From positions 11,817-75,816 of the IMG/VR virus record IMGVR_UViG_2706795919_000001: DNA of 64,000 nucleotides. One strand, 5' to 3'. This document shows positions 1 through 64,000 of this stretch, one piece after another; the stretch's first letter is position 1, and every line of letters starts with the position of its first letter. The translations under genes were made by a program, and so were the position numbers. Source of the DNA: a virus (taxonomy: Duplodnaviria; Caudoviricetes). The notes below the pieces were generated by a model. It saw nothing but the letters and a program-made list of their open reading frames with translations, was not told the origin of the DNA and did not search any database.

Positions 1-2
1 AG

Positions 3-3000
3 GGTAACGACGCGGTTGTGGCCGCGACGGAGCGGCTGACGGCGGCTCTTGAGGATCAGCGGCGCGGCGCGGACGCGGTAAACGACCTGGCCGACGCGAT
101 GGCGAAGCTGTCTCCGAACGCTCAGGATTTCGTCAACAAGGTCAAGGCTCTGGGCGGCGCTTGGAATGAGCTTCGCTTCGCGGTGCAGGACCGTCTATTT
201 GCCGGTCTGGGCGACGATGTAACCACTCTGGCGGGTAAGAGCCTGCCCATGCTCCGAAAGGGGCTAGAGGACGTTGCAGGGTCCCTTAACGGCAACCTGC
301 GTACGGCGCTCGGTGCGCTGGGTCAGGATCAGAACCAGGGATTCCTAGAGAACATCTTCGGCAACACGGCTGACGCTGGCCGGATTTTCGATCAGGCGAT
401 TAACCCGCTGATTGGTGGTCTGCTGCGGCTTAGCTCTGTTGGGTCGGACTCGCTGCCTCGTTTGTCGGACGCCTTTGGCGACGTGATGACGCGGTTTGAG
501 AACTTCATTACGAAGGCCGACGAGAACGGCAATCTTGACAAGTGGATTGATCAGGGTCTAACCGCGCTGACGGAGCTTGGTAACACGCTCCTGAATATCG
601 GTTCGATCATGAACACGGTGTCTGAGGCGTTTACGGGCGCTGGTGGTAAGTCGGTCACGGAGTGGCTTGAGACGAACACTAAGCGGCTCGCGGATTTCCT
701 TAAGGGTCCGGAGGGTCAGCAGAAGCTACGCGATATCTTTGCGAATGCGCGCGCTGAGTTCTCTAAGTGGGAGCCGGTTCTAAAGACCATTCCTGGGATC
801 ATTAAGAACATCGCGGACGCGGCTCAGAACTGGGCCAATATCGTGATGCCGTTCCTGAACACGGTTGCGCCGATCCTGCGGGATCATCCGGGCCTAGTCA
901 TGGCGATTTTCACGGCTTACATGACGTGGAAAACCGCTTTCCCTGTTATCCGTGGGCTTAACACGCTGATTGGTACCGATACGGGACTTGTCGGTGCGGC
1001 TAAGCGCGCTGGTAGGGAGATTGGCGAAGGCAAGGGTCTGTCGGGCAAGCTGCGTGCGTTTGGCAACCTGATTGGGCCTGGTGGCCTGGTCATGGGTGGC
1101 CTTACGGTGCTGGCCGGATTCCTGATCAACGATTGGGTTCAGGCTCAGCAGCGGGCAGCGGATGCGGTTCAGCATCACGCGGACATGGTTGCTCTGCTTA
1201 AGGGCAACATTGATTCGCTGTCGGGGTCGATGACGCAGCAGGGCTTGGTCGATACGATCAACGGCCTAAGTTCGTGGCAGGACCCAAGGGGTAACCGCCG
1301 CGACATTCCGATGATCGCTCGGGATCAGGGGCTTACGGACCAGTTCACGCGGGCTATGAATCCTACGGATCAGGCCGGGCGTAACGAGTTCGCTGGCACG
1401 GTTCGGGAACAGCTTCGTCAGGAGCTTGGACCTAAGCTCAAGGAAACGGTTGACACCGTTAACCATGAGCGGGATTCACGCGGCGGCGACGAGAGCGGTA
1501 CTCCGGTTCTTACGGAAGATGCTTTCCTAGACGCTCTGTTGAGCGGGCCGCAGACGCGTACGGACTTCGCCAAGAAGTATTTCATGCGCGAGACGCTGGA
1601 CAACTTCATCTTTGGTGAGGATACCGGTCTGCCGTTCAACGTTGGCGACACGCCTGGTCTGTCTAAGCGGGCGCAGGACCTTATCTCGCTTAACGCGGCG
1701 ACTAACGAAGCCGTGGACTCGGGATTGGCTCAGGGTCAGCTTAACCGCGACCTTGGGCGGTCGTTGTCTGGCGCTAATGCTGAGTTCCTGCCTGGTGGTC
1801 CGTTCGCTAACTTGGGTACGCCTCGGGCGTTCTACAACATTAACCGTGATGGTGGCGCGACGATTGAGGTTGATACGCCTCCTGATCGCCTGCCTCCGGC
1901 GCTTGTTGAGCAACTGGGTCAGTACAACATTGAGCCTTTGGCCGGTAACTCGGGTTCGTCTATCAAGGTGGACCCTGATCTGGCTAAGCAGTTCTTGCAG
2001 CCTCAGATCGCGCGAGCGGCTGGCGGCATTCTTAAGGGTCCTGGTAGCGGTACGTCGGACTCGATTCTGGCGCGCGTCTCTAACGGCGAGTTCGTTATGC
2101 GCGCGGCGGCGGTCGAGAAGTACGGTACGCATTTCCTAGACGCGTTGAATGCTGGCGCGCTTGGTACGGATGATCTGCCGGGCTTCTGGCTTGGTGGTCT
2201 GATCGGTGGTCCTAAGACGGATACGCCTGGGCCTTTCCCGCTGCCTCCGGGCACGCCGGGGCAGGTGCCGATGACGGTTACGCATGGTCCGACTAACGGG
2301 TTTGTTCCTGCCATTCCTGGCGCTCCGAACATTCCGGACGGTCCTCCGTCGTTCACGCCGGGTATTCCGGGTGCTCCTGGTGGAAGCCTTGGGCCTCAGA
2401 GTCCTACGGGGATGATCGGTCCGTTCGCGGTGCCTGCGAGCATCATTCCGAAGCCTGCGGCTCCTAAGCCTCCTACGGGGGTTAAGGGTCCTGCACCTTC
2501 GCTGAGTGGTCCGCAGAATCCGGGGCTATTCGATCCGGTTACCGGTACGTACACGCCTCTTAGCAGTGCTAGTGGCAATGTGCCTAAGCCGGGCAGGGAC
2601 GGCGATCCGGGGGAGACTCCTGGTCCTAACCTGCCTCCGACTGACGCTAAGTCTCCGTTCAACCCGCAGACGCACGGTTCCGGCGCTTCGCCTGGGACGG
2701 GCAACGGTGTTCCGCATCTAACGGGCGCTGCGCCTGGGCCTGGGGGCAGTGCGAGCCTTGTGCCTTCGGTGAGTGGCGATACCGGCAGTCCGCTACAGAA
2801 CATGATCAACGGTTGGAATCCGTCGCTTACGCCGTCCGCTAACGACCCTCTGGGGCTTAGTGGTCTGCCAGACAACTTGCAGCCGGTGAGCATTTTGGAG
2901 CAGGTTGGCGAGATTCTGCTAAGCGCGGTTCTGGGGTTCTTTGGCATTGATCCGACGTACTTCGGTATCGGGAAGAGGGTCTTTACGGGCCTCACCGGTA

Positions 3001-4403
3001 AGGGCGATAAGGATAAGGACGCGCAGAAGGCCGCAGTTCCGGGTGTTGACGAGCTTATGGCGGCTGATCCATACGCTTACTACGGCGTGGGTACGCCGGG
3101 CACCGCCGATATGGCTATGGGCTACGGTCCTGCGGCCACTCGCGCGGCGGCTATGGCGGCTCAGATGCAGGGTAAGCCGTATGTGTGGGGCGGTTCGACG
3201 CTTGACGGCACGGACTGCTCGGGCATGGTTATGTACGTCGCAGACGCGTTCATGGGTAACGAGTTCAAGGGCCGCTCCGGTGGCACCGGGGGCTTTTCGT
3301 CCACGATTCCCGCTAAGGGTGGCGTGATCATTGACGATCCAAGCGAGGCTCCACCGGGGACTCTGCGGATCGGGTGGAACGCTAGCCATACGGCGGGCAC
3401 GCTGCCTGACGGTCGCAACTTTGAGTCGAGTACGTACGGCAAGCCGATTGCGGTTGGCGCTGGTGCGTCGGGATACAACGATCCTCAGTTCACGAACTGG
3501 GCGTACTTCGCTGCGCCGGGTTACGCGGCTGGCGGGTTGCTAAGGGGTCCTGGTAACGGGACCTCTGATTCGATCCTGGCGCGCTTGAGTGACGGCGAGT
3601 TCGTTACTCGGGCGTCGGTGGTGTCGCGTAATCCTGGTCTGTTCTCGGCGCTTAACAGCGGCGCGATTGACCCGGCGATGTTCCCTAAGTTCGCGGACGG
3701 TACTCCGGTGCCGTTGCAGATCGCGGGGATGCAGACGCAGACGCCTCAGCAGGCGGGTCCTCTGCCTCCACCAGTTGCTCCTATGGCGGGTCCTCCGGGA
3801 CCTGACCCTCAGGCTCCACAGAGTCAGCCTCCGGTGACGGATACGGCGGCTCAGGCGCTCGGGGGTATCAGCCTTGGCGGCACTAGTGCGGCAGACGGCG
3901 CTCAGCCGGGCGCTGAGGGACCGGAAGGGGCTAACCCAGAGGTTGACCCACGGTCGATTCTCGGCGCGGCTCCGACGAACACGGACCACAACAACCCTGC
4001 TCTGTCTAAGGGCATTCAGGGTGCGTTTAGCACGGTGGGTTCGATTGCATCTATGGCGGCTTCGGCGGCTCTGTCGGCGGGCACGATGGGCGCGGGTGCG
4101 GCGGCTTCTGGCCCTGCATCGTCTGGCATCCAAGCGGGCGCGCAGATGGCCGGTCAGGTCGCTACGGGTGCTCTCAATATCCTGTCGAGCTTGCTTGTGG
4201 GTACGGCTCCTGGTCAGTCGGGCACTACGGCTAACGCTTACGGTGCTCCGGTTCTGCCTCAGGGTCCTCCGCAGAGTCAGCCTCGCGGTCCTGGTGTGGT
4301 TAACAACTACGGCGATATCCATACGGCTAACTACGAAGAGTTCCATAGGGGACAGCAGCGTAGGGAGGCGCAGACGCAGGCACCATTCCTGCCGATGCGA
4401 TAA
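3..4403 (+). CDS. Tape measure protein, C-terminal part (5' end lies outside the window), with embedded NlpC/P60-like domain
   Basis: Frame open from the window edge; Ala/Gly-rich helical ORF >1460 aa before minor tail genes; GKPYVWGG..DCSG..H motif; two AAGGxLxGPGxGTSDSILARxSxGEFV repeats. Confidence 0.93.
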   Translation, partial: GNDAVVAATERLTAALEDQRRGADAVNDLADAMAKLSPNAQDFVNKVKALGGAWNELRFAVQDRLFAGLGDDVTTLAGKSLPMLRKGLEDVAGSLNGNLRTALGALGQDQNQGFLENIFGNTADAGRIFDQAINPLIGGLLRLSSVGSDSLPRLSDAFGDVMTRFENFITKADENGNLDKWIDQGLTALTELGNTLLNIGSIMNTVSEAFTGAGGKSVTEWLETNTKRLADFLKGPEGQQKLRDIFANARAEFSKWEPVLKTIPGIIKNIADAAQNWANIVMPFLNTVAPILRDHPGLVMAIFTAYMTWKTAFPVIRGLNTLIGTDTGLVGAAKRAGREIGEGKGLSGKLRAFGNLIGPGGLVMGGLTVLAGFLINDWVQAQQRAADAVQHHADMVALLKGNIDSLSGSMTQQGLVDTINGLSSWQDPRGNRRDIPMIARDQGLTDQFTRAMNPTDQAGRNEFAGTVREQLRQELGPKLKETVDTVNHERDSRGGDESGTPVLTEDAFLDALLSGPQTRTDFAKKYFMRETLDNFIFGEDTGLPFNVGDTPGLSKRAQDLISLNAATNEAVDSGLAQGQLNRDLGRSLSGANAEFLPGGPFANLGTPRAFYNINRDGGATIEVDTPPDRLPPALVEQLGQYNIEPLAGNSGSSIKVDPDLAKQFLQPQIARAAGGILKGPGSGTSDSILARVSNGEFVMRAAAVEKYGTHFLDALNAGALGTDDLPGFWLGGLIGGPKTDTPGPFPLPPGTPGQVPMTVTHGPTNGFVPAIPGAPNIPDGPPSFTPGIPGAPGGSLGPQSPTGMIGPFAVPASIIPKPAAPKPPTGVKGPAPSLSGPQNPGLFDPVTGTYTPLSSASGNVPKPGRDGDPGETPGPNLPPTDAKSPFNPQTHGSGASPGTGNGVPHLTGAAPGPGGSASLVPSVSGDTGSPLQNMINGWNPSLTPSANDPLGLSGLPDNLQPVSILEQVGEILLSAVLGFFGIDPTYFGIGKRVFTGLTGKGDKDKDAQKAAVPGVDELMAADPYAYYGVGTPGTADMAMGYGPAATRAAAMAAQMQGKPYVWGGSTLDGTDCSGMVMYVADAFMGNEFKGRSGGTGGFSSTIPAKGGVIIDDPSEAPPGTLRIGWNASHTAGTLPDGRNFESSTYGKPIAVGAGASGYNDPQFTNWAYFAAPGYAAGGLLRGPGNGTSDSILARLSDGEFVTRASVVSRNPGLFSALNSGAIDPAMFPKFADGTPVPLQIAGMQTQTPQQAGPLPPPVAPMAGPPGPDPQAPQSQPPVTDTAAQALGGISLGGTSAADGAQPGAEGPEGANPEVDPRSILGAAPTNTDHNNPALSKGIQGAFSTVGSIASMAASAALSAGTMGAGAAASGPASSGIQAGAQMAGQVATGALNILSSLLVGTAPGQSGTTANAYGAPVLPQGPPQSQPRGPGVVNNYGDIHTANYEEFHRGQQRREAQTQAPFLPMR

Positions 4404-4423
4404 CTAAATACGGAAACGCGGTT

Positions 4424-4470
4424 AGGCCGCTCGGTTAAGGGTTCCAATCCCTTGGCCGGGCGGCCTTTCC
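4424..4470 (+). terminator. Hairpin after tape measure, possible intrinsic terminator
   Basis: AGGCCGCTCGGTTAAGGG / CCCTTGGCCGGGCGGCCT stem followed by TTCCC. Confidence 0.55.
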
Positions 4471-4491
4471 CGTTAGAAAGACAACTGAATA

Positions 4492-5382
4492 GTGACCGAT
4501 TTTCTCAAGATTGAATTGAAGGGTCGGGACGGTTCGCTTTGGAATCTATCGGGTCCCGGCATGGGCGCGCAGGGTGTGACGCTTTCGCCTGGTGCGTTGG
4601 AGAACTTCTACGACGCTCCGGTTAAGACGCTTTACGTCCCTGGTCCGTTCGGTGAGGAATACGCCGGGAAGCGCGCGCAGCGCCGCGAGATTGTGTTTAC
4701 GGTCCAGGCGTTCGACGGCGAGCCGGAAACGTGGTCAACCATCGACTCTAAGTGGCGGTGGGCGTGGGATTACGACGAGGAATCTGAGCTAAGGGTTACG
4801 ACGGCTGACGGTACTCGGTACCTAAAGGTGCGCCTGATGGAAGCGCCTAAGCCTTACTACGAGAAGGACCCGCATATCACTGCGGATAACCCAATCGTGA
4901 TGACTGTGACCGCTACGTTCCCTTATTGGCGGGAAACCGCTAAGGAATACAAGTGGTCAACCCTGCAAACGCAGGACATGACGACTTTTGACATTTTCAA
5001 CTACGGCGATGTGCCGATCTTTTTGCGGTGGTTCGTTACGGCTCCCGGTCTGTGGATTCTCCCGGACTTCTCTTGGGGCAACGACATGTACTCGCGTGGC
5101 CTTGAGGATCAGGGCCGCACCATTCCTCTGCCTGAATTGGTAGAGAACGAGCACTGTTCGGTGGACTCGGACCCTCGCGTTCAGACGATCATTGCGGTTA
5201 ACGGCTCCCCGGTGCAGCACCGCTGGAAGGGCAACGACCTGCTTTACCCGCTGATGCCGGGTAAGGGCGGGAAGGTCCCGGTACGGCTTAAGAACGCTCC
5301 GCAGGGTGGCGCTATCAAGCTGACGCAGGAGCGTTGGCACTCGCGGCCTTGGTCGCGGCCAGGGGTGTTGCCGAATGGCTAA
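4492..5382 (+). CDS. Minor tail protein (distal tail-like)
   Basis: 296 aa directly after tape measure; typical actinophage synteny. Confidence 0.85.
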   Translation: MTDFLKIELKGRDGSLWNLSGPGMGAQGVTLSPGALENFYDAPVKTLYVPGPFGEEYAGKRAQRREIVFTVQAFDGEPETWSTIDSKWRWAWDYDEESELRVTTADGTRYLKVRLMEAPKPYYEKDPHITADNPIVMTVTATFPYWRETAKEYKWSTLQTQDMTTFDIFNYGDVPIFLRWFVTAPGLWILPDFSWGNDMYSRGLEDQGRTIPLPELVENEHCSVDSDPRVQTIIAVNGSPVQHRWKGNDLLYPLMPGKGGKVPVRLKNAPQGGAIKLTQERWHSRPWSRPGVLPNG

Positions 5383-7138
5383 TACCGACTGGCAGAGCAT
5401 CTTGGCGGCGGCTGACGGTGACGAGTGGGCGGCGTTTAGCTCGCTTGAGGACCAGGCGCAGACGGTGCGGGATCAGCACGCGGGAATCCGGCGCGCTAAG
5501 CCTCTGATCCGGTTGTGGATGAACAACCCGGAGGGTGACGCGGGCCTGGTCTACGTGGGGCGCGTCGATTACGACGACACCATTAACGGCAGCTTCCCGT
5601 TTAAGAACAACACGCCGTCTCAGGGCATCTTGAACCTTCGGGATGATCACTACTTGGCGGTGTGGCTTAAGAAGCTGCCTAACGATCCGGCGCTTAAGAA
5701 GAACGTCGTTATTACGGTGGACTTCTACGGCGGTAAGAAGCGGTGGAGTGGGCTGCTAGATCACTGGAAGATAATCACTAAGGATCACGTTAAGCAGCTT
5801 GAAGTTACGTTTAACGATGACCTGACTTTCTTGCAGTACCTTTTGTGCCCTCCTAACCCGTTCCTACCAATCCCGGTCCTGCAATTTCCGCGCATTTTCG
5901 GGCTGGCTGGCCCGGCAAAATGGACGATTAGCGTACTAATCCTAATCAACCTAATGCGTGTCCAGGGGAACTGGTGGAATCTGCCTGACGACCCCTTTGA
6001 CCTTGAGTCTTGGGACGACGCTTTTGACTGGTCGGATTGGCAGTGTTTCGTTAAGGCGAATTCGTTCCTGCTAGACGATTCCTCGCTGTGGACTTTCGTG
6101 TCCTCGCGTATGAATCCGATTGACTCGGTTATTGCCGATTCGCTGGACGACGCGCAGCTTACGATCACTTACCGGCGCATCCTTACGGATGACGGCGAGG
6201 TTAGCGATATTCCGGGTGTTCCTAACCCTAAGAATGGCGCTCTCGTCTTTGAGGTTGTCGATAACTCTAACGCTACGGCGCTTGAGGGGACCTTCTTTGA
6301 GGGGACCATCGTTGACGGCTTCGCGCGGTCGGTGCTGGTGTACGGCGGCGGCTTCGTTGAGGACACGCTGAGCACGGTTGGCGACGACCAGACGTTGCAG
6401 CCTGACGAGTATTACCAGTCGGGATTCCTAGCGACTATGGCGAAGATGCCTTGGCTGGTGGTCCGAGATAACGAGTGGACGCCTATTGAGTCGTCCGATC
6501 TAAGCTGGGGACCGGCTAAGAACGTTAGCGTTGTGGTCGGTGGCGATAACCCGGCTGCGGACGCTATCGCTAAGCTGATCATCACCACAACCGGAAACTT
6601 GCTGGGCTATATGTTGCTCGGCGGTTTCTCGTCTGCGGGCGATATCGCAGCGGACATAATCATGCCGTTTATCGTCGGCACGATTGCAGCGTGGCTGTAC
6701 TGGAAAAACACCGGTCGAGCTACGCAGTTGGGGTGGGTCCACTACTGGGAGCTTTACCAGCAAGGCGCGGAGTCTAACTCCTGGTCGCTAGCGGCCCTTG
6801 CGGCTTTGCGAGGCGGGTTCCTGGTTGGGCGTGCGGAGACCGTTCACACGATGGCTCTGCATGACTCTTGGATCATTCCGGGTCTGCATATCGACGTGGG
6901 TCAGCGTATGGGATCGACGGTCAACTCTAAGGGCGTTGAGCAGATCATCTGGGTTAACCAGCTTGAGGAAATGACTGCGGCTTGGGATCACTCTAGCGGG
7001 GGGCAAATGCCGCTTAGCTGGGTGCTTAAGGCCGGTAAGTCTGATCGCGCTATGAGCATGGGCGAGCGTATGGCTCGTTTGACGAAAAAGATGAGTGAAG
7101 CTCTCAACAACGTTGGTGTCCAACTGGTTGCGAGCTAA
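5375..7138 (+). CDS. Minor tail protein (baseplate hub-like)
   Basis: 587 aa; PLIRLW, PNPFLP..QFPR motifs typical of mycobacteriophage minor tail proteins. Confidence 0.85.
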   Translation: MANTDWQSILAAADGDEWAAFSSLEDQAQTVRDQHAGIRRAKPLIRLWMNNPEGDAGLVYVGRVDYDDTINGSFPFKNNTPSQGILNLRDDHYLAVWLKKLPNDPALKKNVVITVDFYGGKKRWSGLLDHWKIITKDHVKQLEVTFNDDLTFLQYLLCPPNPFLPIPVLQFPRIFGLAGPAKWTISVLILINLMRVQGNWWNLPDDPFDLESWDDAFDWSDWQCFVKANSFLLDDSSLWTFVSSRMNPIDSVIADSLDDAQLTITYRRILTDDGEVSDIPGVPNPKNGALVFEVVDNSNATALEGTFFEGTIVDGFARSVLVYGGGFVEDTLSTVGDDQTLQPDEYYQSGFLATMAKMPWLVVRDNEWTPIESSDLSWGPAKNVSVVVGGDNPAADAIAKLIITTTGNLLGYMLLGGFSSAGDIAADIIMPFIVGTIAAWLYWKNTGRATQLGWVHYWELYQQGAESNSWSLAALAALRGGFLVGRAETVHTMALHDSWIIPGLHIDVGQRMGSTVNSKGVEQIIWVNQLEEMTAAWDHSSGGQMPLSWVLKAGKSDRAMSMGERMARLTKKMSEALNNVGVQLVAS

Positions 7139-7262
7139 GGGATAAACACCCGCGTTCCTACTGACGTGGGCAGCCCATATAAGTGCTGCCGTAAATCGAG
7201 TCCGGGTTATCAGCCACGCCGAGGGGCGTAAAGGCGTGGCACCAAACTTTTAAGGGGTAATT

Positions 7263-7712
7263 GTGGCTAAGACGCAAGCGGAGTCCAATTTGGACGATCC
7301 GAAGGAAATGTTCGCGTGGATGTTTGCGGCGGGTGTGCCTGACCCAAGGGATACGGAGGGGAAGTTTCCCAACCAGCCGCTTATCCCGCCGATGTGCTTT
7401 CCGGTGCTAAGCGAAATGCTCTACCGGATGGGCGCGCGGTTCCACCCGGAATTGCAGACGGTGTGGGTCAAAGAGGGTGTTGGGCCGGAGCGGAATTTCC
7501 AGGCTAACGGCACGACGGACATTAAGCCTGAGGACATTGAGGCCGACGTGGCAGAAATGCTGGCCGATCAGTTCCCGGAAATCGCGCAGAAGATCAGTCA
7601 GGTTACTCCGGCGACTCACCAGGCCGCGCTTGAGCAGACCAGTAAGGAACTGCTCGCCAACCTGGCTGAGCTTAAGAAGGCGCGCGCGCAAATGGAGGGA
7701 GGTAGCGCCTAA
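7263..7712 (+). CDS. Minor tail region protein (DUF2744-like)
   Basis: DPKEMFAW and GARFHPELQT motifs; synteny. Confidence 0.7.
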   Translation: MAKTQAESNLDDPKEMFAWMFAAGVPDPRDTEGKFPNQPLIPPMCFPVLSEMLYRMGARFHPELQTVWVKEGVGPERNFQANGTTDIKPEDIEADVAEMLADQFPEIAQKISQVTPATHQAALEQTSKELLANLAELKKARAQMEGGSA

Positions 7713-10219
7713 TGGGTGCAAACCTACCCAATAAGCAGGACGGGCTTGACCCCGGCGCGTGGCTCGCGCATTGGATGCTTACCAACGACCTGTCGAAGCT
7801 GGCGAACCGCACAGAGGATCAGGTACGGGAGTATTTCGCCGCTCAGGTGCAGAACGACGGCGGGTGGACTGACGCGTCTACGACGTTCTTTCAGATGATC
7901 CTTAGCGGGTTCCAGAACCTTGGCGAGTTCACGTCCCTGATCGTTCAGGCGATTACGGGCGAGCCGGGCGCGCTAACGGACCTACAGGCGTTCCTAAGTG
8001 ATCGCTGGGCTGACCTAGCGGCTGCGTTCGGGGCTATCGCTGAACTGATCGACGGTATCGCCGGTAAGGCTGGCGCGACGTTGGTTGAGGCGATTGAGAA
8101 GCTGGCGACGTACCTGACGGAGGAATCTCCGCTTAGCGCGCTTAACCTGTTCGGCCAGATCAATCCGGGCAACCTGGGGCAGGTCGGGCTTGGGTCTATC
8201 GGCCTGGTGTCCCCGGAGCTGCTTGACAACGGCGGCATGAACAGCGCCATTTCCGTTAAGAACAACCCGGACTTTGTGTGGGACGGAACGGTCGGCCACT
8301 CCAATGTGGGGTCGGCTAAGACGACCGCTAACGGGTCGATTAAGACGCTGCGCTCTAACACCGTCAATGTCACGCAGAACGAGGAACTGTCGGTGTCCGT
8401 CTGGGCCAATTACTCGGGCGTGACGGCGACGGCGGGCCAGAACGGTATCCGCTTGTCGGTGTCGGCCTACTCGGACAACGATGGGGTTCTGTCGCTCGTC
8501 AGCACGACGATGATTGAGGGCATTGCCTCTCCAACGGGCACTGCGGGCGGCTGGGTTGAACTCTCAGGCACTTACACGGTCCCGGCAGGGGTTGATGTGG
8601 TCGTGGCTGAATTGACCGTCACAAGCGCTGTGAGCGCCGGAACGGTTTGGTTCGATGACGCCTCGCTGAAAAAGAATCCGAACTTCCGTATGGAATGGGT
8701 TAGCGGCCTGGTGTCTCGGTTCAGCCAAGTCACCGCTGAGCTAGAGGACGCCATTAGCCAGGTGTTGCACCTAGACGAGTGGCAGGACTTTCTAGATCAG
8801 GTCAAGGGCGGCGTCGGTGGCACCATTGCCGACTTGCTAAGCAAGATTCAGTGGCTCACTGGCGGCGGGCTGTTCGATGCGTCGAAGCTGACGAACGCAA
8901 GCAACATCGTTAACCTGCCGGGCGAGAAGGTTTCGGGCATCGCGTCGAACATCGTCGAGGACTTCCAGAACAACATTGACGCTCTGGTGAACCGGCTATT
9001 CGGCAGCAACAACTCTAACCAGACGCTAGCGGACGCTAACGAGGCGCTTAAGTCGCTTAAAGAGACGGTTATGGGCCTGTCGCAGGACGTGCAGGACTTG
9101 AAGATTCAGGCGACGGGCGACAGTAACTCGGGCAAGAACTACCGGGTTGACTTCACTAAGCTGCCGCCTTCGTCGGACTTCTCTACGGCTCCGTTCGATC
9201 TGACCTACCTGAACAGCACCGGCCATCTGCGGATCAACAGTCAGGCTGAGTGGGTCGAGGGCAGCGGCGCGGACAACTACGTGCTGGCTCGCTATACGGG
9301 CGGCGTGACGGACACCGACTACCAGTTGATTCAAGCGACGGTGGCCGGGCCTCCGGAGGTTGGCGCGTCTAACTGGGCTTGCGCGCGCATGAGCGCCGAC
9401 AAGCAGAACTTCGTCTACGCGAAGGGCTACCGGGCGGGCGCGTTCGGTCTGGGCTTCTACGCGGAGCTTGGCTGCTACGTGAACGGCGTGCCGCACGTCT
9501 TTCAGACGAATATCCCGGCGACGTACAACTACAACCTGTCGGTCCGTGTCGGTATCTCGGGCAACCCTTACCGGTTCCAGGTGCTTAGCGGTTCCAAGGT
9601 GGTGGCTGACTTTACGGACACCACGCATGTCAGTCAGATAGGCGCTAACTACCGGGGCTGGGGATTCCTGTCGATGACGGGTAACTCGGGTTCGGCCTCA
9701 CCGGCTCCGGCTGCCTTCGTTGGCTGTTCGGATAACGCTCCGGTGGCGGTGGTCGGTACGACGATGCGTGCGTACCGGTCGGTGACTTCTAACGTCACGC
9801 CGTCTACCGGCGATGTGGTGCTGCCTGCTAACACGTTCGATGTTGTCGATTACAAGAGCGCTGACCTTGTGTGGGACCCGGCGATTAACGCGGTGGGAAT
9901 CACTAAGGACGGTACTTACCTCTGCACGGCGCGATTGGAGTACGACAACGTTGCAGGCATGGGTGCTACTGACTGGCATCTGATCTGGTACGTCAACTCG
10001 GTCATTAAGGCGATTGGTAAGCCAACTAAGTCGGTGTTGATTAACGGCTTCGGCGTCCCGGCCACTTCGGCTGACTCGGGCGTCGGTGGCGATCCGTTCG
10101 TCTACTACCTGAAAGCAGGAGACATTCTGCAAATCGGTATGGGTTCGACGGGTTCAACGCAGATCAAGGGCGAGAGCACAGGCAAGTGGACGCACTTCAC
10201 CATTACTAAAATCACCTAA
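7712..10219 (+). CDS. Minor tail protein with carbohydrate-binding-like domain
   Basis: 835 aa; GTVWFDDASL beta-sandwich motif; TAATG overlap with upstream gene. Confidence 0.82.
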   Translation: MGANLPNKQDGLDPGAWLAHWMLTNDLSKLANRTEDQVREYFAAQVQNDGGWTDASTTFFQMILSGFQNLGEFTSLIVQAITGEPGALTDLQAFLSDRWADLAAAFGAIAELIDGIAGKAGATLVEAIEKLATYLTEESPLSALNLFGQINPGNLGQVGLGSIGLVSPELLDNGGMNSAISVKNNPDFVWDGTVGHSNVGSAKTTANGSIKTLRSNTVNVTQNEELSVSVWANYSGVTATAGQNGIRLSVSAYSDNDGVLSLVSTTMIEGIASPTGTAGGWVELSGTYTVPAGVDVVVAELTVTSAVSAGTVWFDDASLKKNPNFRMEWVSGLVSRFSQVTAELEDAISQVLHLDEWQDFLDQVKGGVGGTIADLLSKIQWLTGGGLFDASKLTNASNIVNLPGEKVSGIASNIVEDFQNNIDALVNRLFGSNNSNQTLADANEALKSLKETVMGLSQDVQDLKIQATGDSNSGKNYRVDFTKLPPSSDFSTAPFDLTYLNSTGHLRINSQAEWVEGSGADNYVLARYTGGVTDTDYQLIQATVAGPPEVGASNWACARMSADKQNFVYAKGYRAGAFGLGFYAELGCYVNGVPHVFQTNIPATYNYNLSVRVGISGNPYRFQVLSGSKVVADFTDTTHVSQIGANYRGWGFLSMTGNSGSASPAPAAFVGCSDNAPVAVVGTTMRAYRSVTSNVTPSTGDVVLPANTFDVVDYKSADLVWDPAINAVGITKDGTYLCTARLEYDNVAGMGATDWHLIWYVNSVIKAIGKPTKSVLINGFGVPATSADSGVGGDPFVYYLKAGDILQIGMGSTGSTQIKGESTGKWTHFTITKIT

Positions 10220-10228
10220 GGGGGGCTT

Positions 10229-11428
10229 ATGTCGTGGGATATAAGCCCACCTGATTTGTCCCGCTCTCCGGCTCGGGGTTGGTTCCCGCCGATTGATAGC
10301 ACGCCTCCCACTTACGGGACTGGCTGGTGGGTCGTTCTCAACGTGGAGAACGCCTTATCGGTGCATTGCGTGACTGAGGCTGAGCTTGGGGCGCTGCTGC
10401 ATCTGGACATGGTTGCAGCGGTTGAGGCTGACCGGGACGCGGCTCTGCGTCAGGTTTCCATGTTGGTCGCTAACAGGCCGATTGAGGTTGACCGCGTACT
10501 CCACATGAGCGCGACGTTCCAGTTCGACTCTGAGTTGTCGGTGGCGGTGGAAAGGTCGCTGAGCTTCACCCGGACTACGGGTCTGGACTTGGCGGCGCTG
10601 ATCACGGCGAACCTGTCGCTCGGCCTTAAGTCGGTTGGTCCGCTTAGCACTCCGCTAAGCCTGACCGCCAACCGGGCCGCAGCACTGACCAAGGTTGCGA
10701 CTCTGGGCTTGCCGCAGTCGTTGTCGGTGGATCGGGTTGCAGAACTTGGCATTCGGTCGAGCATTGACGCGGCTCAGACGATCACCGGCGACCGGTCGCT
10801 TGAGCTTGCGCGGGTCAATTCGATTGCGGCGGCTCAGACGATCAACGCTAACCGCTACGCGGAGATGGGTTTCCCTCCGTACACGGCGGCGGGGCAGACG
10901 TTTACGACAGTCGGCGCTTACACGTACACAATTCCGCGTAGGGCCAACTTCATTGACGTGATCCTGCTTGGCGGCGGCGGCGGCGGTCGCGGAATGATCA
11001 ACTTCGGTGCCTGGGGGCAGGGTGGCCGCGCTTCGTCGTGGGCCATTGTGACGCTTACGCGCGGTGTGCATATTCCGTGGGGCACGTTAACGATCACCGG
11101 GACGATTGGCGACGGCGGTAACGGTAGCTCGGCGTCATTCCTTCCCGCTGCGGGTTCTCCGGGCGGTAATACGACGGCGACGGCTGCGGGCTGGGGAGGG
11201 CTTACGTCTACGGGCGGGGCTGGCGGCGGTAACTCCATTGATCCCGGTGGACAGGGCGTGGACCCGCAGACGCAGACGCTTAGCGGTCAGACCTATACGG
11301 GCGGCGGGCTAACCGCTGGCGGGGATGATGCTGGCGTTCCTGGCGGTGGCGGGCCTGCGGGCATCGTGACCTTTTCCGCTGGCAAAAAGGGTGGTCGCGG
11401 TCAGGCGTGGTTTTACGCATATCAATAA
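10229..11428 (+). CDS. Minor tail protein, glycine-rich C-terminus
   Basis: DVILLGGGGGG and Gly-rich tail ending AWFYAYQ. Confidence 0.82.
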   Translation: MSWDISPPDLSRSPARGWFPPIDSTPPTYGTGWWVVLNVENALSVHCVTEAELGALLHLDMVAAVEADRDAALRQVSMLVANRPIEVDRVLHMSATFQFDSELSVAVERSLSFTRTTGLDLAALITANLSLGLKSVGPLSTPLSLTANRAAALTKVATLGLPQSLSVDRVAELGIRSSIDAAQTITGDRSLELARVNSIAAAQTINANRYAEMGFPPYTAAGQTFTTVGAYTYTIPRRANFIDVILLGGGGGGRGMINFGAWGQGGRASSWAIVTLTRGVHIPWGTLTITGTIGDGGNGSSASFLPAAGSPGGNTTATAAGWGGLTSTGGAGGGNSIDPGGQGVDPQTQTLSGQTYTGGGLTAGGDDAGVPGGGGPAGIVTFSAGKKGGRGQAWFYAYQ

Positions 11429-11455
11429 CTCAATAACAACTTCATAGGGGGCTTT

Positions 11456-11839
11456 ATGGCGTACGGCATTTCTACGTACCTTGCTAACAAGCTGCTAGAT
11501 CACGCGTTTAGGAATGTGGCTTATACGCCACCGACTGCGATTTACGCGAAGCTGCACTTGGGCGATCCGGGCGCAGCCGGTACGGGTAACTCTTCGGCTC
11601 TGACGACGCGCATTGCGACGACGTTTAGCGCGGCGGCTGCTGGCGTTATCGCTATCTCCAATACTCCGGAATTCACGCTTAACGCGACGGAGACGATTGT
11701 GGGCGTCTCATTCTGGGACGCGTCTACGGGCGGCAACTTTCTGTACTCGGTGCAGGCGTCGGTATCTAAGGGTGGCGCTTCGGGCGACATTATCCGCCTG
11801 GCTACTAACACGTTCGGTTTGTCACCGATTGCCGCTTAA
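11456..11839 (+). CDS. Small minor tail protein
   Basis: LHLGDPG, FWDASTGGNFL motifs; GGGGG RBS. Confidence 0.78.
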   Translation: MAYGISTYLANKLLDHAFRNVAYTPPTAIYAKLHLGDPGAAGTGNSSALTTRIATTFSAAAAGVIAISNTPEFTLNATETIVGVSFWDASTGGNFLYSVQASVSKGGASGDIIRLATNTFGLSPIAA

Positions 11840-11850
11840 GGGGGTTAAGG

Positions 11851-12792
11851 ATGCTTAACCTCGCTCCGACGATGGAAACGCTCGCCTTGTCGGCGGGCAG
11901 CGCGTTTGAGATTCCGGGCTGGCGGCTTAAGGGCGCTTACCCGGCTGGCACCGTAGCGAAGATCGTTTTCACGGACGACGCGGGCGGTCTGCTGGGGGAG
12001 TTTCCCGGCTCGGTGACCGCGAAGGAAATTCACTACATTCAGACTGCGGATGACGTTAAGAACATTCCGCACGGCGCGAACTTCCAACTGTTCGTGCAGT
12101 ACCCGGCCTCACAGCCGATCTGTACGCATTACGGAACGGTGATCCGGCGCGAGCCGCGTTATCCGCTTAGCACGGTGGTTAGTCCTGAGGACTCGGCTGT
12201 GCAGTACACGGCGAACTTCATTGGCGAATATATCGGGCCGATGTGGAAGCCGATGGGTAACGGCTGGGGATCGCTCGGGATTCACACGCACGCGCTGATC
12301 AGCCAGGACCCTTCGATGGGTCCCAACTATGCGCTGTTCAGTGAGGCGTGCGCGCGCTGGCTGTGGCCGCTGAATATGGACTCGGTAACGATCAACCTAA
12401 AGGTGCTTAACGTCGGTGCCGGAAAGCTCAATGTCATCGTCTGCGGCGATTACACGCTTGAGACGTACATGGGCATTCAGTTTGAAACCGGCATTAGCAA
12501 TAACCGGGTCCGGGCGATTACCGGTAAGGGTCCATTGGAGTACGACTACCAGGGGACCGCGGTCAATAACACGACCGCTAACGGTGACGTTTATCAGGTC
12601 AAATACAACTTCCTGTCTAACAAGCTGGCGCTCTATAAGGGCACCAGCCTTACCCCGCTCTTGGAGTGGGAGGACGTAGACAACATCGTTCCGCACGGCG
12701 AGGGATTCCGTTATACGGGCCTCGCTTGGCAAACGTCGCTGTTTACGCCGGGCGTTGAGCCTACAGCTTGGGAAGCCAAGGACGGCGTTTAA
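11851..12792 (+). CDS. Minor tail protein
   Basis: 313 aa beta-rich, last gene of the tail block. Confidence 0.7.
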   Translation: MLNLAPTMETLALSAGSAFEIPGWRLKGAYPAGTVAKIVFTDDAGGLLGEFPGSVTAKEIHYIQTADDVKNIPHGANFQLFVQYPASQPICTHYGTVIRREPRYPLSTVVSPEDSAVQYTANFIGEYIGPMWKPMGNGWGSLGIHTHALISQDPSMGPNYALFSEACARWLWPLNMDSVTINLKVLNVGAGKLNVIVCGDYTLETYMGIQFETGISNNRVRAITGKGPLEYDYQGTAVNNTTANGDVYQVKYNFLSNKLALYKGTSLTPLLEWEDVDNIVPHGEGFRYTGLAWQTSLFTPGVEPTAWEAKDGV

Positions 12793-12817
12793 GCCGGTTA
12801 AGGAAAGAAAGGAACAG

Positions 12818-12925
12818 ATGAAGCTAAAGGCAATTCTATTCGTGCTAGGTCTGGCCGTGAAGGTTATCCCCGGCAAGGTGGATGACGAGGCTTACGAACT
12901 GATCAAGAAGCTGCTAGGTCAGTAA
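12818..12925 (+). CDS. 35-aa hydrophobic protein upstream of lysin A (absent from ORF track)
   Basis: AAAGGA RBS, MKLKAILFVLGLAVKVIPGKVDDEAYELIKKLLGQ, TAATG overlap with lysin A. Confidence 0.7.
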   Translation: MKLKAILFVLGLAVKVIPGKVDDEAYELIKKLLGQ

Positions 12926-14400
12926 TGCCTAGAACCGTTTACGGAAACGATTGGTCCGAAAACGGTTGGAGAATGATTTGGGACACGGAGTGCCAGTGGA
13001 CGAATATCCCTGGCACTTCGGTCACATTGCAGATCGCTAAGGGGTGGCCGCTCGCTATCATGCGGGCGTTCGCCGCCGACTTCAACGCTTATGTCGAACC
13101 TCTGCGGGACCCTGACTCTGCGTGTTGGACGCTAACCAACTCGGTTGGCACGTCTAACCACCTGTCGGGCACTGCGATGGACCTTAACTGGAACAGTCAC
13201 CCGTTTAAGATCGCTAACGCTGGCTTTGACGCTGCGAAGATTGCCACCGTTCGGGAGTTGCTTGACTTCTACGAGGGCACGATTTTCTGGGGGAACGACT
13301 GGTCATCGCCTAAAGACGCGATGCATTTCCAGATGGGCTACAACACGTACGGCCAGGCGCGCGTGGGCGACTTTATCGCTCGCAAGATTCGGGCTGACGG
13401 GTTCTCTACGTTCCGGCGCGGAAACACGCCTCAGGCGTCCGATCCGGCGCTGATCCTGTCTCGGGCTACCGGCCTGACGATTAATCGCGCACAGGAGATT
13501 CTACCGGCTGTTGCGGCGGGTCTGAGGCAGTCCGACTGCCTGACCCCGGCCCGTATCGCCATGTGGCTCGCTCAGTGCGGCCATGAGTCGGCGGGGTTCA
13601 ACGCGACGGAGGAATACGAGGACGGCGACGAGTCGCAGGAGCGTTGGAAGTACAAGGGTCGGACGTGGATTCAACTGACGTGGCTTAGCGCTTATCGCGG
13701 CTTCGGTCAGTGGTGCTACGCGCGCGGCCTGGTCAATGACCCGGAAGTGTTCGTTAAGAATCCGAAGTCACTCGCTGATCTGCAATGGGCCGGTCTAGGC
13801 GCTGCCTATTACTGGACGACGACCGTCCGGAGCACGCGCAAGTACCCGACGCTTAACGAGGCGTCGGACGCGCGCGACGTGTTGGTGGCAACTCAAATCA
13901 TTAACGGCGGGACTAACGGCCTACCTGACCGTCAGGACCGCTACAACCGTGCCGTCGCTGTTGGCGACGATCTAACACTAATTATCACTGAGGGGGATGA
14001 TTTCTTGAGCGCGCTTAATGCAGACGAACAGCGCGAAATGCTCAATCTGCTGCGGTGGATCGCGGCTCCCGAATATGGCGAGCTTCGCAAGCTGTTCCAA
14101 GACGAGAACATGTACCGCGAGGGCAACGAGCGTAACGGCACGTTGGCTAAGAAGGTGTTCAACTCTGCCACGTTCGGGTGGGAGGACCGCGTTGAGCGGA
14201 GCGCTGAGCGCGGCGAGGAATGGGCTTTGGACCTAGTTGCTCAGGCTGCGGCTGGAACGCTAGCTGGCGTTAAGCGGGCTGACGGTACTCCTGATCCGTT
14301 CCTGGTTGGTCACGCGAGGTCAGTTCTTAAGGACCTTGAGAAGCACTATCCCGAAGTGCTTGAGGAATACCTGGCTAAGAAGAGGGGAGGGGCTGCTTAA
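12925..14400 (+). CDS. Lysin A (M15-like peptidase plus GH19 glycoside hydrolase domain)
   Basis: SNHLSGTAMDLNW and DAMHFQ; AMWLAQCGHES, YKGRTWIQLT, IINGGTNGL. Confidence 0.93.
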   Translation: MPRTVYGNDWSENGWRMIWDTECQWTNIPGTSVTLQIAKGWPLAIMRAFAADFNAYVEPLRDPDSACWTLTNSVGTSNHLSGTAMDLNWNSHPFKIANAGFDAAKIATVRELLDFYEGTIFWGNDWSSPKDAMHFQMGYNTYGQARVGDFIARKIRADGFSTFRRGNTPQASDPALILSRATGLTINRAQEILPAVAAGLRQSDCLTPARIAMWLAQCGHESAGFNATEEYEDGDESQERWKYKGRTWIQLTWLSAYRGFGQWCYARGLVNDPEVFVKNPKSLADLQWAGLGAAYYWTTTVRSTRKYPTLNEASDARDVLVATQIINGGTNGLPDRQDRYNRAVAVGDDLTLIITEGDDFLSALNADEQREMLNLLRWIAAPEYGELRKLFQDENMYREGNERNGTLAKKVFNSATFGWEDRVERSAERGEEWALDLVAQAAAGTLAGVKRADGTPDPFLVGHARSVLKDLEKHYPEVLEEYLAKKRGGAA

Positions 14401-14801
14401 TGAATCCTAAGATTCGTCAGTCCATTTATTACGTCGGCGCTATCGTGCCGGGCCTCCTGGGGCTGTTTATGCTCTGGGCTGGTCTAACGCAGGATGACGC
14501 GGACAGTATTCAGAACATCGTTTCGGGCGTTGTTTCGATTCTCGGTGCGGGCGCTCCGGCCACGGCTGCCATTAAGGTCGGCCAGCAGCGTAAGGACGGC
14601 ACGTTCGATTCCGTTAGCCCGGCTGAGGCTGTCGTTAACGGAGTCCAGGCTGTGCTTGAGGCGCAGGCCAGCGCGGCGGCTGAGGTTGACAAGGTTAAGA
14701 CGGCCATTACCGGCGCGGTTAACCAGATTCCGGGTTTCGGTCCGCTGGCCGCGCAGATTATCCAAGCGTCCGGTTTCGACCTTGGGAAGTCGCAGGGCTA
14801 A
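14400..14801 (+). CDS. Holin
   Basis: Two N-terminal hydrophobic segments; lies between lysin A and lysin B. Confidence 0.8.
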   Translation: MNPKIRQSIYYVGAIVPGLLGLFMLWAGLTQDDADSIQNIVSGVVSILGAGAPATAAIKVGQQRKDGTFDSVSPAEAVVNGVQAVLEAQASAAAEVDKVKTAITGAVNQIPGFGPLAAQIIQASGFDLGKSQG

Positions 14802-15845
14802 ATGCCCTTGCGCTTAGGCGACCGTAACGAATCGGTGCGCCAGTGGCGGGTAAAGATGAATGCGTGGTTTGGCGGGCTTTATACCCGCCTCCACGGCCCG
14901 CTGCCTATGGATACAGACGAGTTCGGCCCTCGCGCCGTGCTCTGGCAGAAAGAGTATGAGTTTCGGACCGGGCAGGTTCAGGATGGCGTGGTTAGCGATA
15001 ACGACCTAAACGCGCTTAAGGTTCCGCTGCCGGTAGTTATTGGTCCGTCGATTATCCACTTCTCAATCAACGGTGCCGGTTCTACATGGGACATGGGCTA
15101 CCCGTATGACATTGGCGAGCTTCTAGATAAGCGGAAGTGTTATCACCAGCCTGTCGGCTATGACACTTCGCCGGTGCCTATGAGTCGTGGCGTTAAGACG
15201 GGCGTTGAAGAGTTCATCCGGTTGCTGCGTCTGCACAACTGCCAGGTTGTTCCGTGGTGCTTCACCGCGTACAGCATGGGTGCCATCGTCGCTATGACGG
15301 TGCTAATGCGGGTCCTGTACGGCGATCTGCAAGAGTTCAAGGCCACCTACAGGGGCAGTAACGCGTTCGGCAATCCGATGCGTCAGAACGGGCATACGTT
15401 CCCCGGCTGCGCCTACTCGGACGGCGAGGGGATTGTGCTGCCTAACGCGCATGACACTCCGGCTGAGCACTGGGACTTCACGTCGGATAAGCGGATGGTT
15501 GGCGCTAAGGGGGATGACCTCTACTCGTCGTTCGCTAAGCCGGGTAGCTCGGCTGAGCAGAACGAGAACATGCGCGCTGTCTGGGACATTGTGAATACCG
15601 GTAACCCGCTTAACTTGGGTAAGCAGGTATTGGAGTTGGTTCTGTCTCCGACGTGGCACGAAGCGCAAGGCGCTGCTACTGCCGCGTGGGATGCGATTGT
15701 GTTCTTTATCGCTAAGGGCACTAGTCCACATACGACGTACCAGTTCATTAAGCCGATTCCCGGCGACCCGCGCGACTGTTGGCAGATCGCGCTTAATCAC
15801 ATGCAAGACATTGTTGCCAGCGTGCCTATGCGCGCGGCGGCTTAG
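14802..15845 (+). CDS. Lysin B (cutinase-like esterase)
   Basis: N-terminal peptidoglycan-binding-like region, AYSMGA nucleophile elbow, FGNPMR. Confidence 0.9.
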   Translation: MPLRLGDRNESVRQWRVKMNAWFGGLYTRLHGPLPMDTDEFGPRAVLWQKEYEFRTGQVQDGVVSDNDLNALKVPLPVVIGPSIIHFSINGAGSTWDMGYPYDIGELLDKRKCYHQPVGYDTSPVPMSRGVKTGVEEFIRLLRLHNCQVVPWCFTAYSMGAIVAMTVLMRVLYGDLQEFKATYRGSNAFGNPMRQNGHTFPGCAYSDGEGIVLPNAHDTPAEHWDFTSDKRMVGAKGDDLYSSFAKPGSSAEQNENMRAVWDIVNTGNPLNLGKQVLELVLSPTWHEAQGAATAAWDAIVFFIAKGTSPHTTYQFIKPIPGDPRDCWQIALNHMQDIVASVPMRAAA

Positions 15846-15857
15846 GAGGTAAGGACA

Positions 15858-16319
15858 TTGTTGGTATTTGACGAGCAGTTGCCGGTGCTGGACGACAGCT
15901 TTGAGGGCAATGAGGTAAATCTGCTAGCGGTCCGTGGCCGCAGGGTTGACCCGCACTTTCGCCGGAACTACGCATGGGCCAAGCACGCGATTGATCGCGG
16001 CGCGATCCGCAAGGTGGTTGTGATCGTGGCGCTCGGCTCGGACTCTTGGGTCCATACGGTCGGTGCGGTCACGTCGGCGCTCTCGGGCGGCAAGCTGCAC
16101 CAGGGCGCGCGGTTCAAGGTGGACGCTGAGGTCAGCGACATTGGCACTGACAAGGTGACGCAGGTTCTCGCGGCGCTCAAAGAGCTTGAGGGTCCAAAGG
16201 ACGTTTACGTTCTGGACAATGCGAAGGCTCTTGCGACTAAGCAGCCTAAGCCGAAGCCTGCACCGAAGCCGGAGCCTGAACAGCCGGTGGAGGATACCCC
16301 GCCAGTTAGCGAGAGCTAA
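15858..16319 (+). CDS. Hypothetical protein
   Basis: GGAGG RBS, 153 aa, in operon. Confidence 0.7.
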   Translation: MLVFDEQLPVLDDSFEGNEVNLLAVRGRRVDPHFRRNYAWAKHAIDRGAIRKVVVIVALGSDSWVHTVGAVTSALSGGKLHQGARFKVDAEVSDIGTDKVTQVLAALKELEGPKDVYVLDNAKALATKQPKPKPAPKPEPEQPVEDTPPVSES

Positions 16320-16321
16320 GC

Positions 16322-16741
16322 ATGGAGACGGGCGACTGGACTGTAATGCTGACGACGAACTGGCCGACGATTGCGGTTGTCGCGTCGTTAATGTTCGGCA
16401 TCTATGTCATCGTCCGTTTCCTGGCTGGAACTTTTGAGGCGTTTGGTGATGCGCTCGGGCCGGTAGGGAAGTGGTTCCAGGCCCGGCGCGCAATCTCGCA
16501 AGCTGAATCAGACGATATGCGGCGTCAGATCGTGGCCTTGGATAGGCGCGTTCGGGCGCTGCTGTATCGGGACGAATGTTACTTCGCGTACATGGTGACG
16601 GATGCGGAGTGGCACCGCAGGGCAGAGCTTATCGCTATCGCTAAGGGCTGGGACCTAGAGCCACATATCCCGTTCCTCCGCTTCCGTGATCAGTGGATGC
16701 GCGAACGAGGAATTGATAAGGAACTAGAAATATGGACGTAA
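16322..16741 (+). CDS. Membrane protein
   Basis: One N-terminal TM segment followed by a coiled coil. Confidence 0.7.
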   Translation: METGDWTVMLTTNWPTIAVVASLMFGIYVIVRFLAGTFEAFGDALGPVGKWFQARRAISQAESDDMRRQIVALDRRVRALLYRDECYFAYMVTDAEWHRRAELIAIAKGWDLEPHIPFLRFRDQWMRERGIDKELEIWT

Positions 16742-16998
16742 CGGTGTACTCACCGGCTACCCCTTGCACCGGCTGCATGGCTACGAAGCTCGCGCTTAAG
16801 AAGAACGGACTCCCGTTTGCTGCGGAGATTGCTACTGATGACCAGATTGAGGCGTTTAAGGCTGATGGGCACTCAGCGTTCCCGGTCGTTGTCGTTGAAC
16901 TAGGCGACGGCGCTACGTGGACGTGGAGTGGTTATCGCCATGACGACATTAAGCGTCTGAAAGAACTAAGTGAGGAAACGAAGCCGTTAGCGGCTTAA
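16732..16998 (+). CDS. nrdH: NrdH-like glutaredoxin
   Basis: VTVYS..CTGC..TK, PVVV, WSGYR motifs. Confidence 0.85.
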   Translation: MDVTVYSPATPCTGCMATKLALKKNGLPFAAEIATDDQIEAFKADGHSAFPVVVVELGDGATWTWSGYRHDDIKRLKELSEETKPLAA

Positions 16999-17004
16999 CA
17001 AACT

Positions 17005-17061
17005 CGGGCACTCGCGCTCCCTCTATTTCCCCGGAGGTTGAGCGCGGGTGCCCGCTTTTTT
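17005..17061 (+). terminator. Intrinsic terminator closing the structural/lysis operon
   Basis: CGGGCACTCGCGCTC / GAGCGCGGGTGCCCG stem followed by CTTTTTT. Confidence 0.85.
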
Positions 17062-17067
17062 GTGTTT

Positions 17068-17257
17068 AAAAGGGGACCGACCCGGCAACAGTGCAACAGC
17101 CGATTACCCTTTAAGACGGGCCGGTCCCCCGCCTGGTGGAGAGGGAGGCCAGGGCCAACATGTCGGCCAGTCCTGGCCTCCCCTGAACGGCTGCCGAAGG
17201 TTAACAATGGACCGGGGGGGAGGGGGTGTCCATCGCAGTCATCCGACAGCCGCTTCA
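17068..17257 (-). ncRNA. Putative ~190-nt sRNA with three hairpins and a C-rich loop
   Basis: Leftward TTGACA-N16-TAGCCT at 17289-17262; three consecutive stems; last stem followed by TTTT; a G-U pair favours the minus strand. Confidence 0.6.
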
Positions 17258-17315
17258 AGCCAGGCTAGGGAGTTTTTGGCACCTGTCAAGCTCGTCAATT
17301 TGCTTGCAATTACAG

Positions 17316-17591
17316 CTAATTTTCAGGCCAGGTTACCGGTGGGTATTCCCCGTAGTAACCGGTCAGTTCGTCGCCTCGCAGCAAAGCTGAGTCCTGTTCG
17401 TACGCCCTGTGAACTAAATCACGTTGGAGTTTCCTGTGAGCGTCCAACCGTCGCAGGACGTACGCAAGAATTCGCTTGGCGACCTTGTAGCTCAGGTACA
17501 AGGCCAGACCGAGAAGGACCCACTTCCAGATCGCGGAGACGACCGCGAACAGGACCGCGCCAACCACCAGCCAAACGAAGAGTTCTCCCAT
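17316..17591 (-). CDS. Small membrane protein
   Basis: Strongly hydrophobic N-terminal 35 aa. Confidence 0.75.
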   Translation of the reverse strand: MGELFVWLVVGAVLFAVVSAIWKWVLLGLALYLSYKVAKRILAYVLRRLDAHRKLQRDLVHRAYEQDSALLRGDELTGYYGEYPPVTWPEN

Positions 17592-17600
17592 AGGGAGAGC

Positions 17601-18341
17601 TTAGACAGGAAAGGGGACGTTATTCCATACCCGCGAGTGAACTTCCACCAGCCAAGCGTTTACCACGTCCATGTCCGGGCGCAGCGGGAGCTTAGAGGTT
17701 TGCCCCGCCTCTTCGATCCGTTCGCGCCAGTAGACGATTTCCTCAAGAGCCTTAGCCTCGCTTAGCTCGCCATTGCGAACGCTTAGCAGAAAGTCGCGCG
17801 CGAGGTCGTGCATAGGCATGGTCATGGTTTGGTGGGTCAGCATTTCGTGGCCCTGAATCAGTAGCCGGATCGCGTGGAATGCGGCCTTAGTGTCGTAGCC
17901 GTGCTTAGCGATTAGTTCGGGCCGGTTAGTCCTGGGCGCGCGCACGCCGGTCAGCCGGTCGTACATGCCGTTGGCGTACCCGACGTGGGTTACCGCGATC
18001 TGCCGGGACAGGAGGTTAGGCGCGAATGCCTGCAATCCGATTGTGTCGGGCCATGCCAGGTTCGGCGTGAATAGCAGCGTGTGGAGCGTCGGGTTACCCT
18101 TGACGATTTCGCTGACGAACTTCCGGAGGCCGTAGTAGACAATCTCCGTGTCTCCCGGCTCGCTCTTAACCCCTTCGGCCCGGTCCCGCACTTTGAACGC
18201 TCCACGGAGCGCTGAGAGGCCAATAAGCCCCTCTGGCGGGTCTGCGTAGACCGCGATGTAGTCGTGATCGCTCTCCGGCACCCCAAGGCCGTGTGCGATT
18301 GATCCGATTTCCCCCATGATGAGCGGCTGTACGTCAGCCAT
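17601..18341 (-). CDS. Pol-beta superfamily nucleotidyltransferase (RlaP/YcgL-like)
   Basis: GSIAHGL..PESDHD, KGNP and YDTKAAFHAIRLL motifs. Confidence 0.85.
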   Translation of the reverse strand: MADVQPLIMGEIGSIAHGLGVPESDHDYIAVYADPPEGLIGLSALRGAFKVRDRAEGVKSEPGDTEIVYYGLRKFVSEIVKGNPTLHTLLFTPNLAWPDTIGLQAFAPNLLSRQIAVTHVGYANGMYDRLTGVRAPRTNRPELIAKHGYDTKAAFHAIRLLIQGHEMLTHQTMTMPMHDLARDFLLSVRNGELSEAKALEEIVYWRERIEEAGQTSKLPLRPDMDVVNAWLVEVHSRVWNNVPFPV

Positions 18342-18358
18342 CTTTCCCCCTAAACGGA

Positions 18359-18402
18359 GCTAGCCCCGGTGAATCCCCCTCCCAGAGGTCACCAGGGCTA
18401 GC
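18359..18402 (-). terminator. Hairpin between lsr2 and the nucleotidyltransferase gene
   Basis: GCTAGCCCTGGTGA / TCACCGGGGCTAGC stem; G-rich loop on the minus strand. Confidence 0.55.
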
Positions 18403-18436
18403 GGTCCGTGTCGTACGTCCGTTGACGTACCCGCGT

Positions 18437-18877
18437 TTATGTACCCGAAAACGCAGGTTCGTCCTTCTTTGCGGTCGGCGCTTTCTTGGCCGGTGCGGCT
18501 TTCTTAGCCGGTTCCGGCTTGTCCTCGGACGTTGCGGCTTTCCATGCTCGCACGACCTCGGCGCTTACGCGACCCTTCTCCGCTACGTCCATACCGTTTG
18601 CCTGTGCCCAGGCACGGATTTCCGCGAGCGGCAGACCCGGCTCCCCACCGGAATGCGTGATCCGCGTACCGCTGCGCTTACGCGCCCGGCCACTACCGGA
18701 GCCGGTACGGGAGGCCACTTCGGTCCACTTCGCCATGTCCTGATCGAACAGCTTCGCGTTCTTTTCGGACAGGTCCAGGTGGTAGCCGACGTTGCCAACC
18801 GAGAACTCGCGCTCGGTTTCCGCGTCCAGGGTGTCGTCCAGGTCATCGAACAGAGTGACCGTTACGCGCTTACCCAT
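18437..18877 (-). CDS. lsr2: Lsr2-like nucleoid-associated protein
   Basis: MGKRVTVTLFDDLD, YHLDLS, IRAWAQANG..V..KGRV. Confidence 0.93.
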   Translation of the reverse strand: MGKRVTVTLFDDLDDTLDAETEREFSVGNVGYHLDLSEKNAKLFDQDMAKWTEVASRTGSGSGRARKRSGTRITHSGGEPGLPLAEIRAWAQANGMDVAEKGRVSAEVVRAWKAATSEDKPEPAKKAAPAKKAPTAKKDEPAFSGT

Positions 18878-18964
18878 CGTTTCATCCCTTCTCGGTTTTC
18901 GTATCCCATCTTGGTTTGGGTACGTGGTGTGACCACTAAAGCACCCCGGTTGCTAATCCGTCAA

Positions 18965-19348
18965 CTAGTGAAGCGGATTAGTTAGCGATTGAGCTATGTA
19001 GAGCACCAGCAGCGTTAGCAGCACGACCGCGACTGTACCCCCGATAAGCAGGGACATTCCCTTGGGGCGCTTACGACGCGCGGGCGGCTTAATGCGAGGG
19101 CCGCGTTCCTCTAACACTGGCGGGCGCGGACGAGGCCGGGGAGGCGTTAACCCACGCTCACGTTCTAGCAGGTAAGAGGGCGGAATGCCCATAACCGTTC
19201 TACGGAATTCCTCGCGGTTCTTAGCGTAGCTCTGCACCATGCGTTCGTACTCGCGGCGCTGGCTCTGTGCGGCATTGATCATGGCTTGGCGCTCGCGCGT
19301 GATCTGCGCGTCAAGCTCCCGGAGGAAGTCGTCGGTGAACCTCGTCAT
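18965..19348 (-). CDS. Membrane protein with C-terminal anchor
   Basis: Coiled coil, Pro/Arg linker, C-terminal TM helix. Confidence 0.7.
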   Translation of the reverse strand: MTRFTDDFLRELDAQITRERQAMINAAQSQRREYERMVQSYAKNREEFRRTVMGIPPSYLLERERGLTPPRPRPRPPVLEERGPRIKPPARRKRPKGMSLLIGGTVAVVLLTLLVLYIAQSLTNPLH

Positions 19349-19379
19349 CGCGCGCGCGTGTCTCCTTCCGCACTTAACA

Positions 19380-19850
19380 GAGCGTGTGTTTTTAACTTGC
19401 TTGTTTAACTACTCAAGGTGACGTTCCGTAGGTGGTTAGCTCTTGTCGTTGCGGTAGTGGGGAACGGCACTAGCAGAGGGTCTTTAAAGAGCATCTGCAT
19501 TTTTGAAGCGATATGGAATTAATAAAGAAATCTCTTAGGGTCGTCTTACCGCTCTGGGGTTGTCCCAGCGTGTCCGCAGGTGCTAGAAGCGCACCCTTCT
19601 TAACCTGCGGGGATGCCACGCGACCAGGGCCGAAAGGTAAAGTTTTAGGTATAGCGACTCCGGAAAACGCTCTGACCTGCATGTTCTTAAGGTCACCGAA
19701 GGCTTAAAAGTCTAGAGGTAACACCCCCGCACGCCCTGGTGTAGTCTGTCAAACACGCAGCTAAGAGGCTTAACGGACGCCTATGCAACCCTATGCAGGC
19801 ACACGCTAAGTGATAGCTGTTAGGTATAGTTCGGCAGGTTTCGGCACCAG
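19380..19850. other. Probable attP region (core not identified)
   Basis: AT-richer gap upstream of the integrase; short direct repeats TTTAACT x2 and CCTATGCA x2 resemble arm sites. Confidence 0.45.
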
Positions 19851-19866
19851 TGGAGGTACAGCGAAA

Positions 19867-21174
19867 GTGGCAGAGAACACAGCGAAATCTAAGAGACGGG
19901 CGAGGGGCGACGGTGGCCTGTTTTGGTCCGAGTCTCAGCAGTTGTGGATCGGCCAGGTGTGGATCACCGGCAGGGACGGCAACCCGAAACAGAAGCGCGT
20001 CAGCAGCCGGGTCAAGAGCACCGCTCAACAGAAGCTCAACAAGCTCCGCGCGGACGTACTCAACGGCAAGGTTCACGACGGACCCAACAAAGGGCAGACC
20101 GTTAGCGACTGGCTGGACTACTGGCTGACCGTTAAGAAGCGGGAGAACCGGCCAGGCGGCTACCAGTCCTACGAGGGCACGGCCCGGCTGTACCTCAAGC
20201 CGCACCTGGGCGATATCCGGCTAGACAAGCTCACGACGCCTCAGGTGCGCTCTATGCTCGCCGCGCTACAGGACGGCACCGGAGACACCAAGGGGTCCAC
20301 GCGGAACGCTCAGAAGGCGTATCAGGCGCTTAACAACGCACTCAAGCTCGCGGTGGACGAGGGCGAGATTGAGCGCAACGCGTGCGACCCGATCAAGATG
20401 CCCAAGCACGTCAAGCAACAGCGCGGCGCGTTTGAGACAAGCGCGGCGGTCCATGTCCTCAAGACGGCGGCGGCGCGGGACGACGAGAACCACCCACGGA
20501 GGCCGAAGCTCGCTAGCCGGTGGGTGGCCGCGTTCATGACCGGCGCGCGGCAGGCCGAATGCTTAGGGCTGGAATGGGATCGCGTTGACTTCGATAAGGG
20601 ATTCTTGGATATCTCCTGGCAGCTACAGCGGCTTAAGTACGCGCACGGCTGCGGGACCAAGCCAGACGGATCGCCTAAGTGCGGTAAGGAACGGGTGGGC
20701 TTCTGCCCGGCTAAGAAAGAGGACTTCCCGCCCGGCTTTGAGTACCGGCACTGCCACCGGTCCCTGTTCTGGACGCGGCCTAAGACGCTAGCGGGGGAGC
20801 GGTTTATCCCGATGGCACCGCTACTGCTTGAGAGCCTTAAGGTCCATAAGCGGATGGACACGGACCCCAATCCGCACGGTCTGGTGTGGCATCACCGGGA
20901 CGGTAGGCCGCTAAGCCAAGAGGACGACAACCAGGAGTGGAACATGCTCATGGCGGCGTCTGGGATCGAAAAGAAGTCGCGCGAGGTCGTGTTGCACGAA
21001 GCGCGGAATACGGCGGCGACGATGCTCCTAGAGAGCGGCATTGACGCGAAGGTCATTCAGAGCATCTTGGGCCATGCGTCCATCTTGCAGACGCGTGAGT
21101 ATCAGCGGGTGAGTTTGGAGTTGAGTAAGAGCGCCGTCGCTAACGCGTTCGACGCTCTACTTCCGAAGGCTTAG
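19867..21174 (+). CDS. int: Tyrosine integrase
   Basis: RARGDGGL arm-binding N-terminus; TGARQAE, HEARNT, LGHASILQTREY catalytic motifs; GGAGG before GTG 19867. Confidence 0.95.
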   Translation: MAENTAKSKRRARGDGGLFWSESQQLWIGQVWITGRDGNPKQKRVSSRVKSTAQQKLNKLRADVLNGKVHDGPNKGQTVSDWLDYWLTVKKRENRPGGYQSYEGTARLYLKPHLGDIRLDKLTTPQVRSMLAALQDGTGDTKGSTRNAQKAYQALNNALKLAVDEGEIERNACDPIKMPKHVKQQRGAFETSAAVHVLKTAAARDDENHPRRPKLASRWVAAFMTGARQAECLGLEWDRVDFDKGFLDISWQLQRLKYAHGCGTKPDGSPKCGKERVGFCPAKKEDFPPGFEYRHCHRSLFWTRPKTLAGERFIPMAPLLLESLKVHKRMDTDPNPHGLVWHHRDGRPLSQEDDNQEWNMLMAASGIEKKSREVVLHEARNTAATMLLESGIDAKVIQSILGHASILQTREYQRVSLELSKSAVANAFDALLPKA

Positions 21175-22007
21175 TGAGATTCCAGTTGGGGCTTAGGCTG
21201 CTTACGCGTCTTAAGCACGTCGGCGTAAGTAGCCTTGCCCCTGCGGACCTTTTTCCAGAGTCCGGTTTTCATGTGGCGCTGCTTGAGTCGCCATGAGATT
21301 GCAGAAGTGATTCCGAAGCCGCACGCAGCGAGCGCCGTGAGTCCCCAAGCGTGGCGCGCGTAGTCGATGTTGTAGAGCACGCCCAAGATGCGCTCCGCAC
21401 CGGCCAGAAGGGCAACGAAGCAGCAGCCAAGATAGGCGCGCATGATGCCGCGCGAGCGCGGGTCGGTGAGCTTAATGATCATGAGCAGACGGCCAATCTG
21501 GAAAATCCACCAGCCGAAAGCTGCCGTCAGGAGCGCGTCAACAACGCGGTCGCTAAGCGTGTAGAACGCGCCGATAAGCGTAGGGCTGATGAGCGTGACC
21601 GGGAGCGTGATGTTGCGCGTTACCCAGCGCATCCGCTCGTCCTCGTCATAGTCCAGCCGGGACGCAAGCGAGTACAGGAACGCGGCCATGCCCATAAGGA
21701 CGAAGCCGTCACCGATGATCTGGGGGAGCGGCAGAAGCTCGTCCACTAAGCCCAACTCCGGCCAGATGACCTGCCGCACAAACGGCGATCCCAGCGTCAG
21801 GCCGAAGGTGCAGCACGCGCCGCAGAACGTCGTCGCGGACTCCCACCGGCAGCGCCAGGTAGCTCGTCGCGTCCATTGGATATACGCCGAAGCCAGAAAC
21901 ACACCGATAAGGATGAGGTTGTAGTACCGGAGGTCCAAAGTGACGAACGACGAGGACATACGCGATGGGCTTTCTCGAACACGCCAGCCATGTCTAGACG
22001 GGCGCAA
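21171..22007 (-). CDS. Multi-pass membrane protein (true start probably internal)
   Basis: Several hydrophobic helices; co-oriented with the repressor. Confidence 0.75.
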   Translation of the reverse strand: MRPSRHGWRVRESPSRMSSSFVTLDLRYYNLILIGVFLASAYIQWTRRATWRCRWESATTFCGACCTFGLTLGSPFVRQVIWPELGLVDELLPLPQIIGDGFVLMGMAAFLYSLASRLDYDEDERMRWVTRNITLPVTLISPTLIGAFYTLSDRVVDALLTAAFGWWIFQIGRLLMIIKLTDPRSRGIMRAYLGCCFVALLAGAERILGVLYNIDYARHAWGLTALAACGFGITSAISWRLKQRHMKTGLWKKVRRGKATYADVLKTRKQPKPQLESH

Positions 22008-22124
22008 TGTGGGAGGGGGACTGCACTGCTTATCGCTGTTGCGTAGCTACGCGTTACAGCGGGTGTACGCCTTGGGAATGTAGTCCCATATTTGGGAATA
22101 GCGCAAGCCCAAGGCGCTGCCCCA

Positions 22125-22508
22125 TCACATTGGCGGGCTGTCGAGCCGCGCCCTGACCCGTCGCCGCCTACTGCGGACTGCTCGGCGGGTCACTGTCGGA
22201 GGGTGGGGCTGTTCGTAATCCTCACCGCCCTCAACGTCAACCACGCCCGCGTCTGCGAGGTAGTCAACAAGCTCTTGCTCGTCTAGGTGGCCGAAGCGCA
22301 CCAGCAAGTCCACCTTGTTAAGGCCGAACGCGTCGGCAATGAGCATGAGGTTAGGCACGCTGTTGAGCACGCCCTTGTCCCTCTGCTCGTAGTAAGTAGA
22401 GCGGGACATGCCCAGCGCGCTAAGCGCCTCCTGCATTCGTACCTGCCGTCTGAGCAGGTAGGACACGACCACCAGTAGGTCGTTGTCCTGATCGTTTTTG
22501 GCCGACAT
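22125..22508 (-). CDS. Immunity repressor (HTH), probably leaderless mRNA
   Basis: ALSALGMSRSTYY HTH; divergent from Cro; CACACT -10 element 7 nt before ATG. Confidence 0.8.
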   Translation of the reverse strand: MSAKNDQDNDLLVVVSYLLRRQVRMQEALSALGMSRSTYYEQRDKGVLNSVPNLMLIADAFGLNKVDLLVRFGHLDEQELVDYLADAGVVDVEGGEDYEQPHPPTVTRRAVRSRRRRVRARLDSPPM

Positions 22509-22519
22509 GCCGCTCAGTG

Positions 22520-22604
22520 TGTCGGATTTTCCGGACAACCGCAACCGGTCCTGACCTGCGAGAGCAAAGTCACATGGATGTAATTTTGTCCGATTTTCCG
22601 GACA
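22520..22604. promoter_or_regulatory. Two 18-bp operators TGTC(C/G)GATTTTCCGGACA in the switch region
   Basis: Copies at 22520-22537 and 22587-22604; dyad TGTCCG-N6-CGGACA. Confidence 0.75.
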
Positions 22605-22607
22605 CGT

Positions 22608-22946
22608 TTGACCCTGAGTCGGACTGGGTATGTTACGTTTCTTTCCGTGCCGATCACCCCTCCCAACACCGCAAACCACAACATCGAATGGATTCCCCAA
22701 GCAGTCGAGAACCTGCTTCATAACCACGACATAATGACGCGCAACGAGCTTGCCAAAGTGCTCGGAGTTGCCAGGTCTACGGTCTACGGCGCATTTGCCG
22801 AGGACTGGACTGGTGAGCCGTCAATCAAGATGCTCGCTCAGATGGCCGGATACTTCCGCGTGCCTATCGGATCGCTCGTCACTGAGCCTGGGCGTAAGGC
22901 CGCTAAGCGCGAGTCACGGCGTGTAAATGTCCGGAGGATCGCATGA
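22608..22946 (+). CDS. Cro-like HTH protein (start uncertain)
   Basis: TRNELAKVLGVARSTVY HTH; divergent from the repressor. Confidence 0.82.
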   Translation: MTLSRTGYVTFLSVPITPPNTANHNIEWIPQAVENLLHNHDIMTRNELAKVLGVARSTVYGAFAEDWTGEPSIKMLAQMAGYFRVPIGSLVTEPGRKAAKRESRRVNVRRIA

Positions 22947-23161
22947 GCACCGCCACCCTGAGCAATCCGGAAAATCTGACACAGCCACTCATGGTGACCC
23001 GCCAGGACGCGGCCCGGCTCCTGGGCCTGAGCCTGCGCGAGGTCGATAACCTCCGCGCTTCCGGTCGCCTGATGGCAAAGAAGCACGGCTCCAAAGTCCT
23101 GTTCCCCCGCGCTGAGCTTGAGCGCTTCGTTAACGACCTGCCTTGGGAGGTTGACCAGTGA
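22943..23161 (+). CDS. Excisionase-like HTH protein
   Basis: TRQDAARLLGLS..GRL.AKKHG..VLFPRAELERF. Confidence 0.82.
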   Translation: MSTATLSNPENLTQPLMVTRQDAARLLGLSLREVDNLRASGRLMAKKHGSKVLFPRAELERFVNDLPWEVDQ

Positions 23162-23553
23162 CCGATCAGCCCGAACTTGAGTTCCCGTTTCACATGCAGT
23201 TGACCGAACCCGACTACGACTCCGCTAAGGCGCTTAAGGACGCGCTAGAGCTTCTAAGAAAGGATGGATGGGGACGTGGAAAGTTTCACGATGAGTCCAC
23301 AGGCAAGCGCGACTCTCTTGGGGCGCTCGGAGCGCCATTCGGGACAACCCGTCCAGAGGCAGTCGATTACCTCGCCTACGCCGTGCGGATGCGTGACGGC
23401 GCTCCCCCTATCCCGGCAAGCATGGACCCGCAGCGCGTCGTCATCAACTGGAACGACGGCTTCCGGCGCAAGTTCTCAGAAGTCGAGTCCGTGTTCAAAG
23501 CAGCTATTCGCTACGCAGAGGGTAAGGGCGTCTCAGTGCGACCGGGCCGTTAG
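23158..23553 (+). CDS. Hypothetical protein (DUF6197-like)
   Basis: GWGRG..LGAL..WND..R...EV..VF..A pattern. Confidence 0.65.
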   Translation: MTDQPELEFPFHMQLTEPDYDSAKALKDALELLRKDGWGRGKFHDESTGKRDSLGALGAPFGTTRPEAVDYLAYAVRMRDGAPPIPASMDPQRVVINWNDGFRRKFSEVESVFKAAIRYAEGKGVSVRPGR

Positions 23554-23724
23554 GGACACGGTTCTCTGCGCGCTCTCGTTAGCGGCTCTGATCCTCATTG
23601 GAGCCATCGTTCTTAACGCTTGGTTTGGAGGCTGGTTCTAATGGAGTCATGCGCTGTAATCAGTAGCCCTATTATTTCCGATAGGCGACTCTTCCCGTTA
23701 TCCTATAAAGGTGAGGGTGAGGGG

Positions 23725-24048
23725 ATGAGAAAGTTCAAGGACGTGATCGCGGAAGCGCGAATGGTCGCAATGCTTAACCCTCTTGGTCGCAATGAGAATG
23801 CGGCTTACACGGAGAGGGACGGAGAGCCATGCTGCATCTTCGGTCACGCCCTTGAACGCCTGGGAATCGGTATCGCGTCCTGGGAAGTGCTTAACAACTT
23901 CACGCTCGCTGAACTGCCTTGGGCCGACTTCGGCTTTGAGGAACCTAATGCCTACCAAATTCTTTGGACTACTAAGGTCCAAGCCGCTGCGGACAACGGG
24001 GACGCGTGGATCATCGCAATTGCGATGGCTGACGCAACCCTGATCTAA
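23725..24048 (+). CDS. Hypothetical protein
   Basis: GAGGGG RBS before ATG 23725; PCCIFGHAL motif. Confidence 0.65.
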   Translation: MRKFKDVIAEARMVAMLNPLGRNENAAYTERDGEPCCIFGHALERLGIGIASWEVLNNFTLAELPWADFGFEEPNAYQILWTTKVQAAADNGDAWIIAIAMADATLI

Positions 24049-24068
24049 GCAGCACTTAGTAACAACCA

Positions 24069-24432
24069 TACGTAGTTGACCTCTACGAACTAACCCCGTC
24101 GCCGGGGAGCCTGTGAACATGTACCGGGCTGCTGAGTGGTTCGCCAGCAAGTAAGTCAACGTGAGTACGTAACGCGGATGAACCGGTCCCTATAGGTGAA
24201 AGCCCATAGCAGCCGGAGAACGCGGGAGCGATGAGTAGCGGTTAGTGCCAGATCGGCGGCTACAAGCAAGGGCTATGGGTGAAAGTGATTGCCTAGCTTA
24301 CGGGTGCAACCCCCGTTCATCGCACCAGGCCGGGGCGGTCGAGACGCACGGAACGACGGGCATCGTTCTTAAGGGGCGCGGACGCGTAAGGGTGTGACGC
24401 TACGCAGCACCGCTGCTGCTCCCCCCCGGCCA
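24069..24432 (+). ncRNA. Cluster of structured non-coding RNA domains
   Basis: No credible ORF; four adjacent closed domains including a GAAA tetraloop stem. Confidence 0.65.
24228..24327 (+). ncRNA. tRNA-like RNA with acceptor stem, T arm and ACCA but no canonical D or anticodon arm
   Basis: GCGATGA/TCATCGC plus ACCA; ACGGG-TGCAACC-CCCGT. Confidence 0.7.
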
Positions 24433-24471
24433 TTCTCTTAAGTCACCACAACCACAACGAAAGGGCACGCA

Positions 24472-24834
24472 ATGACGGGTGTTATCTATCTCGGTGAGCC
24501 AACCGGCCCACGACTGCGGTCCTTAAGCCTCGCTAAGACGCGGGAGCTTGACGCGTGGTTGACGAACGCAATGAGCTACGGCGCGTCCAAGCACGATAAG
24601 GACCTGCCGGTGGATTACACGCGAGCGCTAAGCACGCTGGCGCAGCGCCGGGGTATCCGGTTCCACTTCAACGGGGACCGTATGCGCGTACCGGGTGAGG
24701 TCCCGTTGGGATCGAACATTCCCGGCTGTGTGGGTGGCTCAAAACGAAAGATCACCGTTACCGACGAACGCGCGATTGCATCGAAACATGGACAGGCCGT
24801 CGAACCGTGGAATATGCGGGATTGGCGGGAATAG
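24472..24834 (+). CDS. Hypothetical protein
   Basis: AAAGGG RBS, 120 aa. Confidence 0.65.
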   Translation: MTGVIYLGEPTGPRLRSLSLAKTRELDAWLTNAMSYGASKHDKDLPVDYTRALSTLAQRRGIRFHFNGDRMRVPGEVPLGSNIPGCVGGSKRKITVTDERAIASKHGQAVEPWNMRDWRE

Positions 24835-24864
24835 TTGACACCTTCCGTACATGCCGTGTACGGT
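24835..24864 (+). promoter_or_regulatory. SigA-type promoter with overlapping dyad
   Basis: TTGACA-N18-TACGGT; CGTACA-TGCCG-TGTACG. Confidence 0.75.
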
Positions 24865-24884
24865 ATCAATCAGTGGAGGTCCGA

Positions 24885-25046
24885 ATGGCCCAACTCTCCT
24901 GCGAACTGAATTGCGGGGCTAGCTACACCGAGGAATACCAGCTTCACCTTCACCACTACGCATCCGAAAAGGGCATCCTTCCCACCTGTGGTAAGGGCCG
25001 CGAGCGAAAGGCGCGCAATGCCGAGCGAGGAAATCAGGTCGCCTGA
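24885..25046 (+). CDS. Small C2H2-like zinc-binding protein
   Basis: GGAGG RBS; CELNC..LHLHH. Confidence 0.55.
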   Translation: MAQLSCELNCGASYTEEYQLHLHHYASEKGILPTCGKGRERKARNAERGNQVA

Positions 25047-25827
25047 CAAGCTGATGCTTGCCGGTGACTGGCACGGTAACTTGCCGTGGGCGTTCAAGGC
25101 GCTGCACTACGCGAAGTCAAACGGCGCAGACACGATTCTGCATGTCGGGGACTTCGGGTTCTGGCAGACCGCTAACCCGCGCACCGTGCAGTTCCTAAGC
25201 GAGGTCGATAAGGAGCTTAAGGCTCTTAGCATCGAACTGCTTTGGGTTGACGGCAATCATGAGGATCACGCGTTCTGGAACGGCTTCAACCGTCCGGACT
25301 CGGAGCCGGTCACGCTCTCGTCTTGCTCCAACATCACACACCTTCCGCGCGGTTACCGCTGGGAGTGGTGGGGCGATACGTGGATGGCTCTTGGCGGCGC
25401 TCATTCGATCAATCGGAGCTTCTGCACGCCGGGCGTGGACTGGTGGCCGGGCGAGTGGATTGACGACGAGCAACTTGAGTACGCGTGCCGTCCCGGCAAG
25501 GTGGACATAATCGTGGCCCACGATGCGCCGGAGGCTGTGACCATTCCCGGCATCGTTCCCGGCAAGCCGGTCTACATGCACATTGGCGGCATGAAGCGGC
25601 GGGTCCCGCAAGCGGACCTGCTTAAGGCTGAGGAACACCGGGCGCGCATTCAGACCGTGTGCGACGAGGTTAAGCCGGTGGAGTTCTACCACGGCCATTA
25701 CCACAAGGCGTACAACGCGCTGGCCCGCGTTAAGGGCGGCAGCTACGTCAACGTGCGCGGGCTGGACAAAGACGAAACAACTATGGCAGCGAACACCCAT
25801 TTCATCACGGAAGGTTTGAACGACTAA
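25018..25827 (+). CDS. Calcineurin-like metallophosphoesterase
   Basis: GDWHG, GDFG, GNHE, HDAP, HGHYH. Confidence 0.92.
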   Translation: MPSEEIRSPDKLMLAGDWHGNLPWAFKALHYAKSNGADTILHVGDFGFWQTANPRTVQFLSEVDKELKALSIELLWVDGNHEDHAFWNGFNRPDSEPVTLSSCSNITHLPRGYRWEWWGDTWMALGGAHSINRSFCTPGVDWWPGEWIDDEQLEYACRPGKVDIIVAHDAPEAVTIPGIVPGKPVYMHIGGMKRRVPQADLLKAEEHRARIQTVCDEVKPVEFYHGHYHKAYNALARVKGGSYVNVRGLDKDETTMAANTHFITEGLND

Positions 25828-26045
25828 TGCTGGACACCGCAGAGCGAAAGGTCACCCGTCGTCCGGACGGTGACCTGACGATTGAGGGCACAAGCGTTTG
25901 GATGCCCGCCGACCCTAAGGCGCTCGCCCAGGAGCGCGCGGAGGTCATGCAGCGGCTCGCTGATTTGACGCGGGCTGAGTTGTTCCTTGCCACGACACCT
26001 AAGCCCACCTACATGTTCAAGGGGGATTACTACCGTGAGGGCTAG
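25827..26045 (+). CDS. Hypothetical protein
   Basis: TAATG overlap, 72 aa. Confidence 0.6.
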   Translation: MLDTAERKVTRRPDGDLTIEGTSVWMPADPKALAQERAEVMQRLADLTRAELFLATTPKPTYMFKGDYYREG

Positions 26046-26514
26046 TGAGCGCCTAGAGCAGCGCAACGACATTCTGGAAGTCATCGCCCAGATAGATGAC
26101 GACCTTAAGGGGCTTACTTACGATAAGTCTTTCCGGTCTGCCCAACAGGCGCGGGAAATGTTGGAAACGCGGCACGAACTGTCGCGCGAGTTGCAATCGC
26201 TCGGGTTCCAAGCACCTGAGCTTGACGAAAGGTTGCGGAACCGTGAGGGCACTCTTAGCTCTCGTCGTCCTCGCTTTGGTGGTGGCGACGATCCTTCTCG
26301 TACTGGCGTGGTTGCGAAACGCCGTATTGGCCCGGCGAGCGCGAGCTAAGGCGCTTACCGACAAGTACCCGCTTCTGGGCGTGCTTAAGGGCGCGGACCG
26401 TAAGCGCTACTTGGCTGAGCTAGTCGAGCGGGAGCAAGAAGAGTACGACGAGGATAAGCACGAACGCTTCGTGGATATCCTCAAGCGCACTAACTCATAA
26501 CTGAATATCGCATC

Positions 26515-26556
26515 CGAAAAGGGACCCCTGAGGCTACGGCTTCGGGGGTCCTTTCC
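26515..26556 (+). terminator. Intrinsic terminator-like hairpin
   Basis: AAAGGGACCCCTGAGGC / GCTTCGGGGGTCCTTT. Confidence 0.7.
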
Positions 26557-26571
26557 TATGAAAGGGAAAAG

Positions 26572-27504
26572 TTGAACCGTAAGCGCATTGCGGCTTTCGC
26601 AGTTGCGGCCCTGGCCGTCCTGCCTATCGTCGCGTGTTCTACGTCGGTGCCAGCGGGCGTTACGGCGGTCAAGGTGGAGGACTACGCGTTCATCCCGACT
26701 GACCCGACCGTTGAGGGCTGCATTAAGCCTGAGACGAACGAGTACAACCCGATTGGCGGCTTCAAGGCGTACATGTACCCGGCCCGCCAGATCAGCTACG
26801 ACGCGCTGGACGCGCAGGACGCAGAGGCTCCGGCCACGGTCGTCGTGTCTAACGCTTCGGCTCCGGCTGAGCTTAAGGTCCCGGTTACGGTGACGTTCGA
26901 TCTGACGCAGGACTGCGAGCAGCTTAAGAACTTCCACCGTGACTTCGGTACCAAGTACCAGGGCTGGCTTAACGATGACGGCTCGGTGTCACAGGGCTGG
27001 AAGGACTTGCTTAACTACGTGGTTGGGCAGCCCTTGCAGAACACGTTGGTTTCCATCGCGCAGAAGTACGAGTGGCGCAAGATTTGGAACGACGAGGCCG
27101 TCCGGGTCGAGTTCCAGAACGCTCTCCGGGAGACGCTGCCTAAGGTGTCGCGCGACCGTACTGACGGCGTTGACTACTTCACCAATTTCCAGGTGACGGT
27201 CATGAAGCCCGATCCGGTGGACCCCAACCTCAAGTCGGCCATCATCGCGGAGCAGAACAGCATCGCGCAGGCTCGCGCGGCTGAGGCTAAGGGCGTGGCT
27301 GACGCTAACGCTGCTAAGGCCAAGGCTGAGGCTGACGTTGCGGCGGCGGTCGCTCAGACCAAGGTCGCTGAGCAGGAGGCGCTTAAGCGCGCTGCCGAGA
27401 TTCGGGGTTACCCGTCCGCTGAGGATTACCTCAAGGCAATTGCCATTGAGAAGGGCATCACTCCGTGGCCCTCTCCGGTGATCGCGGGCGCTCCGGCTCG
27501 CTAA
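26572..27504 (+). CDS. SPFH/Band-7-like lipoprotein
   Basis: Signal peptide with IVAC lipobox, SPFH-like core, Ala/Glu coiled coil. Confidence 0.75.
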   Translation: MNRKRIAAFAVAALAVLPIVACSTSVPAGVTAVKVEDYAFIPTDPTVEGCIKPETNEYNPIGGFKAYMYPARQISYDALDAQDAEAPATVVVSNASAPAELKVPVTVTFDLTQDCEQLKNFHRDFGTKYQGWLNDDGSVSQGWKDLLNYVVGQPLQNTLVSIAQKYEWRKIWNDEAVRVEFQNALRETLPKVSRDRTDGVDYFTNFQVTVMKPDPVDPNLKSAIIAEQNSIAQARAAEAKGVADANAAKAKAEADVAAAVAQTKVAEQEALKRAAEIRGYPSAEDYLKAIAIEKGITPWPSPVIAGAPAR

Positions 27505-27566
27505 GTACAACAGCCTGCCGTCTGGCTGATGTTCGCTAGGAACACCTAGCGGCGATAGGCGGCACC

Positions 27567-27649
27567 GTGGCGAAGGCAACTGTTGGTTTGTTGCACCTGC
27601 CTGTAAAGCAGGCGCTTCGGCTTCGGGGGTTCAATTCCCTCTCGCCACA
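27567..27649 (+). tRNA. tRNA-Tyr(GTA), isolated from the main cluster
   Basis: GTGGCGA/TCGCCAC acceptor; CCTGC-CTGTAAA-GCAGG; long variable arm; TTCAATT T loop. Confidence 0.88.
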
Positions 27650-27682
27650 CGCTTTACCAGTAACCAAACCCTTAAGGATGAC

Positions 27683-28081
27683 ATGAGTAAGAGCAATCTC
27701 TTTGATCAGCCGGGCGTCGAGCAGATGATTCCCGGTAAGGAACTGCCGGTAGCCGTTAAGGTCACCGGTCGCAACATGCACGCGGTGTCGCTGCTGGTGT
27801 CGGTGGCCGGTGAGCAGACCGGCGTCCGTACCGCTGTCTCGGCGTTCTTTGAGTCGGACGGCTCGCTTGATCACGTCAAGCTGACCGCGCCGGGCTACGA
27901 CCAGGACGTGCCTGCCGGTGACTACTTGGTGCTGAGCGACGACAAGACGACCATTGTCGTTACGGACCAGGAAACCTACGACTACAGCAAGGCGCTGTTC
28001 CCGATCTTGTCCGCTGTCGATGAGGCCGTTAGCGCCGTCGCGGACGCGCTCGGTTCGACGCTGGGGCTGGTGGCGAAGTGA
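27683..28081 (+). CDS. Hypothetical protein
   Basis: AAGGA RBS, 132 aa. Confidence 0.65.
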   Translation: MSKSNLFDQPGVEQMIPGKELPVAVKVTGRNMHAVSLLVSVAGEQTGVRTAVSAFFESDGSLDHVKLTAPGYDQDVPAGDYLVLSDDKTTIVVTDQETYDYSKALFPILSAVDEAVSAVADALGSTLGLVAK

Positions 28082-28323
28082 GCCTCTTCAAGAAAGCAGC
28101 CGCGCCGGTTGCGCTTAAGGCTCCTAAGTCGGTGGCGTCCATCACGGCGGGGCTGACCGACACGCTCGCGGAGCTTGAGGCGCACGCCGACGAGCAGACG
28201 ACGCAGGCTGAGGCTCAGCGGCAAATGGCTGAGTACGCGCTGGCCGCTGCCGATAAGCACGCGGCTGAGTCTGAACTGGCGGTTAAGGTCGCCGGGAATA
28301 TCAAGGCTCTGCTCGGCGCGTGA
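28078..28323 (+). CDS. Hypothetical coiled-coil protein
   Basis: GTGA overlap, Ala-rich. Confidence 0.65.
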   Translation: MSLFKKAAAPVALKAPKSVASITAGLTDTLAELEAHADEQTTQAEAQRQMAEYALAAADKHAAESELAVKVAGNIKALLGA

Positions 28324-28578
28324 TCACGTCAGTTATGAGGCACCTGTTCGCGCTCCATTACTTCCGTAAGGAGCGCGGCAGGTTGCCAACACTCAGAGAG
28401 CACTACCGAGAGGTAACAGGTAAGTGAACCTTCGCTTTAAGGTGCTCGGCTACACCATTGCGTCAGTCGAGCTTGAATTGCCGGAAGCCGCTGAGCCGGA
28501 AATCGCCCAGCCGGTCACTAAGCTCACGCAACGCCTCGTTAAGGGCGTTAGCCGCCTGTGGGTTAAGGGGATGGCTGC

Positions 28579-28815
28579 GTGAGCGGATTTGAGGGCGTCA
28601 AGAAGCGGACCGAGGAACAGGGCCGCATCGTCATCACCCTTGAGTACGACGTGTCCAAGTCGTACTGGAAGCAATACGCGGAGAGCCGCAAAGCCACTAT
28701 CACTGATGCAGTCGATTGCCTACGGCTGAACGTTCAGGACTACGAGGCGGGCGAGCTTTCCCTTGAGGAATTAATCGACGGCGCTAGCGAGATAAGCGTT
28801 ACCGCCACTAAGTAA
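28579..28815 (+). CDS. Hypothetical protein
   Basis: 78 aa, in operon. Confidence 0.6.
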   Translation: MSGFEGVKKRTEEQGRIVITLEYDVSKSYWKQYAESRKATITDAVDCLRLNVQDYEAGELSLEELIDGASEISVTATK

Positions 28816-28826
28816 GAAAGACGACG

Positions 28827-30266
28827 ATGACCACATTCCTACGCAGCCTGCAAGAGCAGTTCAACCACACCACTACGGAGAACGGCGCTCTGGCCCATAA
28901 GAGCAGCTTCGATCCGGTGGTGGACTACTTCGGCCTGGCGGGCGCTATGCGTAACCGGGCTGAGGCTTCGGCTGACCTGTTTGAGACGGCGTTCCGCTCA
29001 GACGTGCAGGCCGCGATCCGGACCCTGTTCTATCTGCGTGATGTGCGCGGCGGCCAGGGGGAGCGCGATGTGTTCCGCGCTGGCCTTAAGCGGCTCGTCG
29101 GCCTTAGCCCCGTTAAGGCGGGCCGGGTGTTGCAGCATGTCCCGTTCTACGGGCGGTGGGACGATCTGCTGATTGAGGGTGTGTTCCATCACCCGGAGGT
29201 CCAGAAGATCATCCTTAACCAGTGGACGGCTGACGTTGCGGCTTACGAGCGCGGCGAGGGCGTGTCCCTGATGGCTAAGTGGCTCCCGTCCGACAAGGCG
29301 GCGAACAAGGAACTGGCTATCGCGGTCCGTAAGTCTCTGGGCCTGACGCAGCGTGAGTACCGCCAGACGCTTAGCGCGCTTAGGTCGCGGATCGGTCTGC
29401 TTGAGTCGTCCATGTCCCGGAACGAGTGGGATATCGACTACGGCAAGCTCCCGGCGCAGGCGCACCGTAAGCACGTCAAGGCTTTCCGGCGTCACTCGGA
29501 GGGCGAGTACCAGGCGTACTTGGATGCCGTCGAGCGCGGCGAAGCCAAGATCAACACGTCCACGCTGTACCCGCATGAGCTTTACGAAATGGCGACCCAC
29601 TACGGCGGCGACCGTAAGGCCGCTGACGTGATGTGGAACAACCTGCCGGATTACACGCGCGGCGCTGAGGCCATCGTCATGGCTGACGTGTCGGGGTCCA
29701 TGCACCAGTCGTGGAGCCAGGGCGCTAACCCAATCGCGGTGTCCGTCTCGTTGGCGCTGTACTTCGCAGAGCGGAACCAGGGCGACTACGCGGGCTACTT
29801 CATGACCTTTGCGTCCACTCCGGCGCTCATGAAGGTGCCTTCCGGGGACCTGAGTGCCCGTCTGAGCGCCGTGGAGAACTCTACGGGGTGGATGGGTAGC
29901 ACAGACGTTGGAAAGGCGTTTGACGCGATCCTGGCGGCTGGCGTGAAGTCGGGCACTGTCCCGGCCACTCTCTACATCATTTCGGACATGCAGTTCGACC
30001 AAGCGATTGACGACGGAAACGATACGACGTTCCAGACGGCTAAGCGGAAGTTCGCGGCTGCCGGGCTGGAACTGCCTCATGTCGTGTTCTGGAACGTGGA
30101 CGCTCGGAACGATCAGCTTCCGGCGACGATCTTGGACGGCCAAGTCACCTTGGTTTCCGGCTTCTCGCCTACGACGTTCGGTATGGCGGTAGAGGGCAAG
30201 ACTCCGCGCGAGCTTGTGGACTCCGTTATCAACGGTGAGCGCTACGAGCGGATTAATCCGTTCTAA
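28827..30266 (+). CDS. Ro60-like RNA-binding protein (TROVE-like/DUF2828 plus vWA domain)
   Basis: TTENGA, FYLRDVRGGQGER, GRWDDL, AKWLPS; MIDAS DVSGSM..STD..ISDMQFD. Confidence 0.88.
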   Translation: MTTFLRSLQEQFNHTTTENGALAHKSSFDPVVDYFGLAGAMRNRAEASADLFETAFRSDVQAAIRTLFYLRDVRGGQGERDVFRAGLKRLVGLSPVKAGRVLQHVPFYGRWDDLLIEGVFHHPEVQKIILNQWTADVAAYERGEGVSLMAKWLPSDKAANKELAIAVRKSLGLTQREYRQTLSALRSRIGLLESSMSRNEWDIDYGKLPAQAHRKHVKAFRRHSEGEYQAYLDAVERGEAKINTSTLYPHELYEMATHYGGDRKAADVMWNNLPDYTRGAEAIVMADVSGSMHQSWSQGANPIAVSVSLALYFAERNQGDYAGYFMTFASTPALMKVPSGDLSARLSAVENSTGWMGSTDVGKAFDAILAAGVKSGTVPATLYIISDMQFDQAIDDGNDTTFQTAKRKFAAAGLELPHVVFWNVDARNDQLPATILDGQVTLVSGFSPTTFGMAVEGKTPRELVDSVINGERYERINPF

Positions 30267-30308
30267 AAATTCCATAGCTGCGGGCTAGGCCGTAAGCTAT
30301 GCGATAGG

Positions 30309-30359
30309 TGGACACAGACAGCAATTACTTTGTTTGCATACAACAGAGAAATGTGTCCA
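30309..30359 (+). ncRNA. Y-RNA-like unit 1 (CAU-loop hairpin cargo)
   Basis: TGGACACA/TGTGTCCA stem, ACAGCAA, CTTTGTT-TGCATAC-AACAGAG. Confidence 0.72.
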
Positions 30360-30369
30360 GTAATGCTTG

Positions 30370-30498
30370 TGGACCCCCACAGCAATTGACAACTCACAGG
30401 AAAAACCGGTGGTCGCGGGTTCGAGTCCCGCTCGCTCGGGTTGACCGGGCGATAGCTCAGTGGGTAGAGCATTGGTCGCAGTTAACAAACGGGGTCCA
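30370..30498 (+). ncRNA. Y-RNA unit 2, YrlA-like with permuted tRNA domain
   Basis: TGGACCCC/GGGGTCCA stem, ACAGCAA, T arm, loop-closed acceptor stem, then D arm. Confidence 0.88.
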
Positions 30499-30511
30499 GT
30501 TAAAGCGGTTG

Positions 30512-30566
30512 TGGACGGTAACAGCAACCTAAAACTTTCACTGCTAATGAAATCAAATTCCGTCCA
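30512..30566 (+). ncRNA. Y-RNA-like unit 3 (Ser-GCT anticodon hairpin cargo)
   Basis: TGGACGG/CCGTCCA stem, ACAGCAA, TTTCA-CTGCTAA-TGAAA. Confidence 0.75.
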
Positions 30567-30583
30567 GTCTTACCGCGCAGATC

Positions 30584-30624
30584 GCCTCCGTATTCAGCCT
30601 TAGCGGCTGACCGGGGGCTTTTTT
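30584..30624 (+). terminator. Intrinsic terminator after the Ro/Y-RNA unit
   Basis: GCCTCCG..TCAGCC / GGCTGA.CGGGGGC followed by TTTTTT. Confidence 0.85.
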
Positions 30625-30647
30625 GTGCCCAAACTAAGGGAGACACC

Positions 30648-30989
30648 ATGAAAAAGATCATTGGCGGCGCGCTGGTCGCTGCGGTCGCGCTGGCGCTGCC
30701 CGCTTGCGCTACGCAAAACCAGCACTGGGAGTCCAACTGCACGGTCACGTCTAAGGACATGATCTATGGCGGCGATAAGGACTCGGGCACCACGCGGACT
30801 AAGCGCCTGAGCACGTCGTGCGGCGCGTTCAACGTGGAGGACGCCTGGGAGGTTGGCGCGTTCAACTCCTACGACCTGTGGGCCAAGCTGGAAGTCGGTA
30901 AGACCTACGACCTCAAGGTTGGCGGCATCCGTAACGGCTTCATGTCCATGTTCCAGACGGTGATTGAGGTCAAGGGTCCGAATGGCTAG
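30648..30989 (+). CDS. Secreted lipoprotein
   Basis: MKKIIGG..LALPAC lipobox. Confidence 0.78.
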   Translation: MKKIIGGALVAAVALALPACATQNQHWESNCTVTSKDMIYGGDKDSGTTRTKRLSTSCGAFNVEDAWEVGAFNSYDLWAKLEVGKTYDLKVGGIRNGFMSMFQTVIEVKGPNG

Positions 30990-31299
30990 CCGGATCGTTC
31001 GGGAGGCCATCGCTAAGTACGCGGAGGCTAAGGGCCGGGACGGCGGGATGGACACCTTCTACCCGGTGCCTAACCGGGCCATGAAGCGGGCGTTCACCTT
31101 CGGCGGCAAGAAAACCCTGATCCCTAGCGGTAACGGTGTGCCTGCGGTGCTGATGCGCGAGGGCCGGTCGCGGATTACGAGGGGTACCTCGCGGCCTCAG
31201 TCTCGCGGCAAGGTGCTAACGGACGGCCTTAAGCCGATCTTCGTTGACGAGCACGGCGAAGTCGTGGACATGGCGAAGTTCTATGAGGCGGCAGCGTGA
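30982..31299 (+). CDS. Hypothetical protein
   Basis: Overlapping start, basic protein. Confidence 0.6.
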   Translation: MASRIVREAIAKYAEAKGRDGGMDTFYPVPNRAMKRAFTFGGKKTLIPSGNGVPAVLMREGRSRITRGTSRPQSRGKVLTDGLKPIFVDEHGEVVDMAKFYEAAA

Positions 31300-31591
31300 T
31301 CGTTGAGGCACTTCTGACGGCGCTGGTCATGGTTCTGCTGATCATGGTTGCGTTCGCGCCCTGGTACGTCATCCTCGCGCTGCTCTTGGCGTTCGGTGCC
31401 GGTTACGTCTACGCGGGGAGGGTTTATGAGTTTCCGCGTAGAGGTTAAGTGCGCTAAGGGCGATCCGCGAATCATCGTCACTGACCGTGAGCCGGTCGTC
31501 GGAAAAATCGGAACGTTAACCGTCCTTAAGGACTCGTCGTACGTGGTGTACGGGCCGGGTTATTGGCAGAGCTACAGCGTGGAGGAACACA

Positions 31592-31783
31592 GTGGAACCT
31601 AAATACCCGATTGGCACCGTGCTCTACAAGCGGTTCCCCGACGTGGGTCCGGACGCGTTCGACGTGTTCGTAATGACGCATTACGGGTGGGTCGCTACTG
31701 ACCAGTACGGCGTCCAGACCGGCCAGTTCCCGCAGTTCGACGCGGAGACGGACAACATCACGCCGAAGGTTAGCGAGGCGTAA
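31592..31783 (+). CDS. Hypothetical protein
   Basis: GAGGA RBS, 63 aa. Confidence 0.6.
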   Translation: MEPKYPIGTVLYKRFPDVGPDAFDVFVMTHYGWVATDQYGVQTGQFPQFDAETDNITPKVSEA

Positions 31784-32760
31784 TCACCGACTATCAAGTA
31801 AAGCGGGACTACTGGGATAGGCCAATCGTCTGGCCCGAAGGGGAGACGGACCTATCCGGGGAGTGGAAAGACGGGAGAGGGCGCGATGGCAAGCCAAAGC
31901 GATGGTTCCGGCCAAGGTCCAAAGGCGCTAAGGGCTATAGCCGCGCGTCAGGTGCCGGGAAAGGGCTTGACTCCAAAGACGGCCTTGTCGATTGGGCAGC
32001 CTGTCAAGCTGCCGTTGGAATCATGCTCGATGCCTCCGCGCGCTCAGAGGTCACAACGCTTATCAACGAGTACGAAGCCGACCCTTGGAACAAAGGCGAC
32101 GACGGAGGTACCCGCTCCGGTAAGCAGCGGCTTAAGGACGCAGTTGAGCAAGCCCGTAACACTGCGGGTCAGCACACTGCTGCTTCTGCTGGGACTGAGT
32201 TCCATAAGCTCGGCGAGCTACGCAATAAGGGTAAGAAACCGCATGTCGTCCAAGAGCACCTAAAGGAACCGCTCTCTAAGTACGACCAGGCGGTTGAGCC
32301 GATTGAGTTCATTAGCCAAGAAATCCTTATCGTCAACGACGCTCTGGAACTGGCTGGCTCGGTCGATTACCTCATGGGCTTGCCTCCGGGGATCACCACG
32401 CCTGACGGGGTGTTCCACGAAAAGGAATTGGTTGTGGTGGGCGACCTTAAGACGGGTCGCTGGGACGCGCGGTATCCGCTTAGCGTGACGTGCCAATTGT
32501 GCGCCTACGGGACTGGTGTGCGTTATGACCAGGAGACGAACACTCGGACTCCCCTGCATAACCAGATCAATACCAAGTGGGGCGTCATGGTGCATTTCCC
32601 GATCATGACTAAGGACCCGGAGGTTCGCTTCTTTTGGGTGGACTTGGAACTTGGGCTTAAGGCGTCTTTGCTCGCTAAAGAGGTTCAGGCGATGCGTAAC
32701 CAGTTCAACTCAAAGGACGCGCAGCTTACGGAATTGGATTTGAGCAAGTATCAATGGTGA
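31783..32760 (+). CDS. PD-(D/E)XK exonuclease (Cas4/RecE-like), apparent ATC start
   Basis: GTEFH, AGSVD, GDLKTG, QLCAYG; frame open 80 codons upstream of the first ATG. Confidence 0.82.
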   Translation: MTDYQVKRDYWDRPIVWPEGETDLSGEWKDGRGRDGKPKRWFRPRSKGAKGYSRASGAGKGLDSKDGLVDWAACQAAVGIMLDASARSEVTTLINEYEADPWNKGDDGGTRSGKQRLKDAVEQARNTAGQHTAASAGTEFHKLGELRNKGKKPHVVQEHLKEPLSKYDQAVEPIEFISQEILIVNDALELAGSVDYLMGLPPGITTPDGVFHEKELVVVGDLKTGRWDARYPLSVTCQLCAYGTGVRYDQETNTRTPLHNQINTKWGVMVHFPIMTKDPEVRFFWVDLELGLKASLLAKEVQAMRNQFNSKDAQLTELDLSKYQW

Positions 32761-33542
32761 ACGGAGAGCAATTGAGTGAAGAGTCCGTAAAGGCTGCGCC
32801 TAAGAAGTTCACGCTGGCTGAGGCTGAGGCCCAGATCGGTGACCTGACGGCGCTAGTGGAGGACATTCAGGCACGCGGCGGTACCGGCGACAAGCCGACT
32901 GTCTTTGAGGCGTGGAACGCGGTCATGCGCGATGTGCAGGCGATCCGTAAGGATTCCTACAACTCGGGGCAGAAGTTCAACTTCCGTGGCATTGACGCGG
33001 TGATGAACGCGGTTGGCCCGGCGTTGCGCGAGCACGGCGTTACGGTCGTCCCCCGCGCGCTTAGCGCCGAAGCGGAGCGTTACCAGACTGCTAAGGGCGG
33101 TCAGATGTGTAACCGCACCGTGGAAATGGGCTTCCGGGTGTTCGGCCCGGCTGGCGACTACTTCGACGGCACGGCGTACGGCGAGGCTGCCGACTCGGGC
33201 GATAAGTCGATGACTAAGGCTGAGTCCGTCGCGCTTAGGACGTTCCTCCTGCAATCGCTGATGATCCCGACTGACGATCCGGACCCGGACGCTGAGTCGC
33301 ATGAGCGGGCCACTCCGGCTACCGCTGCACGCTTGCAGGCTCCGGCTCCCCCGGTGGGTAACGCGGACTCCGCTAAGGCTCGCGGTGAGCTTAAGGAACT
33401 GGCCGGGCAGAAGGGTTGGGACCTGAACGCGATTGCGGACAAGTTCGCAGCCGACAACAACGGCAAGTTGCTTAAGGACGCGACCGGCGAAGAGGTCACG
33501 GCCTACAAGAACCTTCTAGAGACAGGGGCGGTAACCGTCTAA
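32754..33542 (+). CDS. erf: Erf-family ssDNA annealing protein
   Basis: FNFRGIDAVMNAV.P, GEAADSGDK..KA, IPTDDPDPD. Confidence 0.88.
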   Translation: MVNGEQLSEESVKAAPKKFTLAEAEAQIGDLTALVEDIQARGGTGDKPTVFEAWNAVMRDVQAIRKDSYNSGQKFNFRGIDAVMNAVGPALREHGVTVVPRALSAEAERYQTAKGGQMCNRTVEMGFRVFGPAGDYFDGTAYGEAADSGDKSMTKAESVALRTFLLQSLMIPTDDPDPDAESHERATPATAARLQAPAPPVGNADSAKARGELKELAGQKGWDLNAIADKFAADNNGKLLKDATGEEVTAYKNLLETGAVTV

Positions 33543-33814
33543 TGCTTAACAACACGATTGCAGGTGTGCCGGTCAACCTCATTGAGGCTCCGGCACACCT
33601 GTTCGTGCCCTGCGAGCAGTGCTTTGAGAAAGAGGCTGAGTTCGCAATCGGGCACTCGGATCACAAGCTGGTCTGCGAAGCGTGCATGGATTGGGGCGAC
33701 TCGCGGCGCTGGTGGCATCTTGAGCCACGTCAGGCGCTTAAGGGCAGCGGAGCTATCGCCCTGGCCCACGACGCGGAGCACGACGCTTACACGTACTGGG
33801 TGTGGGCCGCATGA
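33542..33814 (+). CDS. Small zinc-binding protein
   Basis: CEQC..CEAC. Confidence 0.6.
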   Translation: MLNNTIAGVPVNLIEAPAHLFVPCEQCFEKEAEFAIGHSDHKLVCEACMDWGDSRRWWHLEPRQALKGSGAIALAHDAEHDAYTYWVWAA

Positions 33815-34119
33815 GTCATCCACCAGTGCTGCCCAGCGCTAAGGGTGCGCCAGTCCTGTGGGACGCGCGCCAGCTTATTTCCTCGTTTGAGGACGGTAAC
33901 GAACACGGCTGGCATGAGGAACTGCAATTCCTCTGGTTTGACGACCGTGAGCGGACGATGAAGCTGCTAGACGAGGTTGGCAACGTGGGCCGGATCATGG
34001 AGCCGGTCACCGTGGGTCACGACCGCCGCGTGTGGGACGGCCATCACCGGATCGCGGTAGCTCTCGCGCTTAGCTTGCCGGTCCCTGTTGTGTTCGCGGA
34101 AGAACAGGGGACTAGTTGA
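33811..34119 (+). CDS. ParB/Srx-like domain protein
   Basis: IMEPVTV..VWDGHHRIAVA. Confidence 0.72.
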   Translation: MSHPPVLPSAKGAPVLWDARQLISSFEDGNEHGWHEELQFLWFDDRERTMKLLDEVGNVGRIMEPVTVGHDRRVWDGHHRIAVALALSLPVPVVFAEEQGTS

Positions 34120-34487
34120 GTGACGATATCCACGAATACAACCCGATATCGGTAGAGCGGGAAATCCTCAGCACAGTTAACGAACTGTCTAAGGGGATTG
34201 GCACGGCGCGGGACGCCCACAAGTCGTTCCTAGAGGCTGAGCGTGCTTACAAGCGCGCTTATGCCCGCGCGTTCATGGCCCATAAGGGACCGCAGACGGA
34301 AAAGCGGGTAGCCGCGAACATCGTCCCGGAAGTCATGGACGCTGAGGATCAGCGGGACGCGCTAGACGTGGCCTACTCCTACGCTAAAGACCTTAACAAG
34401 GCGCTTAGCTCAAAGCTGGACGCTATTCGCTCGGTGGGAGCTTCGGTGCGCCAGGCGTACGCGAACGCTGGCCGTGGCGAGTGGTGA
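34116..34487 (+). CDS. Coiled-coil protein of the recombination module
   Basis: 123 aa, helical. Confidence 0.7.
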   Translation: MSDDIHEYNPISVEREILSTVNELSKGIGTARDAHKSFLEAERAYKRAYARAFMAHKGPQTEKRVAANIVPEVMDAEDQRDALDVAYSYAKDLNKALSSKLDAIRSVGASVRQAYANAGRGEW

Positions 34488-34806
34488 GGCTGCCTGCCGT
34501 CGATTGATCAAGCCGCGCTCTGAGGGCTTCTGTGAGCGATGTACGGCGTGGGGCAACCTGACCCTGCATCACCGCAAGAAACGCTCTCAGGGCGGCTTGT
34601 GGACGGCTGATAACTGCGTCCTGTTGTGCGGCCACGGTACGACCGGCTGCCACGGATGGATTGAGCATCACCCAGACCTAGCGGAAGCGCAGGGCTGGCA
34701 TGTGCGCCCTTGGCAGGAGCCGTCTGAGGTTCCTGTGCTTTGGCGCGGAAACGAATGGGTTCTCTTAACTCCCGAAGGAACGATGAATGACTATCACGTT
34801 GGATGA
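34474..34806 (+). CDS. HNH endonuclease
   Basis: CERC..HHRKKRSQGG..N.VLLC..CHGWIE. Confidence 0.85.
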   Translation: MASGEAACRRLIKPRSEGFCERCTAWGNLTLHHRKKRSQGGLWTADNCVLLCGHGTTGCHGWIEHHPDLAEAQGWHVRPWQEPSEVPVLWRGNEWVLLTPEGTMNDYHVG

Positions 34807-35248
34807 TGCGCGCGCTGATCTGTCGGACAAGATCGAAGAGGGCACCGACTGTCCTTGCTGCGGTCAGTTCGCCAAGGTCTACCGGGTTAAGTTCCCGGCT
34901 ACTGCGGTCAAGCTGATGATCGAAATGCTTAAGCAGCACCGCAACGGAGTGCAGTGGGTCCACGCTCCTACCGCTGGTCCTCCCGGAGGCAACCCGGTTA
35001 AGGCGCGGCACTGGGGGCTGATTGAGCCTATGCCGGATGCGGTGCGCGAGGACGGCTCTAAGCGCGTCGGCCTGTGGCGGCTCACGACGAACGGTTACGC
35101 GTTCGTGCGCGGCATGTTGAACGTGCCTAAGTACGCCAACTTGTTCAACAACGAGTGCTTGGGGCTGGACGCGAGCGAGGGCTACGTGTCTGCCGAAGAG
35201 GCGCTTGGTCACAACTTCAACTACCGGGAGCTAATGGCGGGTGTCTGA
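34787..35248 (+). CDS. Hypothetical protein (CPCC motif, winged-helix-like)
   Basis: 153 aa, overlaps both neighbours in operon. Confidence 0.65.
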   Translation: MTITLDDARADLSDKIEEGTDCPCCGQFAKVYRVKFPATAVKLMIEMLKQHRNGVQWVHAPTAGPPGGNPVKARHWGLIEPMPDAVREDGSKRVGLWRLTTNGYAFVRGMLNVPKYANLFNNECLGLDASEGYVSAEEALGHNFNYRELMAGV

Positions 35249-35921
35249 CTTCGGCAGGATTGACCGGAAGTTCTGGGATCATCCCAAAGCTAAGCAAGCC
35301 GGTAACGCTGCGCTAGGTCTGTGGGCTAAGGCGAACTCCTGGTGCCGGGATAACCGGTCCGGGGGGTTCGTCCCCCGCGATGTTGTGCTAGAGCTTGGCA
35401 CTCGGGATGAGGCCAATGCTCTCGTCTCGGCCCGGCTCTGGAAGCGGGTCGATAAGGACGGCGCGTTTATCGGCGTGCAGTTCAACGACTACGACCATTG
35501 GAACGACGACGTTGAGCCAAACACCGTCGCGGGCGATCTGGTCCGCAAGGTCGTTCCGGAATCCCAGCCGCTAAGCATCCGTAAGCAGTTGGTCAAAAAG
35601 ACTGCGGAAATGCTGCGGGAGGGGATCGACGCGGAGATTTTGGAGCGCGCACTTAACCTCTGGCTCGCTAAGGACTTCGGGCCGGGCATCTTGCCCAACC
35701 TCGTCAGTGAGGCGCAGAAAGAGGCACAGCGCGCGGCCACGCTCCGCAACACCATTACCAAGTGCCTTGAGACTGGGCAGGTCAGTCCGCTTAAGGCATA
35801 CGGGTACATCTTCACGCCTCCTGTTCCTCCGGACGGTCTAGACGTTAATCAGCGTCGGGATTGGATGGCCGGGGCTAAGCGGGATTGGCTGAACGAACTT
35901 AGAGGGAGGGTGGCTGCCTAA
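35241..35921 (+). CDS. Putative replication initiator / helicase loader
   Basis: RID.KFWDHPK..ALGLW N-terminus; lies upstream of DnaB. Confidence 0.6.
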   Translation: MSDFGRIDRKFWDHPKAKQAGNAALGLWAKANSWCRDNRSGGFVPRDVVLELGTRDEANALVSARLWKRVDKDGAFIGVQFNDYDHWNDDVEPNTVAGDLVRKVVPESQPLSIRKQLVKKTAEMLREGIDAEILERALNLWLAKDFGPGILPNLVSEAQKEAQRAATLRNTITKCLETGQVSPLKAYGYIFTPPVPPDGLDVNQRRDWMAGAKRDWLNELRGRVAA

Positions 35922-36220
35922 TGGGCGGCATCGCTTATCCGCGCCGTGATGACTTGGTGCGGTACGAGAAGTTCGACGGATCGCTTGAATCGGTGCAGCG
36001 CATCGTCAACCTGACTAAGACGGAATTGACGATCAGCTTTAAGCAGCGTCCCAATTTCCTAGAGGGGGACAAGCTCACCATTTCCAGCATTCCTTTTAGC
36101 GGCGGGGCTATTCAGCTAGGCGACTTCGTGACCGTCAGCAATGCCGGTCAGGTCTCCGTGTTTCCCGGCGACGTGTTTCACGCCAAGTTCGATATCAGCA
36201 AGATTGCCGGAGGTTCTTAA
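35921..36220 (+). CDS. Hypothetical protein
   Basis: TAATG overlap, 99 aa. Confidence 0.6.
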   Translation: MGGIAYPRRDDLVRYEKFDGSLESVQRIVNLTKTELTISFKQRPNFLEGDKLTISSIPFSGGAIQLGDFVTVSNAGQVSVFPGDVFHAKFDISKIAGGS

Positions 36221-37486
36221 TTGACAGAGGCCCAGCCACCGCAGGACGCTAACGCGGAACAGTGCGTTATCGGTTCCATTCTCATGTCGGCTAAGGCGCT
36301 TAACACGCTTTCGACGATGCTTACGGCTGAGGACTTCTACCGCCCGATCCACGGCGAGATTTTCTCGGCGGCAATGCACCTGCTCTCTGCCGGGGAGCCG
36401 GTGGACGCGATGACGACCGCCAAAGAGCTTGAGGCTCGCGGCCAGCTTCGCAAAATCGGCGGGGCACCGTACTTGCTCACCTGTCTAGAGGTCACGCCTA
36501 CCGCGACTAACGCTGAGGCGTACGCGCGCATGGTGCAGGACAAGGCGAAGCTCCGGCGCATGGCTGAGCTTGGTAACAGGCTTAAGCAACTGGCGTACTC
36601 GGAGACGAGCACTAGCGAGGACGTAGCCACGCTCCTGGGCGAGGGCGAGAAGTTCTTTCGGCAGGAGCATGAGCCGGATGACAAGGCGCTCACGTTCGGG
36701 AAGATGATCGACTCCTGGGAGCACTGGCAGTCCACGGCTGAGGGCTATATCAAGACTCCGTGGGAGCCGGTGAATGAGCGGCTGAATGGCGGTCTACAGC
36801 GCGGCAGGCTCTACACCATTGGTGCTAGGCCGGGCGTCGGTAAAAGTGTCGCAGCGTTGCAGCTAGCCGCCAATTCGGCGTTCTGGGGCTTCCCTGCCGC
36901 GTACTTCACGCTGGAAATGTCCTCGGATGAGGTCACGTCGCGTCTGGTGTCTGCCGGAGCGGGCGTGGACTTTAGCCGGATCATGCGTAAGAAGATCGAC
37001 CTTGAGGACCGCGCGAAGATCGACAACTACCTCAAGCTGAACGACACCATGCCGCTACAGGTGGTTGACCGGGCGACGATCACGACAGAGCAGATCGTGG
37101 CTCACTGCCGGTCGGTCGGGAATCTGGACACGGTTGTCGTGGACTACCTGCAATTGATCAATCCCAGTGACCGTAAGGCTTCGCGCGAGCAGCAAGTAGC
37201 GCATATGTCCCGGTCGCTAAAGATCGCGGCGCGTGAGCTAAACGTCGCAATGGTGGTCTGTTCGCAGCTTAACCGTGGCCCGCTTAAGGACGGAAAGGTC
37301 CGCGCTCCGAATATCGGGGACTTGCGCGAGTCGGGCGCGGTTGAACAGGACTCGGATGTGGTTCTGCTGCTGCATAACGACGAGGACGATCCGGGCATCG
37401 TTCAAATGATTATCGGTAAGAACCGAAACGGGAGGATGGGCGATCTTGCGCTCAACTTTGAGGGTCACTATCAGCGGATCACATGA
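36221..37486 (+). CDS. dnaB: DnaB-like replicative helicase
   Basis: AEQCVIG, GARPGVGKS, VVDYLQL, SQLNR, DLRESGAVEQDSD, KNRNG. Confidence 0.96.
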   Translation: MTEAQPPQDANAEQCVIGSILMSAKALNTLSTMLTAEDFYRPIHGEIFSAAMHLLSAGEPVDAMTTAKELEARGQLRKIGGAPYLLTCLEVTPTATNAEAYARMVQDKAKLRRMAELGNRLKQLAYSETSTSEDVATLLGEGEKFFRQEHEPDDKALTFGKMIDSWEHWQSTAEGYIKTPWEPVNERLNGGLQRGRLYTIGARPGVGKSVAALQLAANSAFWGFPAAYFTLEMSSDEVTSRLVSAGAGVDFSRIMRKKIDLEDRAKIDNYLKLNDTMPLQVVDRATITTEQIVAHCRSVGNLDTVVVDYLQLINPSDRKASREQQVAHMSRSLKIAARELNVAMVVCSQLNRGPLKDGKVRAPNIGDLRESGAVEQDSDVVLLLHNDEDDPGIVQMIIGKNRNGRMGDLALNFEGHYQRIT

Positions 37487-37764
37487 GTAAGGACATAGAG
37501 GCGCTTATGTCGCCTAAGCCGCTGCATTGGACCGAAGAGGCTCTTTGTCATGACGACCGGCGCTTTACCGGAGACGAGAAGTTTCTAGGTCCGCAGGACT
37601 GGACGGAAATGGCCGCTAAGTGCTTTGACTGCCCGGTCCGTAAGCAGTGCGACGACTGGGCTAACCGTGAGGGCGTTACCGACGTATTCGCGGCGGGCTA
37701 TTGGAGGCATGGACATGGCGAGGACGGCGAAGCCGAAACCGGAATCGGAGACGGCACCGGCTAG
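37483..37764 (+). CDS. whiB: WhiB-like protein (divergent)
   Basis: W.EEALC..CFDCPVRKQC; DVFAAG in place of GVWGG. Confidence 0.7.
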   Translation: MSKDIEALMSPKPLHWTEEALCHDDRRFTGDEKFLGPQDWTEMAAKCFDCPVRKQCDDWANREGVTDVFAAGYWRHGHGEDGEAETGIGDGTG

Positions 37765-37911
37765 TAGGCCAGCTTGGCAGTTTCAACGGTTCACGCCCGC
37801 TACGGGTAGGAACCGGCTCCTGTTCTCCTACGAGGGCGGGGACGAGCTTCTGAATGACAAGGGTGTCAATGCTGCGCTAACGAGGCTTAGCGAGCAGTTA
37901 AGGGGCGTGAA

Positions 37912-38070
37912 GTGACGGCGTATTTCAACGTTCTCCGGGCGGCTGCCGGTGAGAACCCTTGGGGGCACGGCTGCGCGGGTTGCGGCCAGTCCACCTACGG
38001 CCAGCGGCACGGCGCTTGCGAGCGCTGCGAAGGCGGTTACGACGACGAAGAGGACTACCCGCGTGACTGA
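37912..38070 (+). CDS. 52-aa zinc-ribbon protein (absent from ORF track)
   Basis: GTGA overlap; CAGC..CERC. Confidence 0.5.
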   Translation: MTAYFNVLRAAAGENPWGHGCAGCGQSTYGQRHGACERCEGGYDDEEDYPRD

Positions 38071-38193
38071 GCCAGATGACGACTACGAGAACCCGGTAGG
38101 GGAAGTGCTGGACGACGACACCGTTAAGGACTTGGCGTCGGCGCATTTCACCTACTCCATTGCCGGTCTATTGGGAATCAAGTTAGGGAGTCC

Positions 38194-39045
38194 GTGGTGG
38201 CCGTTTACCTGAGGGTCTACAAGCCGGAAGTTGGCACTAGCCGGGACGCGGCGCAGAAGTTCAAGTTCCCTGGTGGCGAGGTCCACCTTAAGAACGTCAT
38301 CCCGGAAATGAGTGGGCTGTCCTACTACGTGGCTGACGTGCGGGGCGCGGACCTTGACGACCTTATGGCGGCGGGGCTGTGGGCTGACATAGCGCACGAC
38401 CGCGAAATGCCTTTCGTCCTGTTCCTGCCTTACCTTCCGGCTGCGCGCGCGGACCGGGGCGAGCCGGGCGGCAAGTACATGTACGCCAAGTTCGTTAACA
38501 CCTTCGGCGCGGATCAGGTCATCACGATTGATCAGCACTCGCAGCTTGGTTACAACTGGTACGACGAGCTTAACGACCTGCCGTTGTTGCCGCTGCTAGA
38601 CCGGGCGCTTGAGAGCCAGGGGCACTGGCGTTACGACGGCATCATTGCGCCGGATAAGGGCGCAGTCGAGCGGGCTAACACGGTCGCTCAGCATTACGGG
38701 CTTGACCTGTACGTCGGCAACAAGTACCGCGACTTTGAGACGGGCCGCATCCTTAAGTACGAGATTGACGTTCCTAAGAGCGGCCAGTACCTCGTTGTGG
38801 ACGACATTTGCGACGGGGGTTGGACCTTTACGGAGCTTGCACGCGCGAGCGGCTTGTTCCAGTCGCAGCTTAGCTTGTGGGTTACTCACGGAATCTTCTC
38901 CGGTAACGCGCATGAGCTTCGGAGTTACTACCGGCGCATCTATACGACCGACTCGCATCCCGGCCATAACCGGGTGGGTGTCGCTACGACGATTGTGCCG
39001 ACTTTCACCTACATGCATGAGGCAATGGTTAAGGGGCTTAAGTGA
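38194..39045 (+). CDS. PRPP-synthetase-like protein (candidate ADPR-PP synthetase)
   Basis: FPGGE, PYLPAARADR, IAPDKGA, VVDDICDGGWTF, VTHGIFS. Confidence 0.9.
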   Translation: MVAVYLRVYKPEVGTSRDAAQKFKFPGGEVHLKNVIPEMSGLSYYVADVRGADLDDLMAAGLWADIAHDREMPFVLFLPYLPAARADRGEPGGKYMYAKFVNTFGADQVITIDQHSQLGYNWYDELNDLPLLPLLDRALESQGHWRYDGIIAPDKGAVERANTVAQHYGLDLYVGNKYRDFETGRILKYEIDVPKSGQYLVVDDICDGGWTFTELARASGLFQSQLSLWVTHGIFSGNAHELRSYYRRIYTTDSHPGHNRVGVATTIVPTFTYMHEAMVKGLK

Positions 39046-40517
39046 GCACGAAATTCGCGCCGGTTGCGGCGCTGTTCCAGACGGACGCGTACAAGCTGGG
39101 CCACATTCAGCAGTACGCGCTTAGCGGGAACGTGACTAACGTCTATTCCAACTGGACTAACCGGAAGTCTCGGCTGCCGGGCGTCGATAAGGTCGTTCAC
39201 TTCGGCTTGCAGGCTTACATCGCTAAGCACCTGATGGAAGCGTTTGAGCCGTTCTTTGAGGCCGACGAGGACACGGTTGCCGCGCTGTACGAGGAACGCG
39301 TTACGCAGATTCTCGGTCCTAACACGATTGGCTCCGGCCATATCCGCAAGCTGCACCGTAAGGGCTACTTGCCGCTCCGCTTCTGCGCGGTGCCGGAGGG
39401 GACGATGGTTCCTATCGGCGTGCCTAGCTTCACCGTGGAGAACACGGACCCGGAGTTCTACTGGCTGACCAACTACGTGGAGACGGGCATTAGCGCGGGC
39501 GTGTGGCAGGCCAGCACTAGCGCGACCATCGCTAAGCAGTACCGGCGCGTGATGATGGACGCGGCGCGGCTGACCGGCTCGGACCCGATTGGCGTTGACT
39601 GGCAGGTCCACGACTTCTCTTACCGGGGCATGTCCTCGCATGAGAGCGCGGCGGCGTCGGGCGCGGCTCACCTGTTGAGCTTCACCGGGACGGACTCGCT
39701 GGTGTCGCTTGAGTGGATCGACCGCTACTACGGCGGCGACTACATCGCTGGCTCGGTGCCCGCTACGGAGCACTCGGTGATGTGTACCGGCATTGAGACG
39801 GTAGGCGAGCTTGAGACGTTCCAGCGGCTCTTAGCGCTGTACCCGGACGGGATCGTTAGCGTCGTTAGCGACACCTTCGATCTGTGGCGCGTGCTGTGGG
39901 AGTACCTGCCGACGCTGCAAAAGCAGATCATGGCCCGTAACGGCAAGCTGGTGATCCGGCCTGACTCGGGCGATCCGGAAAAGATCATCTGCGGTGATCC
40001 TGACGCGCCGGTTGGCTCTAAAGAGTGGTACGGCGTGCTGGGCGCTCTCTACGAGCACTTCGGCGGCAAGCAGAACGCGGCGGGCTTCATTGAGATTGAT
40101 TCGCACGTAGGCGTCATTTACGGCGACTCCATCACGCTTGAGCGCGCTAAGAGCATCACGGACCGGATGACCAAGCTCGGCTACGCCTCTTCCAATGTGG
40201 TGTTCGGCGTGGGCAGCTTCACCTACCAGCACAACACGCGCGACACGTTCGGGTCCGCGATGAAGGCGACGTGGGTAAAGGTCGGCTCTAACACGTTCGA
40301 CCTGCTTAAGGACCCGGTTACCGACGACGGCACCAAGAAGTCCGCGACCGGGCGTCTGGCGGTGCTGCGCGATCTGCACGGCGAGCTTGTGCTTCTGCAA
40401 AAGGCTGACTGGATGGACGAATACTCGTCGGAGCTTCGTCCGGTTTGGGAGAACGGCAAGTTCGTCAACTTCCAGTCATTCGCCCACGTCAGGGGCGTGC
40501 TGGGGTCCTACTCGTAA
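39042..40517 (+). CDS. Nampt-like protein (candidate nicotinamide ADPR transferase)
   Basis: TDAYKLGH, HDFSYRG, PATEHSVM, SVVSDT, VIRPDSGDP, IYGDSI, KDPVTD. Confidence 0.93.
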   Translation: MSTKFAPVAALFQTDAYKLGHIQQYALSGNVTNVYSNWTNRKSRLPGVDKVVHFGLQAYIAKHLMEAFEPFFEADEDTVAALYEERVTQILGPNTIGSGHIRKLHRKGYLPLRFCAVPEGTMVPIGVPSFTVENTDPEFYWLTNYVETGISAGVWQASTSATIAKQYRRVMMDAARLTGSDPIGVDWQVHDFSYRGMSSHESAAASGAAHLLSFTGTDSLVSLEWIDRYYGGDYIAGSVPATEHSVMCTGIETVGELETFQRLLALYPDGIVSVVSDTFDLWRVLWEYLPTLQKQIMARNGKLVIRPDSGDPEKIICGDPDAPVGSKEWYGVLGALYEHFGGKQNAAGFIEIDSHVGVIYGDSITLERAKSITDRMTKLGYASSNVVFGVGSFTYQHNTRDTFGSAMKATWVKVGSNTFDLLKDPVTDDGTKKSATGRLAVLRDLHGELVLLQKADWMDEYSSELRPVWENGKFVNFQSFAHVRGVLGSYS

Positions 40518-40524
40518 ATTCAAG

Positions 40525-40570
40525 TGTCCGAGTTTCCGGACAGATTCGCGTCTGTCCGGACTCTCGGTGC
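40525..40570. promoter_or_regulatory. Two further operator copies upstream of the Pnkp gene
   Basis: TGTCCGAGTTTCCGGACA at 40525-40542 and TGTCCGGACTCTCGGTGC at 40553-40570, followed by TTGACT. Confidence 0.7.
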
Positions 40571-40602
40571 TTGACTAATTCCAGACGAGAAAGGGGGTCA
40601 GA

Positions 40603-41538
40603 ATGGCTCTGACTCTTACCGCGATGCGGGGATATCCCGGCTCGGGTAAAAGCACGAAAGCGCGTGAGATTGCGGACGCTACCGGGGCGGTAGTCGTTAA
40701 CCGCGATGCGCTCCGGCAGATGCTTCACGGAGCGTGGTTCCACGACACGCACGCTAAGGACGCTAAGACGTTTGAGGCTGAGGTAACCATTGCCGAAAGG
40801 GCAGCGGTTCAGGCTTACCTCAAAGAGGGCGTCTCGGTAGTGGTGGACGCTACGCATTTGGAGCCGCCGTCTTACCTCCGCAAGTGGAGCAAGCTCGCGG
40901 CGCAATACGGCGCTCAGTTCGTCCGCGTTGACGTGGATACGGACCTAGCGACCTGTAAGCAGCGTGACCATGCCCGGATGCTCGCGGGTGGCCGGTACGT
41001 CGGGGATCAGGTGATTGATCGGATGGCTAAGCGTCACCCGGTTAAGAACTGGCCGAATATCCAAGCGCCTCCCACGTTCGACCCGGTGCCGGTGGAATGG
41101 ATCGACGGTCTGCCTGAGGCGATCATCGTTGACATTGACGGCACGCTGGCTCAGATGGCGGGGCGCTCCCCGTACGACTACAGCCAGGTCCACACGGACA
41201 CCGTTGACGAGCAGATCAAGTGGCTCGTTAATGAAATGCACATGCGGAACGTCGAAGTTCTGATCGTGTCGGGCCGCGATTGCTCCTGCCGTGAGGCGAC
41301 GGAGGAATGGCTGCGCGTTAACGGCATTAGGTACGACGAGTTGCACATGCGGCCTACCGGCGCGGTGGATAACCACGGAAACAAGCTGCCGGATTACCTC
41401 GTTAAGTCCACGCTCTTTGACGAGAACATTCGGGGTAAGTACAACGTCCGCTTTGTGTTGGACGACCGTAATCAGGTGGTGGACCTGTGGCGCTCGCTCG
41501 GGCTTAAGTGCCTGCAAGTTCAGCCGGGAGATTTCTGA
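40603..41538 (+). CDS. Polynucleotide kinase/3'-phosphatase (T4 PseT-like Pnkp)
   Basis: GYPGSGKST, VNRDALR; HAD motifs DIDGT, SGR, LDDR. Confidence 0.93.
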   Translation: MALTLTAMRGYPGSGKSTKAREIADATGAVVVNRDALRQMLHGAWFHDTHAKDAKTFEAEVTIAERAAVQAYLKEGVSVVVDATHLEPPSYLRKWSKLAAQYGAQFVRVDVDTDLATCKQRDHARMLAGGRYVGDQVIDRMAKRHPVKNWPNIQAPPTFDPVPVEWIDGLPEAIIVDIDGTLAQMAGRSPYDYSQVHTDTVDEQIKWLVNEMHMRNVEVLIVSGRDCSCREATEEWLRVNGIRYDELHMRPTGAVDNHGNKLPDYLVKSTLFDENIRGKYNVRFVLDDRNQVVDLWRSLGLKCLQVQPGDF

Positions 41539-41720
41539 TGCCAACGATAAGCATTACGCCTAACGGCGTGCAGTTCCCGATTCCGGATTGTGACGCTGAG
41601 GTCTTTTACGACCCTAAGACGCGCACTCTCCTGATTGAGGGGCTAACGGATGAGGACCGCGTTACGACGCGGACCGACAGTAGGGACGGCTCACAGGCGG
41701 TCTTTATCCGGATCGCGTAA
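41538..41720 (+). CDS. Hypothetical protein
   Basis: TGATG overlap, 60 aa. Confidence 0.55.
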   Translation: MPTISITPNGVQFPIPDCDAEVFYDPKTRTLLIEGLTDEDRVTTRTDSRDGSQAVFIRIA

Positions 41721-42113
41721 GTGGAGCACCGGCTTACAGTGCCTTTCAAACGGCCACCCATGACCGCTAATGATCAGCGGCGCGCACATTGGGCCGTAGT
41801 TGCTAAGGCCAAGAAACAAGTCGGGGACGTAGTTGAGTGGCAGGCGCGGCGGGCGGGGATTAAGGACTTAGGTCCGTCCGTCGTGTCTGTCCTCTGGTAC
41901 ACGCCCACCAAGCGTGCTACCGACTCCGACTCGCTAGGGCCGTTCGTTAAGGGTGCTCTGGACGGCTTAGTAAGGGCTGGGGTCTGGCCTGACGACAACT
42001 CGCGTTACGTCAAACAGACCTGCATGGCAGTAAGTGACGGGGATACGAAAAACCCACGCATTGAGATAAGGATTAGAGAAGTTGGCGACACAGGAATTGA
42101 AGTGGTGGCATGA
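41721..42113 (+). CDS. rusA: RusA-like Holliday junction resolvase
   Basis: DSDSL..KGALDGL..GVWPDDN. Confidence 0.85.
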   Translation: MEHRLTVPFKRPPMTANDQRRAHWAVVAKAKKQVGDVVEWQARRAGIKDLGPSVVSVLWYTPTKRATDSDSLGPFVKGALDGLVRAGVWPDDNSRYVKQTCMAVSDGDTKNPRIEIRIREVGDTGIEVVA

Positions 42114-42348
42114 CGCGCTTTGCGCTCAGGTAGACACCGATCTGTTCTTTCCGGAAAAGGGTCACGGCGTTTCGCTCGCGCGGCAAGTCTGCAACCTCTG
42201 CCCGGTTAAGGCTGAGTGCCTTGAGGACGCGCTGGTTGAGGAATACGGCAAGTGCAAAACGCTCCGCTTCGGTGTGCGCGGCGGGACGACTCCTAACGCT
42301 CGGTGGAACATCGAAAAGCAGCGTGAACGCGAAGTGGAGGCAGCGTGA
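42082..42348 (+). CDS. whiB: WhiB family protein
   Basis: ALCAQVDTDLFFP..CNLCPVKAEC..GVRGG. Confidence 0.92.
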   Translation: MATQELKWWHDALCAQVDTDLFFPEKGHGVSLARQVCNLCPVKAECLEDALVEEYGKCKTLRFGVRGGTTPNARWNIEKQREREVEAA

Positions 42349-42665
42349 CCATAGAGGCTCTGCATTTGTCCGGTGCTCGGACCCGGCAGATTCCGGAGAT
42401 GGACATTCCGGACCTCCCAGGCGCGCTCTGCAAGGGCCATGAGGACCCTGACCTATGGCACCCCGGCCCAGGCGCGGGAGGCCGTAACAGGCGCGATCAG
42501 GCCGTTGCAATCTGCAAGCAGTGCCCGGTGCAGATGGCGTGTCTGCAATACGCATTGGAGTGGGACCGGGACCACACCTTTTTGGACCGCGTTCAGGGCG
42601 TGTGGGGCGGTGTCCCTGAGCCTGAGCGCCGGAAATTGCTTAAGGGGAATAAGGGTGCTGCTTAG
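42345..42665 (+). CDS. whiB: WhiB family protein
   Basis: ALC..CKQCPVQMAC..GVWGG. Confidence 0.92.
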   Translation: MTIEALHLSGARTRQIPEMDIPDLPGALCKGHEDPDLWHPGPGAGGRNRRDQAVAICKQCPVQMACLQYALEWDRDHTFLDRVQGVWGGVPEPERRKLLKGNKGAA

Positions 42666-42894
42666 CACGAAGATCAAGCTGGACTGCGGGACTCTGGACT
42701 ACTCCTACAACCCGGTCCGCGATAACCATTGCGTGAAGTTTCAGGCGGGCTGCACGCGCGGCATGTGGGTCAAGATGTACGACCTGCCGGGCCAGGTGAT
42801 TAGCGCTATCGCTCAGTACCGGGGCAATCCGGACGTTGACGCGCTGGTGTCCTGGCTCGCCGGTCAGGCCAAGCTCCCGCGCTATGGGCGCTGA
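42655..42894 (+). CDS. Hypothetical protein
   Basis: 3' part of ORF 42373; AAGGGG RBS. Confidence 0.55.
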   Translation: MLLSTKIKLDCGTLDYSYNPVRDNHCVKFQAGCTRGMWVKMYDLPGQVISAIAQYRGNPDVDALVSWLAGQAKLPRYGR

Positions 42895-43450
42895 GCCAAG
42901 GTGCCGGTCTGGTAAGCGGTGCGTTAGCCGTACGTCGGACGGCGCTGCCCTGGTGGCGCTCCGTCCGCTGTGCGACGGCTGCATAAAGGACGTGCAGAAG
43001 TGCTACGACGAACTGCCGGGTTACGTCGGGCTGCTTGAGCTTTACAAGGGCTACACGCCCGGCTCGGTCGGGCAGTCGAAGGTTAGTAACGGGTCCACGG
43101 AGCCTAAGTCTCCGCTGAACATGACCGTCATTGATCTGATCGGCCAGGCGCGCGCTCTGGTGGTGCGCGTTGACGGCTATCTGGTGCGGGACCTAATCAC
43201 GCTTAGCGACGGGTTAGAGATCGCGCTTGATATCCGCGATTGGCATTCCAAGGCTGACGGGATTATCGGCCTGCAAAGGGTGTGGGAGCGGCGGCGTGTC
43301 CCTTGCCCGGATTGCAACCTAGCCACTCTCGGGGGATGGCTGGGGGAGGACCGCATTTACTGCACTAACAGTGATTGCATGTCCGTTTTTACTAAAGCGC
43401 AGTACGAAGAGTATTGCTTAGCGAAATCGAAAGAGAGAAAGCGTGGCTAA
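42884..43450 (+). CDS. Cys-rich zinc-finger protein
   Basis: C..C..LCDGC and CPDC..CTNSDC. Confidence 0.7.
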   Translation: MGAEPRCRSGKRCVSRTSDGAALVALRPLCDGCIKDVQKCYDELPGYVGLLELYKGYTPGSVGQSKVSNGSTEPKSPLNMTVIDLIGQARALVVRVDGYLVRDLITLSDGLEIALDIRDWHSKADGIIGLQRVWERRRVPCPDCNLATLGGWLGEDRIYCTNSDCMSVFTKAQYEEYCLAKSKERKRG

Positions 43451-43826
43451 CGCAGCGATTCAGATTCAGGGCAACCTCACCGCTGATCCGGAACTGAGGT
43501 TCTTGGACTCTGGCGTGGCGGTCGCTCAGTTCTCGGTGGCGTCTACTCCCCGCAAGTTCAACAAGCAGACGAACGAGTGGGAGGACGGCGAAACCGTGTT
43601 CCTCCGTACGTCGGTGTGGCGCGAGCTTGCAGAGGGCGCGGCTGAGAACCTGCGTAAGGGTGACAACGTTGTCGTGATCGGCAACCTTAAGCAGCGCGCC
43701 TACGAGAAGGACGGCCAGACTCGGACCGTCTTTGAGATTGACGGCGAGTTCGTCGGCAAGAGCGTGCGTGCGCGTAAGAGTGGTGGCGGCTCTAAGGCTC
43801 CCGCTAACGACGGTCCCGGCTGGTAA
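43443..43826 (+). CDS. ssb: Single-stranded DNA-binding protein
   Basis: GNLTADPELRF..FSVASTPR..WRELAE. Confidence 0.95.
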   Translation: MANAAIQIQGNLTADPELRFLDSGVAVAQFSVASTPRKFNKQTNEWEDGETVFLRTSVWRELAEGAAENLRKGDNVVVIGNLKQRAYEKDGQTRTVFEIDGEFVGKSVRARKSGGGSKAPANDGPGW

Positions 43827-43850
43827 CCAGCCCCGGACCACGAAACTCTT

Positions 43851-44069
43851 ATGTCACACGAAAAGACTTCCGAGGTAGTTCGGAAGATTCATAAGGCCGC
43901 TCGCGTCCGGGGGATGGAACTAACCATTTCCCGGCGCGGGGGCAATCACACCATTTACGACTTAGACGGTCACATGGTCACTATCCCTAACGGCTCTAAG
44001 GTCACGCGGGTTGAGGCCACTTACCGCCAGTTGCAACCAAAACTCGGAAAGGGCTGGTGGCGGGAGTGA
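43851..44069 (+). CDS. HicA-like toxin
   Basis: 72 aa; RRGGNHTIY..VTIP. Confidence 0.6.
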   Translation: MSHEKTSEVVRKIHKAARVRGMELTISRRGGNHTIYDLDGHMVTIPNGSKVTRVEATYRQLQPKLGKGWWRE

Positions 44070-44398
44070 CCGTTTACCGCAATCGCCAGGGCAGCGGGTT
44101 GTTCATCGTCTTTAAGTACATAGACGGCGAGCTTGATACCGGCAGCTATACCGGCAGCTATGCGCGTAAGCCACCGGCCCGCACATACAACACGCCCGGC
44201 CAGGCTAAGGCGCAGTGGAACCGGTTCATTAAGGACGGTTACGGCGCGCGCGCGGCAGAAATCGGCTTTGACGAGAGCGGCCAGCCATTCATCCGCTTCA
44301 TTGACGAAGAGTGGACGCCCACCGTCGAGCTTTGCAAGTACAGCAAGTACGGCAAGACCTGCAAGTTAAAGAAAGATCACGAAGGGATTCACCAGTGA
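44057..44398 (+). CDS. Hypothetical protein
   Basis: 113 aa, in operon. Confidence 0.6.
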   Translation: MAGVTVYRNRQGSGLFIVFKYIDGELDTGSYTGSYARKPPARTYNTPGQAKAQWNRFIKDGYGARAAEIGFDESGQPFIRFIDEEWTPTVELCKYSKYGKTCKLKKDHEGIHQ

Positions 44399-45693
44399 GC
44401 TTCGACGCGCCGGAGAACGTTAACTACGCGGCGACCATCGTTAAGCTGCCTGAGCCTCAGGCGGTGCCGGGGCTGGACAAGCTCGTCGGTATCCCGATGT
44501 TCGGGTACCAGGCGCTAACGCAGAAGGACTCCGCTAAGGCGGGGGACCTCCGGGTGCTGTTCGTCGCGGAGACGCAGCTTGACCATGAGTATGCGAGCGC
44601 CAACAACCTGTACCGGGAGGCGACCCTTAACGAGGACGCTACGCAGACCGGCTACCTAGAGCAGAACGCTCGGGTTAAGGCGATCCGGCTCCGTAAGAAC
44701 CAGTCCGACTGTCTGCTGATGCCGCTTGAGTCGCTGGCCTACACCGGCTACGACGTGAGCACGCTCAAGGTGGGGGACACGTTCGACAAGCTGAACGGCC
44801 ACGTCATTTGCCGTAAGTACATTCCCGCTGGTCAGCGCACCGCCGGCTCGGTTGCTGGGGCGCCCAAGATTCGGCAGCGGGTTGACCAGAAGTTGTTCCC
44901 GATGCATCTGGACACGGAGCACCTGTTCCGGAACCTCCAATGGTTCCGTAAGCCCCGCTACGTCGTCATCACGCAGAAGTTGCATGGGACTAGCTGGCGC
45001 GGCGGGAACGTGCCTGTGCGGCGCGATAAGGGCCGTTTGGAGCGCCTTGTGAACCGGCTGGGGATCAAGACTCCGGACACGGAGTACGAGCATGTGTTCG
45101 GCTCGCGTCGGGTGGTCAAGGGCAAGAGCACCGACAACCACTACTACGAGTCCGATCTGTGGACCGACTACGGGCAGAAGCTCTTGGGGCTTATCCCTAA
45201 GAACTTCATGGTCTACGGCGAGCTAATCGGGTGGGTGGACGACCAGTCCCCGATTCAGAAGGGCTACACGTACAACCTCCTGCCGGGCACCGCTGAGCTT
45301 TACGTGTACCGGGTGGCGACGGTTAACGAGGACGGCGTTATCGCTGACCTGTCCTGGGAGGGCGTTAAGGACTTCTGCCGGTCGCTTGGGCTTAAGTGGA
45401 CGCCTGAGCTTTGGGCTGGGATCGAATGCGCGCCGCAGTCGGTAGACGATGAGAGCTTCGTTTCCGGCTACCAGTTGGACTACTTGGACGTGCGGTTCAC
45501 CGACAGTCCGGGTGCTGAGCATTTCAACGAGGCTCCGGTGCCGCTTAGCAACGCTAAGACGGTAGACGAGGGCATTTGCGTGCGGATTGAGGGTCAGATT
45601 CCGCGCGTGTTCAAAGCCAAGTCGCCCCTGTTCTTGGAACACGAGACTAAGGCGCTTGACAACAATGAGGTCGATTTGGAGGCCGCTGCTTAA
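44395..45693 (+). CDS. RNA ligase (Rnl2/DRB0094-like)
   Basis: N-terminal OB-like region; QKLHGTS, YGELIG, EGICVR, FKAKS. Confidence 0.88.
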   Translation: MSFDAPENVNYAATIVKLPEPQAVPGLDKLVGIPMFGYQALTQKDSAKAGDLRVLFVAETQLDHEYASANNLYREATLNEDATQTGYLEQNARVKAIRLRKNQSDCLLMPLESLAYTGYDVSTLKVGDTFDKLNGHVICRKYIPAGQRTAGSVAGAPKIRQRVDQKLFPMHLDTEHLFRNLQWFRKPRYVVITQKLHGTSWRGGNVPVRRDKGRLERLVNRLGIKTPDTEYEHVFGSRRVVKGKSTDNHYYESDLWTDYGQKLLGLIPKNFMVYGELIGWVDDQSPIQKGYTYNLLPGTAELYVYRVATVNEDGVIADLSWEGVKDFCRSLGLKWTPELWAGIECAPQSVDDESFVSGYQLDYLDVRFTDSPGAEHFNEAPVPLSNAKTVDEGICVRIEGQIPRVFKAKSPLFLEHETKALDNNEVDLEAAA

Positions 45694-46346
45694 TGACTAC
45701 TGACTACAAAGAGGAAATCAAGGCTTACCGGCTGCGCGAGCTTAAGGCTAAGGCTGAGCTTGCGGAGTTGCACGCGGCTCAGGCTTCGCGCCAGGAGGCC
45801 CATTTCCTAGCGACTGATGACATGGTGCGTAAGCACTACTTCATTGGTGGCGTGGACTCTAAGAACGTGGCTGACTGCGCTCAGCACTTGGAGTTCTGGC
45901 ACCGGATCGACCCGACGTGCGACATGACCATTGAGATTCACTCGGGCGGCGGCTCGGCGTTGGCGGGGATCAACCTGTTTGAGCACCTGACCCGCTACAG
46001 CTTGCAGGGCGGCGGGACGCACAAGCTGACCATGCATGTGTGCGGCCTGGCTGCCTCTATGGCGACGGTGCTGGTGCAGGCTGCCGACGAGCGCGTCATT
46101 GGGCCGGAGTCGTGGTTCATGGTGCATGAACTGTCGGGCCAGACGGCGGGCAAGATCGGTGAGCTTGAGGACACGATGAGCTTCTACCGGCGTCTTAACG
46201 ACCGTATTGGCGAAATCTATGTGGCCCGGTCGGGCGGCAAGTTGTCCCCGGAGGGCTTTAAGGCTCTGTGGACGCGGCAGGACGTGTGGCTTACGCCCAC
46301 TCAGGCGCTTGACTTCGGCATGGTGGATCGGATTGGAGGCGTTTAA
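45693..46346 (+). CDS. ClpP-like protease
   Basis: IHSGGGS, GLAASMA, FMVHE, DVWLT..AL.FG.VD. Confidence 0.9.
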   Translation: MTTDYKEEIKAYRLRELKAKAELAELHAAQASRQEAHFLATDDMVRKHYFIGGVDSKNVADCAQHLEFWHRIDPTCDMTIEIHSGGGSALAGINLFEHLTRYSLQGGGTHKLTMHVCGLAASMATVLVQAADERVIGPESWFMVHELSGQTAGKIGELEDTMSFYRRLNDRIGEIYVARSGGKLSPEGFKALWTRQDVWLTPTQALDFGMVDRIGGV

Positions 46347-46891
46347 TGAGCTTTAAGGCTCCTACCCTGAGGGACCAGGGCGCGTACTCGGTGCAGCCGC
46401 ATGAGGTCGCGTTCGCGCCTGCGGCTCCGGTGTCGCAGCCGGTGTCCAAGATCAAGGCGATTAAGGCGGCGCGCGATGCCGTCGAGCGGAACGGCTTCGG
46501 CAACCGGCTCGGCCTTAAGGACGCTAAGGACGCGGTTGAGGCCGTGTTCCAGTCCATTGAGGACCAGGGGTTCAAGCTCGTTGACTCGCCGGTCGGTGAG
46601 GATGAGGTTGTCCTGAGCGATGCGGAGACTAAGGCGGCGCGTAAGGCGCTCGTCCAGGTCCACGCTAACGCGGACGTGAAGCTGGCGGCGGTGCTGGCGG
46701 CGATCAACACCATTCGCAACAACGATCCGGTGGGCACGCTGCGTAAGAACAGCAAGGGCCAGTACGCGTTCTCCTACGAGCCGGGTAAGTGGCTGCTGAT
46801 CGACGTTGACAAGCCCGCTTACCGGGCTGAGGAATCCCCGGCGCAGAGCGCGGCCATTCAGGGTTCGTGGGCGCTGATCGCTAAGGGCTAA
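46346..46891 (+). CDS. Protein with ribosomal bL12 C-terminal-like domain
   Basis: KIKAIKAARD..LGLKDAKDAVE. Confidence 0.65.
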   Translation: MSFKAPTLRDQGAYSVQPHEVAFAPAAPVSQPVSKIKAIKAARDAVERNGFGNRLGLKDAKDAVEAVFQSIEDQGFKLVDSPVGEDEVVLSDAETKAARKALVQVHANADVKLAAVLAAINTIRNNDPVGTLRKNSKGQYAFSYEPGKWLLIDVDKPAYRAEESPAQSAAIQGSWALIAKG

Positions 46892-46992
46892 GTGGCTGCC
46901 GTTCTTGTCGGCGCGATGGTGGGGGTGCTCTTTCTACTGATCATCCCCGCCATCGTTGTCGGCCTACTAGTGCTGATAAGGGACTTATTCAG

Positions 46993-47223
46993 ATGAGTTA
47001 CACATTGCTTGCCGGGTCGCGTGACGGCCTGGCCCTGGTGATGCATGAGGGCGGCGAGACTTACCGCTACAACCTGAACGGCAACGTCGTCTTTTACCAG
47101 CTTGCGGACCACGCAGGGGCGTTCTGGCCCGGCGAGTCTGAGACGTGGCATTACGTCGGTAAGACGTTCGATTCCGTGCAGCAGATGCAGGTGTGGTGGC
47201 GATACGAACGGACGGGTGTCTAA
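46993..47223 (+). CDS. Hypothetical protein
   Basis: 76 aa. Confidence 0.55.
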   Translation: MSYTLLAGSRDGLALVMHEGGETYRYNLNGNVVFYQLADHAGAFWPGESETWHYVGKTFDSVQQMQVWWRYERTGV

Positions 47224-47554
47224 GTGGCCTTGGCCGTCAGATACTAAGGACGACCGGTACCGGAGGATCATTGATCACTACCGGTCGGCCTTAGCTGATA
47301 TCGACCTAGAGGCTTGCTTGACAGTCGATAAGAAGATGGCCGATTACGGGCAGCCGTGGGTGTCCGATAACTCCGTCGTGGACGTTAACGAAATGCTGAG
47401 CGCTCGCCAATTCGCGGAGCGGTTCGGTATCTCGGAATGGGACGTGAGGAATTGGGCTAAGCGGTACCCGGACAAGATACGCAAGCATAAGGCGGCGAAT
47501 GGTCGGACCCTCTTTAGGGTGGGCGACGTACTTACGTACAACGCGACTCGCTAA
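47216..47554 (+). CDS. HTH DNA-binding protein
   Basis: LSARQFAERFGISEWDVRNWAKR..FRVGDV. Confidence 0.75.
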   Translation: MSKWPWPSDTKDDRYRRIIDHYRSALADIDLEACLTVDKKMADYGQPWVSDNSVVDVNEMLSARQFAERFGISEWDVRNWAKRYPDKIRKHKAANGRTLFRVGDVLTYNATR

Positions 47555-47603
47555 AGGGAACTCTTGGTCATGATTTAATTAAAGAGGGGAAAAGTGTATC
47601 TAA

Positions 47604-48011
47604 ATGTGGGCTGAGTCTCCGCTTGTGCCCGGCATTCAGGTTTCCGATCAAGGCATTGTCAAGGGTCCCCGCAAAGAGCTTTCACAGTGGCCGGATGAGC
47701 GCGGCTGTATGCGCGTCAAGGCGGGCGGTAGGCCGTACGCGGTACATCTGCTGGTGCTGACGGCGTTCGTCGGTCCACGGCCCGATGGGGCGTCTCCACG
47801 GTGGCTTAACGGTGACCCTACGGACAACCGGCTGGTGAATCTGACTTGGCAGCTTCCGGATGAGCCGGAAGTGCTGACGCGGATCAATCGCTGCCGGAAC
47901 GGTCACGTCTACTCACGCGAGAACACGAAGATTTGGGGATCAGGTCACCGGATTTGTTTGGACTGCGAACGCGGCCATCCCCCGGTGACACAGCTTCCGG
48001 AAGTTCTATAG
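47604..48011 (+). CDS. NUMOD4/HNH homing endonuclease-like protein
   Basis: VSDQG.V, VHLLVLTAFVGPRP, NGDPTDNRLVNL.W, CRNGH. Confidence 0.8.
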   Translation: MWAESPLVPGIQVSDQGIVKGPRKELSQWPDERGCMRVKAGGRPYAVHLLVLTAFVGPRPDGASPRWLNGDPTDNRLVNLTWQLPDEPEVLTRINRCRNGHVYSRENTKIWGSGHRICLDCERGHPPVTQLPEVL

Positions 48012-48097
48012 CGCGCACGCCCAGGCGAGGGCGGTTCTGGCTGCGCTAGCGGACGGTCATATAGCGGGCCGTCCGTTCTTTCGCGTTAGGAGGTCAG

Positions 48098-48367
48098 ATG
48101 CCAAAGCTAAGGCCGTCCGATATCGCGTGGCTAAGCATGGTCGCGGGCATTCTCGCTTACGAGTGGCGCGCGCCTGAGGGGGAGCTACTTAGCGAGGGTT
48201 GGGATCGGTACTTGCAGAACCATCCTGTAGCGGCTCGGGTGTTCCCGGTGCTGCTGATTCTGCATGTCATTAACGCGCTGCCGCAAAGGGTTGACCCATT
48301 CCATTGGGCATTCTGCGCTATGCAGGCAGCGGGGAGAAAAGCAATTGACCACGAAGGATGCAATTAA
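48098..48367 (+). CDS. Membrane-associated hypothetical protein
   Basis: GGAGG RBS; ELLSEG.DRY..HP motif. Confidence 0.65.
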   Translation: MPKLRPSDIAWLSMVAGILAYEWRAPEGELLSEGWDRYLQNHPVAARVFPVLLILHVINALPQRVDPFHWAFCAMQAAGRKAIDHEGCN

Positions 48368-48686
48368 CCCGTCGCACTACAAAGACGGTTGGTCGAATGG
48401 CGCTGAGGTCATCGACATTACCGAGAATCTGAACTTCAACCGTGGCAATGCGGTCAAATACATTGCACGCGCTGGGGCTAAGGACCCGGATAAGACTATT
48501 GAGGACCTTGAAAAGGCTCAGTGGTACTTGCAGCGCGAGCTTAAGCGCCTTAAGCGCGATGCCGATAAGCCTAAGCCTCAGGTCGTCGATACGACGATCC
48601 GGATTAATGGCGGGCCAATCGCGGGGCGGCTTATGAACGAGGACTACTACAAGTCGCTCGCAAAGATGCCAAGGGGGTTTGCGTGA
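48345..48686 (+). CDS. DUF3310-like protein
   Basis: INPSHY, GNAVKYIARAG.K, EDLEKAQWYL. Confidence 0.85.
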   Translation: MTTKDAINPSHYKDGWSNGAEVIDITENLNFNRGNAVKYIARAGAKDPDKTIEDLEKAQWYLQRELKRLKRDADKPKPQVVDTTIRINGGPIAGRLMNEDYYKSLAKMPRGFA

Positions 48687-49465
48687 GCGCTAAGGTTCTG
48701 GTCCTAGACATTGAGACGCAGCGAGCGATCGTTGAGACGTTCTCCCTGTTCAGGCCGTTTATCGGCATTGACCGGGTGATTAAGCCGACGCGCGTCCTTT
48801 GCTTCGCCGCTAAGTGGCGGGATCAGGACAAGGTGATCTTCAAGTCCGCGTGGGACGACGACGACGAGGACGCCTACCTCCGCATGATGCAGTCCGCTTG
48901 GGACCTGCTTAACGAGGCTGACGTTGTGGTCACTTGGAATGGTGACCGGTTCGACGTGCAGTGGTTTGAGGCTGAGTTCCTGCGCCTGGGCCTGGGTCGC
49001 CCGATGCCGTACAAGTCCGTGGACCTGATTAAGACGGTTAAGCGCTGGTTCAAGGGTGGGCTTATGTCCATGAAGCTGGACTGGTCCTCGCGCATCGTCC
49101 TTAAGGACCGCAAGGTGCATCACGGCGGCGCTGATCTGTGGCATGACATTCGTTGGGGGACCCGCGCTGAGAAGCGGGCCGCGCAGAAGCTAATGCGTGA
49201 GTACAACGAGCATGACGTGGTTCTGACGGGTCGCCTGTTTGAGCATCACTTGCCGTACCTGACGAACTTGAACCTGGCTCTATACGAGCAGAACGAGGAC
49301 GGCGAATTGCACTGCACTAAGTGCAACAGCACGAACCTAAAGAAAGACGGAGTGAAGGCTTACGTCACTAGCGCGGGTGTCTATCAGATGCACCGCTGCA
49401 ATGACTGCAATGCCACGTCGCGCGGTAAGCGTGTTCGCTCCACTACGGAATTGAGGCCGGTGTGA
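48683..49465 (+). CDS. DnaQ-like 3'-5' exonuclease with C-terminal Zn ribbon
   Basis: LDIET, WNGDRFD, YNEHDV, CTKC..CNDC. Confidence 0.88.
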   Translation: MSAKVLVLDIETQRAIVETFSLFRPFIGIDRVIKPTRVLCFAAKWRDQDKVIFKSAWDDDDEDAYLRMMQSAWDLLNEADVVVTWNGDRFDVQWFEAEFLRLGLGRPMPYKSVDLIKTVKRWFKGGLMSMKLDWSSRIVLKDRKVHHGGADLWHDIRWGTRAEKRAAQKLMREYNEHDVVLTGRLFEHHLPYLTNLNLALYEQNEDGELHCTKCNSTNLKKDGVKAYVTSAGVYQMHRCNDCNATSRGKRVRSTTELRPV

Positions 49466-49662
49466 CCGCAGTTACCGACCCTGCCGATTTCAATTGGCCG
49501 GATGGTGACCATGCGGGTTGCAGGGTTATGTCGCTGACGCCTGGTGGGCCGTGGGAGTGCGTGGGAATGCACTGCGCTTACTGCGGTAAGCCATGTGGCG
49601 CTCAGGGGCATATGAAGTGCTTTGAGGAGAATAGACATGAAGCCGGTAGCGCAGCCGAATAA
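49462..49662 (+). CDS. Small Cys/His-rich protein
   Basis: GTGA overlap; HCAYCGKPC..GH. Confidence 0.55.
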   Translation: MTAVTDPADFNWPDGDHAGCRVMSLTPGGPWECVGMHCAYCGKPCGAQGHMKCFEENRHEAGSAAE

Positions 49663-49900
49663 GCATTACCAAGTGATGCTGGCGAGCTTGCTTACCAACA
49701 AGCGGGGGACGCTTGCGAACAACGTCTCCGCTTTCAACATGGACCTGGCGGCTAAGCGGTGGATTAAGTGAGTAAGGCCGCTGCGAGTCGTCGCCAGGAG
49801 CTACGGCGGTCGAACGCAGCGGTCCCTCACCGTAACCGGTATCGGGAGGCTAAGAGCGGAAAGGGTCAGCATGGGCAGGCCGTAGCAGAGGGGGTCGCTG

Positions 49901-50320
49901 ATGCCTGGGAATCTTCGCAAGAAGAGTGGGGCTGGCAAGACTGAGCGTGATTACCTCCGGGCGCGTCGGCGCGTCCTAAGGCAGTCGCAAATCTGCGCCT
50001 ATCCTCCGTGCCGTAAGGCTATCGACCTGAAACTAAAGCCGATCTGTCAGTTCGTGGACACGTCATTGTTCACGGTTGAGACGGCGCACCTAATCCCGCT
50101 GACTTGTGGGGACGAATGTCGGGAAGCTAAGCACGCACGCAAGGCTAATCCGTATAGCGCGTCCGCTAACCACAAAATCCCGGTGTCGCAGTTGCCTCCG
50201 GATTCCGACATGCTCGCTTCTGCTAAGAACCTTGAACCTATGCACCTTAAGTGCAACCAGGAGCTTGGGGACGGCGACATAAAGCCTAGAAATAAGACTT
50301 CTAGAGATTGGTTCGCATAA
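49901..50320 (+). CDS. HNH endonuclease
   Basis: CAYPPC, ANHKIP, NLEPMHLKCN. Confidence 0.75.
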   Translation: MPGNLRKKSGAGKTERDYLRARRRVLRQSQICAYPPCRKAIDLKLKPICQFVDTSLFTVETAHLIPLTCGDECREAKHARKANPYSASANHKIPVSQLPPDSDMLASAKNLEPMHLKCNQELGDGDIKPRNKTSRDWFA

Positions 50321-50547
50321 TGTCTGAATACGATCCCGATAACGGCGAGGACGACGGCAATCTGCTGGTCGCTGAGCTTAGGATCATTCAATACATCGAC
50401 GCTGACGGTCAGCTAAACACTGTCGATTTCTCGCAAGGCGCTGGCGGCGTCGAGCTTGAGGAAAACGATTACGCGAAGCTGCTGGACTGGGCGCGGGCGT
50501 TTGTGCTTGCTCCTAAGGTGGCGGCGATTCTCGCTGGTAATGACTGA
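50320..50547 (+). CDS. Hypothetical acidic protein
   Basis: TAATG overlap. Confidence 0.55.
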   Translation: MSEYDPDNGEDDGNLLVAELRIIQYIDADGQLNTVDFSQGAGGVELEENDYAKLLDWARAFVLAPKVAAILAGND

Positions 50548-51041
50548 GGTCTATAAGTCCGACGTTGAGTGCCGGTGCCTTAGCTGTGACGACATGATCC
50601 GGCTAGGTGATGAAGTGCAGGAACTATCGGGAGAGCTATTCCATGCCGAGTGCATATGACCCTTGGGGACCGCTGCCGTCGCCCGCTGAGTGCGAGCGCG
50701 CGCTTAGGTTCCTGGGGTGGGCTTACGAGTCGTGCTTTGAGACTGCCGAGAGCTTGTACCGGCGTGAGTATGGCGATCTGCCGTGCTTCGCGGTGGACGC
50801 TCCGGACGGTGGGCACCTGGGCGCGATGCACTTTCTTAAGCGGGCTGTGTCCCTGCTAGAGGTTCAACGAGAGGTACGCCAGAGTGGGCAAGCCAGGTGA
50901 TGTATCCCCGGAGGTTGCGTCGGCGGTGAGTTTCGATGTGGTGGGCAGTGCGATTGAGTACGCCCGTAAGCATCACCCCGATATGGTCGAGCAGCTTGAG
51001 GCTACGCGGCTGATTCACGCTAAGAGGCTGGTTGAACTAAC

Positions 51042-51113
51042 GCCACCTTAGCTCAGGGGTAGAGCAGCGCCTTCGTAACGCGCAGGTCAACGGTTCGATT
51101 CCGTTAGGTGGCT
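51042..51113 (+). tRNA. tRNA-Thr(CGT)
   Basis: Cloverleaf; loop TTCGTAA; C-C mismatch at the base of the anticodon stem. Confidence 0.9.
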
Positions 51114-51137
51114 CTGTAAACAAACTATTGAGAGGAA

Positions 51138-51329
51138 ATGATGGACCCGGTACTAGTTGAGAAGGAACGGCGCGGCGCTGTGCAGGAGCTTCGGGACCGT
51201 AACGCTTGGCCTAAGGCTGAGCCGGTTGAACCAGAGGCAGAGGTTGAGAAGCCTAAGCGCGGTCGCCCCGCTAAGCAGGACGCGCCGGAGCCTGAGCCTG
51301 AGGGCATTGAGGTCGCGGTCAGCGAATAA
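51138..51329 (+). CDS. Hypothetical protein with AT-hook-like motif
   Basis: GAGG RBS; KPKRGRPAK. Confidence 0.6.
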   Translation: MMDPVLVEKERRGAVQELRDRNAWPKAEPVEPEAEVEKPKRGRPAKQDAPEPEPEGIEVAVSE

Positions 51330-51453
51330 GGAATTACCGCGTGTCGTCCGCGTAGGGACTGCTAGCCCGGACTGGCACGCATTTTAACTGGGAGCCGTAG
51401 TCCCCCGTTCAAATTGCTAGCAGAAGCCCATACGCGTTAGGGCAACTACGCAT

Positions 51454-51527
51454 CTGGTTGTAGCGCAGCTTGGTAGCGCGCCTGATTTGGATTCAGGGGG
51501 TCGGAGGTTCAAATCCTTCCAGCCAGA
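51454..51527 (+). tRNA. tRNA-Pro(TGG)
   Basis: Cloverleaf; CCTGA-TTTGGAT-TCAGG. Confidence 0.93.
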
Positions 51528-51528
51528 C

Positions 51529-51702
51529 ATGATTGAGCTTGATAAAGAGTCCACTTACCGTGACCGCTTAGGCCGGAAGTGGGAGTGGTCAGACCTTAAT
51601 GGCTGGGTAGTTAATCGAATGGCTACCTTCGGCGGGTTCTGGCCGGATGATGAGTTTGCGCCGTTCACGGTTATTGATCCGTGTCCGACGTGCCATAGGT
51701 AA
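51529..51702 (+). CDS. Hypothetical protein
   Basis: 57 aa starting immediately after tRNA-Pro. Confidence 0.5.
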   Translation: MIELDKESTYRDRLGRKWEWSDLNGWVVNRMATFGGFWPDDEFAPFTVIDPCPTCHR

Positions 51703-51866
51703 GGCGCACGCTAGCCTCACGGTTAGTGGCCTTCGGTTATGTCCCTACCGACTGAAAGGGATCGTTGCAGAACTTTCGTATAACTGTCGTCCTGCCGGGG
51801 GTTGCGTAACACTGACCTATACCCGGTCGCTGTATGGCTCCACGGTGTTATGCAAACGGGCCTCTT

Positions 51867-51940
51867 GCGCTAGCTACCCCTGTTGGCGGGGTGCCTGCCT
51901 TCCAAGCAGGATCACGCGGGTTCGATTCCTGTCTAGTGCT
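51867..51940 (+). tRNA. tRNA-Gly(TCC)
   Basis: Cloverleaf; CCTGC-CTTCCAA-GCAGG; atypical D arm. Confidence 0.85.
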
Positions 51941-51945
51941 CTCTT

Positions 51946-52018
51946 AGCTCGGTAGCTCAACTGGTAGAGCAGTGGTCTCCAAAGCCACCGGTTGCAGGTT
52001 CGACTCCTGTCCGGGTTG
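51946..52018 (+). tRNA. tRNA-Trp(CCA)
   Basis: Cloverleaf; GTGGT-CTCCAAA-GCCAC. Confidence 0.93.
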
Positions 52019-52019
52019 C

Positions 52020-52093
52020 GGTTCCGTAGGCAAACTGGCAAAGCCGTCTGACTTAGAATCAGGTGTTTGGGAGTTCGACTCTCCCCGGAACTA
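52020..52093 (+). tRNA. tRNA-Leu(TAG) with short variable loop
   Basis: Cloverleaf; TCTGA-CTTAGAA-TCAGG. Confidence 0.9.
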
Positions 52094-52094
52094 C

Positions 52095-52168
52095 GCTAAG
52101 TAGCTTAATGGTAAAGCCCCCGGTTGTGGTCCGGGCGATCACGGTTCAACTCCGTGCTTAAGCCACCA
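52095..52168 (+). tRNA. tRNA-His(GTG) with irregular acceptor stem
   Basis: CCCGG-TTGTGGT-CCGGG; GCTAAG versus CTTAAGC needs a bulge. Confidence 0.78.
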
Positions 52169-52180
52169 ACTTAGAGGGGA

Positions 52181-52453
52181 ATGTTAATGACTTTCATGAT
52201 TCTGGTTGTCGCTGCTGACGGGATGCTGCAACGGACGGCCACGTTGGACGGCTCCGCTACGCAGAGCGAGATTGACGATGTGGTGCTGTCGCTGCTTGAC
52301 GAGTTCAACGGCCAGGCTGGGGCGCTCCTGATTAAGGCTTCCAGCGAGGAACAGATCACGGTCAATGACCAGACGTTCACGGTTACGACGGACCGTTGGG
52401 TTCCGGACGTTACCGACGTTCATGGCTCGCTTAGCGCCCTTATTGCCCGCTAG
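52181..52453 (+). CDS. Hypothetical protein between tRNAs
   Basis: GAGGGG RBS, 90 aa. Confidence 0.55.
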   Translation: MLMTFMILVVAADGMLQRTATLDGSATQSEIDDVVLSLLDEFNGQAGALLIKASSEEQITVNDQTFTVTTDRWVPDVTDVHGSLSALIAR

Positions 52454-52518
52454 CACAATTTGGCAGTTGCGCCCGGCTCTGAACCGGGAGGTTCCAGGTT
52501 CGACTCCTGGGTGGGCAG
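52444..52518 (+). tRNA. tRNA-Gln(CTG)
   Basis: Cloverleaf; CCCGG-CTCTGAA-CCGGG. Confidence 0.9.
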
Positions 52519-52527
52519 CGCCGCTAC

Positions 52528-52601
52528 GCCTCCGTAGCTCAGATGGTTAGAGCAGCCGACTCTTAATCGGCGGGTCGCAGGTTCGACTCCTGCCGGGGGT
52601 A
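52528..52601 (+). tRNA. tRNA-Lys(CTT)
   Basis: Cloverleaf; GCCGA-CTCTTAA-TCGGC. Confidence 0.95.
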
Positions 52602-52602
52602 C

Positions 52603-52965
52603 TTAGGTGATGTATCCGGCTTGCCGGGCGCGGCCAACGTAGTAGCCCACAGACTTGGGCGCACACCCGATGGCCTTGCTTACGGCCTGGGTCCTGCCGC
52701 CTGTCTCTGAGTCGTTGTAAGCCTTGGCGATCTTCTCAAGGGTTGCCTCGTCTAGCACCCGGCGTACGGCTTTGCGCTTGCGCCGCTTGGGTGTTGAGGA
52801 AACGACCGTTAGCTTAGCGGGCTTAGCCGGTGTCGGCTGGGTTCCGTTGGTGCCGATCAGTTCTCGGATGAGCACCTGTTCCATTTCGCTTGCTAGTTCT
52901 GTGTGTTCGTGCTTACGGAGTACGACCGCGGCATTAGCTACGAGCGCCATTTCTGACTTGTTCAT
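52603..52965 (-). CDS. HTH DNA-binding protein, probably leaderless
   Basis: TQAVSKAIGCAPKSVGYYVGRARQAG; TACCCT 7 nt before ATG. Confidence 0.78.
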   Translation of the reverse strand: MNKSEMALVANAAVVLRKHEHTELASEMEQVLIRELIGTNGTQPTPAKPAKLTVVSSTPKRRKRKAVRRVLDEATLEKIAKAYNDSETGGRTQAVSKAIGCAPKSVGYYVGRARQAGYIT

Positions 52966-53029
52966 GCACGTCAGGGTACATGCGCTGCTCTCTTACGTAC
53001 TCACGTTGACTTACTTGGGGGTGGTCTGT

Positions 53030-53737
53030 GTGTCGGGGGTTCTTAGCCTTTACGGCACACGGAGTTCTAAGTTCTGGTCTGAGGCTCCGGCGAAGTTCGA
53101 CGTGCTCAATCTGCGCGCGATCTTCCCGTCAAGCTCCCGCGAGGGCATCCCTGATCTAGAGCGCTGCGATTGGGTCCCGGACGTGCTGGGCGCTTGGCAC
53201 ATGCCACGCCAGCGCGAGGCTGCGGCTCGGGAGAACGGCGCGGTCCACTTCTTTCTGGACGACTACAGGTTTGAGACGGCGTTTAGCAGCCCTGAGCGGA
53301 CCGTGGGGCGAGTTTTGGACGTGGGTGGTGCCCTAGAGCCGAACTTCTCCATTTACTACGACATGCCGCGTGTGGCGCAGGTTTGGAACACGTACCGGAC
53401 CCGCTGGTGCGGTGCCTACTGGCAGAGCCAGGGCGTGAAGGTCATTCCTACCGTCTGCTGGGCACGCTCAGAGACTTTTGAGTTCGTCTTTGACGGGATA
53501 CCGCAGGGCGGCACTGTGGCGCTCTCAGCGCTCGGTATGGGGCAGAAGCCGGAGGACGTTCAGATATTCGTTGACGGACTCCGCGAGCTTGTGGATCGCG
53601 TGCAGCCGTCCACGATCCTGTCCTACGGGAAGCTCCGGCATGTACCGGACTCGCTGAGCCTGCCGACTGTGCGCGAGTACCCGACGTTCTGGGATATGCG
53701 CCGGAAGATGCTTAAGGCCGCTAATGGGTCGGGGTAG
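53030..53737 (+). CDS. DUF4417-like protein
   Basis: VHFFLDDYRFE, PNFSIYYDMP..Q.WN.YR.RW.GAYWQ..G.KVIPTV.W. Confidence 0.82.
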   Translation: MSGVLSLYGTRSSKFWSEAPAKFDVLNLRAIFPSSSREGIPDLERCDWVPDVLGAWHMPRQREAAARENGAVHFFLDDYRFETAFSSPERTVGRVLDVGGALEPNFSIYYDMPRVAQVWNTYRTRWCGAYWQSQGVKVIPTVCWARSETFEFVFDGIPQGGTVALSALGMGQKPEDVQIFVDGLRELVDRVQPSTILSYGKLRHVPDSLSLPTVREYPTFWDMRRKMLKAANGSG

Positions 53738-54110
53738 GTCGCCAGCCGGTACGGGTTACCGGTCGCGGCGTGATCCTGACTATGTGACGCTTTACCATCG
53801 CGCTCGCTCGGCTGAGGCTGCGGAGGCTATCGCTAAAGAGGGCTTTAAGGCTGGCTCGCGCGGTGACTGGGTATTCCTTAGCACTAAGCTGGACTCGCAT
53901 CACTCACCGTTTGGTGATCATGTGGTGGAGGTCCGCGTTAAGAAGTCGGACGTGTTCTCGGATAATGAGGACCAGGGCTACGCGGTGCGCGTTAAGCGCC
54001 AGCAGCTAGAGGTCACTAAGAACTACTTCCACGTTGGGAAGGTGCCGGATAAGTTTCCGAAGCGCCGCCCGCGTTGGGTTAAGAACGATAAGCAGATGCG
54101 TCCGAAATAG
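53724..54110 (+). CDS. Small ADP-ribosyltransferase-fold protein (PARP-like pattern)
   Basis: TLYH..AAEAIAKEGF..G.WVFLST..FG..VVEVRV. Confidence 0.55.
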   Translation: MGRGRSPAGTGYRSRRDPDYVTLYHRARSAEAAEAIAKEGFKAGSRGDWVFLSTKLDSHHSPFGDHVVEVRVKKSDVFSDNEDQGYAVRVKRQQLEVTKNYFHVGKVPDKFPKRRPRWVKNDKQMRPK

Positions 54111-54160
54111 TATTAGCCCCTACCCAAGCCTCTCTACGATGCTCAAATGGGTAGGGCCGT

Positions 54161-54231
54161 TCCCCTGTCATCTAAGGGCAGGATGCCACGCTGTTAACGT
54201 GGTCACGCAGGTTCGACCCCTGCTGGGGGAG
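54161..54231 (+). tRNA. tRNA-Asn(GTT)
   Basis: Cloverleaf; CCACG-CTGTTAA-CGTGG. Confidence 0.88.
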
Positions 54232-54237
54232 CTTAAG

Positions 54238-54310
54238 TACCGCGCCGGGGGATCGAACCCCGGACCCGCTGATTAAAAGTCAGCTGCTCTACCAACTGAG
54301 CTAGCGCGGC
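54238..54310 (-). tRNA. tRNA-Lys(TTT), minus strand
   Basis: Reverse complement GCCGCGCTAGCTCAGTTGGTAGAGCAGCTGA-CTTTTAA-TCAGC..GGTTCGATCC. Confidence 0.95.
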
Positions 54311-54322
54311 GGTGCGAGTGTA

Positions 54323-54568
54323 TCAGACGTAATCGTCGCCACTCTGAAAGAACTTTCTGGCTTCGTCCAGGTCAGGGGCGGCTAAGAGGACAATCACGTC
54401 GCACTTGGAGTCCACGTCGAATGTCCAGATGACATGTTCGACCGCTAAATACACTCCGTGCTTGTAAATGTGGTCGCCTACGCGGGGCGGGTAATCCATT
54501 AACCGTTCGCCCGTTAGGTCGTCGTGATCGGTTTGACCTTCGATACCGAAACGTACTCGGATTTTCAC
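54323..54568 (-). CDS. Hypothetical protein
   Basis: GAGG RBS, 81 aa, PRVGD motif. Confidence 0.6.
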   Translation of the reverse strand: MKIRVRFGIEGQTDHDDLTGERLMDYPPRVGDHIYKHGVYLAVEHVIWTFDVDSKCDVIVLLAAPDLDEARKFFQSGDDYV

Positions 54569-54570
54569 GC

Positions 54571-55290
54571 TTAGACCTCTTCCACCTTCCAGTTGTTAAC
54601 GTGCTCCGGCAGGACCACGATTTCCATTTCGTCGCGGTTAGTGAAATGCGCGATAACCTGATCACGGTTAACGGTTCCGCTAACGATGCGCGGGCAAGTG
54701 TCGTCGCCCTCGTTGTGGAAGCGCTTAGCGAACCAGCGGGCGCGGGCCTTGAACAGGGTCCATGATAGGCCGTCCTCGCCGCCCTCTTCCCGGTACCCAC
54801 GGTAGACGGGGATATCCGTCTCGGGGAGCATGGCTAGTAGCTCTTGTTCCTCGTCGGACATGATGTGGTGGCGGTCGGGGCGCTCGCAGGTAAGCAAGTC
54901 CTCCCACTCCCAGCGGTTCTCATAGATGTTCTCGCTGTCGGTCCAGATGCGGCCCAGGAGCGACCAGTATTCCTCGTCGGTCATGTTGTGGGCGATGGCC
55001 GCGAACGCGTCCAGCCGGTACGGGCGTTCGTGCAGGAATACGGCGGTGTTCCACTTACGGGCCTTAATGGCGTCCGCTAAGGCGCGGCGCTTGTACTCGT
55101 AGTGAGCGTTGAGGCGCGCGTGTTCCTTTTCGTGCATGAACATGGCGAACACCAGCGGGTGCTTGAGCATGGGTCCGAATACGCCGGTGTCCACCATGTG
55201 TCGTTGGAGGTCGGGGTGCAGCGGTTCGACGGGAGCGTTCAGAAGCTCCATGATGCTTTCGATCTGCTGCTCTTTGGTTTCGTTGCTCAT
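54571..55290 (-). CDS. R-S-E type ADP-ribosyltransferase-like protein, leaderless
   Basis: VYRG, GLSWT, DEMEIVV. Confidence 0.65.
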   Translation of the reverse strand: MSNETKEQQIESIMELLNAPVEPLHPDLQRHMVDTGVFGPMLKHPLVFAMFMHEKEHARLNAHYEYKRRALADAIKARKWNTAVFLHERPYRLDAFAAIAHNMTDEEYWSLLGRIWTDSENIYENRWEWEDLLTCERPDRHHIMSDEEQELLAMLPETDIPVYRGYREEGGEDGLSWTLFKARARWFAKRFHNEGDDTCPRIVSGTVNRDQVIAHFTNRDEMEIVVLPEHVNNWKVEEV

Positions 55291-55296
55291 ATCTCT

Positions 55297-55325
55297 ACCG
55301 TACACGCGGTGTACGCGAGTGTCAA
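55297..55325 (-). promoter_or_regulatory. SigA-type promoter with dyad
   Basis: TTGACA-N17-TACGGT, 6 nt before ATG. Confidence 0.8.
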
Positions 55326-55586
55326 CTACCGATTTGACCAGTAGGAAAGCTCGCGGTCCTTTTCCGCTAACTGTTCCTTAAGCTCGCTAAGCTCGGCTTC
55401 CAGTTCGGCCACGCGCGATTCCTCGTCGGTGGTCAGGAAATGGATCGCGTCATAGATCGCGTCGGCCATCTGCCCAGCGGCCACGCCTACTAACGCTTGC
55501 CTACGCTTAACCTCCGGTACGGCCTTAATGGACCGGTACTCAATGAGCACTGACCTTAAGCCGTTAACCAACACGTCCTTAGTCAT
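55326..55586 (-). CDS. Hypothetical coiled-coil protein
   Basis: 86 aa. Confidence 0.6.
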   Translation of the reverse strand: MTKDVLVNGLRSVLIEYRSIKAVPEVKRRQALVGVAAGQMADAIYDAIHFLTTDEESRVAELEAELSELKEQLAEKDRELSYWSNR

Positions 55587-55869
55587 CTTCGTTCCACCGT
55601 TCTCCGGCGTAGGTCGGATCGAACCACGACGGCGCGATATCGGTATCGGGGTACCGCTCCCGTATTTCGTCCATGCGCGGTTGCACGCGTTCGACGTACA
55701 GCGCGTAGTGACGCTCGCAGCGCGGGTACCGGAGGCCAGAGCCGGAGAGCGCCAGATACTCGCTCACCGGCCCTGAGCAGGGTCCGTACTCGTCGTTGCC
55801 GTAATCCGTGCAGTCCACGGCCCTACCTCCTTTTGTCACTGTGACGTTAAGACGCCTGCATGAGGCCAA
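55579..55869 (-). CDS. Hypothetical Cys-containing protein (start probably at internal GTG)
   Basis: CSGPV..YPRCERH..APSWFDPTYAGERW. Confidence 0.65.
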   Translation of the reverse strand: MASCRRLNVTVTKGGRAVDCTDYGNDEYGPCSGPVSEYLALSGSGLRYPRCERHYALYVERVQPRMDEIRERYPDTDIAPSWFDPTYAGERWNEDD

Positions 55870-56707
55870 GTTGCTTGAGAATCATGGGGACGAACTTGCC
55901 CGCCTGGGCATCCCGCGTGATGCACGGAATGTAAATGCTGTACGGGGGAAAGTCGTCCATGTCCGAAGCGTTGTTGACGCAGGAGCCGTAGCCGCCGCGC
56001 GGATGGATACCGCACGCCCGGCGCACGTCCGCTTCGTGCGTGTGCATCGCATTGAAGATATGCGCCCGCAGGAATGAGGCGTGCGTTAGTGCGTACATAA
56101 ACGTTGACACGTCGAACGCCTGCCCGGCGCTCTTGAGCTTGATAGCGGTCCGCGCGTAATACTTAACGTCGCCGTAGCCGCTAACGTTCATGTCCACCCA
56201 GATTTCAGCCTGCATACCCTGAGTTTCGATTGCCTCAACAAGAGCCATCATTGCTAAGCCGTTTTCCTTAATGGCGCTAGCGCTGATCATGCAGTTGTAG
56301 GTGATGTTCATGATGAGGGCAACGATCTTGTTCTGACCGGGTTCCTCAATCATTTCGCTAGCCACCATGCACTCCGGCTCGCCGCTCACGTACCGGCCCA
56401 TGTCCACGTAGCCACCGGCCACGTCGTACATGTCCTGGTACACGTCGCGGTGAAGCTCACCGGCCACCTGGGCTACCTTGCTGTGTGCAATCTTGATAGC
56501 GGACACACCTTCGCGGGGGAGTCCCTTACGCGCCAGGTCGTCGGCCTGCTTCATGTTCTCCACGCCGTAGAAGCTCGGCCCGTTCTCCTGCATGTGTGCG
56601 GAGCGGTGATCCTTCTTGAGGTTGTGGTCAACGAGGTCAGTGAAGCTGTCGAACAGCACCACGGAGCGCTTCGTGCCGTCCTCTTCGGTCGTCCGGTAAG
56701 TACGCAT
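55847..56707 (-). CDS. vWA-like MoxR partner protein (paralogue 1)
   Basis: GGYVDMGRYVSGEPECM, FMYALTH.SFLR, GYG. Confidence 0.75.
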   Translation of the reverse strand: MRTYRTTEEDGTKRSVVLFDSFTDLVDHNLKKDHRSAHMQENGPSFYGVENMKQADDLARKGLPREGVSAIKIAHSKVAQVAGELHRDVYQDMYDVAGGYVDMGRYVSGEPECMVASEMIEEPGQNKIVALIMNITYNCMISASAIKENGLAMMALVEAIETQGMQAEIWVDMNVSGYGDVKYYARTAIKLKSAGQAFDVSTFMYALTHASFLRAHIFNAMHTHEADVRRACGIHPRGGYGSCVNNASDMDDFPPYSIYIPCITRDAQAGKFVPMILKQLGLMQAS

Positions 56708-56777
56708 GATTAAGCCACCTTTGCTTTCCGCAGGAATGATTTGAGAGAGAGTTTGTGGGAGCCAGACCGGGGACCCG

Positions 56778-57158
56778 TTAAAGGTCCCCGGCCCGCTCTA
56801 CCATTTCGACCACCTTGACGGGCACGGAGAGGGTGTCTCCGTTGCCGTCTGCGCCGCCAGTCACCACAACCACACCGCGCAGGTGATCGACGCCCCTCGC
56901 GTCAGCGTTGAGGCTCCACCACAGAGCCGTCGCCTTGACGTTGACGGGCTGATTCCGAAGTTTACCCTCTTCGTTGCAGAAAAAGGTCACGTCAGCCATG
57001 TACTGTTCCGGGTCGCGTGTCCAGCCGTAGACGCCTTCGATGTAGCCACCCACGTAGCCCTGTAGTGCGCGGAGTTCTCCGTCGCGGGCAATGTCCGTGA
57101 GTTCCATCGTGTCGTCGGGGCTGATGACCAGTGCTCGGAGGTCTGTCTGCTTGCTCAT
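56778..57158 (-). CDS. DUF3846-like protein, leaderless
   Basis: LQGYVGGYIE, CNEEGKL..P.N..AT. Confidence 0.82.
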   Translation of the reverse strand: MSKQTDLRALVISPDDTMELTDIARDGELRALQGYVGGYIEGVYGWTRDPEQYMADVTFFCNEEGKLRNQPVNVKATALWWSLNADARGVDHLRGVVVVTGGADGNGDTLSVPVKVVEMVERAGDL

Positions 57159-57165
57159 GCCGACT

Positions 57166-57195
57166 ACGTTACACGGCGTGACCGATACGTGTCAA
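57166..57195 (-). promoter_or_regulatory. SigA-type promoter with dyad
   Basis: TTGACA-N18-TAACGT, 7 nt before ATG. Confidence 0.82.
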
Positions 57196-57198
57196 CCC

Positions 57199-57435
57199 TC
57201 AGTCAAAAAAATCTTCTGACACCGAAAAGCGCGGGGTCTTGCCGACTAACACGTTCTGCAATGTTCCACGCGGGAAGCCGGTTGCATTACCAAGCTCGTT
57301 ATAAGAGTAGCCATTGTCCTTAGCGTCTCTTACGCATTGGTAAAGCGCGAGTATGTCGCGCGTGATTTGTTCCGCGCGCTCGCGTATGTCCGACAATGTG
57401 GCGTCAGTAGTCACGCTCGGAGAGTACACGTTCAC
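57199..57435 (-). CDS. Small HTH protein
   Basis: GYSYNELGNATGFPRGTLQNVL. Confidence 0.75.
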   Translation of the reverse strand: MNVYSPSVTTDATLSDIRERAEQITRDILALYQCVRDAKDNGYSYNELGNATGFPRGTLQNVLVGKTPRFSVSEDFFD

Positions 57436-57598
57436 CGTCGCTTACCTGCCTTAGTCGTGTGTCGATGTGATCTATTCGCTTCTGCCGGGCAGTGATTTCT
57501 TGCACTAGCCGGATGCGCTCGTTAGTAAGTTTCTGCCGCTCCTGGGCCAACATGAGCGCGGCGGCGCTGTCGGGAATGTTGTTAAGGACGTTAGCCAT
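57404..57598 (-). CDS. Small coiled-coil protein
   Basis: AGGGAG RBS before ATG 57598. Confidence 0.55.
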   Translation of the reverse strand: MANVLNNIPDSAAALMLAQERQKLTNERIRLVQEITARQKRIDHIDTRLRQVSDGERVLSERDY

Positions 57599-57684
57599 TC
57601 GTAAGAACTCCCTAGTAAGTGACTTAGCGGGCCACCCTGGCTTGGGCGACCCGCTCGGCCCTCCCACGTACAGGGTAGGGCACA

Positions 57685-57969
57685 TCACGCCTGCTCAGGC
57701 GTTTCCTCCCACGACTCCGCGATAGCCTGGGCCAGGTGCCGGAAGTACGGCAACGGGTCCTGGTTGAGAAAATCCAGCCTGACCAGCGTGTTCTTAATGA
57801 TCAACTGCTCCGCAGCAGACACGGACTTGGCCGCGAGCACGACCACAGGCATGGGCACCATGTGGGTAGACCAGAACTTGCCGGGCGTGTCGCAGGAGAA
57901 CAGGTGGTCCTCCGGATCAATGCCCTTCTCGTCTAGGTAGGTGTCCAGCCAGTTTGCGAACGCGGCCAT
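57685..57969 (-). CDS. Hypothetical protein
   Basis: FANWLDTYLDEKGID..IKNTLVRLDF.N..YFRHLA. Confidence 0.65.
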   Translation of the reverse strand: MAAFANWLDTYLDEKGIDPEDHLFSCDTPGKFWSTHMVPMPVVVLAAKSVSAAEQLIIKNTLVRLDFLNQDPLPYFRHLAQAIAESWEETPEQA

Positions 57970-58122
57970 GATCACGCTCCCTTCGGGTAGGCGATACCGA
58001 ACAGGGGCGCGTGCTTGGGGTTCCCGCACTGGCAGGTACCCACGGTGGGTAGTCCTCCGGTGACGAGTGCAAGCACAGCGGTCACAAAGATTTCATGCGC
58101 CTGGCGCTGCCAGTCCAACATG

Positions 58123-58308
58123 TCATGCTCCCTTCATTGCGGCATTGGCGAGTGACTTGAGGCCGACCTTGGATTTCGTGGGTGCAAGGCGCACCTTGGG
58201 CTGCGGGTGCGGCTCAGACGGGAATGAGTAGCTGATAGAGCCGTCCTCGGCCTGGTGCATCAATGTCAATCCCGTTGGTGAAACCCAGATGATCTTTCCT
58301 GCTGTCAT
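58123..58308 (-). CDS. Hypothetical protein, leaderless
   Basis: ATG 6 nt after the -10 element. Confidence 0.6.
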   Translation of the reverse strand: MTAGKIIWVSPTGLTLMHQAEDGSISYSFPSEPHPQPKVRLAPTKSKVGLKSLANAAMKGA

Positions 58309-58314
58309 GGCAAT

Positions 58315-58343
58315 AACGTACATGCCGTGACCGGCAGTGTCAA
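58315..58343 (-). promoter_or_regulatory. SigA-type promoter with dyad
   Basis: TTGACA-N17-TACGTT. Confidence 0.8.
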
Positions 58344-58597
58344 CACACACTTTTCATGCGGTGACTGCTGCTCGGAATCCAAACGCTCTAAACCGCAATA
58401 GCGCAATCCTTGGGGGCGCGCGGGCGGTCGGGCGTCGTGCCTGGTCAGGGGCTTAGGCGCGGGCGGGAACCGAGCAGCACCCACGGCAGGCGGGCCGGAT
58501 CGGGCTAAGGGATAGTCTGACCTCGCGTTAGGCGCTAAGGGGCGGCTGGCCTGGGCCGGAACCGAGCAGCACACACCAAACGGGACGGAGTTAGCTA

Positions 58598-59056
58598 ATG
58601 GGCAGAGGTCGCGGCGGCGGGGGACGCGGCGGGGGAGCATCCCCTAATCCCCTAACGGACCCTAATTTGACCGCTGATCTGGTTAACGATAGGGCAGCGG
58701 TAGACAACCAAGCGGACACGCCTAACGCTGCCGAAGCGGCAGAGAACTTAGGTTTGCAGGACGACGCTAAGGACGACTTTGTAAACGGCGCTAACGCTAC
58801 CGACAAAGCAATAGACGGTAAGGGACCTGAGCAAGCCTTAGGTGACTTCGCTAAGTCCGTTAAAGCGTATGAGCGCAAATATGGCAGGAGCGCCGCGCGT
58901 GCTTATGGCGCTGGCGGATATTGGTCCCTATTGCGCGCTATTCGTACGGCTATGGCAGTAGGCGCAACTGTTACTAGCGCTCCGGCAGCGCCAGCGCTGG
59001 CAGCGGCTAACACAGCGCTTATCGCTAGTTACTGGGCAGCGCGGCTAGGCAAGTAA
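58598..59056 (+). CDS. Hypothetical protein with MGRGRGGGGRGGG N-terminus
   Basis: GGAG RBS, 152 aa, only rightward gene in the leftward arm. Confidence 0.65.
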   Translation: MGRGRGGGGRGGGASPNPLTDPNLTADLVNDRAAVDNQADTPNAAEAAENLGLQDDAKDDFVNGANATDKAIDGKGPEQALGDFAKSVKAYERKYGRSAARAYGAGGYWSLLRAIRTAMAVGATVTSAPAAPALAAANTALIASYWAARLGK

Positions 59057-59514
59057 GCGCCCAGGAGCGCGGAGCGGATACGAGCAGCATGGTAGTGCCA
59101 ACCGGTTACGCGGAGCGGAGCGCTAAGCACGCTTAGGAGCCTTAGCGCCCAGGAGCGGCCCAGGAGCGACGGAGCTGCTTGGTTTGTCACCTGGCAGCAC
59201 GCCTAGCGCGGCCCAGGAGCACAGCGCCCAGGAGCCACGCGCGTAAGCACGCGTTAGGAGCGCCCAGGAGCGCCGTAGGGACACGCAAGCGGACACCGCA
59301 CACAACGGAGCGCCCAGGAGCGCCAGCGCGGCCCAGCGGCCCAGGAGCGCCCAGCGGCTAGCCGGTACCGGCAGCACGCGGAGCGGAGCGGCCCAGAAAC
59401 GGCGCTGTGCTTAACGCTGAGCGACTAACGGCGCTTAGCCGCATAGACGGTACCTAAGCGCCCAGGAGCGCACACAGGAGCGCGGCCCAGGAGCACGCCC
59501 AGGAGCGCACACGC
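59057..59514. repeat. CCCAGGAGC repeat spacer 1
   Basis: About 11 same-strand copies by manual count plus a 33-nt module at 59171-59203. Confidence 0.9.
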
Positions 59515-59550
59515 AAAAGGACCCGGCTAGCGCGGTGCTAACCGGGTCCT
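59515..59550 (-). terminator. Cassette terminator
   Basis: AGGACCCGG/CCGGGTCCT with TTTT on the minus strand. Confidence 0.8.
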
Positions 59551-59569
59551 ATGCGCCGTAGCGCGGTGC

Positions 59570-60397
59570 TCATTCGCTGAGCAGACCTAGCCGCTTGAGA
59601 ACCTTACGCGTACACGCTTCGGGGTCCCGGTTGTCAGTCAGCGAGTCAATGTAAATCGCACCTTCGGGAAATTCTTCCATGTGAGTCGCGCCAGTAATGG
59701 CAGCGCCGTAAGAGCTAGGGCAACCAATTGCCTTAACCCAGCGCGCGGGCAAGTGATGCATGGTGTGAAACATCACGGAGCGAAGGTAAGAATCGTGGGT
59801 TAGCGCGTACATAAACGCGGACACGTCAAACAAACCACCGGCAGTCTTAAGCCTTACAGCGGTGCGGCAAGTGACACCGCTAGCGCGCGTTTGGTCGTCA
59901 GTCCAGACTTCTACCTGAGCGCCGGTTGTAACGATTGCTTGGATAAGCGCCACAATCGCGCGTCCGCGCCGTTCAATGGACTCGCTAGTGATGTAAGCGT
60001 TATGCGACACGCTGACCACAAGCGTAATGATTGGCCGAACCTGCTCCGTTTCTGCCAATTCGTAAGCCACCATGCACTCAGGTTCTCCGGACACGTAGCG
60101 GCCCATATCGACGTAAGCGCCAGCGGTGTCCATGTAGTTATCAAAGCTGACAGTCTTAAGCGGCATATCGTGCTGTGTGGCGCTTGCGAAGTTGATTGCA
60201 GCGAGTCCAGCGCTGGGCAGTCCCTTACGCGCAATTTCGTAGGCGTGCTGCATATCGCGCGCGCCGTAGAAGCTGTGATTGCCGTATTCCTGCATTTCTT
60301 TTGACCGGTAGTCCTTACCGGCAGCATTGAAGTCGATTAGCTCAGTCAGCGAGTCAAAGAACAGACTCGCATGGTTGCCGTTCTGGTTGGCGCGCAT
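59570..60397 (-). CDS. vWA-like MoxR partner protein (paralogue 2)
   Basis: AGAYVDMGRYVSGEPECM, FDVSAFMYALTH.SYLR. Confidence 0.78.
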   Translation of the reverse strand: MRANQNGNHASLFFDSLTELIDFNAAGKDYRSKEMQEYGNHSFYGARDMQHAYEIARKGLPSAGLAAINFASATQHDMPLKTVSFDNYMDTAGAYVDMGRYVSGEPECMVAYELAETEQVRPIITLVVSVSHNAYITSESIERRGRAIVALIQAIVTTGAQVEVWTDDQTRASGVTCRTAVRLKTAGGLFDVSAFMYALTHDSYLRSVMFHTMHHLPARWVKAIGCPSSYGAAITGATHMEEFPEGAIYIDSLTDNRDPEACTRKVLKRLGLLSE

Positions 60398-60433
60398 GGT
60401 GTCCTCCGTGGTGTGTGGTGCGGTGTGCGTGTC

Positions 60434-60462
60434 ACGTTACACGCCGTGACCGGAGCACGCAA
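60434..60462 (-). promoter_or_regulatory. Cassette promoter with dyad
   Basis: TTGCGT-N17-TAACGT. Confidence 0.75.
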
Positions 60463-60469
60463 GCGGAAT

Positions 60470-60706
60470 CGCTAAGCGCGCTTAGGGACCCTTAGCGCCA
60501 GCGCCCAGGAGCGCGACGGAGCTGCTTGGTTTCACGCCTGGCAGCACGCCCAGGAGCGGAGCGCCCAGGAGCGCGGCAGCGCCAGCGCCCAGGAGCGCCC
60601 AGGAGCGCCGTAGCGCGCTTAGGCACACACACGCCCAGGAGCACACGCGCTAGCGCCGTAGGAGCGCACACAGCGCCCAGGAGCGCGGCCCAGGAGCCAC
60701 ACAGCA
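60470..60706. repeat. CCCAGGAGC repeat spacer 2
   Basis: About 8 copies plus the 33-nt module at 60518-60550. Confidence 0.9.
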
Positions 60707-60741
60707 AGGGACCCGGCTACCTGAGCGGCAACCGGGTCCCT
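60707..60741 (-). terminator. Cassette terminator
   Basis: AGGGACCCGG/CCGGGTCCCT. Confidence 0.75.
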
Positions 60742-60756
60742 GTGCGGTGCTGAGCG

Positions 60757-61965
60757 CTACGCGCTGACCTTGCCCCAAGCGGCAGCGTCCATGCCCTTAC
60801 GGAGCGTCCATGCAACGGCGTCGTCCCAATCGACGTTTTGCGCCAGGAGCGCGGCCATGTTCTGCGAAGCGCGCGGGGACACGACAACTCCGGCGATTGC
60901 TTCGCGCTTGACATTGGCGCGGACACGCTGCACGTAAGCGACGGCGCGCTTAGTCACGTCAACCGGAGCACCTTCGGCAAGCGCCGCTTGCAATTCGATG
61001 TTCTCGTCAATGTCCCACCAAATCGCCACAAAGCGATCTTTGAATTCCGCGCTGAACTTCTGCGCTGCCGGGAATTCCCAAGTAGGACCGTCGCCCCAAG
61101 TGTTAGTAGCGGCAACCATAACGTGCTTATCGGTCAGCTTGACGGTTTCACGGTTCGGGAACGTAATCCACCGGTTGCTCAGGAGTGAGTTAAGCGCCGC
61201 TTGAATACCCGCGTGGCTACGGTCCAATTCGTCGTTAAGCAGGACACCGCCATTAGGGTTAGTCGCCCAATCGTAAACAACGGTCCAAACGAATTCGCCG
61301 GTAGCGGACATGTAACCCTTAAGCTCCGAAGCGGTGCTTTGCAGGTGGTAGCCAATGCTGTAGAAGTCGATACCCAGCGCTTCGGCAACCTGGGCGCAAA
61401 CGTGAGTCTTACCGGTTCCCGGAGGACCCACAAGCTGCACGTTACGACGCGCGGCGATTGCCTTAAGCAGCTTGTCGAAGTCCTTATGAGTCACGCCGTC
61501 AATTTCGCGCGTCTCGTTATCGGCAACCACAATCGTCCGCTCAGGCATAACCACACCTTCGATAACTTCGCGGGCAATGTCCTTAACCTGCTCAGCGTCG
61601 ATTTGCGGAGTACCCAGAACCTTCAAAAGCAGGTCCCGGAGCGCGGCCATTTCGTCAGCGCTGCCAGCGCCGTTGCCCTGTGCAGGAGCGGGGACAATCT
61701 CGGAATCGCTGCCGTTGTCCTGTGCAGGGGCAGGAGCGGGGACCTCCGTGCCGTTGTGCGTACCGGTCTGCTCCGTGCAGACGTGCAGGTAGCTCAGCGG
61801 CAGCGACTCGCCCTGTGCGACGTTCAGCGTTGCCTTATTGGCGATAACGCGGTGCTCCGCGCCGTTCTGGTCTGTAGCCGCGTAGAACGGCCCAGCGTTG
61901 CCGCACTTCGGGCAAGCGGAGCGCATAGCGCGGATGCTGACCTTGGTAAGGGTTTCGATGCTCAT
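60757..61965 (-). CDS. MoxR/CobS-like AAA+ ATPase with N-terminal Zn ribbon
   Basis: GPPGTGKT, LNDELD, AATNTWG, FKDRF, VSPRA; CPKC; GGAGG RBS. Confidence 0.9.
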   Translation of the reverse strand: MSIETLTKVSIRAMRSACPKCGNAGPFYAATDQNGAEHRVIANKATLNVAQGESLPLSYLHVCTEQTGTHNGTEVPAPAPAQDNGSDSEIVPAPAQGNGAGSADEMAALRDLLLKVLGTPQIDAEQVKDIAREVIEGVVMPERTIVVADNETREIDGVTHKDFDKLLKAIAARRNVQLVGPPGTGKTHVCAQVAEALGIDFYSIGYHLQSTASELKGYMSATGEFVWTVVYDWATNPNGGVLLNDELDRSHAGIQAALNSLLSNRWITFPNRETVKLTDKHVMVAATNTWGDGPTWEFPAAQKFSAEFKDRFVAIWWDIDENIELQAALAEGAPVDVTKRAVAYVQRVRANVKREAIAGVVVSPRASQNMAALLAQNVDWDDAVAWTLRKGMDAAAWGKVSA

Positions 61966-62018
61966 TTGGGACCTCCGTGGTTGGCGCTGGTTAGGCGCTG
62001 CGGTGACTGACAGGAGCG

Positions 62019-62074
62019 ACGTTACACGCCGTGACCGGTAAGCACAAGTCCTAAGTTTCACGCCGTGACCGGTA
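62019..62074 (-). promoter_or_regulatory. Cassette promoter plus a second dyad copy
   Basis: TTGTGC-N17-TAACGT; CACGCCGTGACCGGTA occurs twice. Confidence 0.75.
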
Positions 62075-62079
62075 GCACG

Positions 62080-62373
62080 CTGACCAGCGCGTTAAGGGTC
62101 CTTAGCGGTGTGTCGCTTAGCGCCGTAGCGGTGTGCCAGGAGCACGCGCGGCCCAGGAGCGGCCCAGCGCTGCCGGAGCTGCTTGGTTACTGACCTGGCA
62201 GCACGCCTAAGCACGCTTAGCGCCCAGCGCCCAGGAGCGCGACACCGCGCGCGGCCCAGGAACACAGGAGCGCCCAGGAGCGCCCAGGAGCCTTAGCGCA
62301 CACGCTGACAAGCGCCAGCGCGCTAACGGCGCTTAGAACGGCGCTCAGCGCCCAGGAACACACGCACAAAGCA
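62080..62373. repeat. CCCAGGAGC repeat spacer 3
   Basis: About 6 copies plus the 33-nt module at 62175-62207. Confidence 0.88.
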
Positions 62374-62407
62374 AGGGACCCGGCTAGCCGTAGCCAACCG
62401 GGTCCCT
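62374..62407 (-). terminator. Cassette terminator
   Basis: AGGGACCCGG/CCGGGTCCCT. Confidence 0.75.
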
Positions 62408-62420
62408 GTGTGCAGCGGTG

Positions 62421-62624
62421 CTAGTCGCTGTAGCGCTGGCAATCGTCCGCGTACACATTGCCGCTTGAGTCCTGCCACACAACACAGCGGATTACCTCCG
62501 CGTGTGCCGTAGGACCGTGCAGCGCCAGCGCGGCAAGGGCAGCGCCCAGGAGCACGCACAGCGCCAGGAGCGCCAGCGCGCGCCGTGACACAAAGCGCTC
62601 AGTACGTACGTTGATTGCGTCCAT
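62421..62624 (-). CDS. Small secreted or membrane protein
   Basis: Signal peptide ending AHA; CACGGAGG RBS. Confidence 0.65.
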   Translation of the reverse strand: MDAINVRTERFVSRRALALLALCVLLGAALAALALHGPTAHAEVIRCVVWQDSSGNVYADDCQRYSD

Positions 62625-62650
62625 GTTCGTTACCTCCGTGGTGTGTGTGG

Positions 62651-62878
62651 TCAGTATCCGGCGATATGTGCAATCAACTCAGCGCGCGCGCCAATGTCAC
62701 TAGGCACGGCGCTACCACCGGCAACCATTAGCGCCGATTCCTGCCACGCGTACATATCGGCAATCTCGTCAGCGCTGTAATCCGTGTCCGCGCGGTGCTC
62801 CGCGTAATCGTCCATGTATGCGCTGTGCATGTCTGCAATGTCCTGAGCTACCTGCTCCGCGCTATCCATGTAGAACAT
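62651..62878 (-). CDS. Small acidic protein
   Basis: CACGGAGG RBS; internal repeat ADEIADMY / AQDIADMH. Confidence 0.65.
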   Translation of the reverse strand: MFYMDSAEQVAQDIADMHSAYMDDYAEHRADTDYSADEIADMYAWQESALMVAGGSAVPSDIGARAELIAHIAGY

Positions 62879-62920
62879 TCTGCTTACCTCCGTGGTGTGG
62901 TGTGTGTGGTGACAGGAGCG

Positions 62921-62949
62921 AAGTTACACGCCGTGACCGATACACGCAA
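62921..62949 (-). promoter_or_regulatory. Cassette promoter with dyad
   Basis: TTGCGT-N17-TAACTT. Confidence 0.75.
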
Positions 62950-63700
62950 CACACACGCGCGAAGCGCCCAGGAGCACGCACACAGGAGCGTTAAGCGCTA
63001 AGCACGCTAAGCGCCGTTAAGGGCAGCGCCCAGGAGCACAACCAAGCAGCTCCGGCAGCGCGGCCCAGTAGCGCGGCATAAGCACAGCGCGCGCGATTGC
63101 CTAAGCACGCCTAAGCCATGCGACACCGCACACGCACAGCGGCCCAGCGCCCAGGAGCACACGCACAGGGACACCGCATACACATAGCGCCGTATATGCG
63201 CCCAGGAGCGACACACACCGCACAGGGACACGTACACCACACACACGCACACACCACACACAGCGGCCCAGGAGCACGCACACACACAGCACGCATACAC
63301 ACCACACAGGGCAGCGCTACACACACCACACACGCACACGCTCAGCACAGCGCACAGGGACACACCACACACACGCCCAGGAGCGCACAGGAGCCACGCA
63401 CAGCGCTAAGCCATACACACGCATAGGTAAGCGCTCAGCGGAGCACACAAGCGCACACAGCACGCCTAGCGATAGGCACACGCACAGCGCGCGGGAATGT
63501 CGCAATAGCGAATATGCGAATAGCGCCCATATGCGCCCAGGAGCCAATAACCCACATATGCGGGTAAGCGCTAAGGGACACGCTAAGCACACGCACACAG
63601 GGCAGCACAGCGCCCAGGAGCGCACATAGCTAGGGCAGCGACTAAGCACACCTAAGCCTTAGGCACAGGGACACGCATAGCGACACCTAAGGGAACGGAC
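62950..63700. repeat. CA-rich low-complexity region with CCCAGGAGC repeats
   Basis: CACAC/GCACA runs with very few T on the plus strand; about 8 repeat copies. Confidence 0.88.
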
Positions 63701-63728
63701 ACGCCGTTAGGACGACACGCCGTTAGGG

Positions 63729-63757
63729 TTGACAATGGGTTACACGCCCTGTACCAT
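63729..63757 (+). promoter_or_regulatory. Rightward promoter facing the genome end
   Basis: TTGACA-N17-TACCAT with GTTACACGCCCTGTAC. Confidence 0.72.
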
Positions 63758-63990
63758 GCCCCCGCTTAGCGTCCAGCTAACACGCTTAGGGGTTTGCTAG
63801 CCAAAGCCTATCGCATTGTTACGAATGGCAATGCCAAAAGGCCGGCTGACCTGCGGTGATGCTAAGCCTTAACGCCGTTAACCGTGTGACTAAGCACGTC
63901 GCTTAGAGTTAGCTAAGCTCTAGCAAAACGGCTCTGACCTGCACGTTTACCCCCCTGGGGGGTGCGCTGGGGGGTTAGCCGCGCCCCTCC

Positions 63991-64000
63991 TCGATCAGCC
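63991..64000 (+). other. Right genome end, 10-nt 3' cohesive end TCGATCAGCC
   Basis: Window ends in this 10-mer, matching the overhang recalled for cluster L mycobacteriophages. Confidence 0.75.

Follow-up and report, generated by a model that had tools for sequence, protein, structure and literature searches.

Organization of the locus

The window, meaning the whole stretch of 64,000 nucleotides analysed here, belongs to a cluster L (L3-like) mycobacteriophage, and positions 24069-24432 lie inside a gap of about 423 nt between two early-right genes. This gap is retained in L1, L2, L3 and L4 phages, in a prophage of Mycolicibacterium sphagni and in a more distant prophage group, with a sequence identity of only about 66-70% between the lineages compared. 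The following features are considered below.

24069-24171, plus strand: domain A, a four-way junction (from sequence, RNAalifold and pair counts with controls)
24075-24080 with 24155-24160, plus strand: helix P1 of domain A, GTTGAC/GTCAAC, with an L3 extension TACGTA (24069-24074) / TACGTA (24166-24171)
24094-24098 with 24103-24107, plus strand: helix P2, CCCCG/CGGGG
24108-24113 with 24125-24130, plus strand: helix P3, AGCCTG/CGGGCT
24131-24134 with 24145-24148, plus strand: helix P4, GCTG/CAGC
24148-24172, plus strand: site 1, running from the last P4 base through J4/1 (AAGTAAG) and the P1 3' strand into the linker
24183-24216, plus strand: domain B, a CCGG...CCGG hairpin enclosing CTATAGG-TGAAAG-CCCATAG
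24228-24327, plus strand: domain C, a tRNA-like cloverleaf in normal tRNA order with a 3' ACCA; acceptor stem GCGATGA/TCATCGC (7 bp) and T arm ACGGG-TGCAACC-CCCGT (5-bp stem, 7-nt loop)
24328-24432, plus strand: domain D, with outer stem GGCCGGGG...CCCCGGCC, inner stem GAACGA/TCGTTC and distal stem GCAGC/GCTGC
24433-24471, plus strand: spacer, CA-rich and G-poor (CACCACAACCACAAC), with the GAAAGGG ribosome-binding site of the next gene
24472-24834, plus strand: gp43-like gene, 120 aa, phrog_5916 (no known function)
52993-53017, plus strand: site 2, perfect complement of site 1 on the plus-strand transcript
53030-53737, plus strand: DUF4417 gene, Pfam PF14386 (E 3.6e-58), phrog_940 'nuclease', also 'nuclease' in the annotation of relatives

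A first-pass annotation had placed four structured domains in the gap, and every element that it listed was found in the sequence at these positions, the helices being reproduced by the minimum free energy fold. It had also described the region as free of ORFs. Taken literally this does not hold, since the gap contains a 50-aa ORF with a GTG start (24245-24397) and short minus-strand ORFs, but none of them is conserved, and no ORF common in position, strand or sequence was found across 15 genomes. Annotators have placed ORFs in the gap of Krypton555 (gp43), LeBron (gp44) and Fezzik (one CDS), which differ in place and frame.

The statement that no Rfam family is recognizable also stood: a search of 23900-24600 returned nothing even at E<=10, and a search of the whole window at the gathering threshold gave nothing for the gap RNA. 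Among the loci of 12 relatives, searched at E<=1, the sole match was a sub-threshold tRNA inside domain C of MkaliMitinis3. No curated model of the known riboswitch and ribozyme classes (Rfam 15) matched the gap at E<=10; a group I or II intron, a known riboswitch and a ribozyme were dropped for want of any model match, as was a tmRNA, which was found neither by ARAGORN nor, in the gap, by Rfam. No description of the gap RNA was found in the literature searched. The fold energy of the gap (about 422 nt) was not better than that of shuffled sequences (z +0.73 and +0.94 for the two strands); single-sequence thermodynamics is thus uninformative here and gives the structure no support. That the structure exceeds chance follows from the comparison with relatives, which reveals compensatory changes. 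Judged on this comparison, the structured RNA of the gap is real and conserved, has several domains, and belongs to the early rightward operon of cluster L phages and to related prophages.

A conserved four-way junction

In domain A, there is little or no variation in the junction strands TACGAA.TAAC and CAAGTAAG or in much of the P4 loop. Among 14 sequences, 98.8% of 322 cells were paired and changes on both sides occurred at 7 of 23 pairs, although these counts, like those given below for the other domains, come from few lineages of related phages and their cells are not independent events. Neither the paired fraction nor the covariation score was reached in any of 500 shuffles; slid controls were 30-48% paired. 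A covariance model of the domain (R1) scored 103.7 bits on the window. Over 151 genomes of the family of M. sphagni it gave one true match, in the same M. sphagni prophage; a second match (28 bits) sits within a 338-aa ATPase-like ORF and was rejected. The most conserved 22-mer pattern likewise had a single match in a genome scan, again the M. sphagni prophage, and none in a metagenome scan.

Domain A also occurs alone in an integrase-bearing provirus fragment, directly 5' of an excise-like HTH gene and followed by a hairpin and a U-rich stretch. No sequencing run registered as RNA was found to contain the stretch; two of the runs compared are DNA assemblies of close relatives. A 549-nt contig from a wastewater 'RNA-Seq' run, flagged as probably DNA, matches only 24085-24117 and probably stems from a distant relative of domain A. 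Domain A would be suitable for Rfam as a candidate new family.

The tRNA-like element and the flanking domains

Two parts of a tRNA, the acceptor stem and the T arm, are recognizable in domain C. Across 17 sequences the acceptor stem covaries, with 3 non-pairs in 119 cells, and so does the T stem, with none in 85; for both stems together this amounts to 3 non-pairs in 204 cells, with changes on both sides at 8 of 12 pairs. The T loop reads TTCRATT in 14 of the 17 sequences (13 TTCGATT, one TTCAATT) and deviates in the window and its L3 kin (TGCAACC, TGCAATC). The tail that follows the acceptor stem is ACCA only in L3 and L4, being ACTG, ACGA or GCAA elsewhere. The remainder of the cloverleaf departs from tRNA: the place of a canonical D arm is taken by a bulged hairpin of 5-9 bp that begins directly at the end of the acceptor stem, and the middle arm, which is long and has 6-nt or other loops unlike those of an anticodon arm, differs wholly between lineages. 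Neither ARAGORN nor Rfam tRNA (RF00005, E<=10) reported a tRNA in the gap of the window. Because the 7-bp acceptor stem and the T arm are the conserved and covarying parts of the domain, it is plausible that the RNA is cut here.

In one of the 15 relatives' loci, that of Fezzik, ARAGORN predicted a tRNA-Leu(caa) at the same slot, which is annotated there too, and domain C of MkaliMitinis3 contains a nested Rfam tRNA element of 26.2 bits, below the gathering score of 29. Along with the ORFs annotated in the gap of Krypton555, LeBron and Fezzik, these observations could indicate that the gap holds decayed tRNA genes and other non-functional remnants, or a small-protein gene. This is very improbable. 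Compensatory changes have maintained the helices across lineages that share only about two thirds of their sequence, which argues against decay, and the annotated ORFs, none of which is shared, do not coincide in place or frame. The annotations of Krypton555 gp43, LeBron gp44 and the Fezzik CDS and tRNA-Leu probably need revision.

Domain D is delimited by an outer stem that was found in 15 of 15 sequences, measures 8 to 11 bp depending on the lineage (8 + 2 bp in the window) and spans about 104 nt. Its inner hairpin has an invariant loop, CGGGCA, on the stem GGAACGA/TCGTTCT, with no non-pair in 91 cells and variation at 6 of 7 pairs. A conserved ACGTAAGGGTGTG block, the distal hairpin and ATTCTCTT follow on the 3' side. 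Pairs of this domain were counted by anchored scripts; MAFFT/RNAalifold shifted one row group by a base and missed the inner hairpin. The CACCAC...CGAAAGG segment of the adjoining spacer is conserved in all lineages, and in each lineage with domains C and D, the distant prophage group included, the gp43-like gene comes after the RNA. Its product has no Pfam family and gave no usable Atlas lead, its model being of low confidence.

Domain B differs between lineages inside its closing stem: Krypton555 carries an insertion of 57 nt, and in L1 the sequence is another and longer one. The GNRA loop attributed to it is of that type in the window but is not conserved, the relative Samty having CGAATG. 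The first-pass annotation had proposed one large ncRNA, or a polycistron cut at the ends of the tRNA-like element; a conserved non-coding RNA of several domains, one of them tRNA-like, is supported by the covariation in domains A, C and D, by the lack of a shared ORF and by the lack of an Rfam match.

A co-varying complement 29 kb downstream

The 25 nt of site 1, at the 3' edge of domain A, are matched without any mismatch (100%) by the reverse complement of site 2; no such match is expected from 100 shuffles. The two sites lie about 29,000 bases apart, both on the strand of rightward transcription. When the gap was compared with the remainder of the window, no other match exceeded 13 nt, and this one was the only outlier among those of at least 11 nt. 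In all 15 genomes examined base by base, site 1 is the reverse complement of site 2 with an exact run of 21-28 nt, except that in Bromden 12 + 12 nt of identity surround one difference. This difference, T versus C, is the sole internal one; between two RNAs it would be a U-G wobble. Within the first 22 nt of the pair, identity holds in 321 of 330 cells. L1, L2 and L3 differ from one another in six columns, and every change is mirrored at site 2; the L4/M. sphagni site type shows further differences, including a 1-nt insertion, which are mirrored as well. Five further genomes have one forward and one reverse copy each, so that the pair is present in 20 of 20 cluster-L-type genomes checked, the number of cluster L records matched being 89. 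The predicted dimer contains a 25-bp duplex, with a calculated net gain of about -32 kcal/mol over the separate folds. As far as sequences can tell, this is the extended, co-varying complementarity expected of a trans-acting antisense RNA. The 25-nt complement at 52993-53017 had not figured in the first-pass annotation.

The same pattern could arise if both sites acted as DNA, as inverted binding sites of a phage protein (a regulator, a fork barrier or a recombination function), their overlap with the RNA being incidental. There are exactly two inverted copies per genome, identical within and different between lineages, and co-evolving protein-site pairs or gene conversion could produce such a two-copy arrangement. 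However, site 1 is composed of parts of a covarying RNA structure, and J4/1 is kept in genomes in which site 2 was not detected. The identical run is 21-28 nt long, depending on the lineage, and the one mismatch within it is a U-G type difference. The 25-mer has no palindromic symmetry, and a third copy was not found near the repressor/cro region with up to 3 mismatches allowed; nor was a sigma-70-like promoter found in 22000-25200, where terminator-like sites occur at chance level. A role as DNA therefore seems quite unlikely to us, and the pair is treated below as a putative RNA-RNA interaction.

The DUF4417 gene and the surroundings of site 2

The presumed target, the DUF4417 gene, lies within the tRNA array, and its GTG start falls inside a conserved hairpin whose closing pair is of four types. 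In the window, site 2 ends 12 nt 5' of this GTG, directly before the G-rich ribosome-binding site GGGGTGG, and in 11 of 14 loci 11-16 nt separate the end of site 2 from the DUF4417 start. In the L4 phages, three in number, site 2 and DUF4417 are separated by one or two tRNA genes (Ser, Ala), and the start is about 175-300 nt further on. Since the pair is kept there despite the intervening tRNA genes, occlusion of the ribosome-binding site cannot be its whole function; for these genomes, processing of the tRNA-array transcript, or an action of the spacer RNA on domain A, fits better. In Lumos, site 2 starts 1-3 nt past the annotated 3' end of tRNA-Lys(CUU). Part of site 2 can also be drawn in a weak predicted pairing with the G-rich ribosome-binding site, in which case binding of the RNA could activate DUF4417 and not repress it.

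The only complete genome (G001) that carries the RNA but no DUF4417 homologue is devoid of site 2 too. Likewise, the distant prophage group has kept domains A-D and has neither site 2 nor DUF4417. Together with the occurrence of domain A alone in the provirus fragment, this points to a function of the RNA that is independent of the pairing.

Transcription and a possible function in cis

In the Crossroads (L2) transcription report (PMC6426596), genes 41-48, which are early rightward genes and span the homologous gap (between genes 45 and 46), are described as early, and genes 59-118 as both early and late, the two blocks being separately initiated transcripts. The infection RNA-seq of that report, with samples at 30 and 150 min, is listed as GEO GSE121829. 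The latter block should contain site 2, given that in Faith1 this site is just upstream of gene 115. A study of RNA-based prophage replication uses LeBron merely as a control (PMC7157519).

Domain A could be mainly a cis-acting leader of the early operon, for example one that modifies RNA polymerase for processive antitermination or a ligand- or protein-sensing switch, with the complement as an off-switch or a secondary feature. It lies early in a rightward block of genes, about 30 kb long and with many structured tRNA genes, which is in line with this, as are its solitary occurrence directly 5' of the excise-like HTH gene, its persistence in the prophage group that is devoid of site 2, and the combination of invariant junction strands with covarying helices, which is that of aptamer-like or protein-binding RNAs. 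Against it, no Rfam riboswitch or leader family matches, no terminator-like site is found 3' of domain A in the window, and in cluster L the domain is not at a transcript start but about 1.4 kb downstream of a cro-like gene. The separate initiation of the two Crossroads blocks also speaks against it. We hold this function in cis to be rather unlikely as the main one.

The Ro-like gene and Y RNAs

A Ro-like gene (28827-30266, 479 aa) is found on the same strand 4.4 kb downstream of the RNA, which makes a Y-RNA-like role possible: the RNA, or its tRNA-like part, would associate with the Ro-like protein of the phage and, like bacterial Y RNAs, take part in the quality control or decay of RNA. The protein, named 'Ro-like RNA binding protein' in Jobypre, corresponds to Pfam DUF2828 and DUF7788 with a weak VWA match, and homologues (60-71% identity) were present in five of five genomes tested, including the distant group devoid of site 2. 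A survey of bacterial Y RNAs (PMC4201824) describes them as tRNA mimics encoded mostly within 4 kb of Ro on the same strand, reports that species have at least two of them, and gives the M. smegmatis YrlA a 7-bp acceptor stem that is cut by RNase P. The gap RNA resembles YrlA (RF02553) in its tRNA-mimicking module, 7-bp acceptor stem, T arm and Ro-like gene on the same strand. The invariant ACGAA of domain A is also reminiscent of part of the GNCGAAN0-1G motif given there. This match is only partial, however: in the invariant TACGAA a U replaces the first G, and the next base is G, C or T, so that the last G is not conserved.

There are further differences. The gap RNA is far larger than YrlA, and the Rfam YrlA model had no match in 23900-24600 at E<=10. 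The YrlA consensus runs T arm, hairpin, D arm, whereas domain C is unpermuted. A separate and better YrlA-like element lies right after the Ro-like gene, at 30407-30478; it scored 37.7 bits (39.8 bits in LeBron) against a gathering score of 69, and the permuted order of the model is visible in its alignment. Moreover, Pfam TROVE misses the Ro-like protein in this genome and in five others. A Y-RNA-like role for the gap RNA is unlikely in our estimation. The three cluster L names searched for, LeBron, Faith1 and Rumpelstiltskin, are absent from the survey's phage table.

Proposed mechanism

The reading that we prefer, and to which we give an even chance, is that a structured RNA, made early and then processed, pairs with the leader of DUF4417 or with tRNA-spacer RNA. 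The gap RNA would be co-transcribed with the early genes. The acceptor stem and T arm of domain C would offer a handle for host RNase P and the 3'-end trimming enzymes, and processing there would release an upstream RNA consisting of domains A and B, while domain D would remain on the gp43-like mRNA as its structured leader. The released RNA would then use the 3' edge of domain A, where the linker follows the single-stranded junction CAAGUAAG and the weak P1 3' strand, to pair over 21-28 nt with a spacer RNA. This spacer lies some 29 kb further downstream, where the tRNA array ends, immediately 5' of the DUF4417 ribosome-binding site. A perfect duplex of such length abutting this site would most likely block initiation, create a substrate for RNase III, or both, and DUF4417 expression would be held down for as long as the early RNA is abundant. 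Between the two possible effects on DUF4417, we lean slightly towards repression over activation. The discrete RNA, its processing at domain C, the pairing in cells and its outcome are all parts that we infer.

A more elaborate possibility, which we consider quite improbable, is that of a timing device. The early four-way-junction RNA would be bound to the Ro-like or gp43-like protein or would act on RNA polymerase, until transcription arrives at the distal end of the rightward programme and yields the exactly complementary spacer RNA, which would switch it off by invading and unfolding the junction, the duplex at the same time marking the tRNA-array/DUF4417 transcript for cleavage. If this were true, the distance of 29 kb would be the clock, and the tRNA-like module would tie the device to host tRNA processing.

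Comparison with known systems

With trans- or cis-encoded antisense systems such as tracrRNA with the CRISPR anti-repeat, OOP of lambda and sar of P22, the proposed pairing shares a perfect complementarity of about 25 nt between RNAs from separate transcripts, a duplex long enough for RNase III and a regulator from a phage early region. In contrast to these, the candidate antisense segment described here forms part of a conserved four-way junction to which a tRNA-like module is attached, and its target is not opposite the regulator but about 29 kb away on the same strand; no CRISPR/Cas context was seen. The 3' external transcribed spacer of glyW-cysT-leuZ in Escherichia coli likewise provides a site in a tRNA-array spacer for pairing with small RNAs, but the pairing proposed here is perfect, much longer, and abuts a ribosome-binding site in most genomes.

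A tRNA-like cloverleaf directly 3' of a larger non-coding RNA is known from the mascRNA of MALAT1, a eukaryotic case in which RNase P cleavage forms the 3' end of the upstream RNA; the phage RNA would be cleaved in a corresponding manner. The put RNAs of HK022 are comparable as structured RNAs of a temperate phage early operon located upstream of a very long transcription unit. They consist of two simple stem-loops close to the promoter and bring about processive antitermination, whereas the gap RNA has no likeness to them in sequence or structure, to go by their description.

Significance for cluster L phages

The natural co-variation of sites 1 and 2 resembles a compensatory-mutation experiment, which makes the pairing directly testable. 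To our knowledge, mycobacteria do not have the usual RNA chaperones Hfq and ProQ, and very little work has been done on RNA regulators in mycobacteriophages. If the gap RNA acts as an antisense RNA, its 21-28 nt of perfect and co-evolving complementarity would provide a clear case of pairing that needs no chaperone. The locus moreover brings together mimicry of tRNA, an array of phage tRNA genes, and a Ro-like phage protein that has a YrlA-like RNA of its own. These features suggest a hitherto undescribed RNA-processing programme in cluster L phages, and the co-varying sites suggest that one phage RNA may control another.

Genomic location and conservation of the gap

The window represented 64 kb out of a 75.8-kb virus record. 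BLASTN of the region returned 89 phage records, all of them Mycobacterium phages annotated as Lclasvirinae (cluster L), and Lumosvirus (L3) phages were the nearest, with 95-98% identity. The structured RNA domains occupied a 423-nt gap between two phage genes, whose position about 1.4 kb right of a divergent repressor/cro-like pair placed it in the early rightward operon, in line with the early region named in the first-pass annotation.

24046-24048: stop codon of the gp42-like gene, left border of the gap
24069-24171 (+): domain A
24183-24216 (+): domain B
24228-24327 (+): domain C
24328-24432 (+): domain D
24472: start of the gp43-like gene, right border of the gap

All helices listed in the first-pass annotation were recovered at these positions, and the minimum-free-energy fold gave the same ones. 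The fold energy of the gap was no better than that of dinucleotide shuffles on either strand (z +0.73 and +0.94), and ARAGORN called no tRNA in it. The initial impression that no Rfam family is represented was borne out by a blank Rfam search of the gap at E<=10. Description of the gap as ORF-free needs rewording: short ORFs do occur, but none was common to 15 genomes by place, strand or frame. Annotated features in homologous gaps, namely Krypton555 gp43 (L001 2148-2354), LeBron gp44 (L012 1251-1388) and a CDS and tRNA-Leu of Fezzik (L011 1032-1157 and 1244-1326), overlapped the structured RNA, were not conserved and are probably mis-annotations. Fezzik was the only one of 15 relatives' loci in which ARAGORN called a tRNA.

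A gap of about 420-550 nt was found at the equivalent place in L1, L2, L3 and L4 phages, although DNA identity between subclusters was just 66-70%. Pattern scans added a Mycolicibacterium sphagni prophage, whose identical sequence is also an IMG/VR provirus, and seven near-identical IMG/VR contigs (group X) carrying diverged forms of all four domains followed by a gp43-like gene. The same scans revealed domain A without the other domains in an 11.8-kb provirus fragment, lying ahead of an excise-like HTH gene and with an integrase region on its other side (L041 / L095 1580-1750; 105 bits on R1, the covariance model of domain A). Domain A stands alone there, with a hairpin and a U-rich stretch after it, and therefore serves another mobile element as a separate module. 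In the 151 genomes searched from the M. sphagni family, the covariance model gave one true match; another match, located inside a protein-coding gene, was rejected. Pattern scanning of metagenomes gave no match. A 549-nt contig from run X3 (wastewater, labelled RNA-Seq) matched window positions 24085-24117, corresponding to the P2 region of domain A only, and had flanks resembling a diverged P4 loop; it is possibly a more distant member of the domain A family.

Structure of the RNA domains

Domain A formed a four-way junction (helices P1-P4) in which 98.8% of 322 cells were paired among 14 distinct sequences, with both-sided changes at 7 of the 23 pairs. None of 500 shuffles reached the observed paired fraction or covariation score, and sliding the 3' partners by 1-3 columns reduced pairing to 30-48%. 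The junction strands TACGAA.TAAC and CAAGTAAG, as well as much of the P4 loop, were invariant or nearly so. Domain B was a variable hairpin: the GNRA loop described for it is present in the window, but a GNRA-like loop is lost even among L3 phages.

Domain C displayed a cloverleaf with arms in normal tRNA order. Its 7-bp acceptor and 5-bp T stems covaried (3 non-pairs in 204 cells, both-sided changes at 8 of 12 pairs), and the T loop read TTCRATT in 14 of 17 sequences and TGCAACC or TGCAATC in L3 phages, including that of the window. The D-like and middle arms were not tRNA-like, and the middle arm was swapped wholesale from lineage to lineage. It was wholly different among Faith1, Bazzle, Archie and MkaliMitinis3, yet one version was common to L2 and L4 phages, a sequence distribution that points to module exchange. 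In MkaliMitinis3 this arm (L013 888-952) contained a nested tRNA-like element scoring 26.2 bits with the Rfam tRNA model, below the gathering score of 29. As for domain D, an outer stem of 8-11 bp was present in all 15 sequences; its inner hairpin, absent from L1 and group X, combined an invariant CGGGCA loop with a stem showing no non-pairs in 91 cells and variation at 6 of 7 pairs.

Compensatory changes, which the first-pass annotation had put forward as a check, were found across lineages in domains A, C and D. Sequence comparison therefore shows the structured RNA to be real, its conserved parts being domains A and D and, within domain C, the acceptor/T scaffold.

A complementary site upstream of the DUF4417 gene

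When contigs of related phages were aligned to the window, positions 24150-24172 mapped twice in their genomes. This repeated stretch belongs to a 25-nt exact reverse complement, for which no match was expected in shuffles; in neither orientation did the gap share any other match above 13 nt with the remainder of the window.

24148-24172: site 1, 3' edge of domain A (last P4 base, the single-stranded J4/1 junction between P4 and P1, the 3' strand of the weak helix P1 and the following linker)
52603-52965 (-): 120-aa leftward ORF without Pfam or PHROG match, separating tRNA-Lys(ctt) from site 2
52993-53017: site 2, same transcribed strand as site 1
53029-53060: conserved hairpin holding the DUF4417 GTG start
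53030: GTG start of the DUF4417 gene (235 aa, Pfam E 3.6e-58, PHROG 'nuclease')

Base-by-base comparison showed site 1 to be the reverse complement of site 2 in 15/15 genomes, with exact runs of 21-28 nt; the Bromden pair had 12 nt on either side of one difference. The first 22 nt comprised 330 cells, of which 321 were identical; eight of the nine differences fell at the first three positions, and the ninth, in Bromden, would form a U-G wobble as RNA. Six columns of the pair varied among L1, L2 and L3; L4 and M. sphagni had a common type that diverged further and had one inserted base, and every lineage-specific change was found at both sites. Five more genomes had one forward and one reverse copy each, and the pair was present in 20/20 cluster-L-type genomes. 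A DUF4417 homologue was missing from the complete group X genome, and so was a second site (<=3 mismatches, or an exact reverse-complement run >=14 nt).

Site 2 ends 12 nt before the DUF4417 start, with a G-rich ribosome-binding site immediately downstream of site 2. Of the 14 loci compared, 11 had the start 11-16 nt past site 2. In L3 phages (Lumos, for example), site 2 begins 1-3 nt past the annotated end of tRNA-Lys(CUU) and therefore fills the spacer between this tRNA and the ribosome-binding site. In the three L4 phages, site 2 and DUF4417 are separated by tRNA genes (Ser and/or Ala). The 120-aa ORF was found in the window's phage only, being absent from its relatives Lumos, Samty and Krypton555, and the insertion stops exactly at the edge of site 2. 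Seven sequences showed four Watson-Crick forms of the pair that closes the start hairpin (the base before GTG with a third codon position), pointing to structured control of initiation. Where the rightward gene block ends, an Rfam abiF RNA motif (54119-54156; 45.3 bits, above the gathering score of 37) closely precedes tRNA-Asn. Many direct-repeat families with the unit GCGCCCAGGAGCGC, together with CA-rich tracts, occur between leftward genes of the right arm at 59000-63650.

Proposed mechanism

As same-strand exact complements change together, RNA-RNA pairing of both sites is the simplest account of these sequences. A dimer fold predicted a duplex of 25 bp, the net gain being about -32 kcal/mol. 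The single-stranded J4/1 would serve as pairing seed, P1 being then opened by strand invasion. Since the duplex would abut the DUF4417 ribosome-binding site in most genomes, blocked translation and/or RNase III cleavage would be the favoured outcome. Activation of DUF4417 instead of repression is possible, because part of site 2 can be drawn in weak pairing with the ribosome-binding site. Such pairing next to DUF4417 cannot be the only role of the RNA, as shown by the tRNA genes that intervene in L4 phages and by group X, which keeps the RNA but has no site 2.

In the available text of the Crossroads (L2) study, early rightward transcription begins upstream of gene 41 and spans genes 41-48, and a second rightward unit, early and late, covers genes 59-118; that text mentions no RNA in the gap (PMC6426596). 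The homologous gap lies between Crossroads genes 45 and 46. Site 2 should belong to the second unit, since in Faith1 it is located just before gene 115. Domain C may act as a processing handle, as its acceptor and T stems covary and, as reported in PMC4201824, a tRNA-like Y RNA whose acceptor stem has 7 bp is a substrate of M. smegmatis RNase P.

Relation to Y RNA and novelty

A Ro-like gene lies 4.4 kb downstream of the gap, and a 380-nt gap directly after it holds a YrlA-like element.

28827-30266, same strand as the gap: Ro-like gene (479 aa; DUF2828, DUF7788, weak VWA match)
30407-30478: YrlA-like element (Rfam YrlA 37.7 bits, below the gathering score of 69, E 6.7e-6)

Ro-like homologues were found in 5/5 genomes tested, including group X, and Pfam TROVE was not detected in the protein. 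The YrlA match of LeBron covered the full model and reached 39.8 bits; at E<=0.01 the three remaining phage or prophage loci had none. The gap RNA could be a second partner of the Ro-like protein, but the ordinary Y RNA of the phage is probably the element at 30407-30478. The latter is probably a cluster L phage Y RNA not described before; LeBron, Faith1 and Rumpelstiltskin, the cluster L names searched, were absent from the phage table in the accessible part of the Y-RNA survey.

Literature searches covering tRNA-like and non-coding RNA of mycobacteriophages, RNA-seq of cluster L, sRNA and antisense RNA of phages, and structured RNA with covariation gave no description of the gap RNA; a large survey of viral structured RNA (PMC10690425) may include the motif. 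The gap RNA would combine two known kinds of element, a structured antisense RNA and a tRNA mimic, and domain A represents a candidate new RNA family.
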